Part shown: positions 1 through 64,000 of the stretch, in pieces
How positions within the stretch are numbered: position 1 is the first letter of the stretch
Layout of the letters: the number at the start of each line of letters is the position of its first letter
Origin: Clostridiaceae bacterium
GTDB lineage: Bacteria; Bacillota; Clostridia; DSM-8532
Assembly: GCA_012521105.1 (NCBI GenBank)
Contig: JAAYNA010000065.1
Coordinates: forward strand, 2,535 to 66,534
DNA length: 64,000 bases
Direction: 5' to 3'
Notes under the pieces: generated by a model
What the model saw: only the letters and a program-made list of their open reading frames with translations
The model's database searches: none
Told to the model about the DNA's origin: nothing
Program-made: the position numbers and the translations under genes

Positions 1-448
1 AATATGTTGAATATACGGTATCTGATGTAAAAGAAAGACGCAGAATCAAACCGTCATTAAGCTTAATTGCATAGTAATATGTCTGTTTTCCTATTGTACC
101 CGACACACGGACAGTTTCTCCCGACCCTGTTTCCAAAGCTGATTTTACCTCGGGGCGATCAAGATGATTTTCCATATCTTTAATATCAGTTATATTATCA
201 AATAAAACAGTACCATCATTTGCAATAATTGTTATGCGGTCACTAATACTGTGCAGTGTGTCGGTAAGCTGATATGATTCATCGGTACCTGTGTTGAGTA
301 ATGAAGCTACAAATAATGCCGTACCCTTTATTTGTTGCTTCATTGAATTAAAATTGTGCTTGTATAACACAACACATATTAAAGCTGAAGTCATAAAGAC
401 AATAACAAAGGATAGAGTAACCATGTTATTAAATATTTTTCGCTTCAT
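1..448 (-). CDS. phoR: Phosphate-regulon sensor histidine kinase, N-terminal part (runs off the window edge)
   Basis: Not in the ORF track; translated by hand. ATG at 448 overlaps the phoP stop (TAATG) and reads MKRKIFNNMVTLSFVIVFMTSALICVVLY...RITIIANDGTVLFDN...MENHLDRPEVKSALETGSG, a TM helix plus the typical PhoR extracytoplasmic motif. Open to position 1. Confidence 0.85.
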   Translation of the reverse strand, partial: MKRKIFNNMVTLSFVIVFMTSALICVVLYKHNFNSMKQQIKGTALFVASLLNTGTDESYQLTDTLHSISDRITIIANDGTVLFDNITDIKDMENHLDRPEVKSALETGSGETVRVSGTIGKQTYYYAIKLNDGLILRLSFTSDTVYSTY

Positions 449-1119
449 TATAAGGCTCCTATCCGATATCCGACACCCCGGACCGTTTCAATTGCTTTGC
501 CGTATTTTCCAAGTTTTTTTCTAAGGGAACGGATATGTACATCCAAAGTTCTGGTTTCACCTTCGAAATCAAATCCCCAGATTTTATCCAGCAACTTATC
601 ACGGGTAAGTACAATATCTACGTTGGACATTAAGTAATATAAAAGTTCAAACTCCTTTGCAGTCAGCTTTATTTCTGTATTTCCCGCCATAACCATACGT
701 TTTGCAGTATCCATGGTTATATCACCGGCTTTTAACACATTATTTTTTGTTTTTGGCTCCACTCTTCTTAATACCGATTTAACGCGTGAGATTAGCTCCA
801 GCACACCAAAGGGCTTGGTAATATAGTCATCAGCGCCCATATCAAGCCCTTGTACCTTATCAAACTCGGTCCCTTTTGCTGTAAGCATAATAACAGGGAT
901 ATCACTTGTAGCGGCATTTTCCTTAAGCTTTTTTAAAATTGTTAAACCATCGGTACCCGGAAGCATGATATCCAATAGTATCAAAGACGGAAACTTTGTT
1001 TTCATTTCATTAAAAAAGCTTATTGAATCTGAAAACCCTTTTGCTTCAAATCCGCCTGTTTTAAGTGTATAAATAATAAGCTCTCTGATATTGGGATCAT
1101 CTTCAACACAGTAAATCAT
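448..1119 (-). CDS. phoP: OmpR/PhoB-family response regulator
   Basis: Receiver domain (VEDD, LLDIMLPG, TKPF) and winged-helix C-terminus (RTLDVHIRSLRKKL, ETVRGVGY); downstream of phoU. Confidence 0.92.
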   Translation of the reverse strand: MIYCVEDDPNIRELIIYTLKTGGFEAKGFSDSISFFNEMKTKFPSLILLDIMLPGTDGLTILKKLKENAATSDIPVIMLTAKGTEFDKVQGLDMGADDYITKPFGVLELISRVKSVLRRVEPKTKNNVLKAGDITMDTAKRMVMAGNTEIKLTAKEFELLYYLMSNVDIVLTRDKLLDKIWGFDFEGETRTLDVHIRSLRKKLGKYGKAIETVRGVGYRIGAL

Positions 1120-1769
1120 GAGTCTCTTTCTCCTCTATGTGTGCCGGTAATTGCGAATTCAACCCATTCGGCAATATTAGTGGCATGATCGCCAATCCTC
1201 TCGAAATATTTCGCTATCATAAGAAGAGCTATGGCATATTCGCCATATATTTTTTTGTTTTCAATCCTTTTTATCAGTTCATTTCTTACCTTGCTAAAAA
1301 GATCATCGACAACGTCATCATAATCAATAACAGTCAATGCAAGCTCCAAATCTCTGTTTACAAAAGCATCAATACTTTCGGTAACCATCTTAATGGTGGC
1401 CTTTGCCATTTCACCTATTAATAGTGTACCATTTTCTGCACGAATTTTTCCAATGGTTATAATTTCTGAAATATCTGCTGCCTGGTCCCCGATTCTTTCC
1501 ATGTCGGTTATCATTTTCAGAGCAGCTGAAATTAGCCTTAAATCCCTTGCAACAGGCTGTTGCTGAAGGAGAAGCCTTAGACAAAGGTTTTCAATTTCCC
1601 GTTCCTTGCGGTCAATTTTCTCATCAACCAGTATGGCTGTTTTAGCCAGATCCAGATTTCCGGTCATAAGCGCTTTGGATGAATTCTCTATTGCTTCTTC
1701 ACATAAGGCTCCCATTTGTATTAATGCCTGATTAAGGTTATCAAGCTGTTCATCAAACCTGTACCTCAT
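1116..1769 (-). CDS. phoU: Phosphate transport regulator PhoU
   Basis: Two PhoU repeats (QQPVARDLR, DMERIGDQA, ERIGDHATNIAE). Confidence 0.95.
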   Translation of the reverse strand: MRYRFDEQLDNLNQALIQMGALCEEAIENSSKALMTGNLDLAKTAILVDEKIDRKEREIENLCLRLLLQQQPVARDLRLISAALKMITDMERIGDQAADISEIITIGKIRAENGTLLIGEMAKATIKMVTESIDAFVNRDLELALTVIDYDDVVDDLFSKVRNELIKRIENKKIYGEYAIALLMIAKYFERIGDHATNIAEWVEFAITGTHRGERDS

Positions 1770-2518
1770 TATCCAAACCTCCCCGTTATATAGTCTTCGG
1801 TGCGTTTATCTTTTGGCATCGAGAATAACTGCTCGGTATCGTCGTATTCAACCAGATGCCCAAGCAGAAAAAATGCTGTTTTGTCGGATATTCGTACTGC
1901 CTGCTGCATGTTATGTGTTACTATAATAATAGTATAATTATTTTTCAATTCGATTATAAGATCCTCAATTTTAGAGGTTGAAACGGGATCCAAAGCAGAT
2001 GTTGGTTCATCCATCAACAGAACTTCAGGGTTTACTGCTAAAGCCCTGGCAATACATATTCTTTGTTGCTGACCACCCGAAAGTCCCAGGGCACTTTTTT
2101 TCAGTCTGTCTTTAACTTCTTCCCAAACTGCGGCCTTTCGCAATGAACTCTCAACAATCTCATCAAGCTTTGATTTCGACTTGATACCGTGAGTCCTGGG
2201 CCCATATGCTATATTGTCATAAATACTCATAGGAAATGGATTGGGCTTTTGGAAAACCATTCCTACCCGTTTACGAAGCATGTTCACATCAATATCACCA
2301 TAAATATCTTCTCCATCCAATAACACTTTACCTGTTATACGGCAGTCGGGAACGAGAACATTCATCCGGTTAAGGGTTTTCAGCAGGGTGGATTTCCCGC
2401 AGCCTGACGGACCGATTAGTGCTGTTATTTCGTTTACCTGAATATTCATACTTATATCGTACAGTGCCTGGAAATTACCATAAAACAGGTTTAAACTTTC
2501 TATCATAATTTTATGCAT
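1769..2518 (-). CDS. pstB: Phosphate ABC transporter ATPase
   Basis: [55 protein letters not shown]. Confidence 0.97.
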
Positions 2519-2520
2519 GT

Positions 2521-3405
2521 CTAATTTCCTTTCATTATTCTTTTTGCTAATACTCCGGATAACCAGTTAAAGAAAAGAACCATAACCAGTAGTACCACCG
2601 CCGTTGCATAGGCCTGGTTTGTATAAAGCCCTTCGCTGGATAAAGCGTACATATGCAAAGACAAGGTTCGTGTGGAATCAAATAAAAAATCTTTTCCCGA
2701 AGGTATTTCTGCAACCGTACCGGCAGTATAAATTAAAGCAGCCGTTTCACCAACAATCCTCCCAATGGCAAGTATAATTCCTGACAGGATGCCTGGGAAT
2801 GCAGCGGGGAGGACAATACGGAAAACCGTTCTAAGCTTCCCGGCTCCCAAACTGAAACTGCCTTCACGATACGTGCTGGGTACCGCCTTCAAGGCTTCTT
2901 CGGTGGTGCGCATAATCAGCGGAAGCACCATAATAGAGACGGTAAAGGCTCCTGATATAAGCGAAATTCCCCATTTTAAGGTTGTAACAAAAAATAAAAA
3001 GCCAAAAAGGCCATAGACAATGGACGGAATACCCGACAAAGTTTCGGCAGTTACCCGTATAATCCCTACCAATTTATTGTCACTTTTTGTGTACTCCACC
3101 AGATAAATTGCAGTAAATACTCCAAAAGGAACGGCAATTATCAGCGATAAAAACACCATTAGTATGGTATTAATCAAAGCCGGCATAAGAGAAACATTTG
3201 TCGAGTTATACTCCCATTCAAATAAATTGATGCTTATATGCGGGATGCCATTTATTAATATATACCCTATAATGAATAACAGAATAAAAAATGTGATACA
3301 GGCAGACACCGTAACAAGGAGGGAGAGTACCAATGACAGGGGACTTCTTTTATAAGAAAGAAATTTTGATTTCAGAACTTTAAATTTATTCCCGTTTTTT
3401 TTCAT
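2521..3405 (-). CDS. pstA: Phosphate ABC transporter permease
   Basis: Hydrophobic; [21 protein letters not shown]...[18 protein letters not shown]. Confidence 0.93.
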
Positions 3406-4259
3406 CAGTTATTCCTCCTTTTTAACAGCGAAAACAGTATATTGATAATAAGAATAAACACAAACAGCACAACACCGGTGGCAAAAAGTGCTTCGCGGTG
3501 CAGATCGGTTGCATATCCCATCTCAATAACTATATTAGCCGTAAGGGTTCTGATACCCTTTAACATCCCTGAGGGCATTCTTGACTGATTGCCCGAAACC
3601 ATGATAACCGCCATTGTTTCGCCAATAGCCCTTCCTATTCCAAGAATAACTGCTGCCGTTATCCCGGATTTTGCAGCCGGCAGTACCGTGAAAAAAACGC
3701 TTCTTTCATGGCTTGCTCCAAGGGCCAGGCTTCCTTCGTAATAGCTTTCGGGTACCGCATTAATTGCTTCTGCGCTCACGCTTATAATGGTTGGAAGAAT
3801 CATTATTCCGAGTAAAATTGAAGCTGTCAGCATACTGTTTCCGTTCCCGCCAAAAGTATTTCTTACTGCAGGAACTAATGCCACAATACCAAAAAAACCA
3901 TATACCACCGACGGGATTCCTGCCAGAAGATCAATAGCAGGTTTTAGCCATTTTAAAATTTTGTCCGGGCAAAACTTTGCTATGAATATGGCTGTTAAAA
4001 CACCGATTGGTACACCTAAAATAATTGATCCTGCAGTAACATATATACTTCCAAGTATCATTGGCAGAATACCATAGGAAGAGGGCGTATCACCCGGCTT
4101 CCACTCTGATCCCGCAAGAAATTCTTTTATTCCAATTTTCCCAATTGCAGGTATACCGTTAATAAAAAGAAATAAGCAGATTAGTACAACACATATAATT
4201 GATGTACAAGCTGCCAGTAAAAAAATGATTCTCATTATTTGTTCTTTATATCTTTTCAT
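3405..4259 (-). CDS. pstC: Phosphate ABC transporter permease
   Basis: LLAGIPSVVYGFFG, EGSLALGAS, GRAIGETMAV. Confidence 0.93.
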   Translation of the reverse strand: MKRYKEQIMRIIFLLAACTSIICVVLICLFLFINGIPAIGKIGIKEFLAGSEWKPGDTPSSYGILPMILGSIYVTAGSIILGVPIGVLTAIFIAKFCPDKILKWLKPAIDLLAGIPSVVYGFFGIVALVPAVRNTFGGNGNSMLTASILLGIMILPTIISVSAEAINAVPESYYEGSLALGASHERSVFFTVLPAAKSGITAAVILGIGRAIGETMAVIMVSGNQSRMPSGMLKGIRTLTANIVIEMGYATDLHREALFATGVVLFVFILIINILFSLLKRRNN

Positions 4260-4325
4260 ATTGACTCCCTGATAAAATAAAACTCATAAGTTTAATTGAA
4301 TGATTATATATTTTCACCTGTTTAA

Positions 4326-5243
4326 TTAATCTGTAATTTCACTCCAGCGTAATACCTCTCCAATATAGATGGATTTTATCTGTTCTTTTGTCAGGTTATC
4401 TACGGTATTTTCATTGTTTACAATAATTGCAATACCGTCCATCGCAATTACTGTAGGTATAAGACCTTTTTCAAGTTCACTGTCTTTAAGCTCTCTTGAG
4501 GCCATACCAATGTCACAAGTCCCGTTTATTGCAGAATTCATTCCAGTGGAAGAATCGCTTAGTTGAATTTCAATCTCAGCATTGGGATTAAATTTCTGAT
4601 AGGCTTCCTTCAATTTTTCCATAACCGGTGTTACTGAAGACGAGCCTGCCACAACAATTTTTCCCGATAGTTTCGTACTGCTGTAACCTTCTTCGGCCGA
4701 TACCGAAATGTATCCGTTTTCTTCAACAATCTTTTGTCCTTCTGTGCTTAAAATAAAGTTTATAAAGTCCTTTGCCAAATCAGGTACATCTTCCCTTACC
4801 GCAATGTTAAAGGGGCGTGAAACTATATAAGAACCATTTTTGATGTTATCAACAGTTGCCTCAATTCCATCCACTTTAACAGCCTTAACTGTATCGTTTA
4901 GTGAACCCAGAGAGATATAACCAATTGCATATGGATTACTGGCCACAGATGTCATTACAACCGATGTGCTGTTGGAAATAACCGCTTCGTCTGTAGTACG
5001 GTCTTTCTTATTGCCGTTCTCATCCTTTTCTTCAATTCCCAACAATTCAATAAAAGCACCCCTTGTACCCGAGCCACTCTCACGGGATATTACAGTTATT
5101 TCTTTCGCAGAATCAAAGCTGTCGGGATTGCTGTTGTCAATGTTGTTATTGCTCGCTTGTCCATTTGTGTTGCAGCCTACTAATGCAATTAAAACCATAA
5201 ATGCCACCGAAAATATACACATCTTTTTCTTCATATTCATCAT
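4326..5243 (-). CDS. pstS: Phosphate-binding lipoprotein
   Basis: Lipobox LVGC; SRESGSGTRGAF, GSSSV and DIGMASR motifs; first gene of the pst operon. Confidence 0.93.
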   Translation of the reverse strand: MMNMKKKMCIFSVAFMVLIALVGCNTNGQASNNNIDNSNPDSFDSAKEITVISRESGSGTRGAFIELLGIEEKDENGNKKDRTTDEAVISNSTSVVMTSVASNPYAIGYISLGSLNDTVKAVKVDGIEATVDNIKNGSYIVSRPFNIAVREDVPDLAKDFINFILSTEGQKIVEENGYISVSAEEGYSSTKLSGKIVVAGSSSVTPVMEKLKEAYQKFNPNAEIEIQLSDSSTGMNSAINGTCDIGMASRELKDSELEKGLIPTVIAMDGIAIIVNNENTVDNLTKEQIKSIYIGEVLRWSEITD

Positions 5244-5282
5244 TCTCCTTTATTTTTGTATGAGTTAAGAATACATAAGAAG

Positions 5283-5322
5283 TGTAAAGAAAAAAGACAT
5301 GGGAATGTAAAATCTATGTTAA
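5283..5322 (-). promoter_or_regulatory. Pho-box-like direct repeats upstream of pstS
   Basis: On the minus strand TTAACA (5322-5317) and TTTACA (5311-5306) are 11 bp apart, with a third TTTACA 23 bp further on (5288-5283). This matches the Firmicute PhoP repeat TT(A/T/C)ACA. Confidence 0.7.
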
Positions 5323-5641
5323 ATTTCCCGGAGAATAATCAACATCATCTGATTTTTATGACAGGTTATTTTCTTGACACCCAATTTAATAGTTTATATA
5401 ACATAAAAAGTATAAATGGTAAAATATTTTTTATATAGAATAGGCAAAGGCTCATTATGGAAAGTAAGTCCTGTTATGTAATAATGGGAAAGTTGTCGAC
5501 AAAAACGATCAATTAATACTCAGTTCAGATGATTTGGATTTTTTACATATGCCTAAATTCGATGGTTTTCAGAATCACTCATTAGTCCAATATACTGATT
5601 TAAACGGTAATAAACAGCAAATATCTTATATTAACTAAGAT

Positions 5642-5860
5642 ATTGAAGGTTGGAAATATTTACATATAACGTCAACAGATGAATACTGGAAGTAATTGGG
5701 TGAATACAGAAAGCTGGTACTAATGGGAATATCCCTTTCGCTGGCGCTAAGCCTGCTGGCGGTAGCGGGAACCCTTGGGGTAGCAGTATTCATCACAGGA
5801 CTTGTTTGGTACGGCGCATTGACTATTTGGTTTTTATATTTTAGGAGGGTAATAGGATGA
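5642..5860 (+). pseudogene. Fragment of a membrane-protein gene with an in-frame stop
   Basis: Hand translation IEGWKYLHITSTDEYWK*LGEYRKLVLMGISLSLALSLLAVAGTLGVAVFITGLVWYGALTIWFLYFRRVIG*; no start codon, one internal TAA, strongly hydrophobic stretch. Confidence 0.4.
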
Positions 5861-5900
5861 CACAAGATAACGAAGTGGATAAGATGAAAGAGGATTAACA

Positions 5901-6506
5901 ATGTTTGAAGAAATGATTAAAAGGGATTATCACCATCCCTGCATTATAATATGGGGTTTACATAATGAAATAGCTACCTACACCAATGCAGGATATGATA
6001 TAACAAAAGCCTTTGCAAATAAAGTCAGGAGTTTGGATAATACCAGACTTATTTCGTATGCTTCATACCATCCCATGACCGATATCTGTTTCTCTTTGGT
6101 GGATATAATCTCTATAAATCAATATTTTGGATGGTATTATGGTGAGATTGAAACCTGGGAAAGCTTCCTTAGTGATTTTAAAAACAGGCTTAAGAAAGAC
6201 AAGCTGGATGATAAGCCTATTATAATATCAGAGTTTGGAACGGCGGCACTATATGGAGAGGATACCTTTGAATGTGTAAAATGGTCTGAAAATTACCAGG
6301 AAAAACTGTTAAGCCATACTTTGAAACTTTTTTATAATGATCCTGCTATTGCCGGCTGCTACATATGGCAATATTGTGACGTGCGTACTTCAAAAGAAGT
6401 AGGTTTAACAAGGGCAAGAGGCTTTAACAATAAGGGTCTTGTAAATGAATATAGAAAGCCCAAATTGTCTTACTGGGCGGTGAAAAAAATATTTGAGCAG
6501 CAGTAA
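5901..6506 (+). pseudogene. 5'-truncated glycoside hydrolase family 2 (beta-glucuronidase/galactosidase-like), C-terminal TIM-barrel part only
   Basis: RDYHHPCIIIWGLHNE (acid/base), IISEFG (nucleophile) and NNKGLVNEYRKPK. Only 201 aa; the N-terminal domains and first half of the barrel are missing. Confidence 0.8.
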
Positions 6507-6560
6507 GTTCACCCTGTTAAAGAATTTCATAAGATAAAACATATATTGCAATCTTTTCGA

Positions 6561-6601
6561 CCCTGTCAGATAGAGAATGCATATAACTCTATCTGACAGG
6601 G
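6561..6601. terminator. Perfect 15-bp hairpin between convergent genes
   Basis: CCCTGTCAGATAGAG-11 nt-CTCTATCTGACAGGG. Confidence 0.7.
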
Positions 6602-6651
6602 ATTTGTTATAAAAACTTTATGGGCAGTTAAACTTATAATTAATTTATTAC

Positions 6652-7287
6652 TTATGCCAGGCAGACCTTCAGTGCAGCTTCTGCTGCTGTCGCAGCATCC
6701 GGAGTATATATGTCTGCACCAATTGTGGCACGGAAATTATCGGTTACAGGTGCACCACCAATCATTATTTTGACCTTTCCAGCCAATGGGGATTCCTTAA
6801 CTTTTTGCACGATGGTTTCCATTTCAATCATTGTGGTGGTTAAAAGGGCTGAGCATGCAATAATATCTGCATTGTTTTCCATGGCTGCTTCTATAAATCT
6901 TTCGGCAGGAACATCAACGCCCAGATCTATTACCTCAAGGCCTTTCCCTTCCATCATCATGCGCACAAGGTTTTTCCCGATATCATGCAGGTCACCCTTA
7001 ACTGTGCCCAGTATTACTTTGCCCTTGGCTTTAACACCTGAGCTTACAAGAAGAGGTTTTAGCAATTCTGTTCCGGTATTCATTGCACGGGCTGCAATAA
7101 GTACATCAGGAACGTACACTTCGTTATTCTTAAACTTCTCACCGATGATGCTCATTCCGTGCAACAAGCCTTCTTCAAGAATTCTGTTGACTTCAATTCC
7201 CTCGTCAATGGCTTTTTGAACCAATTCCTTAACATTCTTGGCTCTGCCCTTTTGCAAATTTTCAGAAATTTCTCTTAACAATTCCAT
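6652..7287 (-). CDS. Corrinoid (B12-binding) methyl-carrier protein, MtbC/MttC-like
   Basis: Cap domain plus GDLHDIGKNLV (DxHxxG), CSALLTTT and IGGAPV motifs. Confidence 0.92.
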   Translation of the reverse strand: MELLREISENLQKGRAKNVKELVQKAIDEGIEVNRILEEGLLHGMSIIGEKFKNNEVYVPDVLIAARAMNTGTELLKPLLVSSGVKAKGKVILGTVKGDLHDIGKNLVRMMMEGKGLEVIDLGVDVPAERFIEAAMENNADIIACSALLTTTMIEMETIVQKVKESPLAGKVKIMIGGAPVTDNFRATIGADIYTPDAATAAEAALKVCLA

Positions 7288-7336
7288 AGAATCACCTCAA
7301 AACATTTATTATCAAGCATTTCTGCATGATATTCCA

Positions 7337-8641
7337 TTAAACATTACCCCTGTTTTCCCGGTACTTTTTCGGGCTTATTCCGGTCATTTTCTTAAACACT
7401 TTGGAAAAATAACTTTGATCTTCAAATCCAACCAGATTTGAAACTTCCACCATCGAAATGGATGGATCCAACAAAAGCTTCTTGCTCATTTCAATACGCA
7501 CATAATTCAGATAAGCGTTAAAGTTCACATCCATTTCTTCCTTAAAAATTTTGCTGAAGTATGAAGGACTTAAATAAACATAAGCAGCTACATCTTCAAG
7601 GGTTATTTTTTTCATGTAGTTTTTACTGATAAAGTCAATGGATTTAAATATTACGTCTTTATTTTTTACATTAGCCAGATTGAACACATGATCGGTAAAA
7701 CGCTCCATAATTCTGGAAAGCCACATTGTAAGTTCTTCCAGGTCACAAAAACCATAAATCTGATTAAGGTACTGGTAGTTTAAACCGAATATTTGCTCAA
7801 TCTCAGCTCCGCCTTTCAGAGCTGCCCGGGACAATAACACAACAAGTTCAAGCACACGAGCGCGGATTAATTCAAAATCATTTCCTGATGTAAAGAAAAT
7901 ATGTCCGAGTATTTCATTTAAAAGCTTCTGAGACATAGGTTTGTTTCCCATTGAAATTGCGCTTAACAATTCCCCTTCCTTTTTAATAGGATAGGGGGAT
8001 ATATTTTCACCGCTGCTTGAGATTTTTTTCAGCTTTTGTATGTGCTCTGATATATCGGCTGCCTGCTTCTGCACTTCCTGGTCAACATCGTACTGGTGTC
8101 TTGAAGAATCCGACAGATAGAATGTTACCATTCTAAGCAGCTCGGACATGCTGTTGACAAGCTCGGTACCTGTTACGGGAATTGATTTTGAAAAACTGAT
8201 TGCCTTTGATAATTCTTCGTTATCGAAGTACTTTTTGAAAATATCGGCTATCAGGAATTCTTCAGGCTCAATCATGTGAACAGGCCCTCCCAATATGGCA
8301 CCTTTCATCATACCCTCAATTGTAATTGGCGAAGCCCAATGTACCATCCCTAAAGGGCAAAAGAAAACATATTTTCCTCCAAACCTTTCGGCCTGATAAC
8401 TTCCGTATAGATGCACGCTTCTGCAGTCAAATTTTGGGCTCTTCTTATTTTCAGACAATTCCTTTGTCTTGCCGTCAGCTGAAAACTCGGTACAAAACCC
8501 GCAAAACATTTTTCCAGCAAGTGAAGAATAAATAACTTTTCCGCTGTCGTCTATTAAAAATACAGGTAATTTAATAACATTACTGTAATGCTGCACTGCT
8601 TCAACGGCCTTGTCGTAATCAAAGCCCAGGTCGTTTCTCAT
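7337..8641 (-). CDS. PocR ligand-binding domain / AraC-family transcriptional regulator
   Basis: N-terminal FCGFC...CRSVH...YVFFCPLGMVHWASPI; C-terminal AraC HTH (LSPSYFSKIFK, GFEDQSYFSKVFKKMTGISPKKYR). Confidence 0.88.
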   Translation of the reverse strand: MRNDLGFDYDKAVEAVQHYSNVIKLPVFLIDDSGKVIYSSLAGKMFCGFCTEFSADGKTKELSENKKSPKFDCRSVHLYGSYQAERFGGKYVFFCPLGMVHWASPITIEGMMKGAILGGPVHMIEPEEFLIADIFKKYFDNEELSKAISFSKSIPVTGTELVNSMSELLRMVTFYLSDSSRHQYDVDQEVQKQAADISEHIQKLKKISSSGENISPYPIKKEGELLSAISMGNKPMSQKLLNEILGHIFFTSGNDFELIRARVLELVVLLSRAALKGGAEIEQIFGLNYQYLNQIYGFCDLEELTMWLSRIMERFTDHVFNLANVKNKDVIFKSIDFISKNYMKKITLEDVAAYVYLSPSYFSKIFKEEMDVNFNAYLNYVRIEMSKKLLLDPSISMVEVSNLVGFEDQSYFSKVFKKMTGISPKKYRENRGNV

Positions 8642-8754
8642 AATTTATCCCCTTATATGAAGATGTTTAGAATTTAAGCTTATACTTAAGATCATACACA
8701 TGATGCAGGGTTGGATATTGAAAAAATTTATGTTTTTTTGTAATTCCTAATACT

Positions 8755-10605
8755 TTATATGTCGGAACCAAAAAACATATTTTCTGTGTATTGATAGGTG
8801 AAATCTAATCTTGCTGATAATTCCAGGTATTTTATTTGCTTTGCAATTGCACATATATCTGAAAGATTCTCTGCTGAAAGCAGCGTGTAAATTGCTCCTG
8901 CACCGGCAGCATTCCCAACCGGTTTTGTTCTTCCCGATAAATCTTTTGGCAAAAGACCTATGGTTATTGCACTGTCGATATTAATAAAACTTCCAAAACC
9001 TCCTGAAAGATATACATTTTTAATATCATCGACATCCGAGCGGATTTCATCGATAAGTATGTTAATACCTGCAGCAATTGCAGCTTTTGCATTCTGTAGT
9101 TCACGGATGTCTTTTTGAGATATGTATATATTTTCACCGTGGATCGTGTTACTTGCCCGAACCAGTAAAAAGGCCTTCTGATTGTTTATCTTAATCAGTC
9201 TGTTGCTGTATATCTTTGCATTATCAGGCAACTCTTCATCATCCAGAATGCGGCCGGTCTCATCCATTACACCAATTTTCAGCATACATGCGACTGCATC
9301 AATTAAGCCTGAACCACATATTCCTATAGGTTTATATCCCCCAATTGTATCAATTTTCAATGTACCATTATCAGCAATTGAAACAGCGCTTATTGCGCCA
9401 TCAACACTGCCAATGCCACACGATATATTGGCACCTTCAAAAGCCGGACCTGCTGCAGTTGAACATGCATATAAGAAAGAATTGTTGCCAATAACAATTT
9501 CCCCGTTAGTACCAATATCAATAAGGAGAGAAATTTCGGTATTTTTGTGCATTCCAGTGGAGAGCACCGCTGCTGTTGTATCTGAGCCTATATATGCAGA
9601 AACCGAGGGCAGTACAAACAACCTTCCTTTAGGGTTTATGTTAAGTTCAAGGTCGCAGGGTTTTAAAGTAAGTCCTGATAGCAGTACGGGAATAAAAGGA
9701 GCAGAGGCAATATTAGCCGAGGGAAGTTCAAGCAAAAGATGCAGCATTGTGGTATTCCCCGACAGCGTTACCGCGTAAATATCTGTATGATGTATCCCTG
9801 CTGCAGTTACTAATTGTTGTATCAGATCATTAAGCGCATTTCGTATAATTAAGGCCATTTCAGCTTGATTTTCCTTGCCTTTTGAAGAATATTCTATCCT
9901 GGATATAACGTCGGCACCATACTTTTTTTGCGGGTTTAATTTGGATGATACAGCCATTTGTTTTCCTGTGTTTAAATCATACAGATATGCAGCAAGGGTT
10001 GTGGTTCCAATATCAACTGCAACTCCGAAATTTTTAGAAACAGTGTTACCGCTTTCAACACCGGTTACACTTCCTGAAATATCTATTATGGTTATATCAA
10101 AATCCTTTTCTCTTAGGATATCGGGAAGTTCCCTGAGAAAGGAAAGGGAAAAACTCTGAAAACCGCTGTACAGATTATTTTCATTAAAAGATGAAATAAA
10201 GCGTACATCATCAGATCTTTGATCGCTGATAGAAGGGCGGGGCAGATTAACAAAAGTTTTTCTTACTACGGGCCTGCCAATAGTTTCGGAAATATTTGCA
10301 TCGGTTACAATTGAACTATTCCTTTGATCGGTATTCAAAGAAATCTCCAAATTATCATAAACCTTTACCATACATGACAGGTGAACACCTTTATTAATGT
10401 CTGACGGTGACAGGTGCGTTTTTTCTTCGGATGTATATGGAACAGAATTATGTATTAACACACGGCATTTACCGCAAATGCCTTTACCATTACATGGGGT
10501 TTCTAATAAAAAGCCCTGTCTTTTAAGTGCATCCGAAAGGCTAATACCTTCGGGCACATGGAAAATTTTATTTTCATTCCCTGTATGGACTGAGATCTTA
10601 GGCAA
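8755..10605 (-). CDS. ASKHA-domain reductive activator of corrinoid proteins (RACE/RACo, DUF4445) with N-terminal 2Fe-2S domain
   Basis: PCNGKGICGKC...LSC ferredoxin; VDIGTTT, YGADVISRI, LIDIGTNGE, AAGPAFEG, GICGSG, GNAAGAGA. Confidence 0.9.
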   Translation of the reverse strand: MPKISVHTGNENKIFHVPEGISLSDALKRQGFLLETPCNGKGICGKCRVLIHNSVPYTSEEKTHLSPSDINKGVHLSCMVKVYDNLEISLNTDQRNSSIVTDANISETIGRPVVRKTFVNLPRPSISDQRSDDVRFISSFNENNLYSGFQSFSLSFLRELPDILREKDFDITIIDISGSVTGVESGNTVSKNFGVAVDIGTTTLAAYLYDLNTGKQMAVSSKLNPQKKYGADVISRIEYSSKGKENQAEMALIIRNALNDLIQQLVTAAGIHHTDIYAVTLSGNTTMLHLLLELPSANIASAPFIPVLLSGLTLKPCDLELNINPKGRLFVLPSVSAYIGSDTTAAVLSTGMHKNTEISLLIDIGTNGEIVIGNNSFLYACSTAAGPAFEGANISCGIGSVDGAISAVSIADNGTLKIDTIGGYKPIGICGSGLIDAVACMLKIGVMDETGRILDDEELPDNAKIYSNRLIKINNQKAFLLVRASNTIHGENIYISQKDIRELQNAKAAIAAGINILIDEIRSDVDDIKNVYLSGGFGSFINIDSAITIGLLPKDLSGRTKPVGNAAGAGAIYTLLSAENLSDICAIAKQIKYLELSARLDFTYQYTENMFFGSDI

Positions 10606-10740
10606 TTAAACCACCTTTTTTCATTGTTATTAATACAAAAAAATTATAACATATGCATTTCATTTTACCCATGTCAATAATTACTTTTTTAATGAAAATA
10701 TTGCGTCTTTTCAGTAGAAAGAATATAACATCCCAGCGAC

Positions 10741-10868
10741 TTCCAGACTAACATAAACAGGCCTTGGTAAGCCTTAACAACCTCATGAACAGGCATATCT
10801 GGATATTCGCGTAGTAGCCACCGTACTTTTTGTCTTCAGTTTTTTACATGTCTTTAATATTCTTTTAT
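10741..10868 (-). mobile_element. Heavily eroded IS1634-family transposase relic
   Basis: Minus-strand translation gives EDKKYGGYYA, DMPVHEVVKAYQG and RPVYVSLE, matching EDEKYDGYYA, DMPDHEVVKAYHG and RPVFVSLE in the larger IS1634 remnant near 33.2-33.4 kb, with internal deletions. Confidence 0.7.
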
Positions 10869-11180
10869 TTTAAATTTTTAAATATGAGTAAAGCTGGATT
10901 GTGTTGTAACTGGATGCACATAATATTAATGTCTTATATCAGGTAACATATACTATTTGAAGAATTATATAAATACGTTGACATAAATATACATCTTGAA
11001 GAAATTCTGTTGAAACATGAAACATATTACTATACAATATCAACAAATACTTAATGTGGTAATATTTGCAAACTTACATTTAATTGTACTTAATTGTTAT
11101 CTACCAGACACTCCTAATTACTCCGTATTTTATGCATTTAAAGAGAAACCATAATAAAGCTTAATAATAACAAAATAGAA

Positions 11181-11819
11181 ATGGAGTTGATTTTTATGCA
11201 AAAATTAAAATTAAGACTAACCATTATACTTATATTTACTATTATTTCAACTTTGTTACCGATTAATTCTTTTGCCTACGATTACAGTATAAGAGAACAC
11301 AGTGGTTATTCTTATGATTTTGAAGGTTTAAGTCTGTATCAGGAAGCATTCAATAATTTGGTTTCTGTATCCGAATTTGTATACAGTGAAGCTGAAAATG
11401 CCATTATAAGTACATATTTTGAAAAAATACTGGATTTGGAGAATGAACAGGAATTAAAAAAAATTGATTCATTACTGAAGGATTTTATAAACGATTTAAA
11501 AAATATTGAAAGAAGTGAATTTTCCGGGTTAAACCAAAATTGCAGTATTAAAATAACAGATAAGATAAGTAGTTTATTAGATGAATTCAAATCCGAAATG
11601 GAAAACCAGTATTCTATTTCGTGGAACTGGAATGAATCAGATAAACTGTTTGCTATTAAACAAAAGCTTGGTATATATGCAGGTTTGATAATTTATTCCG
11701 ACAGATATGACGAGAATATAACAGCATTGCTTAACCGTGCTATAGAAAAATTTGTCGAGAAAAGGCATTACTGGAATTCAAGAGGGATTACAGGGAAAAA
11801 GGGTATGATATTGATGTAA
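11181..11819 (+). CDS. Hypothetical secreted protein
   Basis: Signal-peptide-like N-terminus (KLKLRLTIILIFTIISTLLPINSFA); helical, AT-rich; no family recognised. Confidence 0.6.
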   Translation: MELIFMQKLKLRLTIILIFTIISTLLPINSFAYDYSIREHSGYSYDFEGLSLYQEAFNNLVSVSEFVYSEAENAIISTYFEKILDLENEQELKKIDSLLKDFINDLKNIERSEFSGLNQNCSIKITDKISSLLDEFKSEMENQYSISWNWNESDKLFAIKQKLGIYAGLIIYSDRYDENITALLNRAIEKFVEKRHYWNSRGITGKKGMILM

Positions 11820-11946
11820 CAGGTATAGCTGATGAAAAAACGTGGAACATACTTTTAAATTTGCAGTAAAATTAAAATAATGCAGGGGTAAGGTAATCTT
11901 TATCCCTGCAGTTCATACAAAGTTTACCTGTAAGGGGGTAACCAGG

Positions 11947-13267
11947 ATGAAGAAAAAAATGCTTCTGTATTTTTCAGTTGCTTTAATTTTGATATATTTG
12001 ACCGGATGCGGGGTTAACAGCTCAAATGCAAATGGAGAAGATTTAAACTTTCGGATAGATTCTGCCAAATCACAGGAACAAGATTCAGAAACAGTTTTGA
12101 ATAATAAAGATAATACTGAACCAAACAAAACCTTAATTACCGGCTCAGAAACAAGTCCGGCAAAAGAGCATGCAGTGCCACAGATGACAGAAGAAGATAA
12201 AATAACACCAACACCTGAGCCAACTCCCGCTTTTACTGTAACTCCTGCCCCTATTTCTGATGAAGAGGAAATAATTATTGTTGCAATATCAGCGGGTGAA
12301 ACCCATGCGGCAGCAATTGACAATAAAGGGGTTCTGTATACCTGGGGAGGAAACCAGTACGGTCAGCTGGGGGATGGAACCACGACAGACAGAAGCGTAC
12401 CAAAGCCCGTTCCGGGTATAACTAATGCAAAATCTGTTGTGTGTGGCTTCAGAAGTACCTTCGTACTGTGTGAAGATGGTCTGGTATATAGTTTTGGTGA
12501 TAAAGGTTTTATAGGAAGAGACTACGGAGAAAACACTTTACCGGTGGCGATTAAGGAACTTACCGATATAATTGAAATTGATTCAAACAGTTATGATAAT
12601 ATAGCTTTAAAAAGTGACGGAACCGTATATGACTGGGGCTGGAATTCTCACGAGGAAATCCATGACATTCCGAAGAAAGTGAAAGAAGTGAAAGATATAG
12701 TATCTGTAGCCGTCGGTAACGGATACTATCTTGCAGTTGATAAGAACGGAGAGGTTTGGGTGTGGGGAAGGAATGATATTGATATTATTAATATCGGAAG
12801 TCTGCAGCCTTACTGCAGGTATCCGGAAAAAGCCCGGAATATTCATAATGTTAAGAGCGTCTGCGGAACTGGGAGTGGAATAATTGGCCTTCATTATGAC
12901 GGGAATGTAACCAGATGGGGAAAAAGTGATGGATCGGAAGTGATATTCAGCAGCAAAGATGTTATGTCAGTTCATGCGGGTAATGCCCACTTTTTGGCTG
13001 TAAAAAAAGACGGAACGGTATATTCGTGGGGGATTAACAAGCATGGAGAGCTTGGCAGCAGAACTCTGGAAGAACATTTACGAACCCCTGATAATTGAAG
13101 GTCTTAACAGAGTGATAGCTGCAAACGGCGGAGAGTATTTTTCAATGGTATTAAAAGAAGACGGTACAGTATGGGCATGGGGAAGGAATGATTATGGCCA
13201 GCTTGGTATCGGAACAACCGAAGATCAGCTGGAACCCAGGCAGGTAATTTTTTCAGCAAGTGAATAG
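11947..13267 (+). pseudogene. RCC1-repeat beta-propeller lipoprotein split by a +1 frameshift
   Basis: Lipobox LTGC, PTPEPTP linker and RCC1 repeats (YTWGGNQYGQLGDG, WAWGRNDYGQLGIG). ORFs 11947-13098 and 13043-13267 join into ...LEEHYEPLIIEGL... if one T is removed at 13077-13079. Confidence 0.8.
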
Positions 13268-13486
13268 ATATTTTTTGGAATTGTCTAAAAGGTCGAATAA
13301 GTTAAGCATATTATAATTCCTGCCTTTAAGTTTATCTTCAGTGTTAGCCCTGGTAGAAAAACATTGCTATTTTTCTAAAAAAGGAATACAATATGTTTGC
13401 TTGAAGAACTGATAAAGTAAGTGGATTAATAGAACAAATAGTGCTGAAACTTATAACAGATCAGCAGTTTCCTAAGGAAGGTTAAT

Positions 13487-14242
13487 ATGAGATACAAACT
13501 TATATGCTGTGATGTTTTTTGCCGCGAAATGTACGAAGCACTTCTTAAGAGCAGAAATAATGTTTTTGTGGTTTTCACAATGAAAATGTCCCATGAGTAT
13601 CCCAACTATTTAAGAGAGCTAATACAGAAGGAAATTGACAATACCGACCCTGATATATTCAGTCATATTCTACTTGGATACGGGCTATGTGGAAATGCTG
13701 TTGTAGGGCTTAAAACCGGTACGATCCCTGTTGTTATACCCAGAGCCCATGACTGTTGTACAATTTTTCTTGGTTCCAAACAGTCTTACATCAGGCATTT
13801 CGGTCACAGGCCCAGCTGCAGGTGGACTTCAGGGGGATATATGCAGGATGGAGATAATTATATGAGAAACAGTGAAACGCATCATTTTCTTGGTATAAAC
13901 ATGAGTTTTCAGGAATTAGCTGATAAATATGGCGAGGAAAATGCCCGTTATATTATTGAAACCTTAGCACCGAAGGATGATAGTGATAAGCAGGTTGTTT
14001 ACATAGAAACACCGCCTTATGAGAAGTTTGACTTGAAGAAACAGATAGAAAATGAAGCAATGAAAGAAGGTCGTAAGTTTGAGAGTATCAAGGGCAACAC
14101 AAGGCTTATAGAGATGCTCGTGAACGGTCGGTGGAATGAAGACGAATTTCTTGTTGTTCCTCCTTACCATACTATAGAAGGTGTGTATGACAATGAACTT
14201 ATTATGAAAGCAGTGCCTGTATCAAGCCGTACCGGGAACTGA
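13487..14242 (+). CDS. DUF1638-like protein (associated with corrinoid methyltransferase loci)
   Basis: YKLICCDVFCRE, ILLGYGLCGNAVVGL, IPRAHDCCTIFLGS motifs. Confidence 0.8.
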   Translation: MRYKLICCDVFCREMYEALLKSRNNVFVVFTMKMSHEYPNYLRELIQKEIDNTDPDIFSHILLGYGLCGNAVVGLKTGTIPVVIPRAHDCCTIFLGSKQSYIRHFGHRPSCRWTSGGYMQDGDNYMRNSETHHFLGINMSFQELADKYGEENARYIIETLAPKDDSDKQVVYIETPPYEKFDLKKQIENEAMKEGRKFESIKGNTRLIEMLVNGRWNEDEFLVVPPYHTIEGVYDNELIMKAVPVSSRTGN

Positions 14243-14246
14243 TAGT

Positions 14247-15011
14247 TTATGTTATTTTTACATATATGTTTGCTGCGTTTTCCAGGTTGTATGCTTCTGG
14301 AATGATTGAAAAGGTAATGTTCATTGGCCTTCTAAATTGATATGCAGATCGGTTTTGAATAATCCGTACCGCTTCAGGTTCTTCTGTTGAAAACAGCAGC
14401 CTTTCGGGGATTGGATTAAAATCCCTGCGAATAAATTGCAGTATTCCTCCAACCGGCAGAGTAAGTTCTGTTATTTCCATCAAAATTTGACTGTCTCCGG
14501 TGATGAAATACTCAAAAACATACGCATCTGAGATAATTGGTACCCGGTATGGAGACAAATGTAATTCATCGTGAGAAATCTGCCAGATACGATACTGATT
14601 GCCGATTTTTTCGATGATATTGAAATCATCGAAAAAAACGTTACCCTGAAATATTGAATCTCTTGCTACCAGATTAGTAAGAGCTCCAAAATGATAGCCA
14701 ACAACACGATAAGTTAAAAAACTGCCGGTTCGGGCAAATACCTTTAAAATCACCACGGGGGCATTAAGTATATTCCAATTTTCATTTTCGATTTCTGTAT
14801 AAACAAGGCCTTCAATGGTCCAGATGTATTGGGTATACCAGTTTCCTGAAACAGGGCAAAAACGCTGTATTATAAATGTTGTATAAGTTGTATTGGTGAT
14901 ATCTGTGATTCTTTCTATGATTACCCGCTCGTTCCCCGGGAAGCCATCAAGGTCAATATCAGATATCTCCTGAGAAATGCTGCTTGTAACCGGTTCTCTT
15001 TCAGTAAACAT
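14247..15011 (-). CDS. Hypothetical protein, possibly late-sporulation (sigma-K) expressed
   Basis: Open 262-codon frame; likely ATG at 15011 after GTGGTG; no family recognised. Confidence 0.6.
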   Translation of the reverse strand: MFTEREPVTSSISQEISDIDLDGFPGNERVIIERITDITNTTYTTFIIQRFCPVSGNWYTQYIWTIEGLVYTEIENENWNILNAPVVILKVFARTGSFLTYRVVGYHFGALTNLVARDSIFQGNVFFDDFNIIEKIGNQYRIWQISHDELHLSPYRVPIISDAYVFEYFITGDSQILMEITELTLPVGGILQFIRRDFNPIPERLLFSTEEPEAVRIIQNRSAYQFRRPMNITFSIIPEAYNLENAANIYVKIT

Positions 15012-15037
15012 TAAATCACCACTATATTTTTTCAATT

Positions 15038-15066
15038 TATTATATGTATTGTTTTTAGAACAGTGA
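15038..15066 (-). promoter_or_regulatory. Sigma-K-type promoter candidate
   Basis: Minus strand TCAC-16 nt-CATA-TAA-TA, matching the AC-N16-CATANNNTA consensus. Confidence 0.45.
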
Positions 15067-15194
15067 GGAAAACCAATATCTTTTCAGAGGTCGTGTCACA
15101 TATGTTTGACTTCTCTAGAAGCCCAAATCGTGAAATGTGAAAAACTATCTTTACAGTTTACAAATTTTATGATAAACTAATTTGGTATTTCAGA

Positions 15195-15248
15195 AACCAT
15201 CAGCGCGGTTATCGGAGGACTCCGGCCGAAAACTGGGCTGACGGCGTT
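15195..15248 (+). ncRNA. Ribosomal protein S15 leader (autoregulatory 5' UTR structure)
   Basis: Nested stems ATCAGC/GCTGAC, CGGTT/AACTG and CGGAG-GA-CTCCG just upstream of the rpsO RBS; preceded by a TTTACA-17-TAAACT promoter (15150-15178). Confidence 0.6.
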
Positions 15249-15269
15249 AATAAGAAAGGAGTTGGAATT

Positions 15270-15533
15270 ATGGATAATTTAACAAAACAGCAAATAATTG
15301 AAAAGTACAAGATCCATGAAACTGACACAGGTTCACCTGAAGTTCAGATTGCTCTTTTGACCTACCGTATCGCAAATCTTACCGAACATTTAAAAACCCA
15401 TAAAAAGGATCACCATTCAAGAAGAGGGTTGTTGAAAATGGTTGGTCAAAGAAGAGGGCTGTTGAATTATCTGATGAAGAAAGATATCAACAGATATCGT
15501 GATATTATCAGCAAGTTAGAGTTAAGAAAGTAA
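15270..15533 (+). CDS. rpsO: 30S ribosomal protein S15
   Basis: [41 protein letters not shown]. Confidence 0.99.
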
Positions 15534-15558
15534 AAAGCGGAGAGATTCCGCTTTTTTT
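15533..15558 (+). terminator. Intrinsic terminator after rpsO
   Basis: AAAAGCGGA-GAGAT-TCCGCTTTTTTT. Confidence 0.85.
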
Positions 15559-15691
15559 AATGTTTATGCAGTATAGTGAATGTTATAAAAATTTGCTTTA
15601 GGTGTAATAATGATAGATGAATCTTGCCACTTCGTGGCAGGAACTCTATTTGTGATTAAAAATATAACATAATATAATACTAACAATAAAT

Positions 15692-15782
15692 GATGTTGTG
15701 AACAGGTGGTGCAGAAGTTCAGAGAAGAGGGTTCCGGTTTCGGAGCTTTCCTCCCCGACCTTTTCACCCCGTTCACAGCATT
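15692..15782 (+). promoter_or_regulatory. Long stem-loop in the pnp 5' leader
   Basis: GATGTTGTGAAC (15692-15703) pairs with GTTCACAGCATT (15771-15782), enclosing GGTG/CACC and GAGGGTTCCG-GTTT-CGGAGCTTTC. Upstream promoter TTGTGA-17-TATAAT at 15650-15678. Confidence 0.55.
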
Positions 15783-15790
15783 AGGAAAGG

Positions 15791-17896
15791 ATGTTGATAG
15801 GAACTATGAAAAAAGAGTTTTCAATTGATGTGGCGGGTAGAACGCTGACTGTGGAGGTAGGCCAGCTTGCTCAGTTGGCAAACGGCGCAGCACTTGTAAG
15901 GTATGGGGATACTGTAGTTTTATCTACTGCTACAGCCTCTTCAGAACCAAGGGAAGGTATAGACTTTTTCCCACTTAGTGTTGATTATGAGGAAAAACTG
16001 TATTCTGTTGGGAAAATACCCGGCGGGTTTATAAAAAGAGAAGGGAAGCCGTCTGATAGTGCAATTCTCACCGCGCGAGTAATAGATCGTCAAATACGCC
16101 CAAGGTTTCCAAAAGATCTGAGAAACGATGTTTCGGTAGTGAATATGGTTTTATCTGTTGAACAGGATAATTCTCCCGAATTTGCAGCAATTATAGGAAC
16201 AGTCGTTTCCCTGTGTGTCTCAGACATTCCTTTTAACGGGCCTATAGCCGGAGTAATTCTTGGCCTTGTGGACGGAGAAGTGGTAATTAATCCTGACCAG
16301 GACCAGCGGAAAAGAAGTCAAATGTATGTAACTCTTTCTGCAGACAGGGAAAAGATTGTGATGATAGAAGCAGGAGCAAACGAAGTTCCTGAAGAAACAA
16401 TGATGGAAGCCATTAAAAAAGGCCATGAAGAAATAAAACGCATTATTGATTTTATAGATGATATTGTTAAAGAAGTGGGTAAGGAGAAGTTCACTTATAC
16501 ATCAGCCGAAGTGCCTCAGGAAATTTTTGATGAAGTGTTAAACCTTTGCAGTGAAGAATTAACCGCAGCAATGATGAATGCTGATAAAGGTGAACGAGAA
16601 AAGAATGTAGGTGAAATTTCCAAAAAGGTTCATGAAACTCTTGATCTAAAATACCCGGAACAAACTACACAGATTTCCGAAGCTTTTTATAAACTTCAGA
16701 AAAAGATTGTACGTGATAAATTACTCCATGAAGGAAAACGTGTGGATGGAAGAGGTTTAATGGATATAAGGCCTCTTCACGCAGAAGTTGGTGTATTACC
16801 AAGAACACATGGTTCGGGTCTGTTTCAGAGGGGCCAGACTCAGGTTCTTACAAGTGTTACCCTTGGTCCTCTTGGGGATGTACAAATGCTGGATGGCGTT
16901 GATGATGAAGAAACAAAGCGGTATATGCACCACTATAATTTCCCTGCCTTCAGCGTAGGTGAAGCAAAGCCGACTCGTGGCCCCGGGAGAAGAGAAATTG
17001 GTCATGGTGCTCTTGCAGAGCGTGCCCTTGAACCCGTTATACCACCTGAATCCGAATTTCCATATGCAATCCGTCTCGTGTCCGAAGTTTTAATGTCAAA
17101 CGGCTCAACTTCGCAGGGAAGTGTATGTGGCAGTACACTCGCACTCATGGATGCAGGGGTGCCAATCAAGGAACCTGTGGCCGGGATTTCTGCAGGGCTT
17201 GTTGTTGATGAAGAAAACCCTGATAAATTCATTACATTTATTGATATTCAGGGAATTGAAGATTTCTTTGGGGATATGGACTTTAAAGTTGCAGGAACGA
17301 AGAATGGTATTACTGCCATTCAGGTAGATATAAAAGTTGAAGGGCTTTCTTATGAAATGATAAAACAGGCTTTTGAAATAACACGCCAGGGCAGACTTAC
17401 AATATTGAATGACGTGATATTAAAAGCAATAAGTGAGCCAAGACCCCAGTTATCTCCCTATGCTCCAAAAGTATTTACCACTTCCATTGATATTGATAAA
17501 ATCCGGGATGTAATTGGTCCTGGCGGTAAAGTAATTCAGCGTATTATTGCTGATACCGGCGTAAAAATAGATATCGAAGATGACGGAAAAGTGTTTGTTG
17601 CTTCGCCTGATGAAGATGCAGGAAGGAGCGCAATTTCAATAATAGAAGGTATTGCAGGGGATGTACAGATAGGCCAGCAATTTACGGGGAAAGTTACACG
17701 TATTATGAATTTCGGTGCCTTTGTTGAATTCCTTCCCGGAAAAGAAGGAATGGTACACATTTCAAAACTGGCTCATAAGCGTGTAAACAAAGTTGAGGAT
17801 GTGGTTAAGGTCGGCGATGAAATACCGGTGAAGGTTATAGAAATAGATAAGCAAGGCAGAATAAATCTTTCTTTAAAAGATTGTATAGAAAAATAA
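15791..17896 (+). CDS. pnp: Polyribonucleotide nucleotidyltransferase (start could be the ATG at 15806)
   Basis: [48 protein letters not shown] and S1 domains. Confidence 0.98.
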
Positions 17897-17903
17897 AAAA
17901 ACA

Positions 17904-17931
17904 GACAACCTCTAAAGAGGTTGTTTTTTTT
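17904..17931 (+). terminator. Intrinsic terminator after pnp
   Basis: GACAACCTCT-AA-AGAGGTTGTT followed by a T-run. Confidence 0.8.
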
Positions 17932-17964
17932 AAAAAATTATTGTGTCTTCTTCAGGAGGAATGT

Positions 17965-19398
17965 ATGAAAAAAGACTTAAGGATTTTGTTTGTATCTGCA
18001 GAGGTGGCGCCTTACGCGAAAACAGGAGGCCTTGCTGACGTAGCAGGGTCACTTCCTGAAATTCTTTCTGGTATGGGTGTGGACGTACGTGTTGTCTTAC
18101 CCGGATACAAGGAAATTGATGCAGAACAGGTGTATATTGCCGACTTCCCTGTTAAAATAGGTAATCATCAGAAAACATGCATTTTAAAGCAAATAAAGGG
18201 TGCTACGGCAACTACCTACACAATTAATAACTACCACTATTATTACAGAAACGGTATTTATATGCACCATGATGATGGTGAAAGATTTGCCTTTCTATGT
18301 AAAGCGTCCCTGGATCTATGTAAGGCAATAGGTTTTAAGCCCGATCTGATTCACATGAATGACTGGCATGCAGGACTAATTGCATTGCTGCTTGAAAAAA
18401 AGTATAAAAAAACAGATCCTTTTTATCAGGAAATAAAAACAGTATTAACAATTCATAATCTTGAATACCAGGGCCATTTTGAAAAGAATATATTGGATTT
18501 ACTTGGACTTGACGATGAATTGTTTGTGCCCGAAGGGGTAGAGTTTTATGGTAAGCTGAATTTTTTAAAGGCCGGGATTCTTTATGCTGATAAAATTAAT
18601 ACTGTAAGCAGAACTTATTCCAGAGAAATTCTGACCCCGGAATATGGGGAAGGGCTTGAAGGCGTTCTGTTAAACAGACAGAATGATTTATACGGAATAC
18701 TTAATGGCATAAATTATGGCGAGTTTAATCCGGCAGATGATGCTTTTCTATATTATGCTTACGATGAAAGGGATTTAAGCGGTAAAATAAGGAATAAAAA
18801 TGAACTCCAGGCAGAGCTGGGGTTGCCGGTGAAAGATGTTCCGGTAGTTGGTGTGGTGCATCGCCTTGTCTCACAAAAAGGTTTAGACCTTGTTATTGAA
18901 GCATTTGAGGATATGATGGCGATGGGGATGCAATTTATTTTGCTTGGTGTTGGAGATCCGCATCTGGAGGACGCTTTCAGGCGATTAATGCAAAAATTCC
19001 CCGGTCAGGTTTCGGTGAAAATAGAGTTCAATGAAGTACTTGCACATAGAATTTACTCGGGAAGTGATATCTTTCTTATGCCTTCAAGGTTTGAACCTTG
19101 CGGGCTGGGGCAGATGATAAGCCTTCGGTATGGAACAATACCAGTGGTGCGTGAGACAGGGGGGTTAAAAGATACCATTATTGATATTGATAAAAGCCCG
19201 GAAAAAGGTAATGGGTTTTGCTTTAGGGAACATACTTCCGAGGCTTTCATTGATGCACTTGCCCGGGCTGTTAATGTTTACAGGAACGACCCCGGATTAT
19301 GGCTTGATATGGTAAGAAGAGGTCTGAGAGCAGATTTTTCATGGAAAAATTCAGCAAAGGAATATTTACATGTTTACAACAGGGCATTAAAGGGATAA
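17965..19398 (+). CDS. glgA: Glycogen synthase
   Basis: KTGGLADV, HMNDWH, PSRFEPCGLGQ. Start moved to the ATG at 17965 after the AGGAGG RBS. Confidence 0.95.
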   Translation: MKKDLRILFVSAEVAPYAKTGGLADVAGSLPEILSGMGVDVRVVLPGYKEIDAEQVYIADFPVKIGNHQKTCILKQIKGATATTYTINNYHYYYRNGIYMHHDDGERFAFLCKASLDLCKAIGFKPDLIHMNDWHAGLIALLLEKKYKKTDPFYQEIKTVLTIHNLEYQGHFEKNILDLLGLDDELFVPEGVEFYGKLNFLKAGILYADKINTVSRTYSREILTPEYGEGLEGVLLNRQNDLYGILNGINYGEFNPADDAFLYYAYDERDLSGKIRNKNELQAELGLPVKDVPVVGVVHRLVSQKGLDLVIEAFEDMMAMGMQFILLGVGDPHLEDAFRRLMQKFPGQVSVKIEFNEVLAHRIYSGSDIFLMPSRFEPCGLGQMISLRYGTIPVVRETGGLKDTIIDIDKSPEKGNGFCFREHTSEAFIDALARAVNVYRNDPGLWLDMVRRGLRADFSWKNSAKEYLHVYNRALKG

Positions 19399-19451
19399 CA
19401 TATTATAGTAAATATAATTACAATATTACTATAAATGATAAGGGCTGTGTT

Positions 19452-20084
19452 ATGAGGAATAAACAAGTGATAACAAAAATTATGGAAGAGCTGGACCGGC
19501 TATATCCCGATGCGGGATGCAGCCTTACATATGAGACCCCATTACAGCTTTTGATAGCTACCCAGCTGGCAGCCCAATGTACCGACGAACGGGTAAATAT
19601 TGTTACAAAAGAGCTTTTCAAAAAATATAAAACTGCTGAAGATTTTGCTAATGCCGATCTTAAGACCCTGGAGCAGGAAATACGCTCTACCGGATTTTAC
19701 AGAAACAAGGCAAAGAATATAAAAGAATGCTGTAAAAGGATAGTTGAAGAGTATAATGGTGAAGTTCCCGATACAATGGAAAAGCTGTTAACCTTGCCCG
19801 GTGTTGGAAGAAAAACCGCAAATGTGGTTCTGGGCAATATTTTTAATGTTCCTGGAATTGTTGTTGACACACATGCTAAACGTTTATCAAACCGCTTAGG
19901 TTTAACAAAGGAGCAGGATCCTACAAAAATAGAATTTGATTTGATGAAAATAATTCCGAAAGAGAAGTGGAGCAACTTTTCCAACCAGTTGGTTTTTCAT
20001 GGACGTGCTGTATGTAATGCAAGAAAACCTAATTGTGAAGCGTGTTCTGTAAAGCCATATTGCGTTTACGGGCAGAAAAGCTAA
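19452..20084 (+). CDS. nth: Endonuclease III
   Basis: LAAQCTDERVN, LPGVGRKTANVV (HhH), VDTH and the CNARKPNCEACSVKPYC 4Fe-4S motif. Start moved to the ATG at 19452. Confidence 0.96.
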   Translation: MRNKQVITKIMEELDRLYPDAGCSLTYETPLQLLIATQLAAQCTDERVNIVTKELFKKYKTAEDFANADLKTLEQEIRSTGFYRNKAKNIKECCKRIVEEYNGEVPDTMEKLLTLPGVGRKTANVVLGNIFNVPGIVVDTHAKRLSNRLGLTKEQDPTKIEFDLMKIIPKEKWSNFSNQLVFHGRAVCNARKPNCEACSVKPYCVYGQKS

Positions 20085-20255
20085 AATAATAATGTGGAAA
20101 GAGTTTTATTTAATAGAAATATGCAAACTGTTGAACATTTATGGTAAAATTAAAGAAAAAACCTGCAAACTGTAAATGGCACAGAAAGATTGACAGTATA
20201 TAACAGCCAGCTCTGGCGTGAATGATTTTAATTTTTAGTATCGGGAGAAATACGA

Positions 20256-22010
20256 GTGTTTAAAAAGAAGTACCGGATACCTTATAATTTGCCGGTTGAA
20301 TTCAGCAGTTACGAGAAAGTTATTGCAGTCTTTCTGGTGGTAATCATACCTCCGTTAGTCCTGTCTGATGCATATGTAGAATATATTGCGAAGCAGACTA
20401 TGGTCAATTACAGCAAGATTGTTCTACAGGTAGTTCTATACATAGCCTTAATTGCAACCACTTTATTAAAACTATACCAAATAAAAAGAAACAATCTAAA
20501 ACCAAGACAGTTATACAGAATTTTGAAACTTATCGATATTTTTCTTATTTCTTTGCTCTTCAGTACACTTAAGTATGGTATGTTCTTTTGTTTTATTGCT
20601 TTCGTTCCAATTGTGAGTATTTGCATAACAGAGGGTTTTCGGGCTTCAATGTTGTATGTGCTTTATGCAATGGTAATTCAGTTTCTTTCAACGTTGCTAA
20701 TACCTGATATTATAGGTACCGAAGCCACTCTGATTAAAAATTTGAATTTTTCACGTGAACTGTTTATCATTACTCTTTATCTTGTATTTATTGTGTTACT
20801 TAAAATCCTTGCCATGCATAACGATTTACATACGCTGAGGGAACTTGATAATCAAAAACTGCTGTCCGAGCTCAGGAGGGAATATGAACAGCTTGAACAG
20901 GCCAGAAATGAGAGACATGAACAGTTTGAAAAGCTAAAGGAAGTGAATTTTCAGCTCGAAGATATGAACAAGAAGTTAACTGCAAGCCTGGCAGAGTTTT
21001 TTACGCTGCAGCAGATATCTCAGTCTATTAGTTCAATTTTTGATATGAATGAACTGCTTCAGTTTGTGAATGATATTATTATAGGAGTTATGGGAGTTGC
21101 CACTTCAAATATAGCACTTTACAACAGTGAAGGAAACCGACTTAAAGTGCAGGTTACAAATATAAACAATGCAAGGGAACGTGCACTTCTTACAGATAAT
21201 ATAAATTCGACTGCTCTAAAAGAGTGTTTGGATAGAGGCATGACTATAATTGATAATTCAGTGGATCCGGACAAGTATCCTTTTACCAAAGGCAGAAATG
21301 TAAGATCGCTTATTTGTGTGCCTTTACAGGTTAAGAGTAATGGCTATGGCCTTATACTTCTTGAACATAATATCCCAAATGCATTTGATGAGGACAGTGT
21401 AAGGCTGCTTGAAGTTATAACCCAGCATATCAGTATTGCCATTGAAAACGCAAAATTATATGAGAAACTTCAGGAGTACGCAAACACCGACGGTTTAACC
21501 CAGGTTTATAACAGGGTTTTCTTTCAGAATCGTTTGCGTGAAGAATTAAACTGTGCAAAACAGCAGGGATATGAAGTGTCGATTATATTTTTTGATATTG
21601 ATGATTTCAAAGCATATAATGATACATACGGCCACCTGTTTGGTGACATGATATTACAGGCTATCGCATTGACTGTAAAGGAATCGGTTCGAAAGGATGA
21701 TGTTGTAGCGCGTTTTGGGGGCGAGGAATTTGTTATTCTCCTTCCGTACACCGGAAAAGAAATGGCTTATGAAAAAGCAGAAGAGCTACGCAGGAAAATA
21801 TCCGAGCTTGTTATTTGCGATAAGGACAATAATGTTGCCAGGGCGGTATCGGTTAGTATGGGCGTTTCTACCTTCCCTACACTTGCAAAAAACGAAACCG
21901 AGCTATTAAACAGCGCTGATGAAGCACTTTATATAGCAAAAGAGAGAGGTAAAAACTGTGTTGCACTGGCACAGCCATGTACCACCGAACCCTGGTTTAA
22001 AGGAGTATAG
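20256..22010 (+). CDS. Membrane-bound diguanylate cyclase (TM helices, coiled coil, GAF, GGDEF)
   Basis: TDGLTQVYNR, DIDDFKAYNDTYGHLFGD, RKDD I-site five residues before GGEEF. Confidence 0.92.
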   Translation: MFKKKYRIPYNLPVEFSSYEKVIAVFLVVIIPPLVLSDAYVEYIAKQTMVNYSKIVLQVVLYIALIATTLLKLYQIKRNNLKPRQLYRILKLIDIFLISLLFSTLKYGMFFCFIAFVPIVSICITEGFRASMLYVLYAMVIQFLSTLLIPDIIGTEATLIKNLNFSRELFIITLYLVFIVLLKILAMHNDLHTLRELDNQKLLSELRREYEQLEQARNERHEQFEKLKEVNFQLEDMNKKLTASLAEFFTLQQISQSISSIFDMNELLQFVNDIIIGVMGVATSNIALYNSEGNRLKVQVTNINNARERALLTDNINSTALKECLDRGMTIIDNSVDPDKYPFTKGRNVRSLICVPLQVKSNGYGLILLEHNIPNAFDEDSVRLLEVITQHISIAIENAKLYEKLQEYANTDGLTQVYNRVFFQNRLREELNCAKQQGYEVSIIFFDIDDFKAYNDTYGHLFGDMILQAIALTVKESVRKDDVVARFGGEEFVILLPYTGKEMAYEKAEELRRKISELVICDKDNNVARAVSVSMGVSTFPTLAKNETELLNSADEALYIAKERGKNCVALAQPCTTEPWFKGV

Positions 22011-22714
22011 TCTAATAATAAAATTGCACCAATCATATCCCTTATTTTTAATGATTTTGCCATACGCATTATGATTCTTTTATATACAGGCTTATAATCA
22101 CTTTTTGGCACGAACATGGAGAATCTGTACATTTCAGAACCGTTTTCAATAAAAATCTCTACTCCTTTAATATCCTGTGTTTTGGTTACAAAGACACACT
22201 CCCATAGAATGGCATTCATTCCCTGTATCTTTAGTTTAGACTCGTTAAATTCCGTGAAAGTCAATGAGGACATTTTTTTAGAGTTATTAAGAAGTTCTTC
22301 AAGGGATTGGTTAAGATTCCAAACCTGAAAGAAACCTATCATTTTATTGTTACTATGCTTAAAATTAATATGGACGGTTACTTCATGGCCAAGGTTCTGA
22401 ATTTCACCCATTCTAATTGTTTCGGGGTATTGAAAAGTAATTTCAGAAAGACCATGCCTCTTTATTGTTTCTGTTTTTAAGTTTTTACCCAAAGTGGAGC
22501 TTGCCTGAATGTAAGGCTGCCCTGGCTCTGTTGAATAAATGGCCGATACTTCAACAGAAACCGGGAATTTTAATGAAAGCCGGTGTCCCAAAGAAACTTC
22601 GGAACCGGGCATTAAAACACGAACAAATTGCAACATGCCTATAAGAATTAAAACAACGCCCATTAGCAAGAAAAGAATTTTCCTTTTTTTCTTTGTAACT
22701 ACCAAAACATACAT
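21929..22714 (-). CDS. Membrane-anchored hypothetical protein
   Basis: Basic then hydrophobic N-terminal anchor; the 3' end overlaps the diguanylate cyclase by 82 bp. Confidence 0.65.
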   Translation of the reverse strand: MYVLVVTKKKRKILFLLMGVVLILIGMLQFVRVLMPGSEVSLGHRLSLKFPVSVEVSAIYSTEPGQPYIQASSTLGKNLKTETIKRHGLSEITFQYPETIRMGEIQNLGHEVTVHINFKHSNNKMIGFFQVWNLNQSLEELLNNSKKMSSLTFTEFNESKLKIQGMNAILWECVFVTKTQDIKGVEIFIENGSEMYRFSMFVPKSDYKPVYKRIIMRMAKSLKIRDMIGAILLLDYTPLNQGSVVHGCASATQFLPLSFAI

Positions 22715-22832
22715 ATAAACTCCTTACCGGCTGTTAACCCCTGTTAGTATGACCAACAAGGTGCCCGAAAAATATGCCTGTGTAAGTATATGCATGTTTG
22801 GTAGTAAAAAGTATTCAAAGTATATTTATTAC

Positions 22833-23309
22833 CTACAAAACCGTGTATTCGTTTTTGCTGATAAATTCTTTTAACTCAGTCTCTTCATCAGGTGACAGTA
22901 CATTTGTCAAATCTAAAACAAACATCAGTCTATCGTCAAGCTTTACAACCTTTGACAGAAACTTTTTGTCTATATTGGGAACTGATGGAGGAGTATCATC
23001 AATATTCTCTTCATCTACCCTGACAATTTCGTTTACCATATCTACAGTAAAACCAACTAATAAATCGTTATGGTATACAGTGATTATTTTACAATTCTCA
23101 TCAAATTCCTTATCCCGCATGCCAAGGCGTTTTCTTAAATTATAAATTGTTAATACACTACCACGAAGATTCACAAGCCCTTCTATGTAAGGAGGTGCAT
23201 TGGGTACCTTAAGCATTTCCTGGAGTTTAATAATCTCCCGGACTTTACTTATTTCTACACCAAATTCTTCATCTCCAACAGAAAACTTCACAAACTGACG
23301 GATTGCCAT
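22833..23309 (-). CDS. cheW: Chemotaxis coupling protein CheW
   Basis: VPNAPPYIEGLVNLRGSVLTIYNLRKRLG, VGFTVDMVNEI. Confidence 0.93.
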   Translation of the reverse strand: MAIRQFVKFSVGDEEFGVEISKVREIIKLQEMLKVPNAPPYIEGLVNLRGSVLTIYNLRKRLGMRDKEFDENCKIITVYHNDLLVGFTVDMVNEIVRVDEENIDDTPPSVPNIDKKFLSKVVKLDDRLMFVLDLTNVLSPDEETELKEFISKNEYTVL

Positions 23310-23512
23310 AAATTTACCTCCTAATCATTGCAGTTAATTGCAAAGATGAGCGATAAATGCCTGCTCTTCTACCATTTTATCAATAAGGCGAAAAATAAGC
23401 AACAAATAAATGGCATCAGAATTCCCAGGTACGCTGTTCAATACCGCAGATAATGTGCAATGCGGAGACAGACGAACAATTTTCAAGTGCTGTGCAGTTC
23501 AGCCCGGAAAAT

Positions 23513-24703
23513 TTATGTTCTGTACGCACTGTTGATTTTAACATAATCATATGAAAAATCGCATGTCCACATTATATCTTCAGAATTCCCCATCTTCAAA
23601 TCCACTGTAATTTTTACCTCGTCCTGCTTTAAAATCTCAAGAGCTTTATCTTCATCAAAGCTAAGACCTACACCGTTTTTACATACCAGCAGATCTCCTA
23701 TGAAAATGTCGATCATATCCTGATTAAACACAGCTCCTGAATAGCCTGCTGCGGTAAGTATCCTTCCCCAGTTTGCATCATGCCCGAACATAGCTGTTTT
23801 CACCAGTGGAGATTTTGCAATTGAGCTAGATATTTTATGAGCAGTATCGTTATCGGGAGCATTTTTGACATGAATTTCAATTAGTTTTGTCGCACCCTCT
23901 CCGTCTTTTGCCAGCATCCTGGAAAGTGATACTGAAATTTTCTCCAAAGCAGCGACAAAAGTTTCATAATCCTCGTTTTCCTGTGTTATTTTTTTGTTTG
24001 CTGCTTTGCCGTTAGCCAAAATAATTACCATATCGCAAACGCTTGTATCGCCATCGACAGAGATACGATTGAAGGATTTATTAACTACTGCTATAAGAGC
24101 ATTTTGAAGCATTTCCTGTGAAATGAAAGCGTCTGTAAGTAATACTCCTATCATAGTTGCCATATTCGGATGGATCATCCCTGAACCTTTCGCCATACCG
24201 TAAAGGGTAACTTTCTTTCCGGATAAACTTATATCAATGGATACCTCTTTTGGGAATGTATCGGTTGTCATAATTGCACAGGCGGCATCCTTTGAATTGC
24301 CTGAACCTAATTGGCTGAAAGCTTCATAAAGCCCTGATTCTATCTTCTCCATTGGCAGGGGAAAGCCTATAACGCCCGTAGAACCAAGCAGTACCTGGCA
24401 TTTATCACAGCCTGCATGTTTTGAGGTAATATCTGCAATCCGTTCAGCGTCCCTGTCACCTTTTGAACCGATACATGCATTAGCATTCCCACTATTGATT
24501 ACAACAGCCTTTATTTTATTGTTTTTAACTTTATCCATGGTCCATTTAAGGGAATGACCTTTGACCTGATTTTTTGTAAACACTCCGGCAGCTTCGGCCA
24601 GAGAATCAGAAACAATCAGTGCCAGATCCTTTTTGTCGTTTTTCTTTATTCCGCAGGCAACCCCTGCAGTTTTAAACCCTAATGGTATTCTGATTTCACT
24701 CAT
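23513..24703 (-). CDS. argJ: Bifunctional ornithine acetyltransferase / N-acetylglutamate synthase
   Basis: NSGNANAC, AIMTTDT, KGSGMIHPNMATM, DGDTS, DGEGATK. ATG at 24703 after GGAGG. Confidence 0.96.
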   Translation of the reverse strand: MSEIRIPLGFKTAGVACGIKKNDKKDLALIVSDSLAEAAGVFTKNQVKGHSLKWTMDKVKNNKIKAVVINSGNANACIGSKGDRDAERIADITSKHAGCDKCQVLLGSTGVIGFPLPMEKIESGLYEAFSQLGSGNSKDAACAIMTTDTFPKEVSIDISLSGKKVTLYGMAKGSGMIHPNMATMIGVLLTDAFISQEMLQNALIAVVNKSFNRISVDGDTSVCDMVIILANGKAANKKITQENEDYETFVAALEKISVSLSRMLAKDGEGATKLIEIHVKNAPDNDTAHKISSSIAKSPLVKTAMFGHDANWGRILTAAGYSGAVFNQDMIDIFIGDLLVCKNGVGLSFDEDKALEILKQDEVKITVDLKMGNSEDIMWTCDFSYDYVKINSAYRT

Positions 24704-24715
24704 ATAATCCTCCAC

Positions 24716-24754
24716 TATGATTAAAAATACATAAATTTTGTATAATTATACACC
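24716..24754 (-). promoter_or_regulatory. Tandem ARG boxes (ArgR/AhrC operator) overlapping the argJ promoter
   Basis: ggTGTATAATTATACAaa-att-taTGTATTTTTAATCAta: two 18-bp boxes 3 bp apart. The -10 TATAAT lies within box 1. Confidence 0.85.
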
Positions 24755-24883
24755 AGCCGTTACTGTGAAGTCAATCCTGTTAAGTAAGAATTTTACCGCA
24801 TCGTTGACAAACAAAATTGTTTCGGATAATATTTTCATGGGCATTAGTGTAATTAAGGTTATCAAATATTTAGGAGGCTTCCC

Positions 24884-25708
24884 ATGGGTAATTATTTTGA
24901 TAAGTTAAAACAAGCTGCGGATTATATACGTCAAAAAATTCACAAAACACCTTATATAGCTATCGTTTTGGGTTCAGGTTTAGGAAATCTTGCAAATTAT
25001 ATGTCTAACACTATTGAAATCCCTTATGAAGAAATACCCAATTTTCCGAGGACCACTGTCATAGGCCACGACGGACGGTTAATTTTCGGTGAGCTGGGTG
25101 GAAGAGACATAGTTGCTATGAAAGGCAGGTTCCATTATTACGAAGGATGGGACATGGAAGAGGTTGTATTTCCAATTCGTATTTTTAAGTTGCTTGGTGT
25201 GAACAATTTGCTTTTAACAAATGCTGCAGGCGGTGTTAATACACAGTTTAAGCCCGGAGACTTAATGCTTATAAAGGATCATATCGGATTTTTTGCTGAG
25301 AATCCATTAAGAGGGGAAAATATAGATGAGCTGGGTCCGCGTTTCCCCGATATGTCCCAAATCTATGACAGGGAACTTGTAGAAATGGCTGCAGAATGTG
25401 CAATACGTCTTCGCTGCGACATAAGAAGGGGTATTTATGCCTATACGAAAGGCCCTTCCTTTGAAACACCGTCAGAAATAAGAGCTCTTAAATACTTCGG
25501 TGCGGATGCCGTAGGCATGTCAACAGTACCCGAAGCAATAGCAGCAAGACATATGAGCATGAATGTTTTGGGAATATCATGTATAACAAATATGGCAGCC
25601 GGAGTTCTTGAGCAAACTTTAAATCATGAAGAGGTTATTGAAGCTGGGAAAAAAGTTGAAGGGAAGTTTGCAGCTCTTGTATCGGAGATTGTAAAGTCAT
25701 GGCCCTGA
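24884..25708 (+). CDS. punA: Purine nucleoside phosphorylase I (trimeric type)
   Basis: LGSGLG, GRFHYYEG, LTNAAGG, GPSFETPSE, GADAVGMSTVPE, CITNMAAG. Confidence 0.95.
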   Translation: MGNYFDKLKQAADYIRQKIHKTPYIAIVLGSGLGNLANYMSNTIEIPYEEIPNFPRTTVIGHDGRLIFGELGGRDIVAMKGRFHYYEGWDMEEVVFPIRIFKLLGVNNLLLTNAAGGVNTQFKPGDLMLIKDHIGFFAENPLRGENIDELGPRFPDMSQIYDRELVEMAAECAIRLRCDIRRGIYAYTKGPSFETPSEIRALKYFGADAVGMSTVPEAIAARHMSMNVLGISCITNMAAGVLEQTLNHEEVIEAGKKVEGKFAALVSEIVKSWP

Positions 25709-26137
25709 CACATGTTTTTTCGATCGGTTTATTTTCCTGAAGACAGCAGATACTGTCATAATACCGAATGCTATCAGGCAGGCTTTTGCCACAGCTGATA
25801 CAGCGTAAGACATAGCAGTAGGGTAATCTCTCTCGGCAATAAGTTGAATGGTACGATATGCATCAACTCCAGGAACCAAAGGAATAATACCCGGTATTAA
25901 AAATATTGTGGCGGGTGTTTTTCTGACTCTGGCCATTAGTTCGCTATATACGGCTACTGTTGCTGTACCAAAAAAAACAGCCAGCAGAGCCGTGTTGGGG
26001 AACATGGCCAGAATCCGATCATTAATCAGCATACCAAGAGTACCCGATAATCCCGCCCATATCAAATTTTTTCTTTCTGTATTAAGTAGTACTGCAGGGC
26101 ATAAGCTACCCAGGAAAGAAAGTATTATTCGGCTCAT
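25697..26137 (-). CDS. ThrE-family exporter, small subunit
   Basis: Hydrophobic; ARVRKTPATIFLIPGIIPLVPG. Confidence 0.85.
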   Translation of the reverse strand: MSRIILSFLGSLCPAVLLNTERKNLIWAGLSGTLGMLINDRILAMFPNTALLAVFFGTATVAVYSELMARVRKTPATIFLIPGIIPLVPGVDAYRTIQLIAERDYPTAMSYAVSAVAKACLIAFGIMTVSAVFRKINRSKKHVSGP

Positions 26138-26149
26138 AAAAACCTCCGC

Positions 26150-26920
26150 TCAAATTATATAATGAACTGTTAAAATAGCAAGCCATACGCCCATTCCAAG
26201 AGCAAGCACCGTTAAGAAGGCTTCTCCTAATCTCGTTAGTCCGCTGATGGTATCGCTGGCAAGAAGATCTCTTATACCATTAGTCATTGCTACTCCCGGA
26301 AGAAACATAATTATGGATGATATTATTATAATATAGGCATTGCCATTAGGTATTAACAGCTCGGAAATCATGCTTATAAACCCACTGGAAAAGCCAATGA
26401 CAAAATACATAAGGAAGGGAAAATACCCGGATTTCGCCATATAAAGGTTTAGTAAATACAATAAAGCGCCTATCGCAAATGCGATAACTCCGTCGGTTAT
26501 TTTACCCCCAAAGATAAGGGCATAGGCGAAAGAAACTGACATTGATGAAATAAGCTGCACTGGTACCGGGTAAAATTTAAGGGCTTTAATACCTTCCAAT
26601 TCTTTCCTGGCCTCCTCATAAGACATAGTATTATAAGTTATCTTTCTTGAAAAAGAATTGACACGGTCAATTTTAGTAAGATCCAGTGTTCGAACCTTTA
26701 TTCTCCGCACCGATGTTTCAGATTCATACTCCGAGGAATATACTGTCAGAAAAATTCCTGTCGGAAGTACAATGGCTTCACAGGGGTGCCCATAGGCATT
26801 GCATATTTTTGTAATGCTTTCTTCAACACGGTACGTTTCAGCGCCATTGCGCAAAAGTATTTCACCTGCCTCAAGGGCTATATCCAGCACTTCTCGAAGT
26901 TTCATACCAAAACCTTTCAT
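26150..26920 (-). CDS. ThrE-family exporter, large subunit
   Basis: GEILLRNGAETYRVEESI, LPTGIFL, LPGVAMTNGIRDL..DTISGLTR. Confidence 0.88.
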   Translation of the reverse strand: MKGFGMKLREVLDIALEAGEILLRNGAETYRVEESITKICNAYGHPCEAIVLPTGIFLTVYSSEYESETSVRRIKVRTLDLTKIDRVNSFSRKITYNTMSYEEARKELEGIKALKFYPVPVQLISSMSVSFAYALIFGGKITDGVIAFAIGALLYLLNLYMAKSGYFPFLMYFVIGFSSGFISMISELLIPNGNAYIIIISSIIMFLPGVAMTNGIRDLLASDTISGLTRLGEAFLTVLALGMGVWLAILTVHYII

Positions 26921-27169
26921 TTACCATGATTTTTAAAGCTTTATAAATATTATATCACTTAGGTTTAGCCATGTTTAACAATAATAATAAAAATAGATGG
27001 GCAGCAATTTGCCCTCTTGAAAACTTTATTTGACAACAAACCCATTTTTTATGATAAAATAAATATACCACCTTAGACAACCTAATACTTTAGCGCCGGA
27101 ATCTCTCTCTATTTCTTAAAAATGCATTGCAGTGACTTTATAGATTCCGCAATGTGAGGAGGAAAATCT

Positions 27170-28201
27170 ATGAAAAAGAATATTAAGAGTGGCTTACTAA
27201 CCAGAAAAATTTTGCCTGTTAATTATCCAATGATAACAACATACACTCAACATGCACATTTGTTGTCAATTCTAACATATTACGAATATACAAAAGGCTG
27301 GATATATAGTAACTACATCCAACTTTATATGAATAGGGATTATAAGCATAACTGGGGTGATTTCTACTTCCCGTTTCCGTACGAGTTAAGACCTTCAGAT
27401 ACATGCAAATGGATTTTGAGTCAAAAAATAAAGAGGGACACTGTCATAAAAAAAGGATCGGTAATAGACTTTATTATTGGATAGTATAAACTCCGATAAT
27501 TATGTTCATACTATGCTGAATTACTATTATGTGCCAGTAAGTGTGCACTATAAAAAAACACATTCACATCATGATATGCTAATTTATGGATATGATCTGG
27601 ATAAAAAAATATTTCATGTAGCTGACTTTTTTAGGTACGGAAAATATACTATGAAGTTATTTCTTTTTCAAATTTTGAAATGGCCTTTTTAGCATACAAC
27701 CCTACAACAAACTTTGATTACCTGAATGGATTAATATATTTATATAGTATAAATAAGAGCTGCGACTATGAATTTAGTATTCACAACATTACCAATTCAA
27801 TTAAAGCATATTTGCATAACAGTATGCCCGAATACTGGGATAAGTACAACTATAAAAACAGTAAAAATATAGTATTTAACAGAGAGGTATATAATACTTT
27901 AAAAAATTACGTTACCGAAAAAATGGATGGACAATCTGAAATAGATATTAGGCCTTTTTATTTACTTTTTGACCATAAAAAAATGATGATTTTACGAATC
28001 AGATATTTATGCGAACAGGGATTTTATGAAAATAATAATAATGAGAATCAACTTAAAGAAATAGAACAGCTGACTAAAAACATGGTGAACATTATCATAA
28101 AATATAATATTGCAAAAAACAAAACTTACAGAAACAAGATAATTACTTTGCTAGATTATATTGATAACAAAGAATATGATGCTTTGCAGCAATATTTATA
28201 A
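27170..28201 (+). pseudogene. Papain-like/BtrH-N-like protein broken by two compensating frameshifts
   Basis: ORFs 27170-27484, 27477-27692 and 27680-28201 join (+1 near 27478, -1 near 27648) into about 343 aa. This aligns by eye with the 29980-31005 paralog (LPVNYPMITTY vs LPTNYPITTTY; HDMLIYGYD vs HDMLIYGYN; ADFFRYGKY vs ADTFQNGKY). Confidence 0.75.
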
Positions 28202-28275
28202 GCATAGGTATTCGGAAAGCACTGGCAATGAGTAGTATAGGTCAAGTTGTTTGTTGCATAATAAAAATGGACAAA

Positions 28276-28625
28276 GGGACATGTGGACATTTTCCTGGGC
28301 AGATTAGGCAGCCAATTCAAGGCCCTGCCGATACTCAATTGGGCTCATGGTACATAACGATAATTCAACCCTTTCCTGATTATACCAGACAAGGTGTTTA
28401 TTAAGAATATTAATAAACTCTTATATGCTGATTCCTTGCCAGGACCTGTTATAAAACATTTTATTACTTAATCAGTCCGAAGAACCCCTCGCAGGCGACG
28501 TTATCTTGAGAACAAGCCTTTCGGGACATTGATTGCTTAAGGCCTGCCTTAACTATTCGGAGCTTCTTTACCATTTCCACCGTCCGTTCTAAAACGTCTT
28601 TCTCAAGCTTTAGCCTCTTGATTTA
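28276..28625 (-). mobile_element. Internally deleted IS3-family remnant
   Basis: Minus-strand translation: the OrfA end IKRLKLEKDVLERTVEMVKK is fused to the OrfB C-terminus SMSRKACSQDNVACEGFFG...WYNQERV...MSPIEYRQGLELAA*, with stops. A terminal-repeat-like CCCAGGAAAATGTCCACATGTCCC ends at 28276. Confidence 0.85.
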
Positions 28626-28745
28626 ATTATTGGACTGTTTTATTATTCTTCAACGAATGTTTAATAATTATAGAAGAACCTGAAAAGTTACCAAAGACCA
28701 TAGAATATTGTCGAAATTTGTATAAATAAGAAATAAAGACACATA

Positions 28746-28775
28746 TTGACATATAATCTATAGAAAGTTTATAAT
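28746..28775 (+). promoter_or_regulatory. Strong sigma-A promoter about 340 nt upstream of loaP
   Basis: TTGACA-18 nt-TATAAT. Confidence 0.7.
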
Positions 28776-28857
28776 ATAGTCAATAGTATTGCCGTCAAGA
28801 AAATACAGTTGTTAATTAAGCATACAAAAACACCTGAAAATACTATTAAAGCGGATG

Positions 28858-28880
28858 TTTTTATGACTAAACCGGAATAT
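28858..28880 (+). repeat. 23-bp element, copy 1 (loaP leader)
   Basis: TTTTTATGACTAAACCGGAATAT, identical to 31117-31139. Confidence 0.9.
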
Positions 28881-29117
28881 TTCAGCTGGTACCTCACTAA
28901 ATTAAATAACACAAAAAAAGACAATTATTCATATGCAATTAAGAGAATTCTCCAGGGAGCTGCAGTATATACAGGCGCTTATCGGTTTTTAATCGTTGGT
29001 GGGTCACGTTAAAAGCTGATTGGGAACATACAGTAAAGGCTGCAGTAGCTTATCAGATTAGGTAAGTGAATGAGCAAAGCTATGTAAATAGCAAAGCGTA
29101 AATTGTGAGGTAGATTA

Positions 29118-29654
29118 ATGTATTGGTATGTACTTTTTGTGCGCACCGTTCAGGAATTCAAGGTTGAGCAGTTGTTGAAAGAACGTTTGGATTCAGATCT
29201 ATTCATGCCATTTGTGCCATTACGGGAGATTTTTTTCAAAAAAGCAGGTATAATGAAAAAGGAATTGAAACCATTGTTTCCCGGGTATGTATTTGTGGAA
29301 TCTGAATTAAGTAACCGGGAATTTATAAAAAAAGTTAGAACCTTAATATACAATTCTCGTTCGATTTTCAGTTTACTAAAATATTCAGATACAGAATTTG
29401 CAATGAGGGAATCAGAAAAACAGATGTTACTAATCTTATGCAATGACGATCGGTGTATTGAATCATCGAAAGGGATTTCAGAAGGGAATAAAATTTATAT
29501 AACAGACGGACCACTTAAAGGGCGGGAGAGTATTGTAAAGAAAGTGGACAGGCACAAAAGACGGGCAGAAATAGAATTGGAAATTATGGGCGATATACGG
29601 TGTATAAGCGTGTCTCTCGAAATTATAAACAAAGTTCCGCTGGGTTTTCGTTAA
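29118..29654 (+). CDS. loaP: LoaP-type NusG-paralog antiterminator
   Basis: MYWYVLFVRT, PLFPGYVFVES, IESSKG, KOW (ITDGPLKG) and KVDRHKRRAEIEL, the LoaP signature. Confidence 0.88.
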   Translation: MYWYVLFVRTVQEFKVEQLLKERLDSDLFMPFVPLREIFFKKAGIMKKELKPLFPGYVFVESELSNREFIKKVRTLIYNSRSIFSLLKYSDTEFAMRESEKQMLLILCNDDRCIESSKGISEGNKIYITDGPLKGRESIVKKVDRHKRRAEIELEIMGDIRCISVSLEIINKVPLGFR

Positions 29655-29979
29655 CTGTTGTACATGGAGGAGAGATTGCCAGTTACATTAAATACATTGT
29701 TTTACAATAAAAGTATAAAGAAAAGAGTTTAACAGAGATTTTACTTTCATCAGTCTCCCTCTCAGGCATATTTTTCACGGACTTTGGCATAAAACTTTTG
29801 AAAGTATTTTTGTGCTACCTGCCAGAAAATCAACAAACGAGGATACATGACGCGGTTTCCCAAAGTCAGGAACCTGAGTAAATATCCACGACATAATTTC
29901 AACATTATGTTAATTGGATTGAACAGTGGTTTGTCATTATTCAATACGATATTAATTGTACAAAGAGGTTTAATAAAAA

Positions 29980-31005
29980 GTGTGTGAAAAAAGATTACCT
30001 ACGAATTACCCAATTACTACAACATACCCTGTTGATGCCAATGCTGCTATGATTATTTCTAATCAAAAGGAATATAATGTATGGTTACTTAATAGTTTCA
30101 TACAAATTTCGTCAAGAGTTAGCAGTCATCCAATTACATATTTTGACTTTCACTACAGAAATTGTCCCTTATTATATTTGCAAAAAATAAATAAAAAGTT
30201 AATAAATACTCAGGAATACGATAAGCTTATTTATTTTTTAATAAATGCTATTGATAACGGTTACTACATATATTTGATTATTAACCGTAAATATATTAAA
30301 GCTTACCTGACGGAGAAAGACAGCAGACATGATATGCTGATATATGGATATAATTTGGATAAATATATATTTTATATTGCAGATACATTTCAAAACGGAA
30401 AATATAGTTTTGAAACCTGTACTTTTAATGAACTGTTTGAAGCAGTTAATAACCTTAGTGAAGAGGATAATTATTACATGGGATTTAATAATAGTATCGA
30501 GCTATTATCATTAAAAAAATATCCGGAAGAAGCCCTCTTTAATTTAAGAAGAGTAAAGGAGTCAATAATAGATTATTTGGAATGCAGGCCTACAAAATAC
30601 TGGTATACGCAACAATTCAACTGGCATAATCCAATGAATAACCATTTGCTTGGATTAGATTGCTATAAGTTAATTTATAAAGAACTGGAATATATAATTG
30701 AGAATAGGGTAATCAGTCATACTGGATGGTTGTCTTTTCATGTTATGTGGGAGCATAAAAATATAATGTTAAAAAGATTATACTATCTTAATGAAAATAA
30801 AATGCTAAACAACAGTCAAGACGTTATTAGCGAGTATCATGATATTGAAAGAAAAACGTTATTATACAGAAATCAGATCATTAAGTATGCGTATACGGTT
30901 CAAAAAGATGATTCAATAATGAAGTCTTTGTTTAAAAAATACAAAGAGATAGAATTTTGCGACAGGAATATAATAGAAACAATAACAAAATGTATAATTG
31001 GATAG
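29980..31005 (+). CDS. Papain-like/BtrH-N-like protein of unknown function (intact paralog)
   Basis: HDMLIYGY + ADTF strand motif, helical C-terminus; no Cys at the expected nucleophile position. The family call is tentative. Confidence 0.6.
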   Translation: MCEKRLPTNYPITTTYPVDANAAMIISNQKEYNVWLLNSFIQISSRVSSHPITYFDFHYRNCPLLYLQKINKKLINTQEYDKLIYFLINAIDNGYYIYLIINRKYIKAYLTEKDSRHDMLIYGYNLDKYIFYIADTFQNGKYSFETCTFNELFEAVNNLSEEDNYYMGFNNSIELLSLKKYPEEALFNLRRVKESIIDYLECRPTKYWYTQQFNWHNPMNNHLLGLDCYKLIYKELEYIIENRVISHTGWLSFHVMWEHKNIMLKRLYYLNENKMLNNSQDVISEYHDIERKTLLYRNQIIKYAYTVQKDDSIMKSLFKKYKEIEFCDRNIIETITKCIIG

Positions 31006-31082
31006 CAATGGACGACTCAGATAATGTGTGTTTTCATTCTTAGTTAACAGCTTCCTAATTACTGTGCTAAGGAGAGCCTGGT

Positions 31083-31910
31083 ATGACAGAAGCGGACGAG
31101 TTTACGAAACAAGCTATTTTTATGACTAAACCGGAATATAAACAGGACTTCCATTATAAAGTGATAAGAAAAAGGTTTAATGCCGATTTTGCCAGTAAAA
31201 AAAATACTGGTTATGTTACAGTAGCTGCTGTAAATTTGGTCGGTACCTTGGAGAAAAGTAAATACGATAAGCTACTTACCTATATTTCAGTGGAAAAGCA
31301 AAAGAGAATTAATAGATTTCATCGGTATCAAGATGCTCAAAGGACTCTAATTGGCGACATTCTTGTAAGATACTTATTATGCAAAAGGTTAGGGGTTAGA
31401 AATAAAGAGCTAATATTTGGTGTAAACGAGTATGGCAAACCATTTTTAGTCAATAGTACCGATGCTGAATTTAATATTTCACACTCAGGCGAATGGGTTG
31501 TCTGCTCAATAGATAATATGCCGGTAGGAATTGATATTGAGCAAGTTAAACCTATTGATATAAGCATTGCAGAGCGGTTCTTTTCTAAAGAGGAAGTTAA
31601 GAGCCTTATGAGTAAATGCATAGCTGAGAGAGAAGCCTATTTCTATGATTTGTGGACATTGAAAGAAAGCTATATTAAAGCAGTTGGAAAAGGGTTATCA
31701 ATACCATTGAACTCCTTTACAATACGTATTGTAAAGAATAATATAACTGTTTGTTCTGCAAATGAAACAGATAATTATTACTTTAAACAGTATTATATAG
31801 ATCAAGAATATAAGATGGCTGTATGTTCAAGTAAAAATGAATTTCCTGATGAGATTAACTTTTTTAATATTGATGAATTGTATGAAGAGCTTTTGTTAAT
31901 ATTGATATAA
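31083..31910 (+). CDS. sfp: Sfp-type 4'-phosphopantetheinyl transferase with an unusual N-terminal extension of about 45 aa
   Basis: NEYGKPFL, FNISHSGEWVVC, VGIDIE, LWTLKESYIKAVGKGL. Confidence 0.92.
   Translation: MTEADEFTKQAIFMTKPEYKQDFHYKVIRKRFNADFASKKNTGYVTVAAVNLVGTLEKSKYDKLLTYISVEKQKRINRFHRYQDAQRTLIGDILVRYLLCKRLGVRNKELIFGVNEYGKPFLVNSTDAEFNISHSGEWVVCSIDNMPVGIDIEQVKPIDISIAERFFSKEEVKSLMSKCIAEREAYFYDLWTLKESYIKAVGKGLSIPLNSFTIRIVKNNITVCSANETDNYYFKQYYIDQEYKMAVCSSKNEFPDEINFFNIDELYEELLLILI
31117..31139 (+). repeat. 23-bp element, copy 2 (5' region of sfp)
   Basis: TTTTTATGACTAAACCGGAATAT, identical to 28858-28880. Confidence 0.9.
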
Positions 31911-31979
31911 ACAGTACAGATGTGCAGGGAAATGCAAAGAATGCGTTAAGTACTGTCCTGGACATGGAATTAATTAAAT

Positions 31980-32248
31980 TTTGCAAAATTATTAAGGTAT
32001 CTATATAATAAATATCCTGCGGAAGAATTGGTAAATTTCGCAAATATGTTTGAAAGTCAAATATAAGTTGGGATAAGGTTAGTTATTTGTTACTCGAAGC
32101 ATGTTACAAGAAAGAAGCTGGTATTATTTTGCAGAGTTCTGCTGAGATTATTAGGGAAATAGCTAGATTTGAAGAATCTATAGCTAATGCCATTCAGAAA
32201 TATTTAAAGCAAGTCGAAGGGGAAATTACAAATTCAATGCTCCTATGA
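31980..32248 (+). pseudogene. C-terminal remnant of a BtrH-like protein
   Basis: Hand translation FAKLLRYLYNKYPAEELVNFANMFES / WDKVSYLLLEACYKKEAGIILQSSAEIIREIARFEESIANAI, with a frameshift or stop between; resembles the helical C-terminus of BtrH-like proteins. Confidence 0.45.
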
Positions 32249-32325
32249 TAGTTCATTTTATCTGTAGATAGTGGCGTGCACGGTAGAGAAGAACAATACA
32301 TACGTCCTAACTTATTGAGAATCTC

Positions 32326-33084
32326 ATGAGGAGTATACTTATGATAGATCAACCCGGATTTGTATCTGAAATATTATTCAATACGAAAACAAACCATTTG
32401 AATCGATATCCTTACAATCTTTATGTTTTAAAAAATTTAAAATCTTTAGCTTTAGATGACAAAGTAACTTTTATTGTCGGAGAAAATGGAACGGGAAAAT
32501 CTACATTAATTGAAGCGATTGCAATTGCATATGGATTTAACGCGGAAGGCGGCTCAATTAATATTAATTTTTCAACTCGTTTTTCATCATCCGACCTTTA
32601 TAAAAGCATACAAATCAAAAAAACCTTAAATCGACCTAAAGATGGGTATTTTTTAAGAGCCGAAAGCTTTTTCAATGTTGCAACAAACATTGAGGAATTG
32701 GATGCTATACCAGCAACGGCAAAAAAATAATCGAATCATATGGCGGAAAATCACTTCATGAACAGTCACATGGAGAATCATTCCTTTCACTTTTCTTGAA
32801 CAGGTTCAGAGGGAATGGGTTTTACATTTTAGATGAACCGGAAGCTGCTCTTTCGGTACAAAGCAATTAACATTCGTTGCCCGTATGCACGAACTGGTCA
32901 AAAAAACTCTCAGTTTTTGATAGCGACTCATTCCCCGATTATATTATCTTATCAGAATTCGACAATATATGAAATTGGAGAATGCGGCTTAAATACGATA
33001 AAATATGAGAATACTGAGCAGTTCAAATTCATGAAATTATTTATAAGCAATTATCCCCGTATCCTTAAAAGAATAATGGATTGA
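32326..33084 (+). pseudogene. AAA/ABC-type ATPase (COG3910-like) with three -1 frameshifts
   Basis: GENGTGKST, FLRAESFF, then (shifted) SLHEQSHGESF...ILDEPEAALS, then SQFLIATHSPII. Breaks near 32727, 32863 and about 32900. Confidence 0.85.
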
Positions 33085-33094
33085 GGGTTTAGGT

Positions 33095-34015
33095 GTGGAT
33101 ATAATACATTATCTTTAACTAAACAAACCTGGTATTTTCTTAGACATTGAGTTAATTGCTCGGGGGCATACTTACCATCTAAAAAGCCGAAGGATTAATA
33201 AAGCGATAAAACATGTAAGAAAGTGAGTTTCAATTTTATGTTCCAAGCTAACGAAAACAGGTCTGCTCAAGGTCACTTTTTGTAATTCTAAAACTATGTT
33301 CAATCTCCCAAAGCCCGTGATAAGCCTTGACAACTTCATGGTCAGGCATATCTAATTCGCTGGTTATAATCGCATAGTAACCATCATACTTTTCGTCTTC
33401 AACAATCTTTTCCATATCTAAATATGTGACATGCTTAGTAGTTATAAACTCACCAGTTTATGGATCGTATTCAATGTTCTTTACATATCGTAATGCCCCA
33501 CCTACTTCTTTTTATCATAAAGTTTAGGATTCTGTATGATTTTTTGAGCTTTAGCAATAAGCTCTGCTCGCTTATGCTTTTGACGTCTGGCATAAAGCTC
33601 GTTGTAGCAAACAATTTGTTTAACATCTAAGGGAATTCTACGCTTAATATCGTCTGAATATGTTACCCACAATTCCTGCCGATAGATCCTGGATTTCATG
33701 CGAAAGACAGGTTTATCCTGATTGCCATCTTTTTCATTCCATAAGTCAGCCTGCTGCACAATTCCTCGTTCTTCTGCATAGCCCTCTGGATCAAAAACAT
33801 ATGATTGGAGGTCTTGAGAAGCTCCTCGTATTTTTTGTGAAAAGATAATTCCGCCTCCTTTTGACATTAGGAATACAACGTTATCACCACTATTCAAAGC
33901 CTTATCTGCAACAGTAATAATTCTGCCCGGCCCATAGTCAGCACATGTTTTTTGTAGTAGAGGCATCATCGTTTGGCTATCATGTGTATTTTCTTTAAAA
34001 AGGCGATAGATTGTC
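33095..34015 (-). mobile_element. IS1634-family transposase remnant
   Basis: YRLFKENTHDSQTMMP, VADKALNSGDN, SQKIRG, KQIVCYNELYARRQKHKR, then (shifted) DGYYAIITSELD, YHGLWEIEHSFRITKSDLE, HFLTCFIALLILRL. Multiple stops and no 5' half. Confidence 0.88.
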
Positions 34016-34191
34016 TTGCTTGTTGGTATTATTCAACTGCTAAACTGGCGACTATAAACGATGGTTCACTGAAAATAAAATGACATTAACTGAATTTAGC
34101 TGCAAATTTTCTTGAATGAACCTGGCTTCAAATGATATAATAGTTACTCAAAAGGTAAAAGAATATTTAATAATAATGGAGAATTAGAAAC

Positions 34192-35433
34192 ATGAAAAGT
34201 ATTATTCGAGATATAAATTTAGCCCCAACGGGCAGGCAGAAAATTGAATGGGCAAAAAGAAATATGCCTATTTTAAGTAGTATGGAAGAAGAATTTAAAA
34301 AAACACGCCCCTTTGAAGGGATAAAAATATCACTTTCAATTCACCTTGAAGCAAAAACAGCCTATCTTTCGAAAGTGCTTGCAGCAGGTGGCGCCATAAT
34401 GGCGGTTACCGGAAGCAATCCTCTTTCAACACAGGATGATGTTGCAGCAGCTCTTGCAGAAGACGGCATAAGCGTTTATTCATGGTACGATGCTACCCCT
34501 GAAGAATATGATCATTTTATTGATGAAACACTAAGTCACGGCCCACATATAGTCATTGACGACGGCGGTGACTTAACTTATGCCCTTCATACAAGGAAAA
34601 AAGAATTGCTTTCCGGAATATACGGGGGATGCGAGGAAACCACCACTGGCATACTGCGCCTTAAGGCAATGGAAAAGGAAGGAACCTTGCAAATTCCAAT
34701 GATGGCAGTTAATGATGCCATGTGTAAACACCTGTTTGACAACCGCTATGGAACAGGTCAATCGGTATGGGACGGGATTAACAGAACAACCAACCTGGTA
34801 GTGGCAGGCAAAACCGTTGTAGTAGCGGGTTATGGCTGGTGCGGCAAGGGTGTCGCAATGAGAGCGAAGGGGTTGGGTGCAAAGGTTATTGTTACAGAAG
34901 TGGATCCTGTTAAAGCTATTGAGGCTGTTATGGATGGATTTTCGGTTATGACGATGGATGAGGCGGCTGAATTGGGTGATATTTTTATTACCGTAACAGG
35001 GTGCAATAAAGTGATTGTAAAAAGACATTTTCAGAAAATGAAAGATGGCGCAGTGCTATGTAATGCCGGGCATTTTAACGTTGAAATCTGCATCCCTGAA
35101 CTGGAGGAGTTAAGCAGTAATATACATGAATCACGCAAAAATATAGCATGCTATGAAATGGATAATGGTAAAAAGCTCTACCTCCTTGGAGAAGGAAGGC
35201 TTGTTAACCTGGCATGCGGTGATGGCCACCCTGCTGAAATTATGGACATGAGTTTTGCAGTGCAGGCTTATGCTGCACTATACATTTTAAATAACCATTC
35301 GGAGCTTAAACCGGGAGTTTTCGAAATACCTGACGAAATTGACAGGAAAATTGCAATGATGAAACTGCAAAGTCTTGGCATCAATATAGATGAACTTACC
35401 GAAGAACAGAAAAATTATATAAACAGTTGGTAG
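34192..35433 (+). CDS. ahcY: Adenosylhomocysteinase (SAH hydrolase)
   Basis: SNPLSTQDD, DDGGDL, EETTTG, KHLFDNRYGTGQS, GYGWCGKG, GRLVNLACGDGHP. Confidence 0.97.
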   Translation: MKSIIRDINLAPTGRQKIEWAKRNMPILSSMEEEFKKTRPFEGIKISLSIHLEAKTAYLSKVLAAGGAIMAVTGSNPLSTQDDVAAALAEDGISVYSWYDATPEEYDHFIDETLSHGPHIVIDDGGDLTYALHTRKKELLSGIYGGCEETTTGILRLKAMEKEGTLQIPMMAVNDAMCKHLFDNRYGTGQSVWDGINRTTNLVVAGKTVVVAGYGWCGKGVAMRAKGLGAKVIVTEVDPVKAIEAVMDGFSVMTMDEAAELGDIFITVTGCNKVIVKRHFQKMKDGAVLCNAGHFNVEICIPELEELSSNIHESRKNIACYEMDNGKKLYLLGEGRLVNLACGDGHPAEIMDMSFAVQAYAALYILNNHSELKPGVFEIPDEIDRKIAMMKLQSLGINIDELTEEQKNYINSW

Positions 35434-35523
35434 TTATTGCCGGATGAGCTGAAACCTGCGTAATACCTGACATTCGGAGAGGGGATAATCTTTCAGTATG
35501 TTGACACAGAACCTGTTTTATAT

Positions 35524-36345
35524 ATGAAAGGTGCGGTTTTGTTGGAAAAAGAAATTCTTAACATGGAAGAAGCAGCAGAATTGTTTGGTGTAAGTATAAA
35601 AACCTTTATAAAACTTTTACGGGAGGAAGATGTACCTGCAAGAAAAATAGGCCGGGAATGGAGGTTCTCAAAACAGGCATTGATCGATTGGCTGGCAAAG
35701 GGAAGTTCAAAAATGTATTCATCCAGCGAGCAGGAGGTCAGACAGTTTTTTGAGAAAATAGCTGATAAATGGGAGGAAATAAGTTCTGGAATCTATGATC
35801 ACTCAATTATTAACAAATTAATTGATTTCGGCCTTTTGAATAAAGATATGACAGTTTTGGATTATGGTTCGGGTGACGGTTTTATTTCCAGGGGTATAGC
35901 CTCTCATACAGGCAAAATTATTGCCATGGATATGTCAGTATCCATGCTGGACGAGTTGGACAGAAAGGCAAAGCAACAGGGCATTACAAATATACTGACC
36001 GTAGAATGTGAAGAAAGTGAAGTTCCGCTTAGAGACAGCAGGGTTGACATGGTTTGTGCATCTATGATTTTGCATCATATTAAATTTCCTGATGATATTG
36101 TGCAGGAATTCTACCGTGTGCTAAGACCAAAAGGTGTTTTGTTCATTGCTGATCTCTTGCCCCATAATGATGAAGAATTTCAAATAAGTATGCATGACTA
36201 CCACAGGGGCATAAATCCTGTTGCTCTTGAACAATGGCTTTCAGATACAGGATTTTGTAATATTAACATTGAAAAACTGCCCGATATAGGTAAAGGGAAA
36301 AAGAATATATTTGTGTTAACAGCAGTAAAGGCAGAACAGGTATAA
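35524..36345 (+). CDS. Excisionase-type HTH (HTH_17) fused to a class I SAM-methyltransferase-like domain; putative regulator (start may be the TTG at 35539 or 35542)
   Basis: N-terminal ILNMEEAAELFGVSIKTFIKLLREEDVPARKIGREWRFSKQALIDWL; C-terminal VLDYGSGDG, MDMSVSML, ASMILHH, RVLRPKG. Confidence 0.85.
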   Translation: MKGAVLLEKEILNMEEAAELFGVSIKTFIKLLREEDVPARKIGREWRFSKQALIDWLAKGSSKMYSSSEQEVRQFFEKIADKWEEISSGIYDHSIINKLIDFGLLNKDMTVLDYGSGDGFISRGIASHTGKIIAMDMSVSMLDELDRKAKQQGITNILTVECEESEVPLRDSRVDMVCASMILHHIKFPDDIVQEFYRVLRPKGVLFIADLLPHNDEEFQISMHDYHRGINPVALEQWLSDTGFCNINIEKLPDIGKGKKNIFVLTAVKAEQV

Positions 36346-36511
36346 GTGCCACCTTCAAACAGGGATAATGGTATTTTCGGGAAAAAAGATAAGCATAAGC
36401 TTTTGAATATTGAGAAAATTTAAGAATTATTTGAGTATTATAAGGAACAATATAAAGGGTTATAATTTAATAAGGCTGCAGGATGTTTATCATTAACTTA
36501 ACCTAAGCTCT

Positions 36512-37186
36512 GTGGTTTTGAAAATTTATATTATGCCAGCATGGAGACCAACTAATGTGATGAATTATTTTGAAAAATTTACAGACCATTTGCTATTTGA
36601 TGAAGAACCCTCGATATATTTCAGAGAAATTGATAATGAAGATTTTTTTAATAAAGATTATCCTTTTACGCTGCTTAGCCAGTTAAAGCAAACAGAGCAG
36701 AACCCTAAATGGCACCCTGAAGGCAATGTGTGGAATCATACTCTGAATGTAATTGATAACGGTGCACTGGTAAGGGATAAAAGCGACGATGAAATGGTAT
36801 TTATGTGGTCGTGCTTGTTGCATGATATTGGAAAGCCTTCGACAACTAAGGTAAGAAGGGGAAAAATAACAGCTTATGACCATGATAAAGCAGGTGAGAA
36901 ATTATCTATTGAATTCCTAAGTGCTTTTAATTGTGATAATGAGTTTATATATAAAGTTTCAAAAATGGTACGATGGCATATGCAGGTATTAATGGTAATT
37001 AAAAACTTAACCTTTGCCGATATAGAAACAATGGTAAAGGAAGTGTCTGTTCATGAAATTGCATTGCTTGCTATGTGTGACAGGTTAGGCCGCGGAAAAG
37101 TAACAGACAGGGTAATATCCGAAGAAAAAAAGAATATGCAGTATTTCCTGAAAAAATGCATGCCTTATATTAATTCTCTGAATTAA
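36512..37186 (+). CDS. Stand-alone HD-domain phosphohydrolase (CCA-adding-enzyme-like HD)
   Basis: QNPKWHPEGNVWNHT, LLHDIGKP, VRWHM and CDRLGR. The true start is probably the ATG at 36527 or later. Confidence 0.8.
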   Translation: MVLKIYIMPAWRPTNVMNYFEKFTDHLLFDEEPSIYFREIDNEDFFNKDYPFTLLSQLKQTEQNPKWHPEGNVWNHTLNVIDNGALVRDKSDDEMVFMWSCLLHDIGKPSTTKVRRGKITAYDHDKAGEKLSIEFLSAFNCDNEFIYKVSKMVRWHMQVLMVIKNLTFADIETMVKEVSVHEIALLAMCDRLGRGKVTDRVISEEKKNMQYFLKKCMPYINSLN

Positions 37187-37311
37187 ACATGTTGTGCTGA
37201 AATTAACGGCTGCCTTCAAGAAATAAACTTGCTGCCAGGATCATATCCTGATTAAGGCCAGGTTGAGTTTAGCACAACCTGTAAATTCATATTTTGTTTG
37301 GGGGTATTGTA

Positions 37312-39666
37312 ATGCAGTATGGTTATTTTGATCAAAAGGCCCGTGAATATGTTATTACAAGACCTGATACTCCAACACCCTGGATAAATTACATAGGAAG
37401 CGGGAAATACGGAGGCATTGTTTCTAACACCGGAGGCGGCTACAGTTTTCACACCGATCCACGAAACAGAAGAATTACAAGGTACAGGTACAATAATATC
37501 CCAATGGACAGGCCAGGAAGGTACATCTATATCCGCGACAGAGTGACTGGTGAGTACTGGAATCCCGGTTTCCAGCCGGTACAGAGAAAACTTGATTCAT
37601 ACAGGTGCAGGCATGGAATGGGCTATACTGTTCTAGAGGGAGAATATAAACAAATTGCAGCCGATGTAACCTACTTTGTGCCTGACGACAAAGATTTTGA
37701 AATCTGGCTTGTACATATCAAAAACCTTGGTCAAATAGAAAGAAAACTTCAGGTATTCAGCTATGCTGAATTCTGTTTCTGGGATGCTGTAAAAGATCAA
37801 CAGAATGTTGACTGGGTTCAACAGATAAATCAGGGAAGGTATGAGGATAAAGTTATAACCTGGCATCCCCATCACTTCAATGAAGAATGTACTTTTTTTG
37901 CCACAAATGAGGAAATAAACAGCTTTGACACAAATCTTGAATCCTTCATCGGCAGATACCGCTGTGAAGCAAATCCTGTTGCCGTTGAAATGGGCGGATG
38001 CTCCAATTCAATATCATACAGAATGAATGGCGTAGGAGCCTTCTGTATTGACCTGAATCTGTCTGCCGGAGAAGAACGGGACATAATATTTATTCTAGGC
38101 TTTACCGAAAACAAAAAAGCAATAAGGGATGAGATAAAAAAGTACCTGAATGTAAGTTACGTAAAGGAAGCCCTTGAAAGGTTAAAGTATTCATGGGACA
38201 AATACCTGGATAAGCTTTATATTGAAACTCCTGATGATGAGATGGACCTGTTTGTGAATACCTGGAATCAGTATCAATGCAAAATAACCTTCAACTGGTC
38301 AAGGTTTGTATCCCTTTACCAGCTTGGTATAGGAAGAGGTATGGGAACACGGGACAGCGCACAGGATACCCTTGGCGTAATGCATTCGATACCTTACCAG
38401 GCAAGTGAGCTTATTAAAAAATTATTACATTGCCAGTATACCGACGGACGCATTTATCATCTGTTTTTCCCATTGACTGGCGAAGGAGGTGTTGGTGATG
38501 CACCTGTAATGAAATTCGACTGGTACTCCGATGATCATCTTTGGCTTCCTCTTGCAGTTAACTCGTATTTAAAGGAAACAGGTAATTTTGAATTTTTAAA
38601 CAGTATTGTTTTATACAATGACAATAAAACCGAAGGTACAGTCTGGGAACACCTGGACAGGGCACTGGATTTCACATATCATCATCGCGGGCCTCATGGC
38701 CTCGCTCTTGCCGGCAGGGCTGACTGGAACGACACCCTGAATCTGGATGTTGGAAATGGGATTGCAGAAAGTGTTTTTACTTCAATGCTGTTTTGCAAAG
38801 CTGTCCTTGAGATGATTCAGATATCTGAATTTTTAAAGGATGAAGACAGTGCACTAAAATACAGGAACATGTATGAAGAAATGAAAAAAGCCATAAATGA
38901 GTCGTGCTGGGACGGGGATTGGTACATAAGGGCATTTGATGATGAAGGAAAGGTGCTTGGCTCAAGGGAGAATGAGTACGGAAAGATATTTATCAACAGT
39001 CAGTCATGGTCTGTACTTAGTCTTGTGGCTCCTGAAGAATACGCAAAGAAATGCCTGGAGTCGGTATATGAGCACTTAAATACAAAATATGGAATTGTAA
39101 AGGTGTACCCAGGATACCCCGAATATGATCCGACTAAAGGCGGAATAACAACATTTCCGCCCGGAACAAAGGAAAATGGCGGTATCTTCTTGCATACAAA
39201 TCCATGGGTTATGATTGCAGAATGCATTTTGGGCAACGGAAACAGGGCCTACCAGTACTACACAGAGATACTTCCTGCAAGGCGCAATAATGATGCCGAG
39301 ATACTGGAAGTTGAACCATATGTGTATTGTCAGAATGTTCTCGGAAAGGAACATCCCCAATTTGGAACGGGCAGAAATTCATGGCTTACTGGTACGGCTG
39401 CCTGGAATATGGTTGCAGTAAGCCAGTATATATTGGGAATAAGGCCCGAGTATGAAAGCTTAACTGTGGATCCGTGTATACCTTCCGGATGGAAAGGTTT
39501 TAAGGCAAGAAGGAAGTTCAGGGGCTGTACTTACAATATAGAAGTGAAAAATCCTGAAGGGGTATGCAAGGGTGTTAAAAAAATAATTGTAGATGGCGAT
39601 GAAACCGACAAAATCCCTGTAAAGCCCGAAGGAACGGTTTGTGATTGCATAGTTATAATGGGTTAA
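37312..39666 (+). CDS. GH94 glycoside phosphorylase (cellodextrin/cellobiose/chitobiose phosphorylase family; by recollection most like clostridial cellodextrin phosphorylase CepB)
   Basis: MQYGYFDQKAREYVITRPDTPTPWINYIG, GRGMGTRDSAQD, ADWNDTL, KENGGIFLHTNPW, SWLTGTAAW. Substrate not determinable from sequence alone. Confidence 0.9.
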   Translation: MQYGYFDQKAREYVITRPDTPTPWINYIGSGKYGGIVSNTGGGYSFHTDPRNRRITRYRYNNIPMDRPGRYIYIRDRVTGEYWNPGFQPVQRKLDSYRCRHGMGYTVLEGEYKQIAADVTYFVPDDKDFEIWLVHIKNLGQIERKLQVFSYAEFCFWDAVKDQQNVDWVQQINQGRYEDKVITWHPHHFNEECTFFATNEEINSFDTNLESFIGRYRCEANPVAVEMGGCSNSISYRMNGVGAFCIDLNLSAGEERDIIFILGFTENKKAIRDEIKKYLNVSYVKEALERLKYSWDKYLDKLYIETPDDEMDLFVNTWNQYQCKITFNWSRFVSLYQLGIGRGMGTRDSAQDTLGVMHSIPYQASELIKKLLHCQYTDGRIYHLFFPLTGEGGVGDAPVMKFDWYSDDHLWLPLAVNSYLKETGNFEFLNSIVLYNDNKTEGTVWEHLDRALDFTYHHRGPHGLALAGRADWNDTLNLDVGNGIAESVFTSMLFCKAVLEMIQISEFLKDEDSALKYRNMYEEMKKAINESCWDGDWYIRAFDDEGKVLGSRENEYGKIFINSQSWSVLSLVAPEEYAKKCLESVYEHLNTKYGIVKVYPGYPEYDPTKGGITTFPPGTKENGGIFLHTNPWVMIAECILGNGNRAYQYYTEILPARRNNDAEILEVEPYVYCQNVLGKEHPQFGTGRNSWLTGTAAWNMVAVSQYILGIRPEYESLTVDPCIPSGWKGFKARRKFRGCTYNIEVKNPEGVCKGVKKIIVDGDETDKIPVKPEGTVCDCIVIMG

Positions 39667-39703
39667 ATTTTATGGGAATAAAATTATAAAATAAAATGTT
39701 GCG

Positions 39704-39731
39704 GGAACTTTTTCAGGTCTTATAAGTCTAA
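39704..39731 (+). promoter_or_regulatory. ECF-sigma (sigmaE/AlgU-type) promoter upstream of the serpin
   Basis: GGAACTT-...-GTCTAA, with 16 nt between GAACTT and TCTAA. Confidence 0.7.
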
Positions 39732-39768
39732 ATAATATAACTGGCTAACCCGCAACTACTAACTTCTA

Positions 39769-39813
39769 AAGCATAGTTCACAACTTAATAGTTGCGGCTA
39801 TGCTTCTTTTTTT
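39769..39813 (+). terminator. Intrinsic terminator in the serpin 5' leader (attenuator candidate)
   Basis: AAGCATAGTT-CA-CAACT-TAAT-AGTTG-C-GGCTATGCTT followed by CTTTTTTT, ending about 50 nt before the start codon. Confidence 0.7.
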
Positions 39814-39863
39814 CACAGTTGGCACAGTAGTTAAAACCACCGGTAATAAATTTTTTAAGGAGA

Positions 39864-41159
39864 GTGTTTCAGGTGAGGAGGATTTATTTTTTAATTCCAG
39901 TTTTGATTTTTATATTAATTTTTTCAGCGTGTGCGCATTCTATTGCCCATTCACCGATTTTAAAAGACAAAGACCATTCTGACGTACCGGAAACTGAAGC
40001 CCCTGAAAACAGCCTTAACAGAAAAGAATCCGGAGCAGCCGGTGAAAAAGACATCGGGCTGATCGATGCAAACAAAAGATTTGCATGGGACCTTTTTAAA
40101 AAAATTAATGAAGAGGATTCAGACAAAGAAATTTTCATGTCTCCCTTTTCGGTCTCAGGCATGCTTATGATGGCTTATAACGGTGCTGAAGGCTCAACAA
40201 GGGATGCTATGGCTAGAGCAATGCACTATGAAGGGTTATCGATTGATGACCTGAATGAGGGATATAAGTATTTAATCAGCCGGTTAAACAATTTGGATGA
40301 AAAGGTGAAAATAGAAATTGCAAACTCGATATGGTCAAGAAAAGGGTTTGAAATAAAGCAAAACTTTATAGATATCAACAAAAGCTATCTTTTCTCTGAC
40401 GTGGAAAGCCTTGACTTTGCAAACCCCGAATCGGCCAATGTTATAAATAACTGGGTTTCTAAAAAGACCAATAATCTTATACCTTCCATCATTGACCCTC
40501 CAATTGCAGATGATGTTATGATGTATCTTATAAACGCCATATATTTTAACGGTGAATGGACAGAAGCCTTTAAGGTGAAAAACACTTTTGAAACCGATTT
40601 TTATTCCTATGACCGAAAGACAGACAAGGTACAAATGATGCAAAAGAATGGCAATGCGGATTTGTCTGAATCGGATGAATACAGGGCGGCAAGCCTTACC
40701 TATGGCAATGGGAAAGCTGCTATGATGGTAATTCTTCCGAATAAAGACATTAATGAATTTATCAAAAACTTTGATCATAAAAAGTGGGATGAGATTGTTG
40801 AAAATTTAAGGCCGGTCAGAAATGTGAACCTGCAGCTTCCAAAATTCAAAATAGAATATGGTATTAAGGAACTGAACAACTCCTTGGCTTCCCTTGGAAT
40901 GGAAGTAATTTTTTCAGAACGTGCCGATTTCAGCGGTATATCAGAGAATCTGTTTATTAACAGGGTTCTTCACAAAGCTGTTTTAGACGTGAACGAGGAG
41001 GGAACAGAGGCTGCTGCCGTAACAGTGGGTGAAGTAATGAAAACTTCATATTCCGAGCCGATAAAATTTATAGCCAACAAACCATTCTTATTCGTAATCT
41101 ACGACACCGAAGACGGGAACATACTTTTTGCAGGTAAAAAACTGTTTGGCGACAGGTAG
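39864..41159 (+). CDS. Serpin (serine protease inhibitor) lipoprotein
   Basis: Lipobox FSAC; IFMSPFS, INNWVSKKTNNLI, LINAIYFNGEW, hinge EEGTEAAAVT, FIANKPFLF. Confidence 0.95.
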   Translation: MFQVRRIYFLIPVLIFILIFSACAHSIAHSPILKDKDHSDVPETEAPENSLNRKESGAAGEKDIGLIDANKRFAWDLFKKINEEDSDKEIFMSPFSVSGMLMMAYNGAEGSTRDAMARAMHYEGLSIDDLNEGYKYLISRLNNLDEKVKIEIANSIWSRKGFEIKQNFIDINKSYLFSDVESLDFANPESANVINNWVSKKTNNLIPSIIDPPIADDVMMYLINAIYFNGEWTEAFKVKNTFETDFYSYDRKTDKVQMMQKNGNADLSESDEYRAASLTYGNGKAAMMVILPNKDINEFIKNFDHKKWDEIVENLRPVRNVNLQLPKFKIEYGIKELNNSLASLGMEVIFSERADFSGISENLFINRVLHKAVLDVNEEGTEAAAVTVGEVMKTSYSEPIKFIANKPFLFVIYDTEDGNILFAGKKLFGDR

Positions 41160-41163
41160 AAAA

Positions 41164-41985
41164 CTATATCCTGTTTTCCAGGAACTTCTCGGCAATGCTG
41201 CAAAACTCATTGCAGCATTCATACTGAAGCTCGTGGCCACAGTTTTGTACCCTGTAAATTATTGAGGTTTTGATGAGTTTATGTAACAGTATTGAATTCT
41301 CGCAGGAAAGCACCCGATCCTTATCGCCGTACACTATCAAAACCGGAACTTCTGTTTGGCTTAAACCATGCTGAAATGTATTCAAAAGCTCTTTATTAAG
41401 GCCTTTAAGTGTCATGCATTCGTGAACTATCGAAAACATGGTTCTTAAAGCTCCGGGCTTGTTTATATAATTGTATGCACGGTTAAGCCAGTTCCCGGTT
41501 TGCATGTTCCTGTTGTAAAAACTTTGACTTGTTGTTATCTTAACAATACTGTACGGTATCTTTATATTGATTCTTTGAAAAAAGCTCATGGAAAGAAACC
41601 TGAATGAGAAGGGGATTTTTGTAAAGGCACTGTTTACAATAATCAGCTTTTTTACCTTTAATGGGTATTTTATGACAAAATTAAGGCAAACGGCACCGCC
41701 AAGGGAATGTCCTGCCAGATAGATTCTGTCAAGTTTCTTTTCGGTAATAAAAGCTTCCAAAAAGTTCGTAAGATTATCTAAAGTATATGGAATATCGGGT
41801 TTGTCGCTTAAACCATGGCCTGGAAGATCCAAGGCAATTACCCTGTAATTTTTACAGAGTTTCTCCATTGCAGGCTCCCATTCCTCAAGAAAACCAGCTA
41901 TTCCATGAACAAGTACAAGGGGGTCCCCGTTGCCGGCTTCCCGGTAACGGACAGAAACTCCATTAATATCCAGATATTCATACAT
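41164..41985 (-). CDS. Alpha/beta-fold hydrolase
   Basis: LVHGI, ALDLPGHGLSD, GHSLGG nucleophile, GDKD and CGH. Confidence 0.9.
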   Translation of the reverse strand: MYEYLDINGVSVRYREAGNGDPLVLVHGIAGFLEEWEPAMEKLCKNYRVIALDLPGHGLSDKPDIPYTLDNLTNFLEAFITEKKLDRIYLAGHSLGGAVCLNFVIKYPLKVKKLIIVNSAFTKIPFSFRFLSMSFFQRINIKIPYSIVKITTSQSFYNRNMQTGNWLNRAYNYINKPGALRTMFSIVHECMTLKGLNKELLNTFQHGLSQTEVPVLIVYGDKDRVLSCENSILLHKLIKTSIIYRVQNCGHELQYECCNEFCSIAEKFLENRI

Positions 41986-42329
41986 ACCGCATCACCATCA
42001 GCAAACATTGATAATTTAACTATAACATAAATGTACCTCAATTATGTGTTGATTACTACATAAAAAAGTCCTTGCATAAAACCGGAGGTAAAGGAATCAT
42101 TACTTTTTAATGTAATATAATTGTCTTTAAGTTGTTATTTTCTTAATAGAAAAGTAAACAGAGTAAAGTGGTTATTTTTACTTGTGCATGGTAAAATACC
42201 AATAAGAGTATATGCACTTTTTGGATCGATTAAATAAGCCTTGAAACACGTTATTTTGGAACATAATTAAGCTTTATTCGTCTATAAAGGTGCATATTTT
42301 ACAAATGATAAAAAAATTATACGGAGGAT

Positions 42330-45300
42330 TTGCGAATGAGATTAAAAAAAGCGGCAGTATTGTTCTTATCATCTGTGTTATTATTTTCGGGAATCATTTC
42401 GGGTTCATATGCTTCGGAATCTAAACCATCAGGAAATTCGGTTATTTACCAGACTGTAGAAAGTAAAATCATTACTTCAGGCGTAACACAGGATACCATA
42501 ACAAGGTATACCGATTTGGGCTGGCAGAAAATTTATGTTCTTAAGGCAGATTTAAACGACTCGAACGTGCATATCGATGCTTTAACAAACAGCGAAACAA
42601 TTCAGAAACCGTTAACAACAACCGATCATATGCAGGAATGGGGAGCAATAGCGGGTATTAACGGGAGTTTCTTTTTAAGTTCGGATCAGCCCGGCATGCA
42701 GAACCTTATCGGACCCATGGTTCAATCTCAGAACATTAAAACTGCTGATGCGACTTTTAATCTGGACAGAGACAATATGGCCACCTTTGCCATTGATGAA
42801 GAAAGAAACGGTATTATAGATTACTGGAAAGCTGATATTCGCATTTATGCTCCTAACGGCGAGTACATAAGCATATCAAGGTACAATGAACCCTATTACG
42901 GATACACCGATTTTACAGTGTTGGACAGAAAATGGACTACCACTTCAGTGGGTACACGGAATGGATATTATCCCGATATTACAGAGATGGTGGTAGAAAA
43001 CGGAATGGTTAAGGAAATCCGCATAGATATGCCACCTGCTGAAATTCCACTGGACGGGTTTGTTGTCATAACTAGAAAAGAAAACACGCCTCAGATTTTG
43101 GAGAACTTTAATATTGGTGACCCTGTGAGATTTGAAATTACAACCACCCCAGACTGGGCTGGGATGAAAATGGCAGTCAGCGGCGGAGGAATGGTGGTTG
43201 TTGACGGGGTTATACCCGAAACATTTACTCATGAAGTGGCGGGAAGGCATCCCAGAACTGCAGTGGGAGTAAGTGAGGACGGAAAGACCATTTACATGGT
43301 GGTTGTTGACGGAAGGCAGTCCCATAGTATAGGAATGACGATGGCAGAACTGGCAGAGTTTATGCTTGAAATTGGAGCATACAATGCCCTTGCGATGGAT
43401 GGCGGGGGTTCATCCACCATAGTTTCAAGAGAGCCAGGCACCAGTAATATACGGGTTCAAAACAAGCCAAGCGACGGTGTTCAAAGAAGAATACCAAATG
43501 CGGTAGGCGTATTCTCCCTGGCACCGCCTACGCCTTTGGCAGGGCTTTATATAGAGGCGGAGGAACCCAACGTTTTTGCTAACACAACCAGACAGTTTAC
43601 TGTAAAGGGCTACGATGAATATTTTAATCCGATACAGATAAACCCTGAAGAGGTTACATGGCACGTGGAAGGCGTGGAAGGCAGCTTTACCGGAAATGTA
43701 TTCATGCCTGAATCTGCAGGTATCGCAAAAGTAACAGCAACAGTGGGCGATGTGTCTGCTGAACTGGATATTAACGTGTTAAGCGGGCCGGTTAAATTGA
43801 CCCTCAGCAATGAGGAAATAAAACTTATAAACAAGGAACGTAAGACATTCAAAGTCATGGGTGAAGACGCCGAAGGTTTTACTGCCTCCATTAATCCTTC
43901 GGATGTTAACTGGAAGACTGTGGGCGGTATAGGCTTCTTTTCAAACGATACATTTGTTGCAACGAATTCCGGATATGGCTATATTTCAGCATGGGTTGGC
44001 AATGTACATGCAAACTGTGCTGTAACCGTTCTGCCAACTGTAAGTACGCTGGTTGATAATTTTGAAAAGCAGAACGCAACATTTTTATCATATCCTTCAA
44101 CAGTTAATGGTTCCTACCAGATTTCAACAGAGCAAAAGCGCAGCGGTAATTCATCGGGTAAATTGTCATACCGGTTTGAATCTGCTGAAACCAACAGAGC
44201 TGTATATGCTGTTTTGAACGGGCAGGGCATATCCTTGCCGTCGAATGCCATAAGGGTTGGTTTGTGGGTTTATAATGACCATGAAAATTCAAACTGGCTG
44301 AGAATAGAAGTGCAGGACAGCCAGAACAGAACGCACAGACTTGGAGAACTAACAAAACTCGACTGGGTTGGCTGGCGGTATGTTGAGATACCGTTGAACG
44401 GTGTGCCGTTGCCCGGAAGGCTGACAAGAATATACCTGGTACAGGTTAACCCGATTGAAGAGGCAGGGGCAATATATATTGACGATTTAAGCATTATTAC
44501 CGTAGAGCAGGACAAAATGACCGGCAATACCGATATACAGGGCACCGAAACCATAGTGGTTCATAGTTTTGAAGAAGACAACATCAGTTTTACATCATAT
44601 CCGTCATATGTTCCGGCGGAGGCCACTATTGCAAACGAATATGCAAATTCAGGCACCTCCAGCGTCCGCCTGGATTATGTTTTCAAAGAGTCCCCCGATA
44701 CTCAGGCGGCCTATATAGTGATGCCAGGCAATGGAATTAGCGTACCTGAAGGGGCAGAAACAATCGGTTTGTGGGCTTACAGCCAGAGGAACACCAAAAG
44801 CTGGCTAAGAGCTGAAATTATAGATGCTGACGGAAAAGTAAATTATGTGATGTTTTCAGAAGGAATTACCTGGACAGGCTGGAAGTACGTTGAGGGGAAA
44901 ATATCCCACATAAAAAGGCCTGCCAGAGTTACACGGCTGTATGTTGTGAACCCAAGTCCGATAGATGAAAAAGGGCATATATACCTTGATGATCTACAGT
45001 TTAATATTAAAACAGGCAAAACAGTAAGCTTTAACAATATACCCGAAGACACCGTTCCTGCCGACAGAAAAAATCAGGCAGTAACTTATGCAATCGGAGA
45101 GAACAATTACAGGTTCTCTGTGTTTGGTGAATCCCGCGAACCTGCTAATGAGGTTGAGCAATACCTTACAGATTTCCTGGCCGACAAGATTAATAAATAT
45201 ATAGAAATGGGCGTATTTGTAGGGAACGGTTCTCATCAGGTTACATCCAAGGTTCAAAAACCTGTACTTGCAACAGGTAGCGGGTTTAGATCGATGGATA

Positions 45301-45698
45301 TGCAGGGGTCAAGGTTCATACAGCTTGATATGAGGGCGAAAAGCTTAAGAACGGGAACTACAGGGCAGTGGCAATGGCTGTTGGAACAGCTTGACTCCTT
45401 TGACGGGCAGAATGTGTTTTTATTCCTGGAAAACACCCCGGACTCTTTCAGTGATAAGCTGGAAGGGAAACTATTTAAAGATATCCTTGCCGAATACGCA
45501 GGAACAAAGTTTGAAAATGTGTGGGTTTTCTATAAAGGCGACAGGAACATGGTAACTAAGGACAGGGGTGTAAGATATCTTTCAACCTGCGGGTTTGACG
45601 TGGAAAACCTTACAGCCGACAATAAAGCTGTTGCAAAGTATATCCTTATTACCATCATGGGCGACCAGGTGACCTATGAATATAAACCCATAGAATAA
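42330..45698 (+). CDS. Large secreted protein: phosphodiester glycosidase (NAGPA-like) domain, Ig-like domains, two tandem beta-sandwich repeats and a C-terminal metallophosphoesterase-like domain
   Basis: Signal peptide; AGINGSFF, RHPRTAVG, VVDGRQ, MDGGGSST; two repeats of about 150 aa ending WVGWRYVE...IYIDDL and WTGWKYVE...IYLDDL; C-terminal FSVFGES. Confidence 0.8.
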   Translation: MRMRLKKAAVLFLSSVLLFSGIISGSYASESKPSGNSVIYQTVESKIITSGVTQDTITRYTDLGWQKIYVLKADLNDSNVHIDALTNSETIQKPLTTTDHMQEWGAIAGINGSFFLSSDQPGMQNLIGPMVQSQNIKTADATFNLDRDNMATFAIDEERNGIIDYWKADIRIYAPNGEYISISRYNEPYYGYTDFTVLDRKWTTTSVGTRNGYYPDITEMVVENGMVKEIRIDMPPAEIPLDGFVVITRKENTPQILENFNIGDPVRFEITTTPDWAGMKMAVSGGGMVVVDGVIPETFTHEVAGRHPRTAVGVSEDGKTIYMVVVDGRQSHSIGMTMAELAEFMLEIGAYNALAMDGGGSSTIVSREPGTSNIRVQNKPSDGVQRRIPNAVGVFSLAPPTPLAGLYIEAEEPNVFANTTRQFTVKGYDEYFNPIQINPEEVTWHVEGVEGSFTGNVFMPESAGIAKVTATVGDVSAELDINVLSGPVKLTLSNEEIKLINKERKTFKVMGEDAEGFTASINPSDVNWKTVGGIGFFSNDTFVATNSGYGYISAWVGNVHANCAVTVLPTVSTLVDNFEKQNATFLSYPSTVNGSYQISTEQKRSGNSSGKLSYRFESAETNRAVYAVLNGQGISLPSNAIRVGLWVYNDHENSNWLRIEVQDSQNRTHRLGELTKLDWVGWRYVEIPLNGVPLPGRLTRIYLVQVNPIEEAGAIYIDDLSIITVEQDKMTGNTDIQGTETIVVHSFEEDNISFTSYPSYVPAEATIANEYANSGTSSVRLDYVFKESPDTQAAYIVMPGNGISVPEGAETIGLWAYSQRNTKSWLRAEIIDADGKVNYVMFSEGITWTGWKYVEGKISHIKRPARVTRLYVVNPSPIDEKGHIYLDDLQFNIKTGKTVSFNNIPEDTVPADRKNQAVTYAIGENNYRFSVFGESREPANEVEQYLTDFLADKINKYIEMGVFVGNGSHQVTSKVQKPVLATGSGFRSMDMQGSRFIQLDMRAKSLRTGTTGQWQWLLEQLDSFDGQNVFLFLENTPDSFSDKLEGKLFKDILAEYAGTKFENVWVFYKGDRNMVTKDRGVRYLSTCGFDVENLTADNKAVAKYILITIMGDQVTYEYKPIE

Positions 45699-45701
45699 AG
45701 T

Positions 45702-45730
45702 AAAACAGGTGGAGTTAATCCACCTGTTTT
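45702..45730. terminator. Bidirectional terminator
   Basis: AAAACAGGTGGA-GTTAA-TCCACCTGTTTT between convergent genes. Confidence 0.85.
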
Positions 45731-45800
45731 ATCTTAACTAAAAGCTTGTGGATTCAGCTCGGGCAGGTCGAAACTCGCAAAAATGCTTTTGATTTATTCC

Positions 45801-46889
45801 TTATTCTTCTGTCTTCAGTAATTCATATAAAGCGCCATTGAAGGTTTTTTTGCCTGATGTCTTAATATTAATATGCTCTATACTGTAATCATCATCTAAT
45901 ATTTTTTTTGCAAGCTTTGCATACTCGTAGGTCTGACCAATATTTTGAACACTTGTTTCGGTGTTACTTTTTACTATCTCGTAAACCTTACCAATCTTAT
46001 TTAGATTTTTTATATTAACATGCTGCTCAAAAAAGGATTTTATGAAAAGAAAGGTATTGTCTGTCCTGGACCAGGTAATATATTTACCATCGCGGGTATA
46101 CCCCTGCCTGAATCTTACAAATCCTTCGGCGCTTTTACCGTCGAGACGCTGAATCCCCGGTTCCAGATGGATGTAAAGATCCTGGGTTGGATCCTCATAG
46201 TGCATATATATCGGAACGTCAATAACAACACCCCCGAAAAAATCAACTATTTCGCGAAAACCATCGGTTTCAATTGCAATGTAATCATCGATCTCTACGG
46301 CAAAAATTTCCCTGATTAAATCAGTCAGAAGGTTAATGCCCGGTTTTCCGGGAAACCTGGCATTATCAGGTGAGTAATTCAGTTTCCTGCCCAATGCGTG
46401 AGCTGCATTTATCTTTCTGCTTCCTTTTTCGCTATAAAAGTGAGGCGATCTTTCTTTAAGTTCTTTTAATATATCAGTTGAATAATCAATATAAATGTCT
46501 CTTGGTATATCTATTAGCTTAACCAAATTTTTTTCTTCGCTGATAGAAACAATAATCATAGTATCGTAATTGGAATAGGTTGGGTCCTTCCCAATTAAAA
46601 GAATGTTCTTATCTCCTGCTCCCGTAATTTCGGTATAATACTTCTGGTTGTTTGTTAAGGCTTTCCGGGTATTTTCTGCTGAATTCCGGGATTTATCATT
46701 ATTATCTTTAGGAGTTAAAGTTGGCTTAGGCGTTATGGTTTGCTCAACAGGATCTTTATCGGGTATTTTGGTCTGAATTTTCGGTAACTCAGGCAGCTTT
46801 TTATTTGCATTTGATACAATTGCATAGATGCATATACCTGATATAGTAACCATCACAATAGTAAAGACTAGAAAAATTTTTTTATTCAT
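45801..46889 (-). CDS. LytR-CpsA-Psr (LCP) family protein
   Basis: N-terminal TM helix; NILLIGKD, DIPRD, KINAAH, VDFFGGVVIDVP, EGFVRFR. Start moved to the ATG at 46889 after GGAG. Confidence 0.88.
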   Translation of the reverse strand: MNKKIFLVFTIVMVTISGICIYAIVSNANKKLPELPKIQTKIPDKDPVEQTITPKPTLTPKDNNDKSRNSAENTRKALTNNQKYYTEITGAGDKNILLIGKDPTYSNYDTMIIVSISEEKNLVKLIDIPRDIYIDYSTDILKELKERSPHFYSEKGSRKINAAHALGRKLNYSPDNARFPGKPGINLLTDLIREIFAVEIDDYIAIETDGFREIVDFFGGVVIDVPIYMHYEDPTQDLYIHLEPGIQRLDGKSAEGFVRFRQGYTRDGKYITWSRTDNTFLFIKSFFEQHVNIKNLNKIGKVYEIVKSNTETSVQNIGQTYEYAKLAKKILDDDYSIEHINIKTSGKKTFNGALYELLKTEE

Positions 46890-47178
46890 GTCATCGCTCC
46901 ATATTCTATCTTTATATGCTGCACCATGGAATATTTTCTGCAATATATTTATTATTAACCGCATTTGATAAATGGATTTCTGAGATATATATTCCATTTC
47001 AAGCAATAATTAATATAATTGTGGATTGTATAAATACGTGGGATGCTGGATTTCCCCTTGCATGCAATAAAATGGAGAATTACCGGATATTACTTATCTT
47101 GAACTCCTTTTATGAACATAGTATGATAAACTTGGCATATTTAAGGTAATGTTTTCAATTTTAACTTAGGAGTGTATC

Positions 47179-47472
47179 ATGAAAAACCAACAAGATATTA
47201 AACATATAGCGAATTTAGTAAATCTAAGTTTTTCAGATAGTGAAGTTCAAAAATTAATAAAGGACATTAAGAAAGTATCACAATATTTAATGGATAAACT
47301 CTCCTGTCTGGATACCGAAAATATAGAGCCGATGGAACATATCTTTCACACAGCAAATATATTTCGCGGTGATTATTCTACTGACTCCTTGGATCGCGAG
47401 GGATTGCTAAAGAATGCACCAGTGAAGGAAAATGGTTATTTTGCGGTGCCCCGGATTATGGATGAGAACTGA
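47179..47472 (+). CDS. gatC: Asp/Glu-tRNA amidotransferase subunit C (divergent)
   Basis: Size and position; DTENIEPM, LLKNAP..ENGYFAVPRI. Confidence 0.85.
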   Translation: MKNQQDIKHIANLVNLSFSDSEVQKLIKDIKKVSQYLMDKLSCLDTENIEPMEHIFHTANIFRGDYSTDSLDREGLLKNAPVKENGYFAVPRIMDEN

Positions 47473-47488
47473 ATGGAGTTGTTTTGTT

Positions 47489-48916
47489 TTGGATCTTACC
47501 CGCTTAACGATTAGTGAGGCCTTAGAAAAAATAAAAAACAAAGAGATTAGTATTATTGAACTTGTTAGGTCATATCTTAAACAGATTGAAAACCTGAATA
47601 AAACCATTGGTGCGTATATAACTGTTTGCAGGGAAGATTGCGAAAGGATGGGCCCGATCCTGCAGGAAAAGCTTGACTGCGGGGAAAATATTCCATTGGC
47701 CGGAATTCCAATGGCACTTAGCGATAATATTATTACACGTGGTGTTTTAACTACATGTGCGTCTAAAATGCTTCATAATTTTATACCTCAGTATGATTCA
47801 ACTGTTAATGAAAAATTACGACACAGCGGCGCTATACTGTTGGGCAAGCTTAACATGGACGAGTTCTCGATAGGAAGTTCAAATGAGAATTCATATTTCG
47901 GGCCTGTAAAAAATCCGTGGGACCCTGAAAGGGTTCCAGGCGGTTCATGCGGTGGGGCTGCGGCAGCAGTCGCAGCTAATATGGCCTGTTTTGCCCTTGG
48001 TTCGGATGCTTGTGGCTCTGTCAGACAGCCTTCATCCTTTTGTGGGGTTGTAGGTTTAAAACCAACTTATGGTCTGATTTCAAGATATGGGCTTATTGCA
48101 TTTGCATCGTCATTGGAGCAAATAGGTCCAATAACCCGGACTGTTGAAGACTGTGCAATTGTCTTAAATGCTATAGCAGGTTATGATCCGAAGGATTCCA
48201 CTTCTGCGAATATTAAACACCCCGATTATACCGCTTTCCTTAAAGACAACATAAAAGGATTGAAGATTGGACTGCCAAAAGAATATATTGAAAAAGGTCT
48301 TCAGAAAGAAATAAAACAAAAATTATGTGAAGCTTTAACAGTATTTGAATCCATGGGTGCTGTTGTGGAGGAAATTTCCATTCCAATGACCAAATATGCC
48401 ATACCTGCATATTACATCATAGCATCAGCTGAAGCCAGTTCAAACCTTGCCCGTTATGACGGTATCAGATATGGTTACAGGGCAGAAGACTGTGAAAGCT
48501 TAGAGGAACTATACAAAAAAACAAGAAGCGAGGGGTTTGGTTTTGAAGTTAAAAGAACAATTATGCTTGGAGCATATTTTATAAGCCGGAATTGTTATGA
48601 TTCATACTATAAAAAAGCGCTGAAAGTGAGGCGCCTTATTTCTGAGGATTTTAAGAAAGCCTTCAACGATATTGATGTTATTATTACTCCAACTGTCCCC
48701 AAGACTGCATTTAAAACAGGAAGAAAAGACGATCCCATTCAAATGTGCATGAGTAATATATATACTGTGTCGGCTAATCTCGCAGGCCTTTGTGCCATTT
48801 CCATACCACACGGAACCGACTGCAACGGGCTTCCTGTAGGGCTGCAGCTTATTGGTAAACCTTTTGACGAGGGAACATTAATAAGGGCTGCATATGCCTT
48901 TGAAAAAAATACTTAA
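47489..48916 (+). CDS. gatA: Asp/Glu-tRNA amidotransferase subunit A; glutaminase site degenerate
   Basis: Amidase signature LGKLNMDEF, PGGSCGG, GSDACGSVRQP, GLKPTYG, SSNLARYDG. Likely TTG start at 47489. Confidence 0.9.
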   Translation: MDLTRLTISEALEKIKNKEISIIELVRSYLKQIENLNKTIGAYITVCREDCERMGPILQEKLDCGENIPLAGIPMALSDNIITRGVLTTCASKMLHNFIPQYDSTVNEKLRHSGAILLGKLNMDEFSIGSSNENSYFGPVKNPWDPERVPGGSCGGAAAAVAANMACFALGSDACGSVRQPSSFCGVVGLKPTYGLISRYGLIAFASSLEQIGPITRTVEDCAIVLNAIAGYDPKDSTSANIKHPDYTAFLKDNIKGLKIGLPKEYIEKGLQKEIKQKLCEALTVFESMGAVVEEISIPMTKYAIPAYYIIASAEASSNLARYDGIRYGYRAEDCESLEELYKKTRSEGFGFEVKRTIMLGAYFISRNCYDSYYKKALKVRRLISEDFKKAFNDIDVIITPTVPKTAFKTGRKDDPIQMCMSNIYTVSANLAGLCAISIPHGTDCNGLPVGLQLIGKPFDEGTLIRAAYAFEKNT

Positions 48917-49008
48917 GTTAATACCTGATTTATAATGTGGTAATAAGTTAAAATCTGTTATAAAATATACCGGTGGTTTTTGAAATGAAAGACTTAAAGG
49001 AAAAACTG

Positions 49009-50451
49009 ATGGAATATGAAGTTGTTATCGGCTTGGAAGTTCATGCCGAGCTTACTACGAATTCAAAAATATACTGTAACTGTGCAACAAGGTTCGGTGG
49101 AGAACCAAATACCCGGTGCTGCCCTGTTTGTACAGGCATGCCCGGAGCTTTGCCTGTTCTGAACAAAAAAGTAGTGGAGTATGCCGTAAAAGCAGGTCTG
49201 GCAACAAACTGCAGCATAACGAGATATTCAAGACAGGACAGAAAAAATTACTTCTACCCTGATTTGCCAAAAGCTTACCAAACCTCACAACAAGACAGGC
49301 CTTTGTGTACCAATGGCTATCTGGAAATAGAGGTTGATGGGCTTTTAAAAAAGGTTGGAATTCATAGGATTCATATAGAAGAAGATGCTGGAAAACTTAT
49401 TCACAACGAATCCGGTAACAACACCCTGATAGATTATAACCGCTGCGGCGTGCCTTTAATTGAGATTGTAACCAGACCTGAACTCAATTCTTCAGCAGAA
49501 GTTAAAGTGTTTATTGAAAAGTTAAAAGCCATACTTGAGTACACAGAAGTTTCAGACTGTAAAATGCAGGAAGGCTCACTGCGGGTAGATATAAATTTGT
49601 CGGTAAGGCCAAAGGGCGAAAGTACTTTGGGAAATCGTACCGAAATAAAGAATCTGAACTCGATTAGTGCAATTGTCAGAGCCATAGAATATGAAGCAAA
49701 AAGACAAATTGATGAAGTGAAAAAGGGCAGAAAAATTATCCAGGAAACAAGAAGATGGGATGATGAAAAAGGTGTAAGTTTTCCGATGAGAGAAAAGAAC
49801 GAAACCGTTGATTACAGATTTTTTCCTGAACCTGATTTATGCCCTATAATTATTGATGAAGCCTGGTTAAATGAAATTAAATCATCTGTCCCTGAACTGC
49901 CTGACGAAAGAAAAAACCGCATTATTGCAGAATACAAACTACCTGAATATGACGCGAATTTCATTACAGGTTCGAAGACATTAGCAGACTATTTTGAAAA
50001 GGCGGCATGTAAAAGCAAAAATCCTAAAGCAATAAGCAATTGGTTAATGGGCGACCTTTCGAAAAAGTTAAAGGAGAATAATGTTGAAATAACAAATATA
50101 CCGGTCACCCCCGAAAACCTTGCGAAACTTGTTGAGTTTATAGATTCGGGTGTTATAAGTGGTAAAATAGCTAAACAGGTATTTGAAATAATGTGGGTTA
50201 CAAGTGGGGATCCCGCTGAAATTATAGAGAACAAAGGACTTAGGGTTATAAACGATGCAGACGAAATCAGAAAGGTGGTTATAAAAGTTTTTGAAGAGAA
50301 CCCGAAAGCAATAGAAGATATTAGAAAAGGGAAAGAAAAATCAATCGGATTTTTAATAGGTCAGGTTATGCGTAAGACTAACGGAAAAGCAGCCCCGGAT
50401 ATTGCTAATCAGCTGATTCGCAAGGAACTGGATCGGTATTTCGATTCTTAG
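49009..50451 (+). CDS. gatB: Asp/Glu-tRNA amidotransferase subunit B
   Basis: VIGLEVHAEL, RKNYFYPDLPKAYQ, HIEEDAGK, PLIEIV, RTEIKNLNS, DYRFFPEPDL and a YqeY tail. Start could be 48973 or 49009. Confidence 0.95.
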   Translation: MEYEVVIGLEVHAELTTNSKIYCNCATRFGGEPNTRCCPVCTGMPGALPVLNKKVVEYAVKAGLATNCSITRYSRQDRKNYFYPDLPKAYQTSQQDRPLCTNGYLEIEVDGLLKKVGIHRIHIEEDAGKLIHNESGNNTLIDYNRCGVPLIEIVTRPELNSSAEVKVFIEKLKAILEYTEVSDCKMQEGSLRVDINLSVRPKGESTLGNRTEIKNLNSISAIVRAIEYEAKRQIDEVKKGRKIIQETRRWDDEKGVSFPMREKNETVDYRFFPEPDLCPIIIDEAWLNEIKSSVPELPDERKNRIIAEYKLPEYDANFITGSKTLADYFEKAACKSKNPKAISNWLMGDLSKKLKENNVEITNIPVTPENLAKLVEFIDSGVISGKIAKQVFEIMWVTSGDPAEIIENKGLRVINDADEIRKVVIKVFEENPKAIEDIRKGKEKSIGFLIGQVMRKTNGKAAPDIANQLIRKELDRYFDS

Positions 50452-50496
50452 AAATATCGGTCAGGGTAATCGTATATCCTTGAATACATAAAACTC

Positions 50497-51132
50497 TTAA
50501 ATGTTTTTTTCCAGCTTATTAACTGAAGATTTATAAAAGAAGTATGCAAAAAATATGTATCCCGAAGCTTTAAATATCAACGAGACAATAACTGCTGCAT
50601 TTAAAGTGTTAATTCTTGGTATCAGTAATGAAGCACAGAGAGAGATTATGCCTGAATATAGAACCAGATAGAAATATCTTTTTTTCAGCATACATAAAAT
50701 AATAACCGCGAAAATAATTCCAATATAAACAAACAGACCTGCATTAAGTATAACGTGTTTATGTGAAATACCGAAGCTCAGATTTGAAACTGCAATAATA
50801 AGAGGGAAAGTATAAAGCAGAATATTAATTAAAGAACTTAAATCTTTGTTATTTTTAAAGGCAAGGATTATTAAAACAGCGGTTATAAGGAAAAATTCCG
50901 AAAAGAAAATGTAGGATTCTGACAACGATGTATTAAGCGTTAAAAATGACATAACACAGAGAATTAACGGCGTTAAAAACGAGGTGCCGAAGTTTTTAAC
51001 GAAAGGGTCATGTCTTATTGTCAGTGATGACAAATATATATATGCGGAAAAAATCAGAACAATCAGTAGGTGTATCTGGTTTTCAAGCCGAATATAATAC
51101 AATTCAACATTCCCCCAAGTTTTTTCATACAT
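50497..51132 (-). CDS. Hypothetical multi-pass membrane protein
   Basis: Six or seven hydrophobic segments; no family recognised. Confidence 0.6.
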   Translation of the reverse strand: MYEKTWGNVELYYIRLENQIHLLIVLIFSAYIYLSSLTIRHDPFVKNFGTSFLTPLILCVMSFLTLNTSLSESYIFFSEFFLITAVLIILAFKNNKDLSSLINILLYTFPLIIAVSNLSFGISHKHVILNAGLFVYIGIIFAVIILCMLKKRYFYLVLYSGIISLCASLLIPRINTLNAAVIVSLIFKASGYIFFAYFFYKSSVNKLEKNI

Positions 51133-51343
51133 TTAAAACTAAATTACCCCTACTATATACTATATCGGGAAAAGTTAGCTTTTTCAAAATTAATTAAAAA
51201 TTTTTCTGTATAATTATAAGATGGAACGCCGAATGTATTTACTATATAAAAATGGGTATGAATATAACGGATACTGAAATTGCTAAGCAAACTACTTTGG
51301 CTGTAGTGGCAATAAATCCTGAAAAAGAAAGGATGAAAGAAAA

Positions 51344-52654
51344 GTGAAAAGAGAAGAAAACTCTTCTTCGGTAATTGAACTCGGTCAAAAACACGGAATT
51401 TCCTTTTTCCATGTAAAATCAGAAAAATTTAAAACAGCCAGGATTGATATTTTTGTTTTAGATCCTCTGAATGAAGCAAACGCTACTCAGAACGCATTAA
51501 TTCCTTTTATTTTGAAAAGAGGATGCAGGCGTTACCCAACACAACAGGAGCTTTCTTTAAAACTTGAGGAGTTATACGGGGCGGGTATTAATGTTGCAGT
51601 ATACAAGAAGGGTGAGTACCAGTTAATTCATCTGAATGCCGGGTTTGTTTCCGACAGGTTTACTGTAAACGGTACAAAGCTTTTCGAAAAAGTGGGCGGA
51701 CTGTTACTCGAGATTTTAACCGATCCTGTTACTGAAAATGGAATGTTTATCAACGACTATTTTGAGCAGGAACGGGAAAACCTTATTCAGAGAATTCGCA
51801 GCCGCGTAAACAATAAAATGTATTATGCATTTCAAAGGTGCATGGAGGAAATGTGCAAAGATGAACCCTTTGCAGTTTATGAAGATGGGGATGAGGAAAG
51901 TGCAAAGGCTTTAACAAATGACCGCCTTATGGTACGTTACAAGGAGCTATTATCCCATAACCCCGTTTTTGTGTATATATCCGGTAATGTCAGTGAATTA
52001 GAGCTGAGAAATTTCATCGAAAAATTTGAAGTAATTGAAAGGAGTAACATAGTATCCCTTCCAAAGATACAGGTTAAAAAGGAAATAAAAGAGGTACGGC
52101 GGATAGAAGAACCAATGGACGTCAGCCAGGGAAAACTCTGTATTGGATTCAGGACCCAGATTGAAGCAAACAGCCCTGAGTATTATCCTGTTGTTATTTA
52201 CAACGGAATTCTTGGTGGAGGAGTTCAGTCAAAATTATTTCAAAATGTAAGAGAAAAGGAAAGCCTTGCTTATTCTGCATTTTCGAGTCTTGAAAAGTTT
52301 AAGGGCCTGCTTGTTGCCGTAAGTGGAATTGAAATCTCAGAACGGGAAAGGGCTGAAAGGATAATGATGGAGCAGGTTAAAGCCATTGAAAATGGTGATA
52401 TAACTGATTACGAGATGGAGGCTACAAAAAAAAGTTTTATTACGGGCCTGAAATCAATGCAGGACAGCCAGGGTGCCATGGTAGATTTCTACCTCAGCCA
52501 GTATTTGTCTGGAGAAAATGACAGTGTTAATTCTTTTATTGATAAGCTTTTGGCGGTAACAAAGGAAGATGTTATAAGGGTATCTAAAAAAATATCCCAG
52601 GATACCGTATACTTTTTAACGTCTCTGTCAGGTGAAGGGGAAAGGAGAGAATAA
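51344..52654 (+). CDS. ymfF: M16-family inactive subunit, YmfF/YfmF-like
   Basis: SEKFKT, LEELYGA, GGGVQSKLFQNVREKESLAYS; no HxxEH; paired with ymfH. Confidence 0.8.
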   Translation: MKREENSSSVIELGQKHGISFFHVKSEKFKTARIDIFVLDPLNEANATQNALIPFILKRGCRRYPTQQELSLKLEELYGAGINVAVYKKGEYQLIHLNAGFVSDRFTVNGTKLFEKVGGLLLEILTDPVTENGMFINDYFEQERENLIQRIRSRVNNKMYYAFQRCMEEMCKDEPFAVYEDGDEESAKALTNDRLMVRYKELLSHNPVFVYISGNVSELELRNFIEKFEVIERSNIVSLPKIQVKKEIKEVRRIEEPMDVSQGKLCIGFRTQIEANSPEYYPVVIYNGILGGGVQSKLFQNVREKESLAYSAFSSLEKFKGLLVAVSGIEISERERAERIMMEQVKAIENGDITDYEMEATKKSFITGLKSMQDSQGAMVDFYLSQYLSGENDSVNSFIDKLLAVTKEDVIRVSKKISQDTVYFLTSLSGEGERRE

Positions 52655-52656
52655 AG

Positions 52657-53934
52657 TTGAAAACGTTAGAGTTCAACCGAATACAGGAAAAAATATTTAT
52701 ACATGAGCACTCAAGCGGATTAAAAGTTTTTGTGATTCCCAAAAAAGGCTATAACAAAATTTACTCGGCATTTGCCACCTATTATGGTTCTATTAACAAT
52801 ACTTTTATTGCACCTGATGAGGAAGAAGAAACCAGGGTACCGGATGGTATTGCCCATTTTCTGGAGCATAAACTTTTCGAGCAGAAAGATGGCAGTGTGA
52901 TGGATAAATTCTCAAGATTAGGAGCAGATTCTAACGCCTATACCTCCTTTACCCAGACGGTGTACCTTTTTTCATGTACCGACCAGTTTAATGAAAATTT
53001 CAGGCTTCTTATTGACTTTGTTCAAAGTCCTTATCTGACCGATGAAAATGTTGAAAAAGAAAAGGGGATCATCAGCCAGGAAATTAAGATGTATAATGAC
53101 AATGCCAACTGGAGAGTATTTTTTAACCTGCTCAATGCCATATACGTGAACCACCCGGTGTCAATAGATATTGCAGGTACGGTAGAAAGTATCTCAAAAA
53201 TTACGAAAGAAACATTATATAAATGCTATAATACTTTTTATCATCCTTCAAACATGATAATAGTTACAGTGGGGGATATTGAGCCCGGGTCTGTCTTTAA
53301 CATGGTTGAACAGGGTATAAAAGCGAAAGAGAATCCCGGCAGTATAAGAAAAACTTTTCCGGAGGAACCACCGCACCATAACAAAAAGTATATTGAGAAA
53401 ACTCTTGCCGTAGCGATGCCCCAGTTTAATATGGGCATCAAAGACAACTCCTATGTTTCAGGTTATGAACTGTTAAAAAGAAAAGTAGCTCTTGAAATTG
53501 TTCTTTCAATGTTGATGGGCAGAAGCTCGGTATTATATAATCAATTATACAATGAGGGTCTAATAAACCAGAGTTTCGGAATGGAGGCAAGCCTTGAGGA
53601 ATCCTTCGGATATACTGTTTGGGGTGGTCAGTCAAAAGACCCTGAAAGGGTATCTGAAAGAATAATTGCTGCCATAAGTAAGGCGCAGAAAGACGGGCTT
53701 GATAAAAAAAGCTTTGATCGCATTAAAAAAGCTCATGAAGGCAGATTTATCGGAAGTTTGAATTCTCCTGAAAACATCTCTCATGAATTTATACCGTTGT
53801 ACTTTAAAGGTGCATACTTTTTTGAACTTACAAAGGTGTACGAGGAACTTACAATAGATGATGCAGAAGAGATATTCAGAGATCATTTTTCTATTGAGCC
53901 GGCTTTATCAATTATTTGGCCTATGAAAACTTAA
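52657..53934 (+). CDS. ymfH: M16-family zinc peptidase, YmfH/YfmH-like
   Basis: PDGIAHFLEHKLFE, NAYTSF, VEKEKGIISQEI. Confidence 0.88.
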   Translation: MKTLEFNRIQEKIFIHEHSSGLKVFVIPKKGYNKIYSAFATYYGSINNTFIAPDEEEETRVPDGIAHFLEHKLFEQKDGSVMDKFSRLGADSNAYTSFTQTVYLFSCTDQFNENFRLLIDFVQSPYLTDENVEKEKGIISQEIKMYNDNANWRVFFNLLNAIYVNHPVSIDIAGTVESISKITKETLYKCYNTFYHPSNMIIVTVGDIEPGSVFNMVEQGIKAKENPGSIRKTFPEEPPHHNKKYIEKTLAVAMPQFNMGIKDNSYVSGYELLKRKVALEIVLSMLMGRSSVLYNQLYNEGLINQSFGMEASLEESFGYTVWGGQSKDPERVSERIIAAISKAQKDGLDKKSFDRIKKAHEGRFIGSLNSPENISHEFIPLYFKGAYFFELTKVYEELTIDDAEEIFRDHFSIEPALSIIWPMKT

Positions 53935-54124
53935 GCTGGTAATAGATAGGGTGTATACAACTTTCAAGGGGGCTGGAATATTTGACCTTTCGTCAAACTT
54001 TATTGTAAAAAACTCGTAAGTACTGTATAGAAACCAAAAATGTGTTACTATTTTGACTAGAACAATTTTAAATATCATATTATAGTATCCTTATTAGCAT
54101 ATATAAGAAATGTGAGGGATAAGT

Positions 54125-55171
54125 ATGCATAATATTAGTTTTCCAAAACTGGGCCTTGAAATCAATTTAGACCCGGAGGTGTTTTCTCTCGGACCGATAA
54201 CTGTTTACTGGTATGGCATAATTACTGCACTGGCATTCCTTGTTATCATAATTGGTATACTGAAAAACAGCGAAAAATACGGTCTTAAACAGGACGACCT
54301 CATTGATCTCATGCTTATAACCACACCCATTGGCATTATATGCGCGCGGATTTTTTATGTCCTTGTGAATTGGGATTTTTATAAAAACAACCTGAGTGAA
54401 GTTTATAAAATATGGCATGGCGGTCTTGCTATATATGGCGGAATTATTGGCGGTATTATTACTATTTATTTATTCTGCAGGGCAAGGAAAATAAGCACCT
54501 TGAAATTGCTGGATCATATTGTTGTGTATCTTGTTCTTGGACAGGTTATTGGAAGATGGGGCAATTTCGTTAACCAGGAACTTTTCGGCCCAAATACAGA
54601 TCTGCCATGGGGAATGACCGGAGATATCATTCAGAGGACCATAGCCAATTCTCCATCACAGTTCCCCGGTGTGGATCCGGATTTGCCCGTTCATCCGCTT
54701 TTTTTATACGAATCCTTATGGAATCTGGTTGCATTTTTTGTACTGATTTGGTTTAGAAAACGAAAAAAGATGGATGGGGAAGTATTTTCTCTGTATATGA
54801 TTTCATATGGTATGGCCAGGTTTGCTATAGACAGTCTTCGTTTTGATTTGAAGGTTGGAGATGTAAATGTAAACCGGGTAATCGGCATTCTTTTTGCCGT
54901 TGCATTTATAATAGTTCTCATAGTACGGCGTGTCCGCCAAAAAGATGTTGCAGACAGTGAAGAAGTATATGAACCCAGTATATACAGAGATATTTTAACT
55001 GAAATAGAGGACAAGTCCTTGGACAGCGGAGACGAAGATTCAGAAATGAGGCCCCGTACCAATGCAAACGATGATAATAACAATCCGGATGCAGGGAACG
55101 GGGCAGATGAGCAAGAATCAGAAGGTGTGGTAAAAGCTGAAGAACCTGAAAATTCTCGAAACGCAGAATAA
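54125..55171 (+). CDS. lgt: Prolipoprotein diacylglyceryl transferase with an acidic C-terminal tail
   Basis: VYWYGII, IWHGGLAIYGG, GRWGNFVNQE, HPLFLYES. Confidence 0.95.
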   Translation: MHNISFPKLGLEINLDPEVFSLGPITVYWYGIITALAFLVIIIGILKNSEKYGLKQDDLIDLMLITTPIGIICARIFYVLVNWDFYKNNLSEVYKIWHGGLAIYGGIIGGIITIYLFCRARKISTLKLLDHIVVYLVLGQVIGRWGNFVNQELFGPNTDLPWGMTGDIIQRTIANSPSQFPGVDPDLPVHPLFLYESLWNLVAFFVLIWFRKRKKMDGEVFSLYMISYGMARFAIDSLRFDLKVGDVNVNRVIGILFAVAFIIVLIVRRVRQKDVADSEEVYEPSIYRDILTEIEDKSLDSGDEDSEMRPRTNANDDNNNPDAGNGADEQESEGVVKAEEPENSRNAE

Positions 55172-55278
55172 CTTGATGATACTGAAAAAACCTGAGCTTG
55201 AGGGAATCCCCGAGGCGCGGCAGGTATCGAAGAAACAAACCAATATATATAAATATTATTATTAGGGAAGGTTAATTC

Positions 55279-56406
55279 ATGCTTCATGTAGAAAAGAGTC
55301 AGGGATTAAACAGAATAAAGCACTACGACTGGATTATGGCAATACTTACAGCAGCCTTGTGTTCTTTCGGGCTGATAGTAATTGCAAGTGTATCGAAACA
55401 GTTGAACAGTCCTGGACTTTTATTAAAACAGGGCATTGGTGTTGCTTTAGGCACTGTGGCAATGGTAATCCTCAGCCTTTTGGACTACAAGGACTTCAGA
55501 ATGCTGGGTTATGTTGCCTATGCTTTTTCAACGCTTCTTTTGGTTCTTGTTCTTTTTATTGGTGAAGGATATGAAGAAACCGGTACCAGGGGGTGGCTTG
55601 TATTAGGACCGGTATCCTATCAACCTTCCGAACTTGGAAAAATTACTTTTGTCCTTATAGTTGCGTTGTATTTAGAGCGTATTGTTACGAAAACCGGGAA
55701 ATACAATTACATAAAACTGATTTTCTTTGCTGCATTGCCAATCGCCCTTGTGCTTTTGCAGCCTGATATTGGCACAAGTCTGGTTTATGTATTTATTTTT
55801 ATGTGCATGATCTTTTTTGCCGGAATACCGTACAAATACATTTTTGCCGCGGCAGGGGCGGGAATTGTTTCTCTGCTTGTATTTTACTTTTCGGGTTTAT
55901 ACAGCCGCCTCCCTGAACACCTTTTAGACCGTTTTTACAGTTTTTTCAACAAGGATGCCGATCCGTTAGGGAAAAACTATCAGGTGAGACTTGCAATACA
56001 ATATGCCGGGTCGGGTCAGTTATGGGGACGTGGCTGGGGAAAAGGAATGGCAGCCGAGACTGTACCTTACTCATGGACCGATTTTATTTTTTCTGTTGTA
56101 GCAGAAGAGTTTGGTTTTTTCGGTGCTGCTGTTTTAATTATTTTGTTTCTTGCATTTTTTGCAAGATGCATTTATATAGCATGGTATGCCCGTGACAAAT
56201 ATGGCTCTTTTGTGGTAATGGGTATAGTAGCCATGATTTTTGCACACTTTATGGAGAATATAGGAATGAACATAGGGCTTCTTCCTGTTACCGGAATACC
56301 TCTGCCATTTATAAGTTATGGTGTCAGTTCGGTAACAACGAACCTTTTAGCCGTAGGTATTATTTTAAGCATTTCGCTTAGGAAAAAAAGACCAATGTTT
56401 GAGTAA
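55279..56406 (+). CDS. rodA: SEDS-family peptidoglycan glycosyltransferase (RodA/FtsW)
   Basis: YQPSELGK, LQPDIGT, WTDFIFSVVAEEFG, VTGIPLPFISYG. RodA vs FtsW is not certain. Confidence 0.8.
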   Translation: MLHVEKSQGLNRIKHYDWIMAILTAALCSFGLIVIASVSKQLNSPGLLLKQGIGVALGTVAMVILSLLDYKDFRMLGYVAYAFSTLLLVLVLFIGEGYEETGTRGWLVLGPVSYQPSELGKITFVLIVALYLERIVTKTGKYNYIKLIFFAALPIALVLLQPDIGTSLVYVFIFMCMIFFAGIPYKYIFAAAGAGIVSLLVFYFSGLYSRLPEHLLDRFYSFFNKDADPLGKNYQVRLAIQYAGSGQLWGRGWGKGMAAETVPYSWTDFIFSVVAEEFGFFGAAVLIILFLAFFARCIYIAWYARDKYGSFVVMGIVAMIFAHFMENIGMNIGLLPVTGIPLPFISYGVSSVTTNLLAVGIILSISLRKKRPMFE

Positions 56407-56527
56407 CATTTGTGTTACAAATATTAAATTTATATTACAAAATATTATTTCTACTAAACAAATACTTTTATTATTTATAAGTATAGTATGATATGATTTA
56501 TTAAATACAATATATTGTGTTTTTTCA

Positions 56528-56562
56528 AGGCACCTCAGTTCCTTTAAGGAGCAGAGGTGCCT
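56528..56562 (+). terminator. Terminator-like hairpin between rodA and the mraZ promoter
   Basis: AGGCACCTC...GAGGTGCCT followed by T-rich sequence. Confidence 0.7.
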
Positions 56563-56631
56563 GTTATTTTTATTTTACATTTTACTCCAGGGTTGACTAG
56601 TAGTTTAATTTTGGAGTAAAATATAAACTAA

Positions 56632-56657
56632 GTGGTGGGAAGTGGGGGAAAGTGGAG
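56632..56657 (+). promoter_or_regulatory. MraZ operator: three GTGG repeats at 10-bp period
   Basis: GTGGTG-GGAA-GTGGGG-GAAA-GTGGAG, downstream of TTGACT-18-TAAAAT (56593-56622). Confidence 0.85.
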
Positions 56658-56683
56658 GATAAATTCTAATATTAAGAAAAGAG

Positions 56684-57115
56684 GTGAAAACGGTGCTAAT
56701 CGGTAAATACACCAATACATTAGACCCGAAGGGCAGGGTAATAATACCGGCAGCATTTCGTTATGACCTCAAGGAAAAGTTTATCCTCACAAAGGGAATA
56801 GAAAAATGTCTTTACATATACCCTGAAGAAGAATGGATCGACTTGGTTGAAAGATTAAAAAAGGCAATGCCTTCTTCCAAAGAAGCAAACCGTAAAGCAT
56901 TAAGGTTTTTTTCCTCCAATGCCACTGAATGCGAATTGGATAAACAGGGTAGAATATTAATACCTCAGCATCTTAGAGAACATGCATCTTTGAATAAGGA
57001 ACTGCTGTTTGTAGGCAGTTTAAATAAAGTAGAAATCTGGAGTCCTGACCTATATGAAGATGCAGATGCGGAAGAAGTTGGAGCCATGCTGGAAGAGATG
57101 GACATAGAGTTTTAA
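56684..57115 (+). CDS. mraZ: Transcriptional regulator MraZ
   Basis: LDPKGRVIIP, ELDKQGRILIP, VEIWS. Confidence 0.95.
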   Translation: MKTVLIGKYTNTLDPKGRVIIPAAFRYDLKEKFILTKGIEKCLYIYPEEEWIDLVERLKKAMPSSKEANRKALRFFSSNATECELDKQGRILIPQHLREHASLNKELLFVGSLNKVEIWSPDLYEDADAEEVGAMLEEMDIEF

Positions 57116-57130
57116 TTTTGGGAATGTAAA

Positions 57131-58072
57131 ATGGAATTTTCACATGAACCGGTTTTACTGAAAGAATGTATAGAAGGCTTGAATATACGTGCTGATGGAG
57201 TGTATGTTGATTGCACCATCGGAGGTGCGGGTCATTCGGTGGAAATCTTAAAGAGGTTGGGACCCGAGGGCCTGCTGATTGGCATAGATCAGGACAGGGA
57301 AGCCCTTGAGGCTGCTGAAGCAAAACTTAAAAAAGTAGACAGCAAAGGAAACTTTATTACAATACATGAGAACTTTGAAAATATAAGACGAATACTTGAA
57401 GCACAAAAGATAAAATGGGCAGATGGCATACTTATTGATCTTGGAGTATCATCCTACCAGTTGGACACCGATGAAAGGGGTTTTAAATACCTCAGTGATG
57501 CCCCGCTGGACATGAGAATGAACCAGGATTGTGAATTTACAGCAAAAGAACTTGTTAATACCTGGTCCGAGAACGATATTGCAAGAATCATCAGAGACTA
57601 CGGGGAAGAAAAATGGGCGGCACGAATTGCAAAGTTTATATGCAAAGCCAGGGAACATTATGTAATTGAAACAACATCGCAACTGGTAGACATCGTAAAG
57701 GCTGCTATACCGGCATCAGCAAGAAGGGAAAGACAGCATCCTGCCAAAAGAACTTTTCAGGCAATACGCATAGCAGTTAACAGAGAGCTTGAAGTTTTAG
57801 AGTCAGTACTGCCTAAGATGCTTGAAAGTCTTAACAGTGGTGGCAGGTTGTGTGTCATAACTTTTCACTCGCTTGAGGACAGAATTGTAAAACAGTTTAT
57901 CCGTGACAGGTCAGGGCGCTGTAAATGCCCGCCCGGCTTTCCGAAATGTGTGTGCAATGCGGTACGGGAGCTGAAAGCAATTACATCAAAACCCATAGCA
58001 CCTTCGGAAGAAGAGCTTAGACGAAATCACAGAGCACGCAGTGCAAAACTACGAATTATTGAAAAAATTTAA
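57131..58072 (+). CDS. rsmH: 16S rRNA m4C1402 methyltransferase
   Basis: HEPVLLKE, DCTIGGAGHS, DLGVSSYQLD, PLDMRM, ITFHSLEDRIVK, RARSAKLR. Confidence 0.97.
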   Translation: MEFSHEPVLLKECIEGLNIRADGVYVDCTIGGAGHSVEILKRLGPEGLLIGIDQDREALEAAEAKLKKVDSKGNFITIHENFENIRRILEAQKIKWADGILIDLGVSSYQLDTDERGFKYLSDAPLDMRMNQDCEFTAKELVNTWSENDIARIIRDYGEEKWAARIAKFICKAREHYVIETTSQLVDIVKAAIPASARRERQHPAKRTFQAIRIAVNRELEVLESVLPKMLESLNSGGRLCVITFHSLEDRIVKQFIRDRSGRCKCPPGFPKCVCNAVRELKAITSKPIAPSEEELRRNHRARSAKLRIIEKI

Positions 58073-58105
58073 TTAATACAATGCAAAGGATGAAGAGATT
58101 AATGC

Positions 58106-58329
58106 ACAAAAGATAAAATTATCCGGCTACAAAGGAAAAGACCAAAAGTTACAAAAGATATCCAAAATATTCGCTTTAAATTTATATACAGTGAATATAG
58201 AATACAAAAGATTAATTATTTAGCTACAAAAGAATTATATATTTACTAATGATAAGAAATAAAATATTACAATTTACAAAAGAAAAAAACAAAGAATACA
58301 AAAGAAATAAATAAAAATACCACAAAAGA
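58106..58329 (+). repeat. Same-strand array of the octamer ACAAAAGA in the rsmH-ftsL spacer
   Basis: Exact copies at 58106, 58151, 58204, 58226, 58276, 58298 and 58322, plus near-copies at about 58129, 58142 and 58289. Confidence 0.8.
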
Positions 58330-58448
58330 TAAACCAAATTTTGTAAGAGTTTTTTATATTTAGGTTAATTCCCGCGGCCAATATTAATCTTGGCCCGGGA
58401 GTCTATTGTTTTAAAGAACTCGTTCCGGGGAAAAAGGGGTGAAAATAA

Positions 58449-58940
58449 ATGAAATACAGATATAATTACGTTTATGGCTCAGCGGCTCCGAAACTTAATG
58501 AGCAACCATATCAACAGAAAAGGAAAAGTACCAGAAGAAAAACTACCCCTGCGCCCAAAGTGGTTATAAAACCCGAAATAGAGTCATTTCCTTTGACACA
58601 AATGATTATCTGTATAATAATTGTATTTGCTGTTTTTTCCACCATTATCTACAGATACAGTACCATAACAGAAATGAACTATGCACTTTCTGCTTTAAAC
58701 AAGGAATATGAATCCTTAAAGGACAGTAACCGTAAGCTTCAGGTTAGTATTGGCTCAAAAATAAACCAGGAAAATATCAGAAAAATCGCCGAAGAGCGTT
58801 TGAATATGAAAATGCCTGACAGTTATCAGAAAATACCCGTAAAGGTTCAGAAAGTTAATTACAGTACACTTAATATTGAAGCGCAGGAAGCGAAAAATAG
58901 CACATTAAAAGCTTTGCTATTGTTTTTTGGTTTTGAATAA
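58449..58940 (+). CDS. ftsL: FtsL-like cell division protein
   Basis: YGSAAPK N-terminus, one TM helix, coiled coil, IRKIAEERLNM; lies between rsmH and a class B PBP. Confidence 0.75.
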   Translation: MKYRYNYVYGSAAPKLNEQPYQQKRKSTRRKTTPAPKVVIKPEIESFPLTQMIICIIIVFAVFSTIIYRYSTITEMNYALSALNKEYESLKDSNRKLQVSIGSKINQENIRKIAEERLNMKMPDSYQKIPVKVQKVNYSTLNIEAQEAKNSTLKALLLFFGFE

Positions 58941-59121
58941 AATTTTGACATTTAAAGTATTGGAGTCAAGATGGGGGTATGTTCCGAATATATATTAAAT
59001 AAGAAAATCTGTGGGACAATGGATTGAATGGCAGAGGAACGAGTTTTCGTGAAGGCAGCAATCTATAGTCCTTTTTTATAATATAAAGCTTTTTATTGCC
59101 CGGTGTGAAGGTGGGGTTCAT

Positions 59122-61323
59122 TTGGCTGCAAATATGATTAAAGTGAAAAAGAGGTCACTTGCGTTATTAATTACATATTCCATTTTAATTATTGCACTTA
59201 TTTTCAGGGTTGGCTACTATCAAATTGTAAAAGGTGAAGAATATTCAATTAAAGCATACGAGAGGCAAACCAGAAGCAGGATAATCAACCCGAAAAGAGG
59301 GACAATTTACGATCGCAATGGAAAAGGGTTAGCAATTAGTGCATCGGTAGAAACTATTTCGGTAAATCCGCCCGATTTTATGGATAAAATGAAGGATACC
59401 CCTGAAAAGATAGACCAGATTGCTTATGATCTTGCTCAGATGTTGGATATGACCCCCGAGAGTGTGAAGGAAAAATTAACTTCTAATTTAAGCTGGGCTT
59501 TTATAAAAAGAAAAGTTGACAAGGAAGTGGGATTAAAGGTTCGTGAATATCTTGTGGAAAATAGCATAGACAGTATTTATGTGGATGAAGATTCGAAAAG
59601 GTATTTTCCAAACGGAAATCTTGCATCCCATGTTTTAGGTTTTACCGGTGACGACGAACAGGGACTGAATGGTATAGAGAAAACATTTGATGAAATATTA
59701 AGCGGAAAACCGGGTATGGTTATGAGCGAGTTTGATGCCGGAGGGCGTCAGGTAAAATACAGCCCCGAAACTTATGTTGAACCGGTGGATGGGTATAATA
59801 TATATCTGACGATAGATGAAACAATCCAGTATTTTACTGAAAAGGCACTGGAAAAGGCCATGCTGGACTATAATCTGAAAAGAGGTGCTGCAGCTATTGT
59901 AATGGATCCAAAAACCGGAGAAATCCTTGCAATGGCTTCAAAGCCCGATTATGATCCAAACGATCCTTTCGCAAAGCCGGACTTTTTAGAAACCGGTGAA
60001 TGGAAAGGCAAGTCCAGCAATGAAGACGTAGACTTCCTCTTTCAGACAGTTTTCAGGAACAAAGCGCTGATGGATACATATGAACCGGGTTCTACCTTTA
60101 AAGCCGTTACAGCAGCCGCCGCCCTGGAGGAGGGCGTGGTTACTCCCGACACTGAATTTGTTTGCAGCACCATTCATCTCGCAGGGCATAATATTAACTG
60201 CTGGAGACCCGGAGGTCACGGTGCCGAAACATTCCGACTTGGTGTGTATAATTCCTGCAACCCGGTATTTGTAAAAACTTCCATGGCTCTTGGGTTGGAT
60301 AAGTTCTATAAATATGTGAAGAGTTTTGGCTTCATGGAGAAAACAGGCATAACATTGAATGGCGAACCGTCAGATAACGAATACCAATGGCATAAGGACC
60401 CGAAAGAGATTGATATGGCAGTCAGTTCTTTCGGTCAGCGTTTTACAATTTCACCACTGCAGTTGATTACTGCATATTGTGCAATTGCCAATGGCGGGGA
60501 CTTAATGAAACCAATATTGGTAAAGCAGATAAGCGACAGTGAGGGAAACATAATAGAAAAGACAGAGCCCCAGGTAGTGCGAAAAGTTATCTCCAAACAG
60601 ACATCCGACACTTTGCGTGATATACTTCAGGGTGTTGTATCAGAAGGAACGGGAAGAAACGCATATATTAGCGGGTACAGAATTGCAGGAAAAACAGGAA
60701 CATCTGAAACTGTTGAAACAGATACAGAGGGCAGATACATCGCTTCTTTTGCATGTTTTGCACCTGCTGATGATCCTGTAATAGCCCTTATTGTGGTACT
60801 TGACCATCCCCAGGTTTATCCCCACACTGGTGGTACCATTGCAGCTCCCGTTGCAGGGAAGTTGGTCGAGGAAATACTTGATTATTTGGGGATTGAGCGG
60901 GAATATACTGAAAAGGACAAACAATTAATGCTGAAAGAGATGTATGTACCCGAAGTCAGGAAGATGAAGCTGTCTGAAGCAAAGGCGAAGTTAAAGGCCT
61001 ATGAACTTGAGTTTACAGTTGAGGGTGAAAATCAGGAAGATGACGCAATTGTTTTTGAGCAGACACCAAAACCGAACAGCAGTGTTCCAAGTGGCTCTAC
61101 AGTAATTCTGTATACTTATGACCCCGATGACGAGATTAAAGTAATAATGCCTAATGTTCTGAACAAGGAGATAAATGAAGCTGCTGAAACACTAAGAAAA
61201 GCAGGACTGAATATTAAAGTTGAAGGAATTGGGCAGGCACACAGACAAGAGTTTGAACCAGGCGTAGAACTTAATAAAGGCCAGGTTGTTACTGTATGGT
61301 TTGAATTAACCGAAACTGATTAA
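59122..61323 (+). CDS. spoVD: Class B penicillin-binding protein with PASTA domains (SpoVD/FtsI)
   Basis: PKRGTIYDRNG, SxxK (PGSTFK), SCN, KTGT, two PASTA repeats. spoVD vs ftsI is inferred from position. Confidence 0.8.
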   Translation: MAANMIKVKKRSLALLITYSILIIALIFRVGYYQIVKGEEYSIKAYERQTRSRIINPKRGTIYDRNGKGLAISASVETISVNPPDFMDKMKDTPEKIDQIAYDLAQMLDMTPESVKEKLTSNLSWAFIKRKVDKEVGLKVREYLVENSIDSIYVDEDSKRYFPNGNLASHVLGFTGDDEQGLNGIEKTFDEILSGKPGMVMSEFDAGGRQVKYSPETYVEPVDGYNIYLTIDETIQYFTEKALEKAMLDYNLKRGAAAIVMDPKTGEILAMASKPDYDPNDPFAKPDFLETGEWKGKSSNEDVDFLFQTVFRNKALMDTYEPGSTFKAVTAAAALEEGVVTPDTEFVCSTIHLAGHNINCWRPGGHGAETFRLGVYNSCNPVFVKTSMALGLDKFYKYVKSFGFMEKTGITLNGEPSDNEYQWHKDPKEIDMAVSSFGQRFTISPLQLITAYCAIANGGDLMKPILVKQISDSEGNIIEKTEPQVVRKVISKQTSDTLRDILQGVVSEGTGRNAYISGYRIAGKTGTSETVETDTEGRYIASFACFAPADDPVIALIVVLDHPQVYPHTGGTIAAPVAGKLVEEILDYLGIEREYTEKDKQLMLKEMYVPEVRKMKLSEAKAKLKAYELEFTVEGENQEDDAIVFEQTPKPNSSVPSGSTVILYTYDPDDEIKVIMPNVLNKEINEAAETLRKAGLNIKVEGIGQAHRQEFEPGVELNKGQVVTVWFELTETD

Positions 61324-61339
61324 TTACGGAGGTAGGACC

Positions 61340-62794
61340 ATGAAGCTTACAAAATTAATTGAAGGATTGGATATTTTAAAAATAGAAGGTGCAGTTGATA
61401 AGGATATCTCACGAATTGTATACGATTCGCGGCGGGCGGTACCTGGCTCCCTGTTTGTGTGCATAGATGGTTTTAAAACCGATGGCCATAAATATATACA
61501 GTCGGCACTGGATAATGGTGCCACTGCATTCTTAGTGGAAAAGGATGTGCCTGTTTTAGAAAATATGACTGTGGTAAGGGTCCCGGACACGCGCTATGCA
61601 CTTGCCCATGTATCGGCCGCATATTTTGAATATCCCTTTGAACACTTTACACTTGTAGGTATTACCGGAACAAAAGGAAAAACAACAATAACGTATATGA
61701 TAAAGTCCATTCTCGAACAGGCAGGCCAAACTGTAGGTTTAATAGGAACAGTGGCTAATATTATAGGAAGTGAAAAAATACCTGCCCAAAGAACCACGCC
61801 CGAGTCATTGGACCTGCAGGAAGTGTTCAGTAATATGAAGGATAAAGGTGCAGACGCTGTGGTTATGGAAGTTTCGTCCCAGGGCCTGAAGCTGAACAGG
61901 GTGGGAGCTATAACTTTTGATATTGGTGTATTTACCAATTTATCTGAGGATCACATTGGGGGCAGTGAGCACCCGGATATGGAAGACTATCTGAAATCAA
62001 AGATAAAGCTTTTCTCAATGGCAAAGCAGGGTCTTGTAAATATTGACTCTGAATATGCAAAAAGAGTTTTGGACGAAAGCAAATGTCCCTGTATAACTTT
62101 TGGAGTTAAAAACAAAGCAGATATATATGCAGAAGATATTGTTACGTATGCTGACAGGGTGGAATTTACTGTGAAAACACCATGGTTCGGTGGCCCTGTT
62201 AAGGTGTCTGTTCCCGGCAGATTCAGTGTATACAATGCCCTCGCCGCAATCGGAGTTTCGGGAATACTGAGTATTGAGCCGGAGCATATTTCAAATGGGT
62301 TAAAGAACATTCATATACCTGGCAGGGCTGAAATTGTGCCAACACCTGGTAAACAGTATACTGTTATGATAGATTACGCACATACTCCGGATAGTCTGAG
62401 AAACATTCTTTCAACTGTTAAAGAGTTTGTACCAAACCGTCTTATCAGTGTTTTTGGGTGCGGTGGTGATCGCGACAGAACAAAGAGACCACAAATGGGG
62501 AAAATATCAGGTGAGATTGCAGACTTTACCATCATTACATCCGATAACCCAAGGACAGAAGAACCAATGGCAATTATAAAGGACATAGAAGAAGGCATAA
62601 AACAAACGAATGGGCAATATATTATTATTCAGGACAGGACTGAAGCAATTCGTCATGCAATGAAGATAGCTCAGGAAGGGGACATTATTGTATTAGCGGG
62701 GAAAGGCCATGAGACTTATCAAATATTCAAAGACAAGACCATCCACTATGATGAACGGGAAATTGTAAAAGAAATCCTCGAAAGTATGGAGTGA
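61340..62794 (+). CDS. murE: UDP-MurNAc-dipeptide:meso-DAP ligase
   Basis: GTKGKTT, MEVSSQG, DYAHTPD, FGCGGDRD, DNPR (DAP-specific), GKGHETYQ. Confidence 0.96.
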   Translation: MKLTKLIEGLDILKIEGAVDKDISRIVYDSRRAVPGSLFVCIDGFKTDGHKYIQSALDNGATAFLVEKDVPVLENMTVVRVPDTRYALAHVSAAYFEYPFEHFTLVGITGTKGKTTITYMIKSILEQAGQTVGLIGTVANIIGSEKIPAQRTTPESLDLQEVFSNMKDKGADAVVMEVSSQGLKLNRVGAITFDIGVFTNLSEDHIGGSEHPDMEDYLKSKIKLFSMAKQGLVNIDSEYAKRVLDESKCPCITFGVKNKADIYAEDIVTYADRVEFTVKTPWFGGPVKVSVPGRFSVYNALAAIGVSGILSIEPEHISNGLKNIHIPGRAEIVPTPGKQYTVMIDYAHTPDSLRNILSTVKEFVPNRLISVFGCGGDRDRTKRPQMGKISGEIADFTIITSDNPRTEEPMAIIKDIEEGIKQTNGQYIIIQDRTEAIRHAMKIAQEGDIIVLAGKGHETYQIFKDKTIHYDEREIVKEILESME

Positions 62795-62799
62795 AAAAA

Positions 62800-64000
62800 A
62801 TGGAAAAATTACGAGCCGATAAAATATCCACATGGGTCAATGGAAGGCTCACAGGCAACGAATCTGTTACTGTTGACAAAGTCAGCACCGATACAAGGAC
62901 TCTGGTAGAGGGGAGTCTGTTTGTTGCTATACGGGGTGAAAATTTTGACGGTCATAAGTTTATAGACGAAGCCTTCAAAAAGGGAGCTGCAGTAGTTATC
63001 TCAGAAGAAGAGTACCCTGCTGATGGAGGTTCGGCTGTAATTGTTGTTGAAGACACCGTTAAAGCCCTTGGTGAACTTGCAAAAAACTATATAAAAGCCT
63101 TTGATATACCCGTTATAGGTATTACAGGAAGCGTAGGGAAAACTACAACAAAGGAAATGATAGCCCAGGTTTTATCAACCCAGTATAATGTACATAAGAC
63201 TATGGGTAATTTCAACAACCATATCGGGCTGCCATTATCTGTACTAAACTTAAACAGAAATCACACGGTGGCAGTATTTGAAATGGGAATGAATGCTTTA
63301 GGCGAAATTGATTATCTTTCAAAGATTATCAGGCCCGATATTGGAATTATTACAAATATAGGTATTTCACACATAGAAAAGTTAGGTTCAAGGCAGAATA
63401 TTTTAAGGGCTAAACTTGAAATAATTAATGGAATGAAGGAGAATGGTGTATTAATACTTAATGGTGATGATGAACTGCTGTCAGGACTCGAAGGTCTGCT
63501 TCCAATGCCTGTCACTTTCTACGGTATTAATGAAAATTGCAATCTGCAAGCCTATGGCATTGAATCCATGGGAGAAAAAGGGGTGCATTTCACTGTAAAT
63601 ATCAGAAACAGGGATGTTGATATATTCCTTCCCGTTCCCGGTATCCATAACGTGTCCGATGCATTGGCAGCAGTAGCCTGCGGTTTGGAATTGGGCATCA
63701 CAAACGAAAATATACAAAAAGGATTAATACAGTATTCTCAGGAAAAAATGAGGCTTAATATAATTCAATATGGTAATGTTAAAGTTATAAATGATACCTA
63801 TAATGCTGCACCTTCTTCTTCCATTGCTGCTATAACGGTTTTAAGAGAAATTGCAGGATTAAGAAGAAGTATTGCAGTTCTTGGTGATATGCTGGAGTTA
63901 GGCGAATACTCAGGTGAGGCTCACAGAAATGTTGGAGCCCGTGTTGCCCATGAGAAAATTAACTACCTGGTTGCAATAGGAGAACTGGCTAAAGATTACG
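62800..64000 (+). CDS. murF: UDP-MurNAc-tripeptide:D-Ala-D-Ala ligase, partial (runs off the window)
   Basis: Not in the ORF track; hand translation from the ATG at 62800 gives GENFDGH, TGSVGKTTTKE, GNFNNHIGLP, EMGMNALGEI, NDTYNAAP, GDMLELGE. Confidence 0.93.
   Translation, partial: MEKLRADKISTWVNGRLTGNESVTVDKVSTDTRTLVEGSLFVAIRGENFDGHKFIDEAFKKGAAVVISEEEYPADGGSAVIVVEDTVKALGELAKNYIKAFDIPVIGITGSVGKTTTKEMIAQVLSTQYNVHKTMGNFNNHIGLPLSVLNLNRNHTVAVFEMGMNALGEIDYLSKIIRPDIGIITNIGISHIEKLGSRQNILRAKLEIINGMKENGVLILNGDDELLSGLEGLLPMPVTFYGINENCNLQAYGIESMGEKGVHFTVNIRNRDVDIFLPVPGIHNVSDALAAVACGLELGITNENIQKGLIQYSQEKMRLNIIQYGNVKVINDTYNAAPSSSIAAITVLREIAGLRRSIAVLGDMLELGEYSGEAHRNVGARVAHEKINYLVAIGELAKDY

Follow-up and report, generated by a model that had tools for sequence, protein, structure and literature searches.

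Immediately downstream of ahcY in a 64,000-nt stretch of DNA from a Clostridiaceae bacterium (hereafter the window), we found a gene whose product joins an excisionase/MerR-like winged HTH to a methyltransferase (MT)-like SAM/SAH-binding module. Comparative evidence suggests that this HTH-MT protein acts in transcription as a one-component factor, and that the ahcY-regulator pair is probably an autoregulated operon controlled by a repressor that SAH releases. SAH strongly inhibits all SAM-dependent methylation, and SAH sensing in Firmicutes has so far been explained mainly by riboswitches. The HTH-MT family, apparently an undescribed group of regulators, would give industrially important Clostridia a protein-based SAH switch. 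Our literature searches, which left most subscription journals outside their coverage, found nothing on the HTH_17-MT architecture or on sigma-MT fusions.

Results

The ahcY locus and the HTH-MT protein

The order of ahcY followed by a protein with an excisionase-type HTH and a methyltransferase fold, as described in an earlier sequence-only reading, agrees with the ORFs and with profile matches above cutoff (Table 1). NCBIfam NF004005 identifies the first gene as that of an adenosylhomocysteinase, with 683 bits where the cutoff is 275. Metatranscriptome contigs, which cover ahcY partially and in which transcript ends are not visible, show low-depth transcription of both genes. Translation of the second gene likely starts at TTG 35539 and not at ATG 35524, because the database copy has 268 aa, the homologues start with M-[ED]-KEILNM, and GAAAGGTG stands 4 nt upstream. 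A candidate internal promoter for the regulator gene (TTGACA at 35501) was rejected, as it is not conserved in two related loci (L001 and L002). Upstream of ahcY, positions 33502-33969 may hold a transposase-like fragment.

Table 1. Features of the ahcY-regulator locus (positions in the window).
Feature	Position	Strand	Remarks
Candidate operator, four phased ~10-11-bp direct-repeat boxes	34070..34111	+	abuts -35; phylogenetic footprint
Repeat boxes	34070, 34081, 34091, 34101	+	TGAAAATAAA (34070), TGACATTAAC (34081), TGAATTTAGC (34091), TGCAAATTTTC (34101)
Sigma-A-type promoter, ahcY operon	34112..34141	+	-35 TTGAAT, 18-nt spacer, TG-extended -10 TATAAT
ahcY, S-adenosylhomocysteine hydrolase	34192..35433	+	first gene of the operon in the window's clade
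ahcY-regulator intergenic region	35434..35538	+	no terminator-like site; RBS GAAAGGTG at 35527-35534
HTH_17 + methyltransferase-like protein gene, 268 aa	35539..36345	+	TTG 35539 start (likely); ORF opens at ATG 35524
Excisionase/MerR-like winged HTH (HTH_17)	35557..35703	+	profile matches, AlphaFold2 model; followed by disordered linker YSSSE
Methyltransferase-like SAM/SAH-binding module	35722..36330	+	motif I DYGSGDG at 35860-35880

In the protein, residues 12-60 match HTH_17 (PF12728; 45.5 bits, cutoff 27), and the TIGR01764 profile 'excise' also scores above its cutoff (34.8 against 28.8 bits). No match to the ArsR-type HTHs HTH_5 and HTH_20 (PF01022 and PF12840) was obtained, HTH_17 being the only one detected. 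The AlphaFold2 model (pLDDT 86) has a winged-helix fold, H-H-beta hairpin-H, at residues 5-53. Residues 106-212 match Methyltransf_11/25/31 (67.5 bits against a cutoff of 21.2 for Methyltransf_11), and within the module D108-G114 (motif I), D131 (the acidic residue after beta-2), M176-L178-H179-H180 (MxLHH) and MHD..G are invariant. The peptides picked out at first sight, FFEKIADKWEE, LDYGSGDG, MILHH, ADLLPH and WL..TGF, are all present in the translation. By these motifs the class I SAM-binding fold is intact; the best Foldseek matches are class I MTs (E 1e-15), and sequence and fold searches of the PDB returned generic class I MTs only, with no HTH-fused structure.

No Rfam family was found in the whole window at gathering score; over 33900-36600 at E<=10 only noise was returned, without a riboswitch, and nothing relevant was found in 13 related loci. 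The first impression that no SAM/SAH riboswitch precedes ahcY therefore held. No riboswitch is thus there to explain ahcY regulation, which we count in favour of a protein regulator.

Spread and gene neighbourhood of the family

Relatives of the HTH-MT protein are encoded in 236 species genomes, and every sampled one belongs to the Clostridia; the Thermoclostridium stercorarium orthologue is 79% identical to the window protein. We compared neighbourhoods in about 80 related genomes (81 loci). The suggested co-occurrence with SAM-cycle genes was borne out for ahcY, which in 62 of 81 loci shares the strand of the regulator gene and is no more than 5 kb away from it; no link to metK or metE was seen. 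Among the 58 loci with at least 2.5 kb of flank on each side, ahcY or an MtaD-like deaminase gene is at most two genes away in 56, and ahcY itself in 49. The genes linked to the family are those for AhcY, a purine nucleoside phosphorylase (PNP), a PfkB kinase and an MtaD-like deaminase, with deoC nearby. The order of ahcY and the regulator gene is swapped between clades, and the linkage therefore appears to have been selected and not inherited as synteny. Mean pairwise identity across the family is 86% in the HTH, 56% in the MT core and 42% in the C-terminus; such strong conservation of the HTH relative to the MT core is what one expects of a factor whose operator is fixed.

The ahcY promoter and its repeat array

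The hexamers of the ahcY promoter match the consensus at 10 of 12 positions, with a TG extension; transcription is predicted to start near 34148, leaving a leader of about 45 nt. The positions of the -35 (TTGATA or TTGAAT) and the -10 are kept in all relatives. Motif discovery upstream of the linked genes, which had been suggested earlier, revealed a conserved direct-repeat array, and a footprint drawn from 11 close and 49 distant loci gave the consensus TGAAtATAAt with ~10-bp phasing. In the window's clade the TG steps lie at -42/-21/-11 relative to the -35; in the distant clade, where the last box overlaps the -35, they lie at -54/-33/-22/-12/-2. Self-correlation of the PWM peaks at a shift of 10 (0.68). 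The motif is A+T-rich.

Two other operator candidates that had been put forward do occur in the sequence, and neither behaves as an operator. TTGAA-N10-TTCAA (34112-34131) comprises the -35 and a portion of the spacer, and it is not conserved. It was observed twice in the window against 0.26 expected, for a spacing picked after the fact; an inverted TTCA recurs, with a spacing of 8-10, in no more than about half of the 11 closest loci. L022, a locus whose regulator is 87% identical to the window's, lacks it, and so does the distant clade. The heptamer GAACCTG, present at 34118-34124 and 35509-35515, has 16 copies in the window and is not conserved in the closest relatives.

Specificity of the repeat motif

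In 732 kb of flanking DNA, 55 of the 56 PWM matches of at least 18 bits were upstream of operons of the regulator, ahcY or PNP, and none arose in reversed controls; this PWM had been trained on the upstream regions that it then scored. When both strands of the window were scored with a PWM built from distant loci only, 34080-34102 came first (15.8 bits), with a close runner-up at 11074 (15.2 bits). An exact-pattern scan of 185,579 genomes yielded 12 matches in Clostridia, 10 of them upstream of the regulator gene; of the other two, one is upstream of an ahcY unlinked to the regulator (L101) and one upstream of a PNP on another contig of the same MAG (L105). All the clostridial strict-pattern matches fall within genomes or contigs carrying operons of the HTH-MT protein, and seven further matches, in unrelated phyla, resemble chance. 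On one metagenome contig (L188) the motif occurs twice, upstream of PNP-ahcY in one case and of the regulator and an MtaD-like gene in the other. No sites were found upstream of metK, metH, metF or metE in the genome-wide scan, which was limited to strict exact patterns, and the window's own PNP gene (24884) is without boxes. In a relaxed scan of metagenomes, 104 of the 120 matches listed were attributable to chance and lacked a -10, and the new targets among those listed were PNP and ahcY only. One match (L152), inside a coding region, was rejected as chance. For the supposed regulator of the SAM/SAH cycle, ahcY is the predicted core target, and the regulon found is one of SAH and adenosine salvage, with no link seen to metK or metE.

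Relatives of the MT module

When relatives were sought for the MT module alone, the best 150 included 44 proteins with an ArsR HTH, the architecture of SahR, and at least five sigma-factor fusions, two of which precede ahcY. The module is homologous over its full length to those of the ArsR-fused and sigma-fused proteins. One sampled ArsR fusion, P0143, is encoded directly upstream of an AdoHcyase gene; aligned over 224 aa, it shares 29% identity with the window protein (E 2e-32). A stand-alone relative of the module lies in an unrelated gene context. L021, considered as a possible SahR, was rejected as a plain MT in an unrelated gene context.

Discussion

Comparison with known systems

SahR, an ArsR-type regulator, responds to SAH; its MT domain is ArsM-like, and its gene often occurs together with ahcY (PMC4239095; bioRxiv 10.1101/2022.10.17.512643); the earlier description of it as a sensor of SAM needs correcting (PMC4239095). 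Like SahR and SamR, the HTH-MT protein has a one-component layout of a winged HTH and an ArsM-like class I MT module, with its gene beside ahcY and ahcY as predicted core target. Homology of the MT module to that of SahR is judged here from ArsR-fused proteins of the SahR architecture, P0143 among them. In contrast to the ArsR HTH and the 20-24-bp palindromic operator of SahR and SamR, the clostridial protein has HTH_17 (excisionase/MerR-like) and a candidate operator of phased direct repeats; SahR belongs to Proteobacteria, whereas the present family is clostridial, and, next to the ahcY + metK/metH/metF regulon of SahR and SamR, the regulon found here is one of SAH/adenosine salvage, with no metK, metH or metF site in the strict exact-pattern scans. 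The linkage (56 of 58 loci), the near-invariant HTH, the operon-specific motif and the ArsR-fused relatives together favour the original idea that an undescribed regulator tied to ahcY carries a SahR-like sensor on a different DNA-binding module.

The HTH is of the same MerR/excisionase-like winged type as those of BldC and lambda Xis. Head-to-tail binding of direct repeats by MerR/Xis-like wHTH proteins is known from BldC (PMC5859096), and the predicted HTH-MT sites are likewise tandem direct repeats with ~10-bp helical phasing and variable copy number. BldC and Xis each consist of one domain and have no ligand module, whereas the HTH-MT protein has one, and its head-to-tail assembly is drawn by analogy. 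The SAH riboswitch and McbR, a TetR-type SAH-responsive repressor of Corynebacterium, follow the same logic, in which SAH build-up turns ahcY on, but their sensors (RNA and a TetR ligand pocket) are unrelated to the MT module. MetJ likewise represses the methionine/SAM cycle, binds cooperatively to short tandem repeats and responds to an adenosyl-sulfur metabolite; it is, however, a ribbon-helix-helix protein with SAM as co-repressor, controls methionine biosynthesis, and is not homologous to the HTH-MT protein.

Proposed mechanism and alternatives

We infer from its operons that the HTH-MT protein is the binder of the repeat motif. HTH_17 would bind the phased ~10-bp direct repeats that abut and run into the -35 of the near-consensus sigma-A promoter, probably as a head-to-tail multimer, as in BldC and Xis-type wHTH proteins. 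The MT-like module would be the ligand sensor, presumably for SAH, although SAM, MTA or adenosine may serve instead. Upon SAH build-up, SAH would bind the module and the protein would leave the DNA, so that ahcY would be derepressed and, in relatives, also the genes for the PfkB nucleoside kinase, the MtaD-like SAH/MTA deaminase and PNP. Repression, and not activation, seems the more natural mode of action.

An unlikely but still appreciable alternative keeps the same protein and DNA sites with another logic: an SAH-bound activator that recruits RNA polymerase, a MetJ-like use of SAM as co-repressor, or sensing of MTA or adenosine. The best-conserved boxes are centred upstream of the -35, at about -37 to -57 and beyond, where activators often sit too; the regulon takes in adenosine/inosine salvage genes (PNP and PfkB kinase, with deoC nearby); and the effector of SamR itself is still unsettled. 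However, the promoter elements are near consensus (TTGATA/TTGAAT, TATAAT and the TG extension), and an activator would therefore hardly seem to be needed; the last box of the distant clade overlaps the -35, and SahR, the precedent with a homologous module, responds to SAH. We consider it less probable again that the protein acts mainly as an enzyme that methylates small molecules or proteins, or is a bifunctional 'trigger enzyme', and lies beside ahcY as a producer of SAH, with the HTH serving for dimerisation or in a secondary role. Catalysis may occur, as motif I, the LHH segment and the acidic residue that follows beta-2 have all been preserved; the nearest solved folds are genuine enzymes, some OMT-type enzymes (Rv2258c and others) dimerise via an N-terminal winged helix, and the best NCBIfam likeness, below cutoff, is to arsenite methyltransferase. 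Yet conservation of the HTH is far above that of the MT core, a specific cis-motif travels with the HTH-MT operons, the stand-alone relative has unrelated neighbours, and an enzymatic role does not easily account for the occurrence of the same module on ArsR HTHs and on sigma factors beside ahcY.

That the array is a site of another regulator or an UP-like promoter element unrelated to the HTH-MT protein is improbable in our view. The motif is A+T-rich and promoter-proximal, and it is assigned to the protein solely by co-localisation and co-occurrence; but the invariant phased TG, the 10-bp periodicity, the confinement of clostridial strict-pattern matches to genomes and contigs with HTH-MT operons and the near-freedom of other flanking DNA from matches all speak against such a reading. 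We give hardly any weight to an excisionase of a mobile element, or a part of a restriction-modification or defence system, lying beside ahcY by chance. The HTH_17/'excisionase' match, a weak MADS1 HTH likeness (28.8 bits against a cutoff of 80) and the possible transposase-like fragment would fit such an origin, but integrase or defence partners are absent, the MT is of the small-molecule class I type without DNA-MTase motifs, and the stable chromosomal context in 236 genomes, with its housekeeping neighbours, effectively refutes it.

The SahR sensor module appears to be modular, because it is also fused to sigma factors. We tentatively propose, with nearly as much confidence as doubt, that the MT-like module is a portable sensor of SAH (methylation stress) used in at least three unrelated devices (ArsR HTH/SahR, HTH_17 and ECF-type sigma), each beside ahcY, and that, among direct-repeat binders of the BldC/Xis type, the one with HTH_17 would be the first under ligand control, SAH governing filament assembly on the promoter. 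It would be a rare case of an Xis/BldC-type wHTH that could be ligand-controlled. The compact, predictable promoter/operator pair might also provide a biosensor of SAH or methylation stress for thermophilic Clostridia. The hosts of the family are cellulolytic, biogas and compost Clostridia, including Thermoclostridium, Pseudobacteroides, Herbivorax and Acetivibrio.

The ahcY locus

The gene for adenosylhomocysteinase, ahcY, is followed by an ORF with an HTH_17 domain (PF12728, residues 12-60, 45.5 bits; TIGR01764 'excise', 34.8 bits) and a class I methyltransferase domain (Methyltransf_11, residues 106-212, 67.5 bits). A sequence-only reading had observed this HTH-methyltransferase (HTH-MT) protein beside ahcY; our analysis confirmed the arrangement, and all the peptides quoted in that reading are found in the ORF. 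We took its start as TTG 35539, because the database copy has 268 aa, homologue N-termini read M-[ED]-KEILNM and a ribosome-binding site, GAAAGGTG, lies 5′ of this codon. No terminator-like site was found between the two genes, which are both partly covered, at low depth, by metatranscriptome contigs. With the predicted promoter, the ahcY leader is short, at about 45 nt, and the view that no riboswitch lies near this gene was borne out: no Rfam family reached its gathering score anywhere in the window, and relaxing the threshold to E ≤ 10 around ahcY brought up nothing but noise. The source organism is an uncultured Thermoclostridium relative, recorded in metagenomes from biogas, compost and digesters.

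Features of the ahcY locus, of the rest of the window and of related contigs
Feature	Position	Strand	Remarks
ahcY, adenosylhomocysteinase	34192-35433	+	NCBIfam NF004005, 683 bits; Pfam AdoHcyase + AdoHcyase_NAD
HTH-MT ORF	35524-36345	+	ninety bases 3′ of ahcY
sigma-A-type promoter, strong	TTGAAT (34112) to 34141		upstream of ahcY; 18-nt spacer, TG-n-TATAAT
box 1, TGAAAATAAA	34070		candidate operator upstream of ahcY
box 2, TGACATTAAC	34081		candidate operator upstream of ahcY
box 3, TGAATTTAGC	34091		candidate operator upstream of ahcY
box 4, TGCAAATTTTC	34101		candidate operator; -35 immediately after
second-best box match, TTACATTTAATTGTACTTAATTGTTATCTAC	11074-11104		15 bits; probably chance; ~80 nt upstream of next ORF
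ORF, 212 aa	11181-11819		signal-peptide-like N-terminus; no Pfam match
argJ	23513-24715	-	adjoins PNP gene
PNP gene	24884-25708		own TTGACA-N17-GATAAT promoter without boxes; 9 kb from ahcY
two short adjacent ORFs (134 + 83 aa)	32326-33084	-	resemble halves of one AAA/ABC-type ATPase; likely a disrupted gene
ORF, 155 aa	33502-33969	-	no Pfam match; directly upstream of ahcY promoter
HD/HDIG-domain protein	36512-37186		downstream of HTH-MT gene
GH94 cellobiose/cellodextrin phosphorylase-type gene	37294-39666		downstream of HTH-MT gene
serpin	39864-41159		downstream of HTH-MT gene
P0138 (sigma-MT fusion) + AdoHcyase	2125-3871 of L239
P0164 (sigma-MT fusion) + AdoHcyase	4001-6722 of L242; 1218-3939 of L243
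Rfam group II intron domain D1-D4-3	1258-1382 of L004		39.9 bits; ~2 kb upstream of ahcY in a related MAG

Distribution and genomic context of the family

Database searching found 374 close relatives of the HTH-MT protein, and a member of the family is encoded in 236 species genomes. All titled loci sampled are from Clostridia, mostly metagenome-assembled genomes (MAGs); the named hosts are Thermoclostridium, Ruminiclostridium, Pseudobacteroides cellulosolvens, Herbivorax and Acetivibrio alkalicellulosi. A same-strand ahcY lies within 5 kb of the regulator gene in 62 of 81 non-redundant loci. The gene order is ahcY-regulator in relatives with 68-87% identity, and regulator-(PfkB kinase)-ahcY in most of those with 47-55%. 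Loci without ahcY usually have, after the regulator gene, a PfkB-family nucleoside-kinase-like gene and/or a gene for an amidohydrolase of the MtaD/TRZ-ATZ group, which takes in MTA/SAH and 5′-deoxyadenosine deaminases (the matches fall below equivalog cutoffs); a purine nucleoside phosphorylase (PNP) gene (NF006054, 381 bits) is often found upstream, with deoC nearby. Co-occurrence with ahcY, which the sequence-only reading had proposed to survey, was counted, for same-strand genes at most two genes away, in the 58 loci flanked by 2.5 kb or more at each end: ahcY is present in 49, ahcY or an MtaD-like gene in 56, and any one of five salvage genes in 57. Because this neighbourhood is kept despite changes in gene order, it argues for a functional tie of the putative regulator to SAH and adenosine disposal.

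Elsewhere around the locus, the HD/HDIG-GH94-serpin order is common to the window and contigs L001/L002, and the PNP-ThrE-like synteny upstream of ahcY in relatives (L023-L029) is replaced in the window and in L022.

A phased direct-repeat element at the promoter

The sequence-only reading had proposed two weak operator candidates, neither of which withstood comparison. Of the palindrome TTGAA-N10-TTCAA across the ahcY promoter, only a loose trace recurs: about half of the 11 closest loci have TTCA, with the spacing varying from 8 to 10. L022, with a regulator 87% identical, lacks the palindrome, and so does the distant clade. The second copy of the heptamer GAACCTG, noted upstream of both genes, is not conserved, and the heptamer occurs 16 times in the window; this excess (5.4 expected from shuffles, with 0 of 100 shuffles reaching 16) could reflect codon or dipeptide bias.

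Alignment of the upstream regions instead revealed a conserved block of phased direct repeats abutting the -35 element. The consensus is gTGAATATAAtTGAAAATAAcTG|TTGATAAT, followed after ~17 nt by TATAAT, in the distant clade, and ACTGAATaTAatTGtAaAttttC|TTGAAt in the window's clade. The self-correlation of the position weight matrix (PWM) is 0.68 at a 10-bp shift and at most 0.39 at others, and TG dinucleotides are phased relative to -35 (-54, -33, -22, -12 and -2 in the distant clade; -42, -21 and -11 in the window's). In 732 kb of loci, both strands, 55 of 56 matches of at least 18 bits lie upstream of regulator, ahcY or PNP operons, with a PWM trained on the same upstream regions that it scored; reversed or complemented controls gave no match. 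A two-box PWM built from distant loci only ranked the ahcY promoter top among ~128,000 window positions (15.8 bits), with the runner-up, at 11074, close to it at 15.2 bits.

The element also occurs at candidate target genes away from the regulator. The exact degenerate pattern had 19 matches in 185,579 genomes, and the seven outside Clostridia (Nitrospinota, Nitrosopumilus, Flavobacteriaceae and others, all unrelated phyla) are about the number predicted by chance. Ten of the 12 clostridial matches are upstream of the regulator gene; one precedes an ahcY 2.5 kb from the regulator with opposite-strand genes between (L101/L070), and one precedes a PNP gene on a different contig of the same MAG (L105). 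A relaxed pattern in metagenomes gave, among the matches listed, mostly chance hits; those listed with a properly spaced TATAAT lie upstream of regulator (9), PNP (4) and ahcY (1) genes, and one is at a contig end. Contig L188 carries two copies 6 kb apart, one before PNP-ahcY and one before the regulator and an MtaD-like gene, as would be the signature of a small autoregulated regulon. Strict-pattern scans revealed no site before metK, metH or metE. The PNP gene in distant relatives bears the motif or belongs to the operon, unlike that of the window.

Some relatives have longer leaders behind the conserved promoter. Several distant homologues (L016, L065, L069, L072, L074, L082 and L084) have 85-180 nt before the regulator gene, opening with a strong G+C hairpin and then a T-run (e.g., AGAGGACAA...TTGTCCTCTTTT), an arrangement suggestive of a leader terminator or a 5′ stabiliser; these leaders matched no Rfam family, and the window has none of this kind. 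Close relatives (L004, L024, L025, L027, L028 and L029) have 90-180 nt before ahcY, versus the short leader of the window, with no obvious mutual homology and no Rfam match. In L017 (~3020-3190), about five tandem ~21-bp repeats (GACCAAATGATATWCAGACC) lie between promoter and regulator gene, and in L010/L037 three ~65-bp direct repeats (GGAATGTCCCCTTT..GACGCTAAAGCAATATGGGACAC..) replace the box motif upstream of the regulator gene.

Regulator or enzyme

Is this protein a regulator or a methyltransferase? The SAM-binding motifs D108xGxGxG114, D131 and MxLHH are intact, so ligand binding would be expected, and the protein may also be catalytically active. Against a purely enzymatic role, the HTH hardly varies within the family (mean pairwise identity 0.86, versus 0.56 for the methyltransferase core and 0.42 for the C-terminal part), and a specific cis-element accompanies the operons. 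The AlphaFold2 model (pLDDT 86) likewise shows a winged helix (residues 5-53), a disordered linker and a Rossmann methyltransferase fold; the solved structures searched returned generic small-molecule methyltransferases only, none with this architecture. We therefore consider it probable that the protein is a transcription factor of an ahcY/PNP/MtaD-like regulon.

The best precedent for its binding mode is BldC, which forms head-to-tail multimers on direct repeats (PMC5859096), because the HTH-MT protein has a MerR/Xis-like winged HTH and its candidate sites, directly repeated in helical phase, vary in copy number. We propose that the protein would occupy the -35 element and the upstream boxes and repress the promoter, and that SAH, by binding the methyltransferase-like module, would relieve this repression. 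Repression is favoured because the promoter is close to consensus, and the final box extends into -35. The regulatory role is better supported than either the sign of regulation or the choice of SAH as ligand: the protein might instead activate from the upstream boxes, or respond to SAM, MTA or adenosine.

Relation to SahR and to sigma-factor fusions

SahR is an ArsR-family regulator with a 20-bp palindromic operator and a core regulon of ahcY, metF, metH and metK; its effector is SAH (PMC4239095), so that the earlier description of SahR as sensing SAM was inaccurate. It joins an ArsR-like HTH to an ArsM-like SAM-dependent methyltransferase domain, and its gene often accompanies ahcY (bioRxiv 10.1101/2022.10.17.512643). 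We queried 1.84 billion representative proteins with just the methyltransferase module (35722-36342) and checked the top 150 for Pfam domains: 44 carry the ArsR HTH_5 domain, two carry HTH_17 and at least five have ECF-type sigma regions 2 and 4 on the N-terminal side of the module. One sampled ArsR fusion, P0143, is directly followed by AdoHcyase, and another is followed by a weakly matching N-terminal fragment of ahcY. BLASTP aligns the window protein with P0143 at 29% identity over 224 aa (E 2e-32), covering the module end to end (N-terminal helix FF..IA..WEEI to C-terminal GF), well beyond generic SAM-binding motifs. The ArsR fusions among the best relatives and this alignment thus uphold the idea that the same sensor domain as in SahR is present, in the sense of homology to SahR-architecture proteins. 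Because the DNA-binding domain (HTH_17 rather than ArsR) and the operator type (a candidate direct-repeat array rather than a palindrome) differ, the protein, as judged from these comparisons, is analogous to SahR and stands outside the SahR family.

The suggestion that the regulator is apparently undescribed holds: NCBIfam has no curated family naming it, with domain-level or below-cutoff matches only, source annotations read 'methyltransferase domain-containing protein' or 'excisionase family DNA binding protein', and full-text literature, a coverage that excludes most subscription journals, yielded no description. What would be new in this one-component regulator of the SAH cycle is its DNA-binding module, its binding mode and the phylum that hosts it.

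The sigma-MT fusions (P0138, P0164, P0153, P0210 and P0215) returned nothing in literature searches and are not mentioned in a review of non-canonical ECF sigma factors. Since two of the three sampled also directly precede AdoHcyase (the third does not), the methyltransferase-like module is suggested to be a portable SAH sensor, and these fusions may be SAH-responsive sigma factors.

Follow-up and report, generated by a model that had tools for sequence, protein, structure and literature searches.

A clostridial gatCAB operon with a degenerate glutaminase site in GatA: a candidate ammonia-dependent tRNA amidotransferase

The GatCAB amidotransferase consists of a glutaminase linked by a gated ammonia tunnel to a tRNA-dependent kinase/transamidase. 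Ammonia-dependent members of amidotransferase families that have no glutaminase domain are known, namely the NH3-dependent NAD synthetase NadE and AsnA (as opposed to AsnB), and the amidase-signature fold has been kept for a non-amidase role in plant Toc64/OM64. Duplicated gatCAB operons with a T-box leader were reportedly described in Clostridium acetobutylicum by Saad et al. in 2012; to our knowledge, the known gatCAB paralogs have an active GatA. In vitro, 20 mM NH4Cl substitutes for glutamine with an AdT, and a GatA site loosened by truncation of the N-terminal domain of GatF in yeast mitochondrial GatFAB leads to loss of glutamine-dependent activity and to more NH4Cl-driven transamidation (PMC4027206). 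Mutations in gatA destabilise GatB (PMC8406222). We found no published report of a gatCAB with a glutaminase-dead GatA.

The window analysed here is an entire stretch of 64,000 nucleotides, with coordinates counted from its first letter, and carries an intact gatC–gatA–gatB operon on the + strand (47179–50451). gatC (47179–47472) encodes an ordinary protein of 97 residues (TIGR00135, 81.6 bits, cutoff 47.1; PF02686), and gatB (48985–50451, starting at ATG 48985) encodes an intact protein of 488 residues (NF004012, 674.2 bits, cutoff 338; PF02934 and PF02637). Between them, gatA (47489–48916) specifies an amidase-signature fold sequence (PF01425) with a degenerate glutaminase site in a frame that is, as the initial annotation had claimed, otherwise intact; it scores 613.5 bits against the GatA equivalog TIGR00132 (cutoff 481.1) over its full length. 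Translation of gatA could start at TTG 47489 (475 residues) or at ATG 47462 (484 residues, overlapping gatC), and the TTG is more likely because a GGAG lies 10 nucleotides upstream and the resulting protein fits the N-termini of homologues. A candidate sigma-70-like promoter (TTGAAC-17-TATGAT, 47099–47127, + strand), identified only by its match to the consensus, is located about 50 nucleotides 5' of gatC. The leader of about 50 nucleotides is therefore too short for a T-box, and neither a T-box, which had been said to be absent from this position, nor any other Rfam family reached gathering score within the 64-kb window. Pfam scans of 30 other open reading frames in the window revealed no aminoacyl-tRNA synthetase, asparagine synthetase or glutamine synthetase near the operon.

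GatA was aligned to the S. aureus protein with phmmer (2df4_A, E 4.6e-159), whose numbering is used throughout, and the codons were read directly. The catalytic Lys79 is replaced by Ser (AGC, 47720–47722, + strand, as are all positions below). In the GGSSGG motif, now GGSCGG (47945–47950), cis-Ser154 (47945) is kept and Ser155 is Cys (TGC, 47948), and the oxyanion/nucleophile loop DTGGS reads DACGS (48008–48019) through T175A (GCT, 48008) and G176C (TGT, 48011). The nucleophile Ser178 (48017) is retained, leaving the Ser-cisSer-Lys triad (S178, S154, K79) incomplete by its lysine. Among the glutamine-recognition residues, Tyr309 is kept and both R358 and D425 are replaced: KRRI reads KRTI, a change that removes the Arg binding the carboxylate group of glutamine (R358T, ACA, 48557–48559; role after PMC4027206), and the MY..D loop reads MCMSN (48746–48757) through Y422C (48746) and D425N (AAT, 48755). 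Codon reading thus upheld all four changes listed in the initial annotation, at the lysine, the oxyanion loop, KRRI and MY..D, and the alignment, in which position 79 is Ser, agrees with its equivalences to Arg358 and Asp425. Y422C was absent from its list, as was D211E (48116–48118), at a position that is acidic (D or E) in 13 of 13 degenerate GatA sequences examined.

K79, S154, S155, T175, G176, S178, D211, R358 and D425 all show 100% conservation across 135 diverse GatA, and the window GatA differs at seven of these nine, so that chance is excluded. Near-invariant columns were changed at 15 of 93 positions, compared with one in canonical relatives. The residues replaced are the catalytic scissors and glutamine-recognition residues of GatA (PMC4027206; PMC2330236), and the yeast counterparts of R358 and D425, R334 and D418, have roles in glutamine recognition (PMC4027206). 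The alignment therefore supports a GatA that would lack the requirements for glutamine hydrolysis; with K79, T175/G176, R358, Y422 and D425 replaced, GatA-catalysed hydrolysis would be unable to supply ammonia.

GatB aligns end to end with A. aeolicus GatB (3h0l_B, E 2.3e-160) and keeps 63 of 65 conserved columns. The motifs GLEVH (49030), HIEED (49372) and PLIEIV (49453), previously noted as kept, are all present together with DINLS (49588), and the Mg2+- and ATP-binding residues within them (E and H of GLEVH, HIEED, PLIEIV, N and S of DINLS; roles in PMC4027206) are conserved. Also kept are the YqeY tail and, as CKMQEG (49558), the 3-10 turn (K-M-E/Q), which recognises the tRNA pair U1-A72 (PMC2811023). 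Retention of the metal and ATP residues, the turn and the tail disfavours the earlier suggestion of a non-tRNA amide ligase. In the MR.KE..DYRYFP motif (49798–49821), E is replaced by N (49798) and Y by F (49819); both columns are 100% conserved in 110 GatB, and the chemistry of GatB may therefore be altered too.

We favour, with a probability of about 0.55, a gatCAB at the housekeeping locus of an uncultured, thermophilic, Thermoclostridium-like lineage (clade D1, below) of Clostridia from compost and biogas, in which GatA would be a pseudo-glutaminase scaffold and GatB would amidate Asp/Glu-tRNA using free ammonia. This reading is argued for by the dead site and intact GatB together with the orthologous locus, clade-level selection and pocket-only relaxation described below. 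GatB would still use ATP to phosphorylate Asp-tRNA(Asn) and/or Glu-tRNA(Gln), and GatA would be retained since GatB needs the GatA–GatC scaffold and probably the tunnel as well. Free NH3 is a plausible amide donor: the nitrogen would come from NH3/NH4+, abundant in biogas and compost habitats, and could pass by way of the glutamine pocket, now empty and stripped of charge, into the retained tunnel, or reach the GatB site directly.

The operon lies in a LytR ... M16-M16-lgt-ftsW neighbourhood where relatives carry canonical gatCAB, and all 11 loci of the family that were examined, whether canonical or degenerate, occupy this shared position. Given this ancestral syntenic position, the operon is, by gene order, an ortholog of housekeeping gatCAB and not an obvious specialised paralog. 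The interpretation first offered thus stands for the dead-site GatA, the selected clade and the intact GatB and GatC, but not for the specialised paralog. It is also possible, although unlikely, that a canonical gatCAB or gatA is present elsewhere in the genome and that this operon encodes an accessory complex, specialised for certain conditions and ammonia-dependent or regulatory. Precedent is found in the sister lineage D2, the only one with a canonical partner adjoining the degenerate copy, where purifying selection acts both on a glutaminase-dead gatA2-gatB2 and on the canonical gatA1-gatB1 arranged in tandem with it (GatA2 dN/dS 0.09–0.155, with dS unsaturated); a dead GatA can therefore be accessory. 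The duplicated operons said to occur in C. acetobutylicum point the same way.

In addition to the shared locus, several searches for a second copy argue against an accessory role. There is no second gatCAB at the window locus, and the best 120 matches of a 5.8-billion-protein search include no canonical sister sequence to the clade of degenerate GatA that we term D1 (six members examined, from MAGs that bear the label Thermoclostridium sp. or DTU070). A DNA scan with the motif N[ILV]AG[LF]CAIS.P returned a single family-type gatA for MAG DTU070 and, for D2 genomes, pairs in tandem; as a family marker the motif was rejected, its Cys437 being found also in Verrucomicrobia, Planctomycetes and Tissierellia. 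A search with an alignment of canonical family GatA, aimed at a second copy in that MAG, was set aside, the matches listed all belonging to unrelated genomes with at most 61% identity. No second contig at 52x or 11.4x matched the window's own gatCAB (X15 and X16 only), and no contig at the organism's depth matched the canonical gatA1B1 reference in four metagenome runs, both being weak tests of low sensitivity because few of the many metagenome gatA genes align at 80% or more.

In the GatB tree D1 forms a monophyletic group, and two sister lineages have lost K79 independently, D3 and, following tandem duplication of gatAB, D2. Within D1, D425 is lost in all six members, K79 in five (S, A or N) and S178 in three (G or D), with C, N or S found at position 155. 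Loss began with the residues that bind glutamine (D425 in every member, Y422 in most) and reached the catalytic residues later, along different paths in different members. We consider it quite improbable that GatA is still an amidase that relies on a changed arrangement of catalytic residues, for example Ser154/Ser178 with Cys155/Cys176, or on another amide donor. Both serines are indeed kept in the window GatA and cysteines have been gained at 155, 176 and 422, and one D1 member (P0004, L077) has the full K-S-S triad with a changed pocket. That member also counts against the favoured reading, as do some Tissierellia GatA that retain the triad without D425 or R358, so that loss of D425 alone may leave hydrolysis in place. 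Against an active amidase, no replacement residue at positions 79, 155 or 178 is common to D1, and this pattern therefore fits decay and not a new conserved site. Moreover, Lys79 is invariant in the 135 diverse GatA and, as far as we know, throughout the amidase-signature family.

That decay extends to the whole operon is, in our estimate, very improbable. The operon would then be a relic made dispensable by AsnRS, GlnRS and asparagine synthetase (or Asn import), with the glutaminase site the first to go, consistent with the scattered, lineage-specific loss of catalytic residues; PMC4206432 records several bacteria that have AsnRS and GlnRS besides GatCAB. Against a relic, dN/dS is 0.1–0.2 for gatA, gatB and gatC across lineages with near-saturated synonymous sites, and within D1 is 0.10–0.14 for gatA compared with 0.11–0.13 for gatB. 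These values of about 0.1 are those of the conserved clade under purifying selection that the initial annotation had envisaged, and together with loss of D425 in every D1 member they speak against the strain-specific drift that it had named as a refutation. No stop or frameshift was found in any D1 member; the scrambled active-site region of an 88% identical sequence (P0002, contig L162) was rejected as assembly noise, its contig having 0.77x coverage and fragmented adjoining genes. The near-complete set of conserved GatB columns argues likewise, as does the distribution of change within GatA: D1 conservation is lost at S. aureus positions 168–192, 303–327, 343–382 and 408–437, and positions 183–207, after the nucleophile loop, form its most conserved stretch. 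Judged from these sequences, relaxation in D1 GatA is limited to the glutamine pocket.

A sequencing or assembly artefact or single-strain mutation, for which we found no supporting point, is refuted by an identical 484-residue GatA on 11 metagenome contigs in assemblies of JGI, ENA and Logan, and by a near-identical locus in four metagenome runs from 2016–2025 (depths 52, 11.4, 17 and 7.5) whose contigs do not differ at the key codons. All labelled runs with the locus are compost, biogas, digester or biofilm metagenomes; no RNA run containing it was found. Canonical relatives occupy the same habitats as the degenerate lineages, and high ammonium alone therefore does not force the loss.

If the pseudo-glutaminase reading is correct, GatA would have an indispensable non-catalytic role, aminoacyl-tRNA amidation could be sustained in vivo by free ammonia, and a core translation enzyme would have been rewired repeatedly by nitrogen-rich environments. 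A further proposal, which we advance tentatively and hold to be possible but somewhat less than probable, is that the operon is the organism's sole means of making Asn-tRNA and/or Gln-tRNA and depends obligately on ammonia, that such systems have at least three origins among related Clostridia of ammonium-rich digesters and compost, and that pocket and tunnel have been remodelled into an ammonia inlet (T175A, D211E and loss of K79, R358 and D425). It would then be the first tRNA-dependent amidotransferase in nature to lack a functional glutaminase. The accuracy of Asn and Gln decoding would then be tied directly to ambient ammonium. The degenerate GatA lineages offer a natural set of variants for studies of tunnel entry and gating. 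NCBI and JGI annotate the degenerate proteins as ordinary GatA, a blind spot of annotation.

Compared with canonical GatCAB (S. aureus 2DF4/2F2A/3IP4; A. aeolicus 3H0L), the operon has the same three genes in identical order, GatA and GatB that align end to end, the GatB metal/ATP residues, 3-10 turn and tail, and the conserved 183–207 stretch; it differs in a GatA without Lys79, T175/G176, R358, Y422 and D425. Like the C. acetobutylicum duplicates, it is a clostridial gatCAB from a family in which duplication occurs (the D2 tandem pair), whereas the window copy has no T-box and stands alone at the ancestral locus. The proposed mechanism would resemble that of NadE and AsnA, in which the synthetase half works on free ammonia, although here a full-length glutaminase subunit is kept as a conserved pseudoenzyme, presumably as GatB depends on GatA. 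The yeast GatFAB mutant may serve as an experimental precedent for such a mechanism, but is engineered and has intact catalytic residues, whereas the window operon comes from a natural lineage. Finally, Toc64/OM64 and Tse8 of P. aeruginosa (PDB 6TE4), the latter among the phmmer matches of the window GatA, likewise have the amidase-signature fold in a role other than the ancestral amidase function; these proteins act outside the AdT complex, whereas the window GatA stays in its original operon and probably in its original complex.

The gatCAB operon (47179-50451, + strand) consists of three co-directional genes, each scoring above the curated cutoff of its NCBI equivalog model: gatC (47179-47472; 81.6 bits, cutoff 47.1), gatA (47489-48916; 613.5 bits, cutoff 481.1) and gatB (48985-50451, ATG start; 674.2 bits, cutoff 338). 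Gene callers placed the start of gatA at an ATG at 47462, which overlaps gatC by 11 nt (window 47462-47491); a TTG at 47489, with a GGAG 10 nt upstream, agrees better with homolog N-termini and is the probable start. A candidate promoter-like site precedes gatC by ~50 nt. Within the 64-kb window no match to any Rfam family, the T-box among them, attained its gathering score, in agreement with the initial annotation, which had noted that no T-box precedes the operon. Sequence and context assign the three genes to the GatC, GatA and GatB families; GatA nevertheless fails the defining catalytic features of its family, and degenerate GatA proteins of this kind are publicly annotated as ordinary GatA.

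Residue equivalences were fixed by aligning the window GatA over its full length to that of S. aureus (2df4_A, E 4.6e-159). In the yeast enzyme structure the homologous residues form the S-cisS-K "catalytic scissors", with an Asp and an Arg holding the substrate glutamine (PMC4027206); the nucleophile is Ser178 (reviewed in PMC2330236). In the window, K79 is Ser (AGC at 47720), GGSSGG reads GGSCGG (cis-Ser154 retained, S155 replaced by Cys), DTGGS reads DACGS (T175A and G176C, nucleophile S178 retained), Thr replaces R358 (48557) and Asn replaces D425 (48755). Alignment and codons thus confirmed every substitution that had been reported at K79, the DTGGS loop, R358 and D425, and added two that had been missed, D211E (48116) and Y422C (48746). 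Among 135 diverse GatA proteins from genome loci, conservation reaches 95% or more at 93 columns; 15 of these are changed in the window protein, as against 1/93 in canonical members of the same family. K79, S154, S155, T175, G176, S178, D211, R358 and D425 show no variation among the 135 proteins, and the window GatA differs at seven of the nine. The active-site observation is confirmed, by a margin far larger than chance would give. The proposal that GatA is glutaminase-dead also holds as a prediction from sequence, both the glutamine pocket and the catalytic lysine being gone.

The 484-aa GatA recurs unchanged on 11 contigs in independent JGI, ENA and Logan assemblies, and the locus is covered by contigs of four metagenomes (2016 to 2025; depths 52, 11.4, ~17 and ~7.5) with no differences among them in the critical codons. 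The locus is real DNA. All labelled runs containing it are compost, biogas-fermenter, anaerobic-digester or biofilm metagenomes. One protein with a seemingly scrambled signature region (P0002, 88% identical) was set aside; on its contig (L162, ERZ2647963; 0.77x coverage) NAGPA, LytR, GatB and M16 are all in fragments, assembly errors that mimic pseudogenes.

The closest relatives of the window GatA among the 120 best matches in a database of 5.8 billion proteins are likewise degenerate, each in a different way. P0003 (locus L001, from the metagenome-assembled genome DTU070; 76% identity to the window) carries K79A, S155N, DACGS, R358T and D425Y; P0004 (L077; 74%) retains the triad and has Y422S and D425K; P0005 (L159; 72%) has K79N, S154A, S178G and D425N; P0013 (L160; 66%) has K79N, S154A, S178D and D425Y; and P0020 (67%) has K79N, S178G, Y309H and D425N. 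In this clade, D1, D425 is lost in 6/6 members and Y422 in five of the six, and what stands in place of the catalytic residues varies from member to member. Such a pattern would be expected from a single loss of glutamine binding in the ancestor, after which the catalytic residues, no longer of use, drifted. Degenerate GatA is a trait of the clade, not of one strain. Proteins of the cluster, carried on dozens of contigs, have NCBI names such as "GatA [Thermoclostridium sp.]" and "[Clostridiaceae bacterium]".

Nei-Gojobori comparisons of the window with L001, L077 and L159 gave dN/dS of 0.12, 0.10 and 0.14 for gatA and 0.11, 0.11 and 0.13 for gatB, with ~0.2 for gatC within D1; these ratios are approximate because dS is 1.2-1.6, and are nowhere near 1. 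The expectation that the substitutions mark a conserved clade under purifying selection was borne out by the range for gatA (0.10-0.14). In a sliding comparison of D1 with six canonical family members, relaxation of GatA was local, strongest around R358 (S. aureus positions 343-382) and in the Y422/D425 loop (408-437), with lesser peaks in the nucleophile loop (168-192) and around Y309 (303-327). Outside these peaks conservation in D1 equals or exceeds that of the canonical set, and is highest at positions 183-207.

Lys79 has been lost separately in two sister lineages. Members of D2 (P0025-P0034, P0031, P0038; including the assembled genome DTU069 and three other GTDB representatives) carry K79N or K79S together with P182A/S, G214A and R323Q, and retain R358 and D425. 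Their genes stand in tandem, gatA1-gatB1-gatC-gatA2-gatB2, with A1 fully canonical and A2 without Lys79 (L075:6385-12887; also L229, L213/L218, L163+L227 and L228). B2 is sister to B1 in the GatB tree, and the near-identity of their final ~60 residues suggests gene conversion. With dS unsaturated (0.5-0.8), dN/dS is 0.09-0.155 for A2, 0.07-0.12 for A1 and 0.04-0.08 for B2. D3 (P0027/L161), whose operon is alone at its locus, branches among canonical relatives and has K79M, S155A, T175A, G176D and D211E. Across the 13 degenerate GatA proteins residue 211 is always acidic (D or E), and positions 79, 178, 358 and 425 are dissimilar. Glutaminase-dead GatA with intact GatB is thus a recurrent, selected state in this digester/compost Clostridia group. 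Separately, GatA from Tissierellia gatAB operons (L214, [Clostridium] ultunense DSM 10521; L183, L217, L205, L215, L209, L201, L226 and L196) keeps the K-S-S triad with R358 as Ser and/or D425 as Gly or Ser; such variants may bind glutamine or the amide donor in a different way, and warn that loss of D425 by itself need not abolish activity.

The window GatB aligns to solved GatB structures (e.g. 3h0l_B, E 2.3e-160) and is changed at only two of the 65 columns with 95% or higher conservation across 110 diverse GatB. The metal/ATP motifs described in the initial annotation are indeed retained, the ATP- and Mg2+-binding residues assigned in PMC4027206 all being present, as are the YqeY tail and the K-M-E/Q 3-10 turn, which reads the U1-A72 pair (PMC2811023). 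With these elements in place the tRNA-dependent half of the enzyme looks functional. In the MR.KE..DYRYFP motif, E is replaced by N (49798) and Y by F (49819), at positions 100% conserved in the 110 GatB; both are also changed in L001 and L160 (K/F) and unaltered in L077 and L159.

The chief rival reading makes the operon an accessory, as in D2, to a canonical copy located elsewhere in the genome. In the window the order is GH94, serpin, hydrolase, NAGPA-domain protein, LytR, gatCAB, membrane protein, M16, M16, lgt, ftsW, mraZ and rsmH, and DTU070 has the same order. Related canonical operons (P0006, P0021, P0023, P0014) and degenerate ones (L077, L159, L160, L161) occupy this neighbourhood too, a single locus in 11/11 family loci examined. 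Since D1 is also monophyletic in the GatB tree, as sister to the remainder of the family, the window operon is orthologous to the ordinary gatCAB of the family and is no additional copy placed at another site, and the earlier designation "paralog" is not upheld. There is no second gatCAB at the window locus, only one family-type gatA was found in DTU070, and none of the 120 best matches is a canonical GatA sister to D1, as a duplication-derived partner would be. Two insensitive tests were also negative: in metagenomes X15 and X16, where the organism has depths of 52x and 11.4x, no other depth-matched contig aligned at 80% or more to the window gatCAB, and in four runs none aligned to a canonical gatA1B1 reference, a search that recovered the window's own gatB as positive control. 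A second gatCAB that is distant or was gained by horizontal transfer may have escaped these tests; we regard an accessory role as less likely than the main reading. No aminoacyl-tRNA synthetase, asparagine synthetase or glutamine synthetase is encoded in the window. No stops or frameshifts occur in the D1 genes, and ongoing gene loss fits the data poorly, as does a re-invented amidase site.

Other genes in the window were also noted. The GH94 (cellobiose phosphorylase-type) gene and serpin (37294-41159) are kept as a pair in DTU070. A 201-aa ORF (5901-6506) matching only positions 115-298 of a 302-position GH2 TIM-barrel model could represent a glycosidase gene that has been truncated or degraded. 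A corrinoid-dependent methyltransferase neighbourhood is suggested at 7337-15035 by genes for a PocR/AraC regulator, a RACo-type corrinoid activase (8755-10605), an RCC1-repeat protein (11947-13098) and a DUF1638 protein (13487-14242).

GatA has thus lost its glutamine pocket and catalytic lysine but is still conserved, beside intact GatB and GatC, in a clade-wide and recurrent state. We propose, with a probability of about 0.55 for the reading as a whole, that GatA is retained as a scaffold and that free ammonia is the amide nitrogen donor. A scaffolding role is suggested by the requirement of GatC for GatA folding and complex formation (PMC2330236) and from the destabilization of GatB by gatA mutations in mycobacteria (PMC8406222). 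Ammonia use is plausible, because transamidation assays proceed with 20 mM NH4Cl instead of glutamine, and a mutant enzyme whose GatA site is looser uses NH4Cl better than wild type (PMC4027206). The pocket may now serve as an ammonia inlet, since charge and bulk are removed at the tunnel mouth and acidic residue 211 and segment 183-207 persist.

Full-text searches of the literature turned up neither a natural GatA without catalytic residues nor an ammonia-dependent AdT. The operon is of real interest for research on amidotransferase channelling and on the making of aminoacyl-tRNAs. In function its nearest analogues are the ammonia-dependent forms of other amidotransferases; unlike these, the window GatCAB keeps its dead glutaminase.
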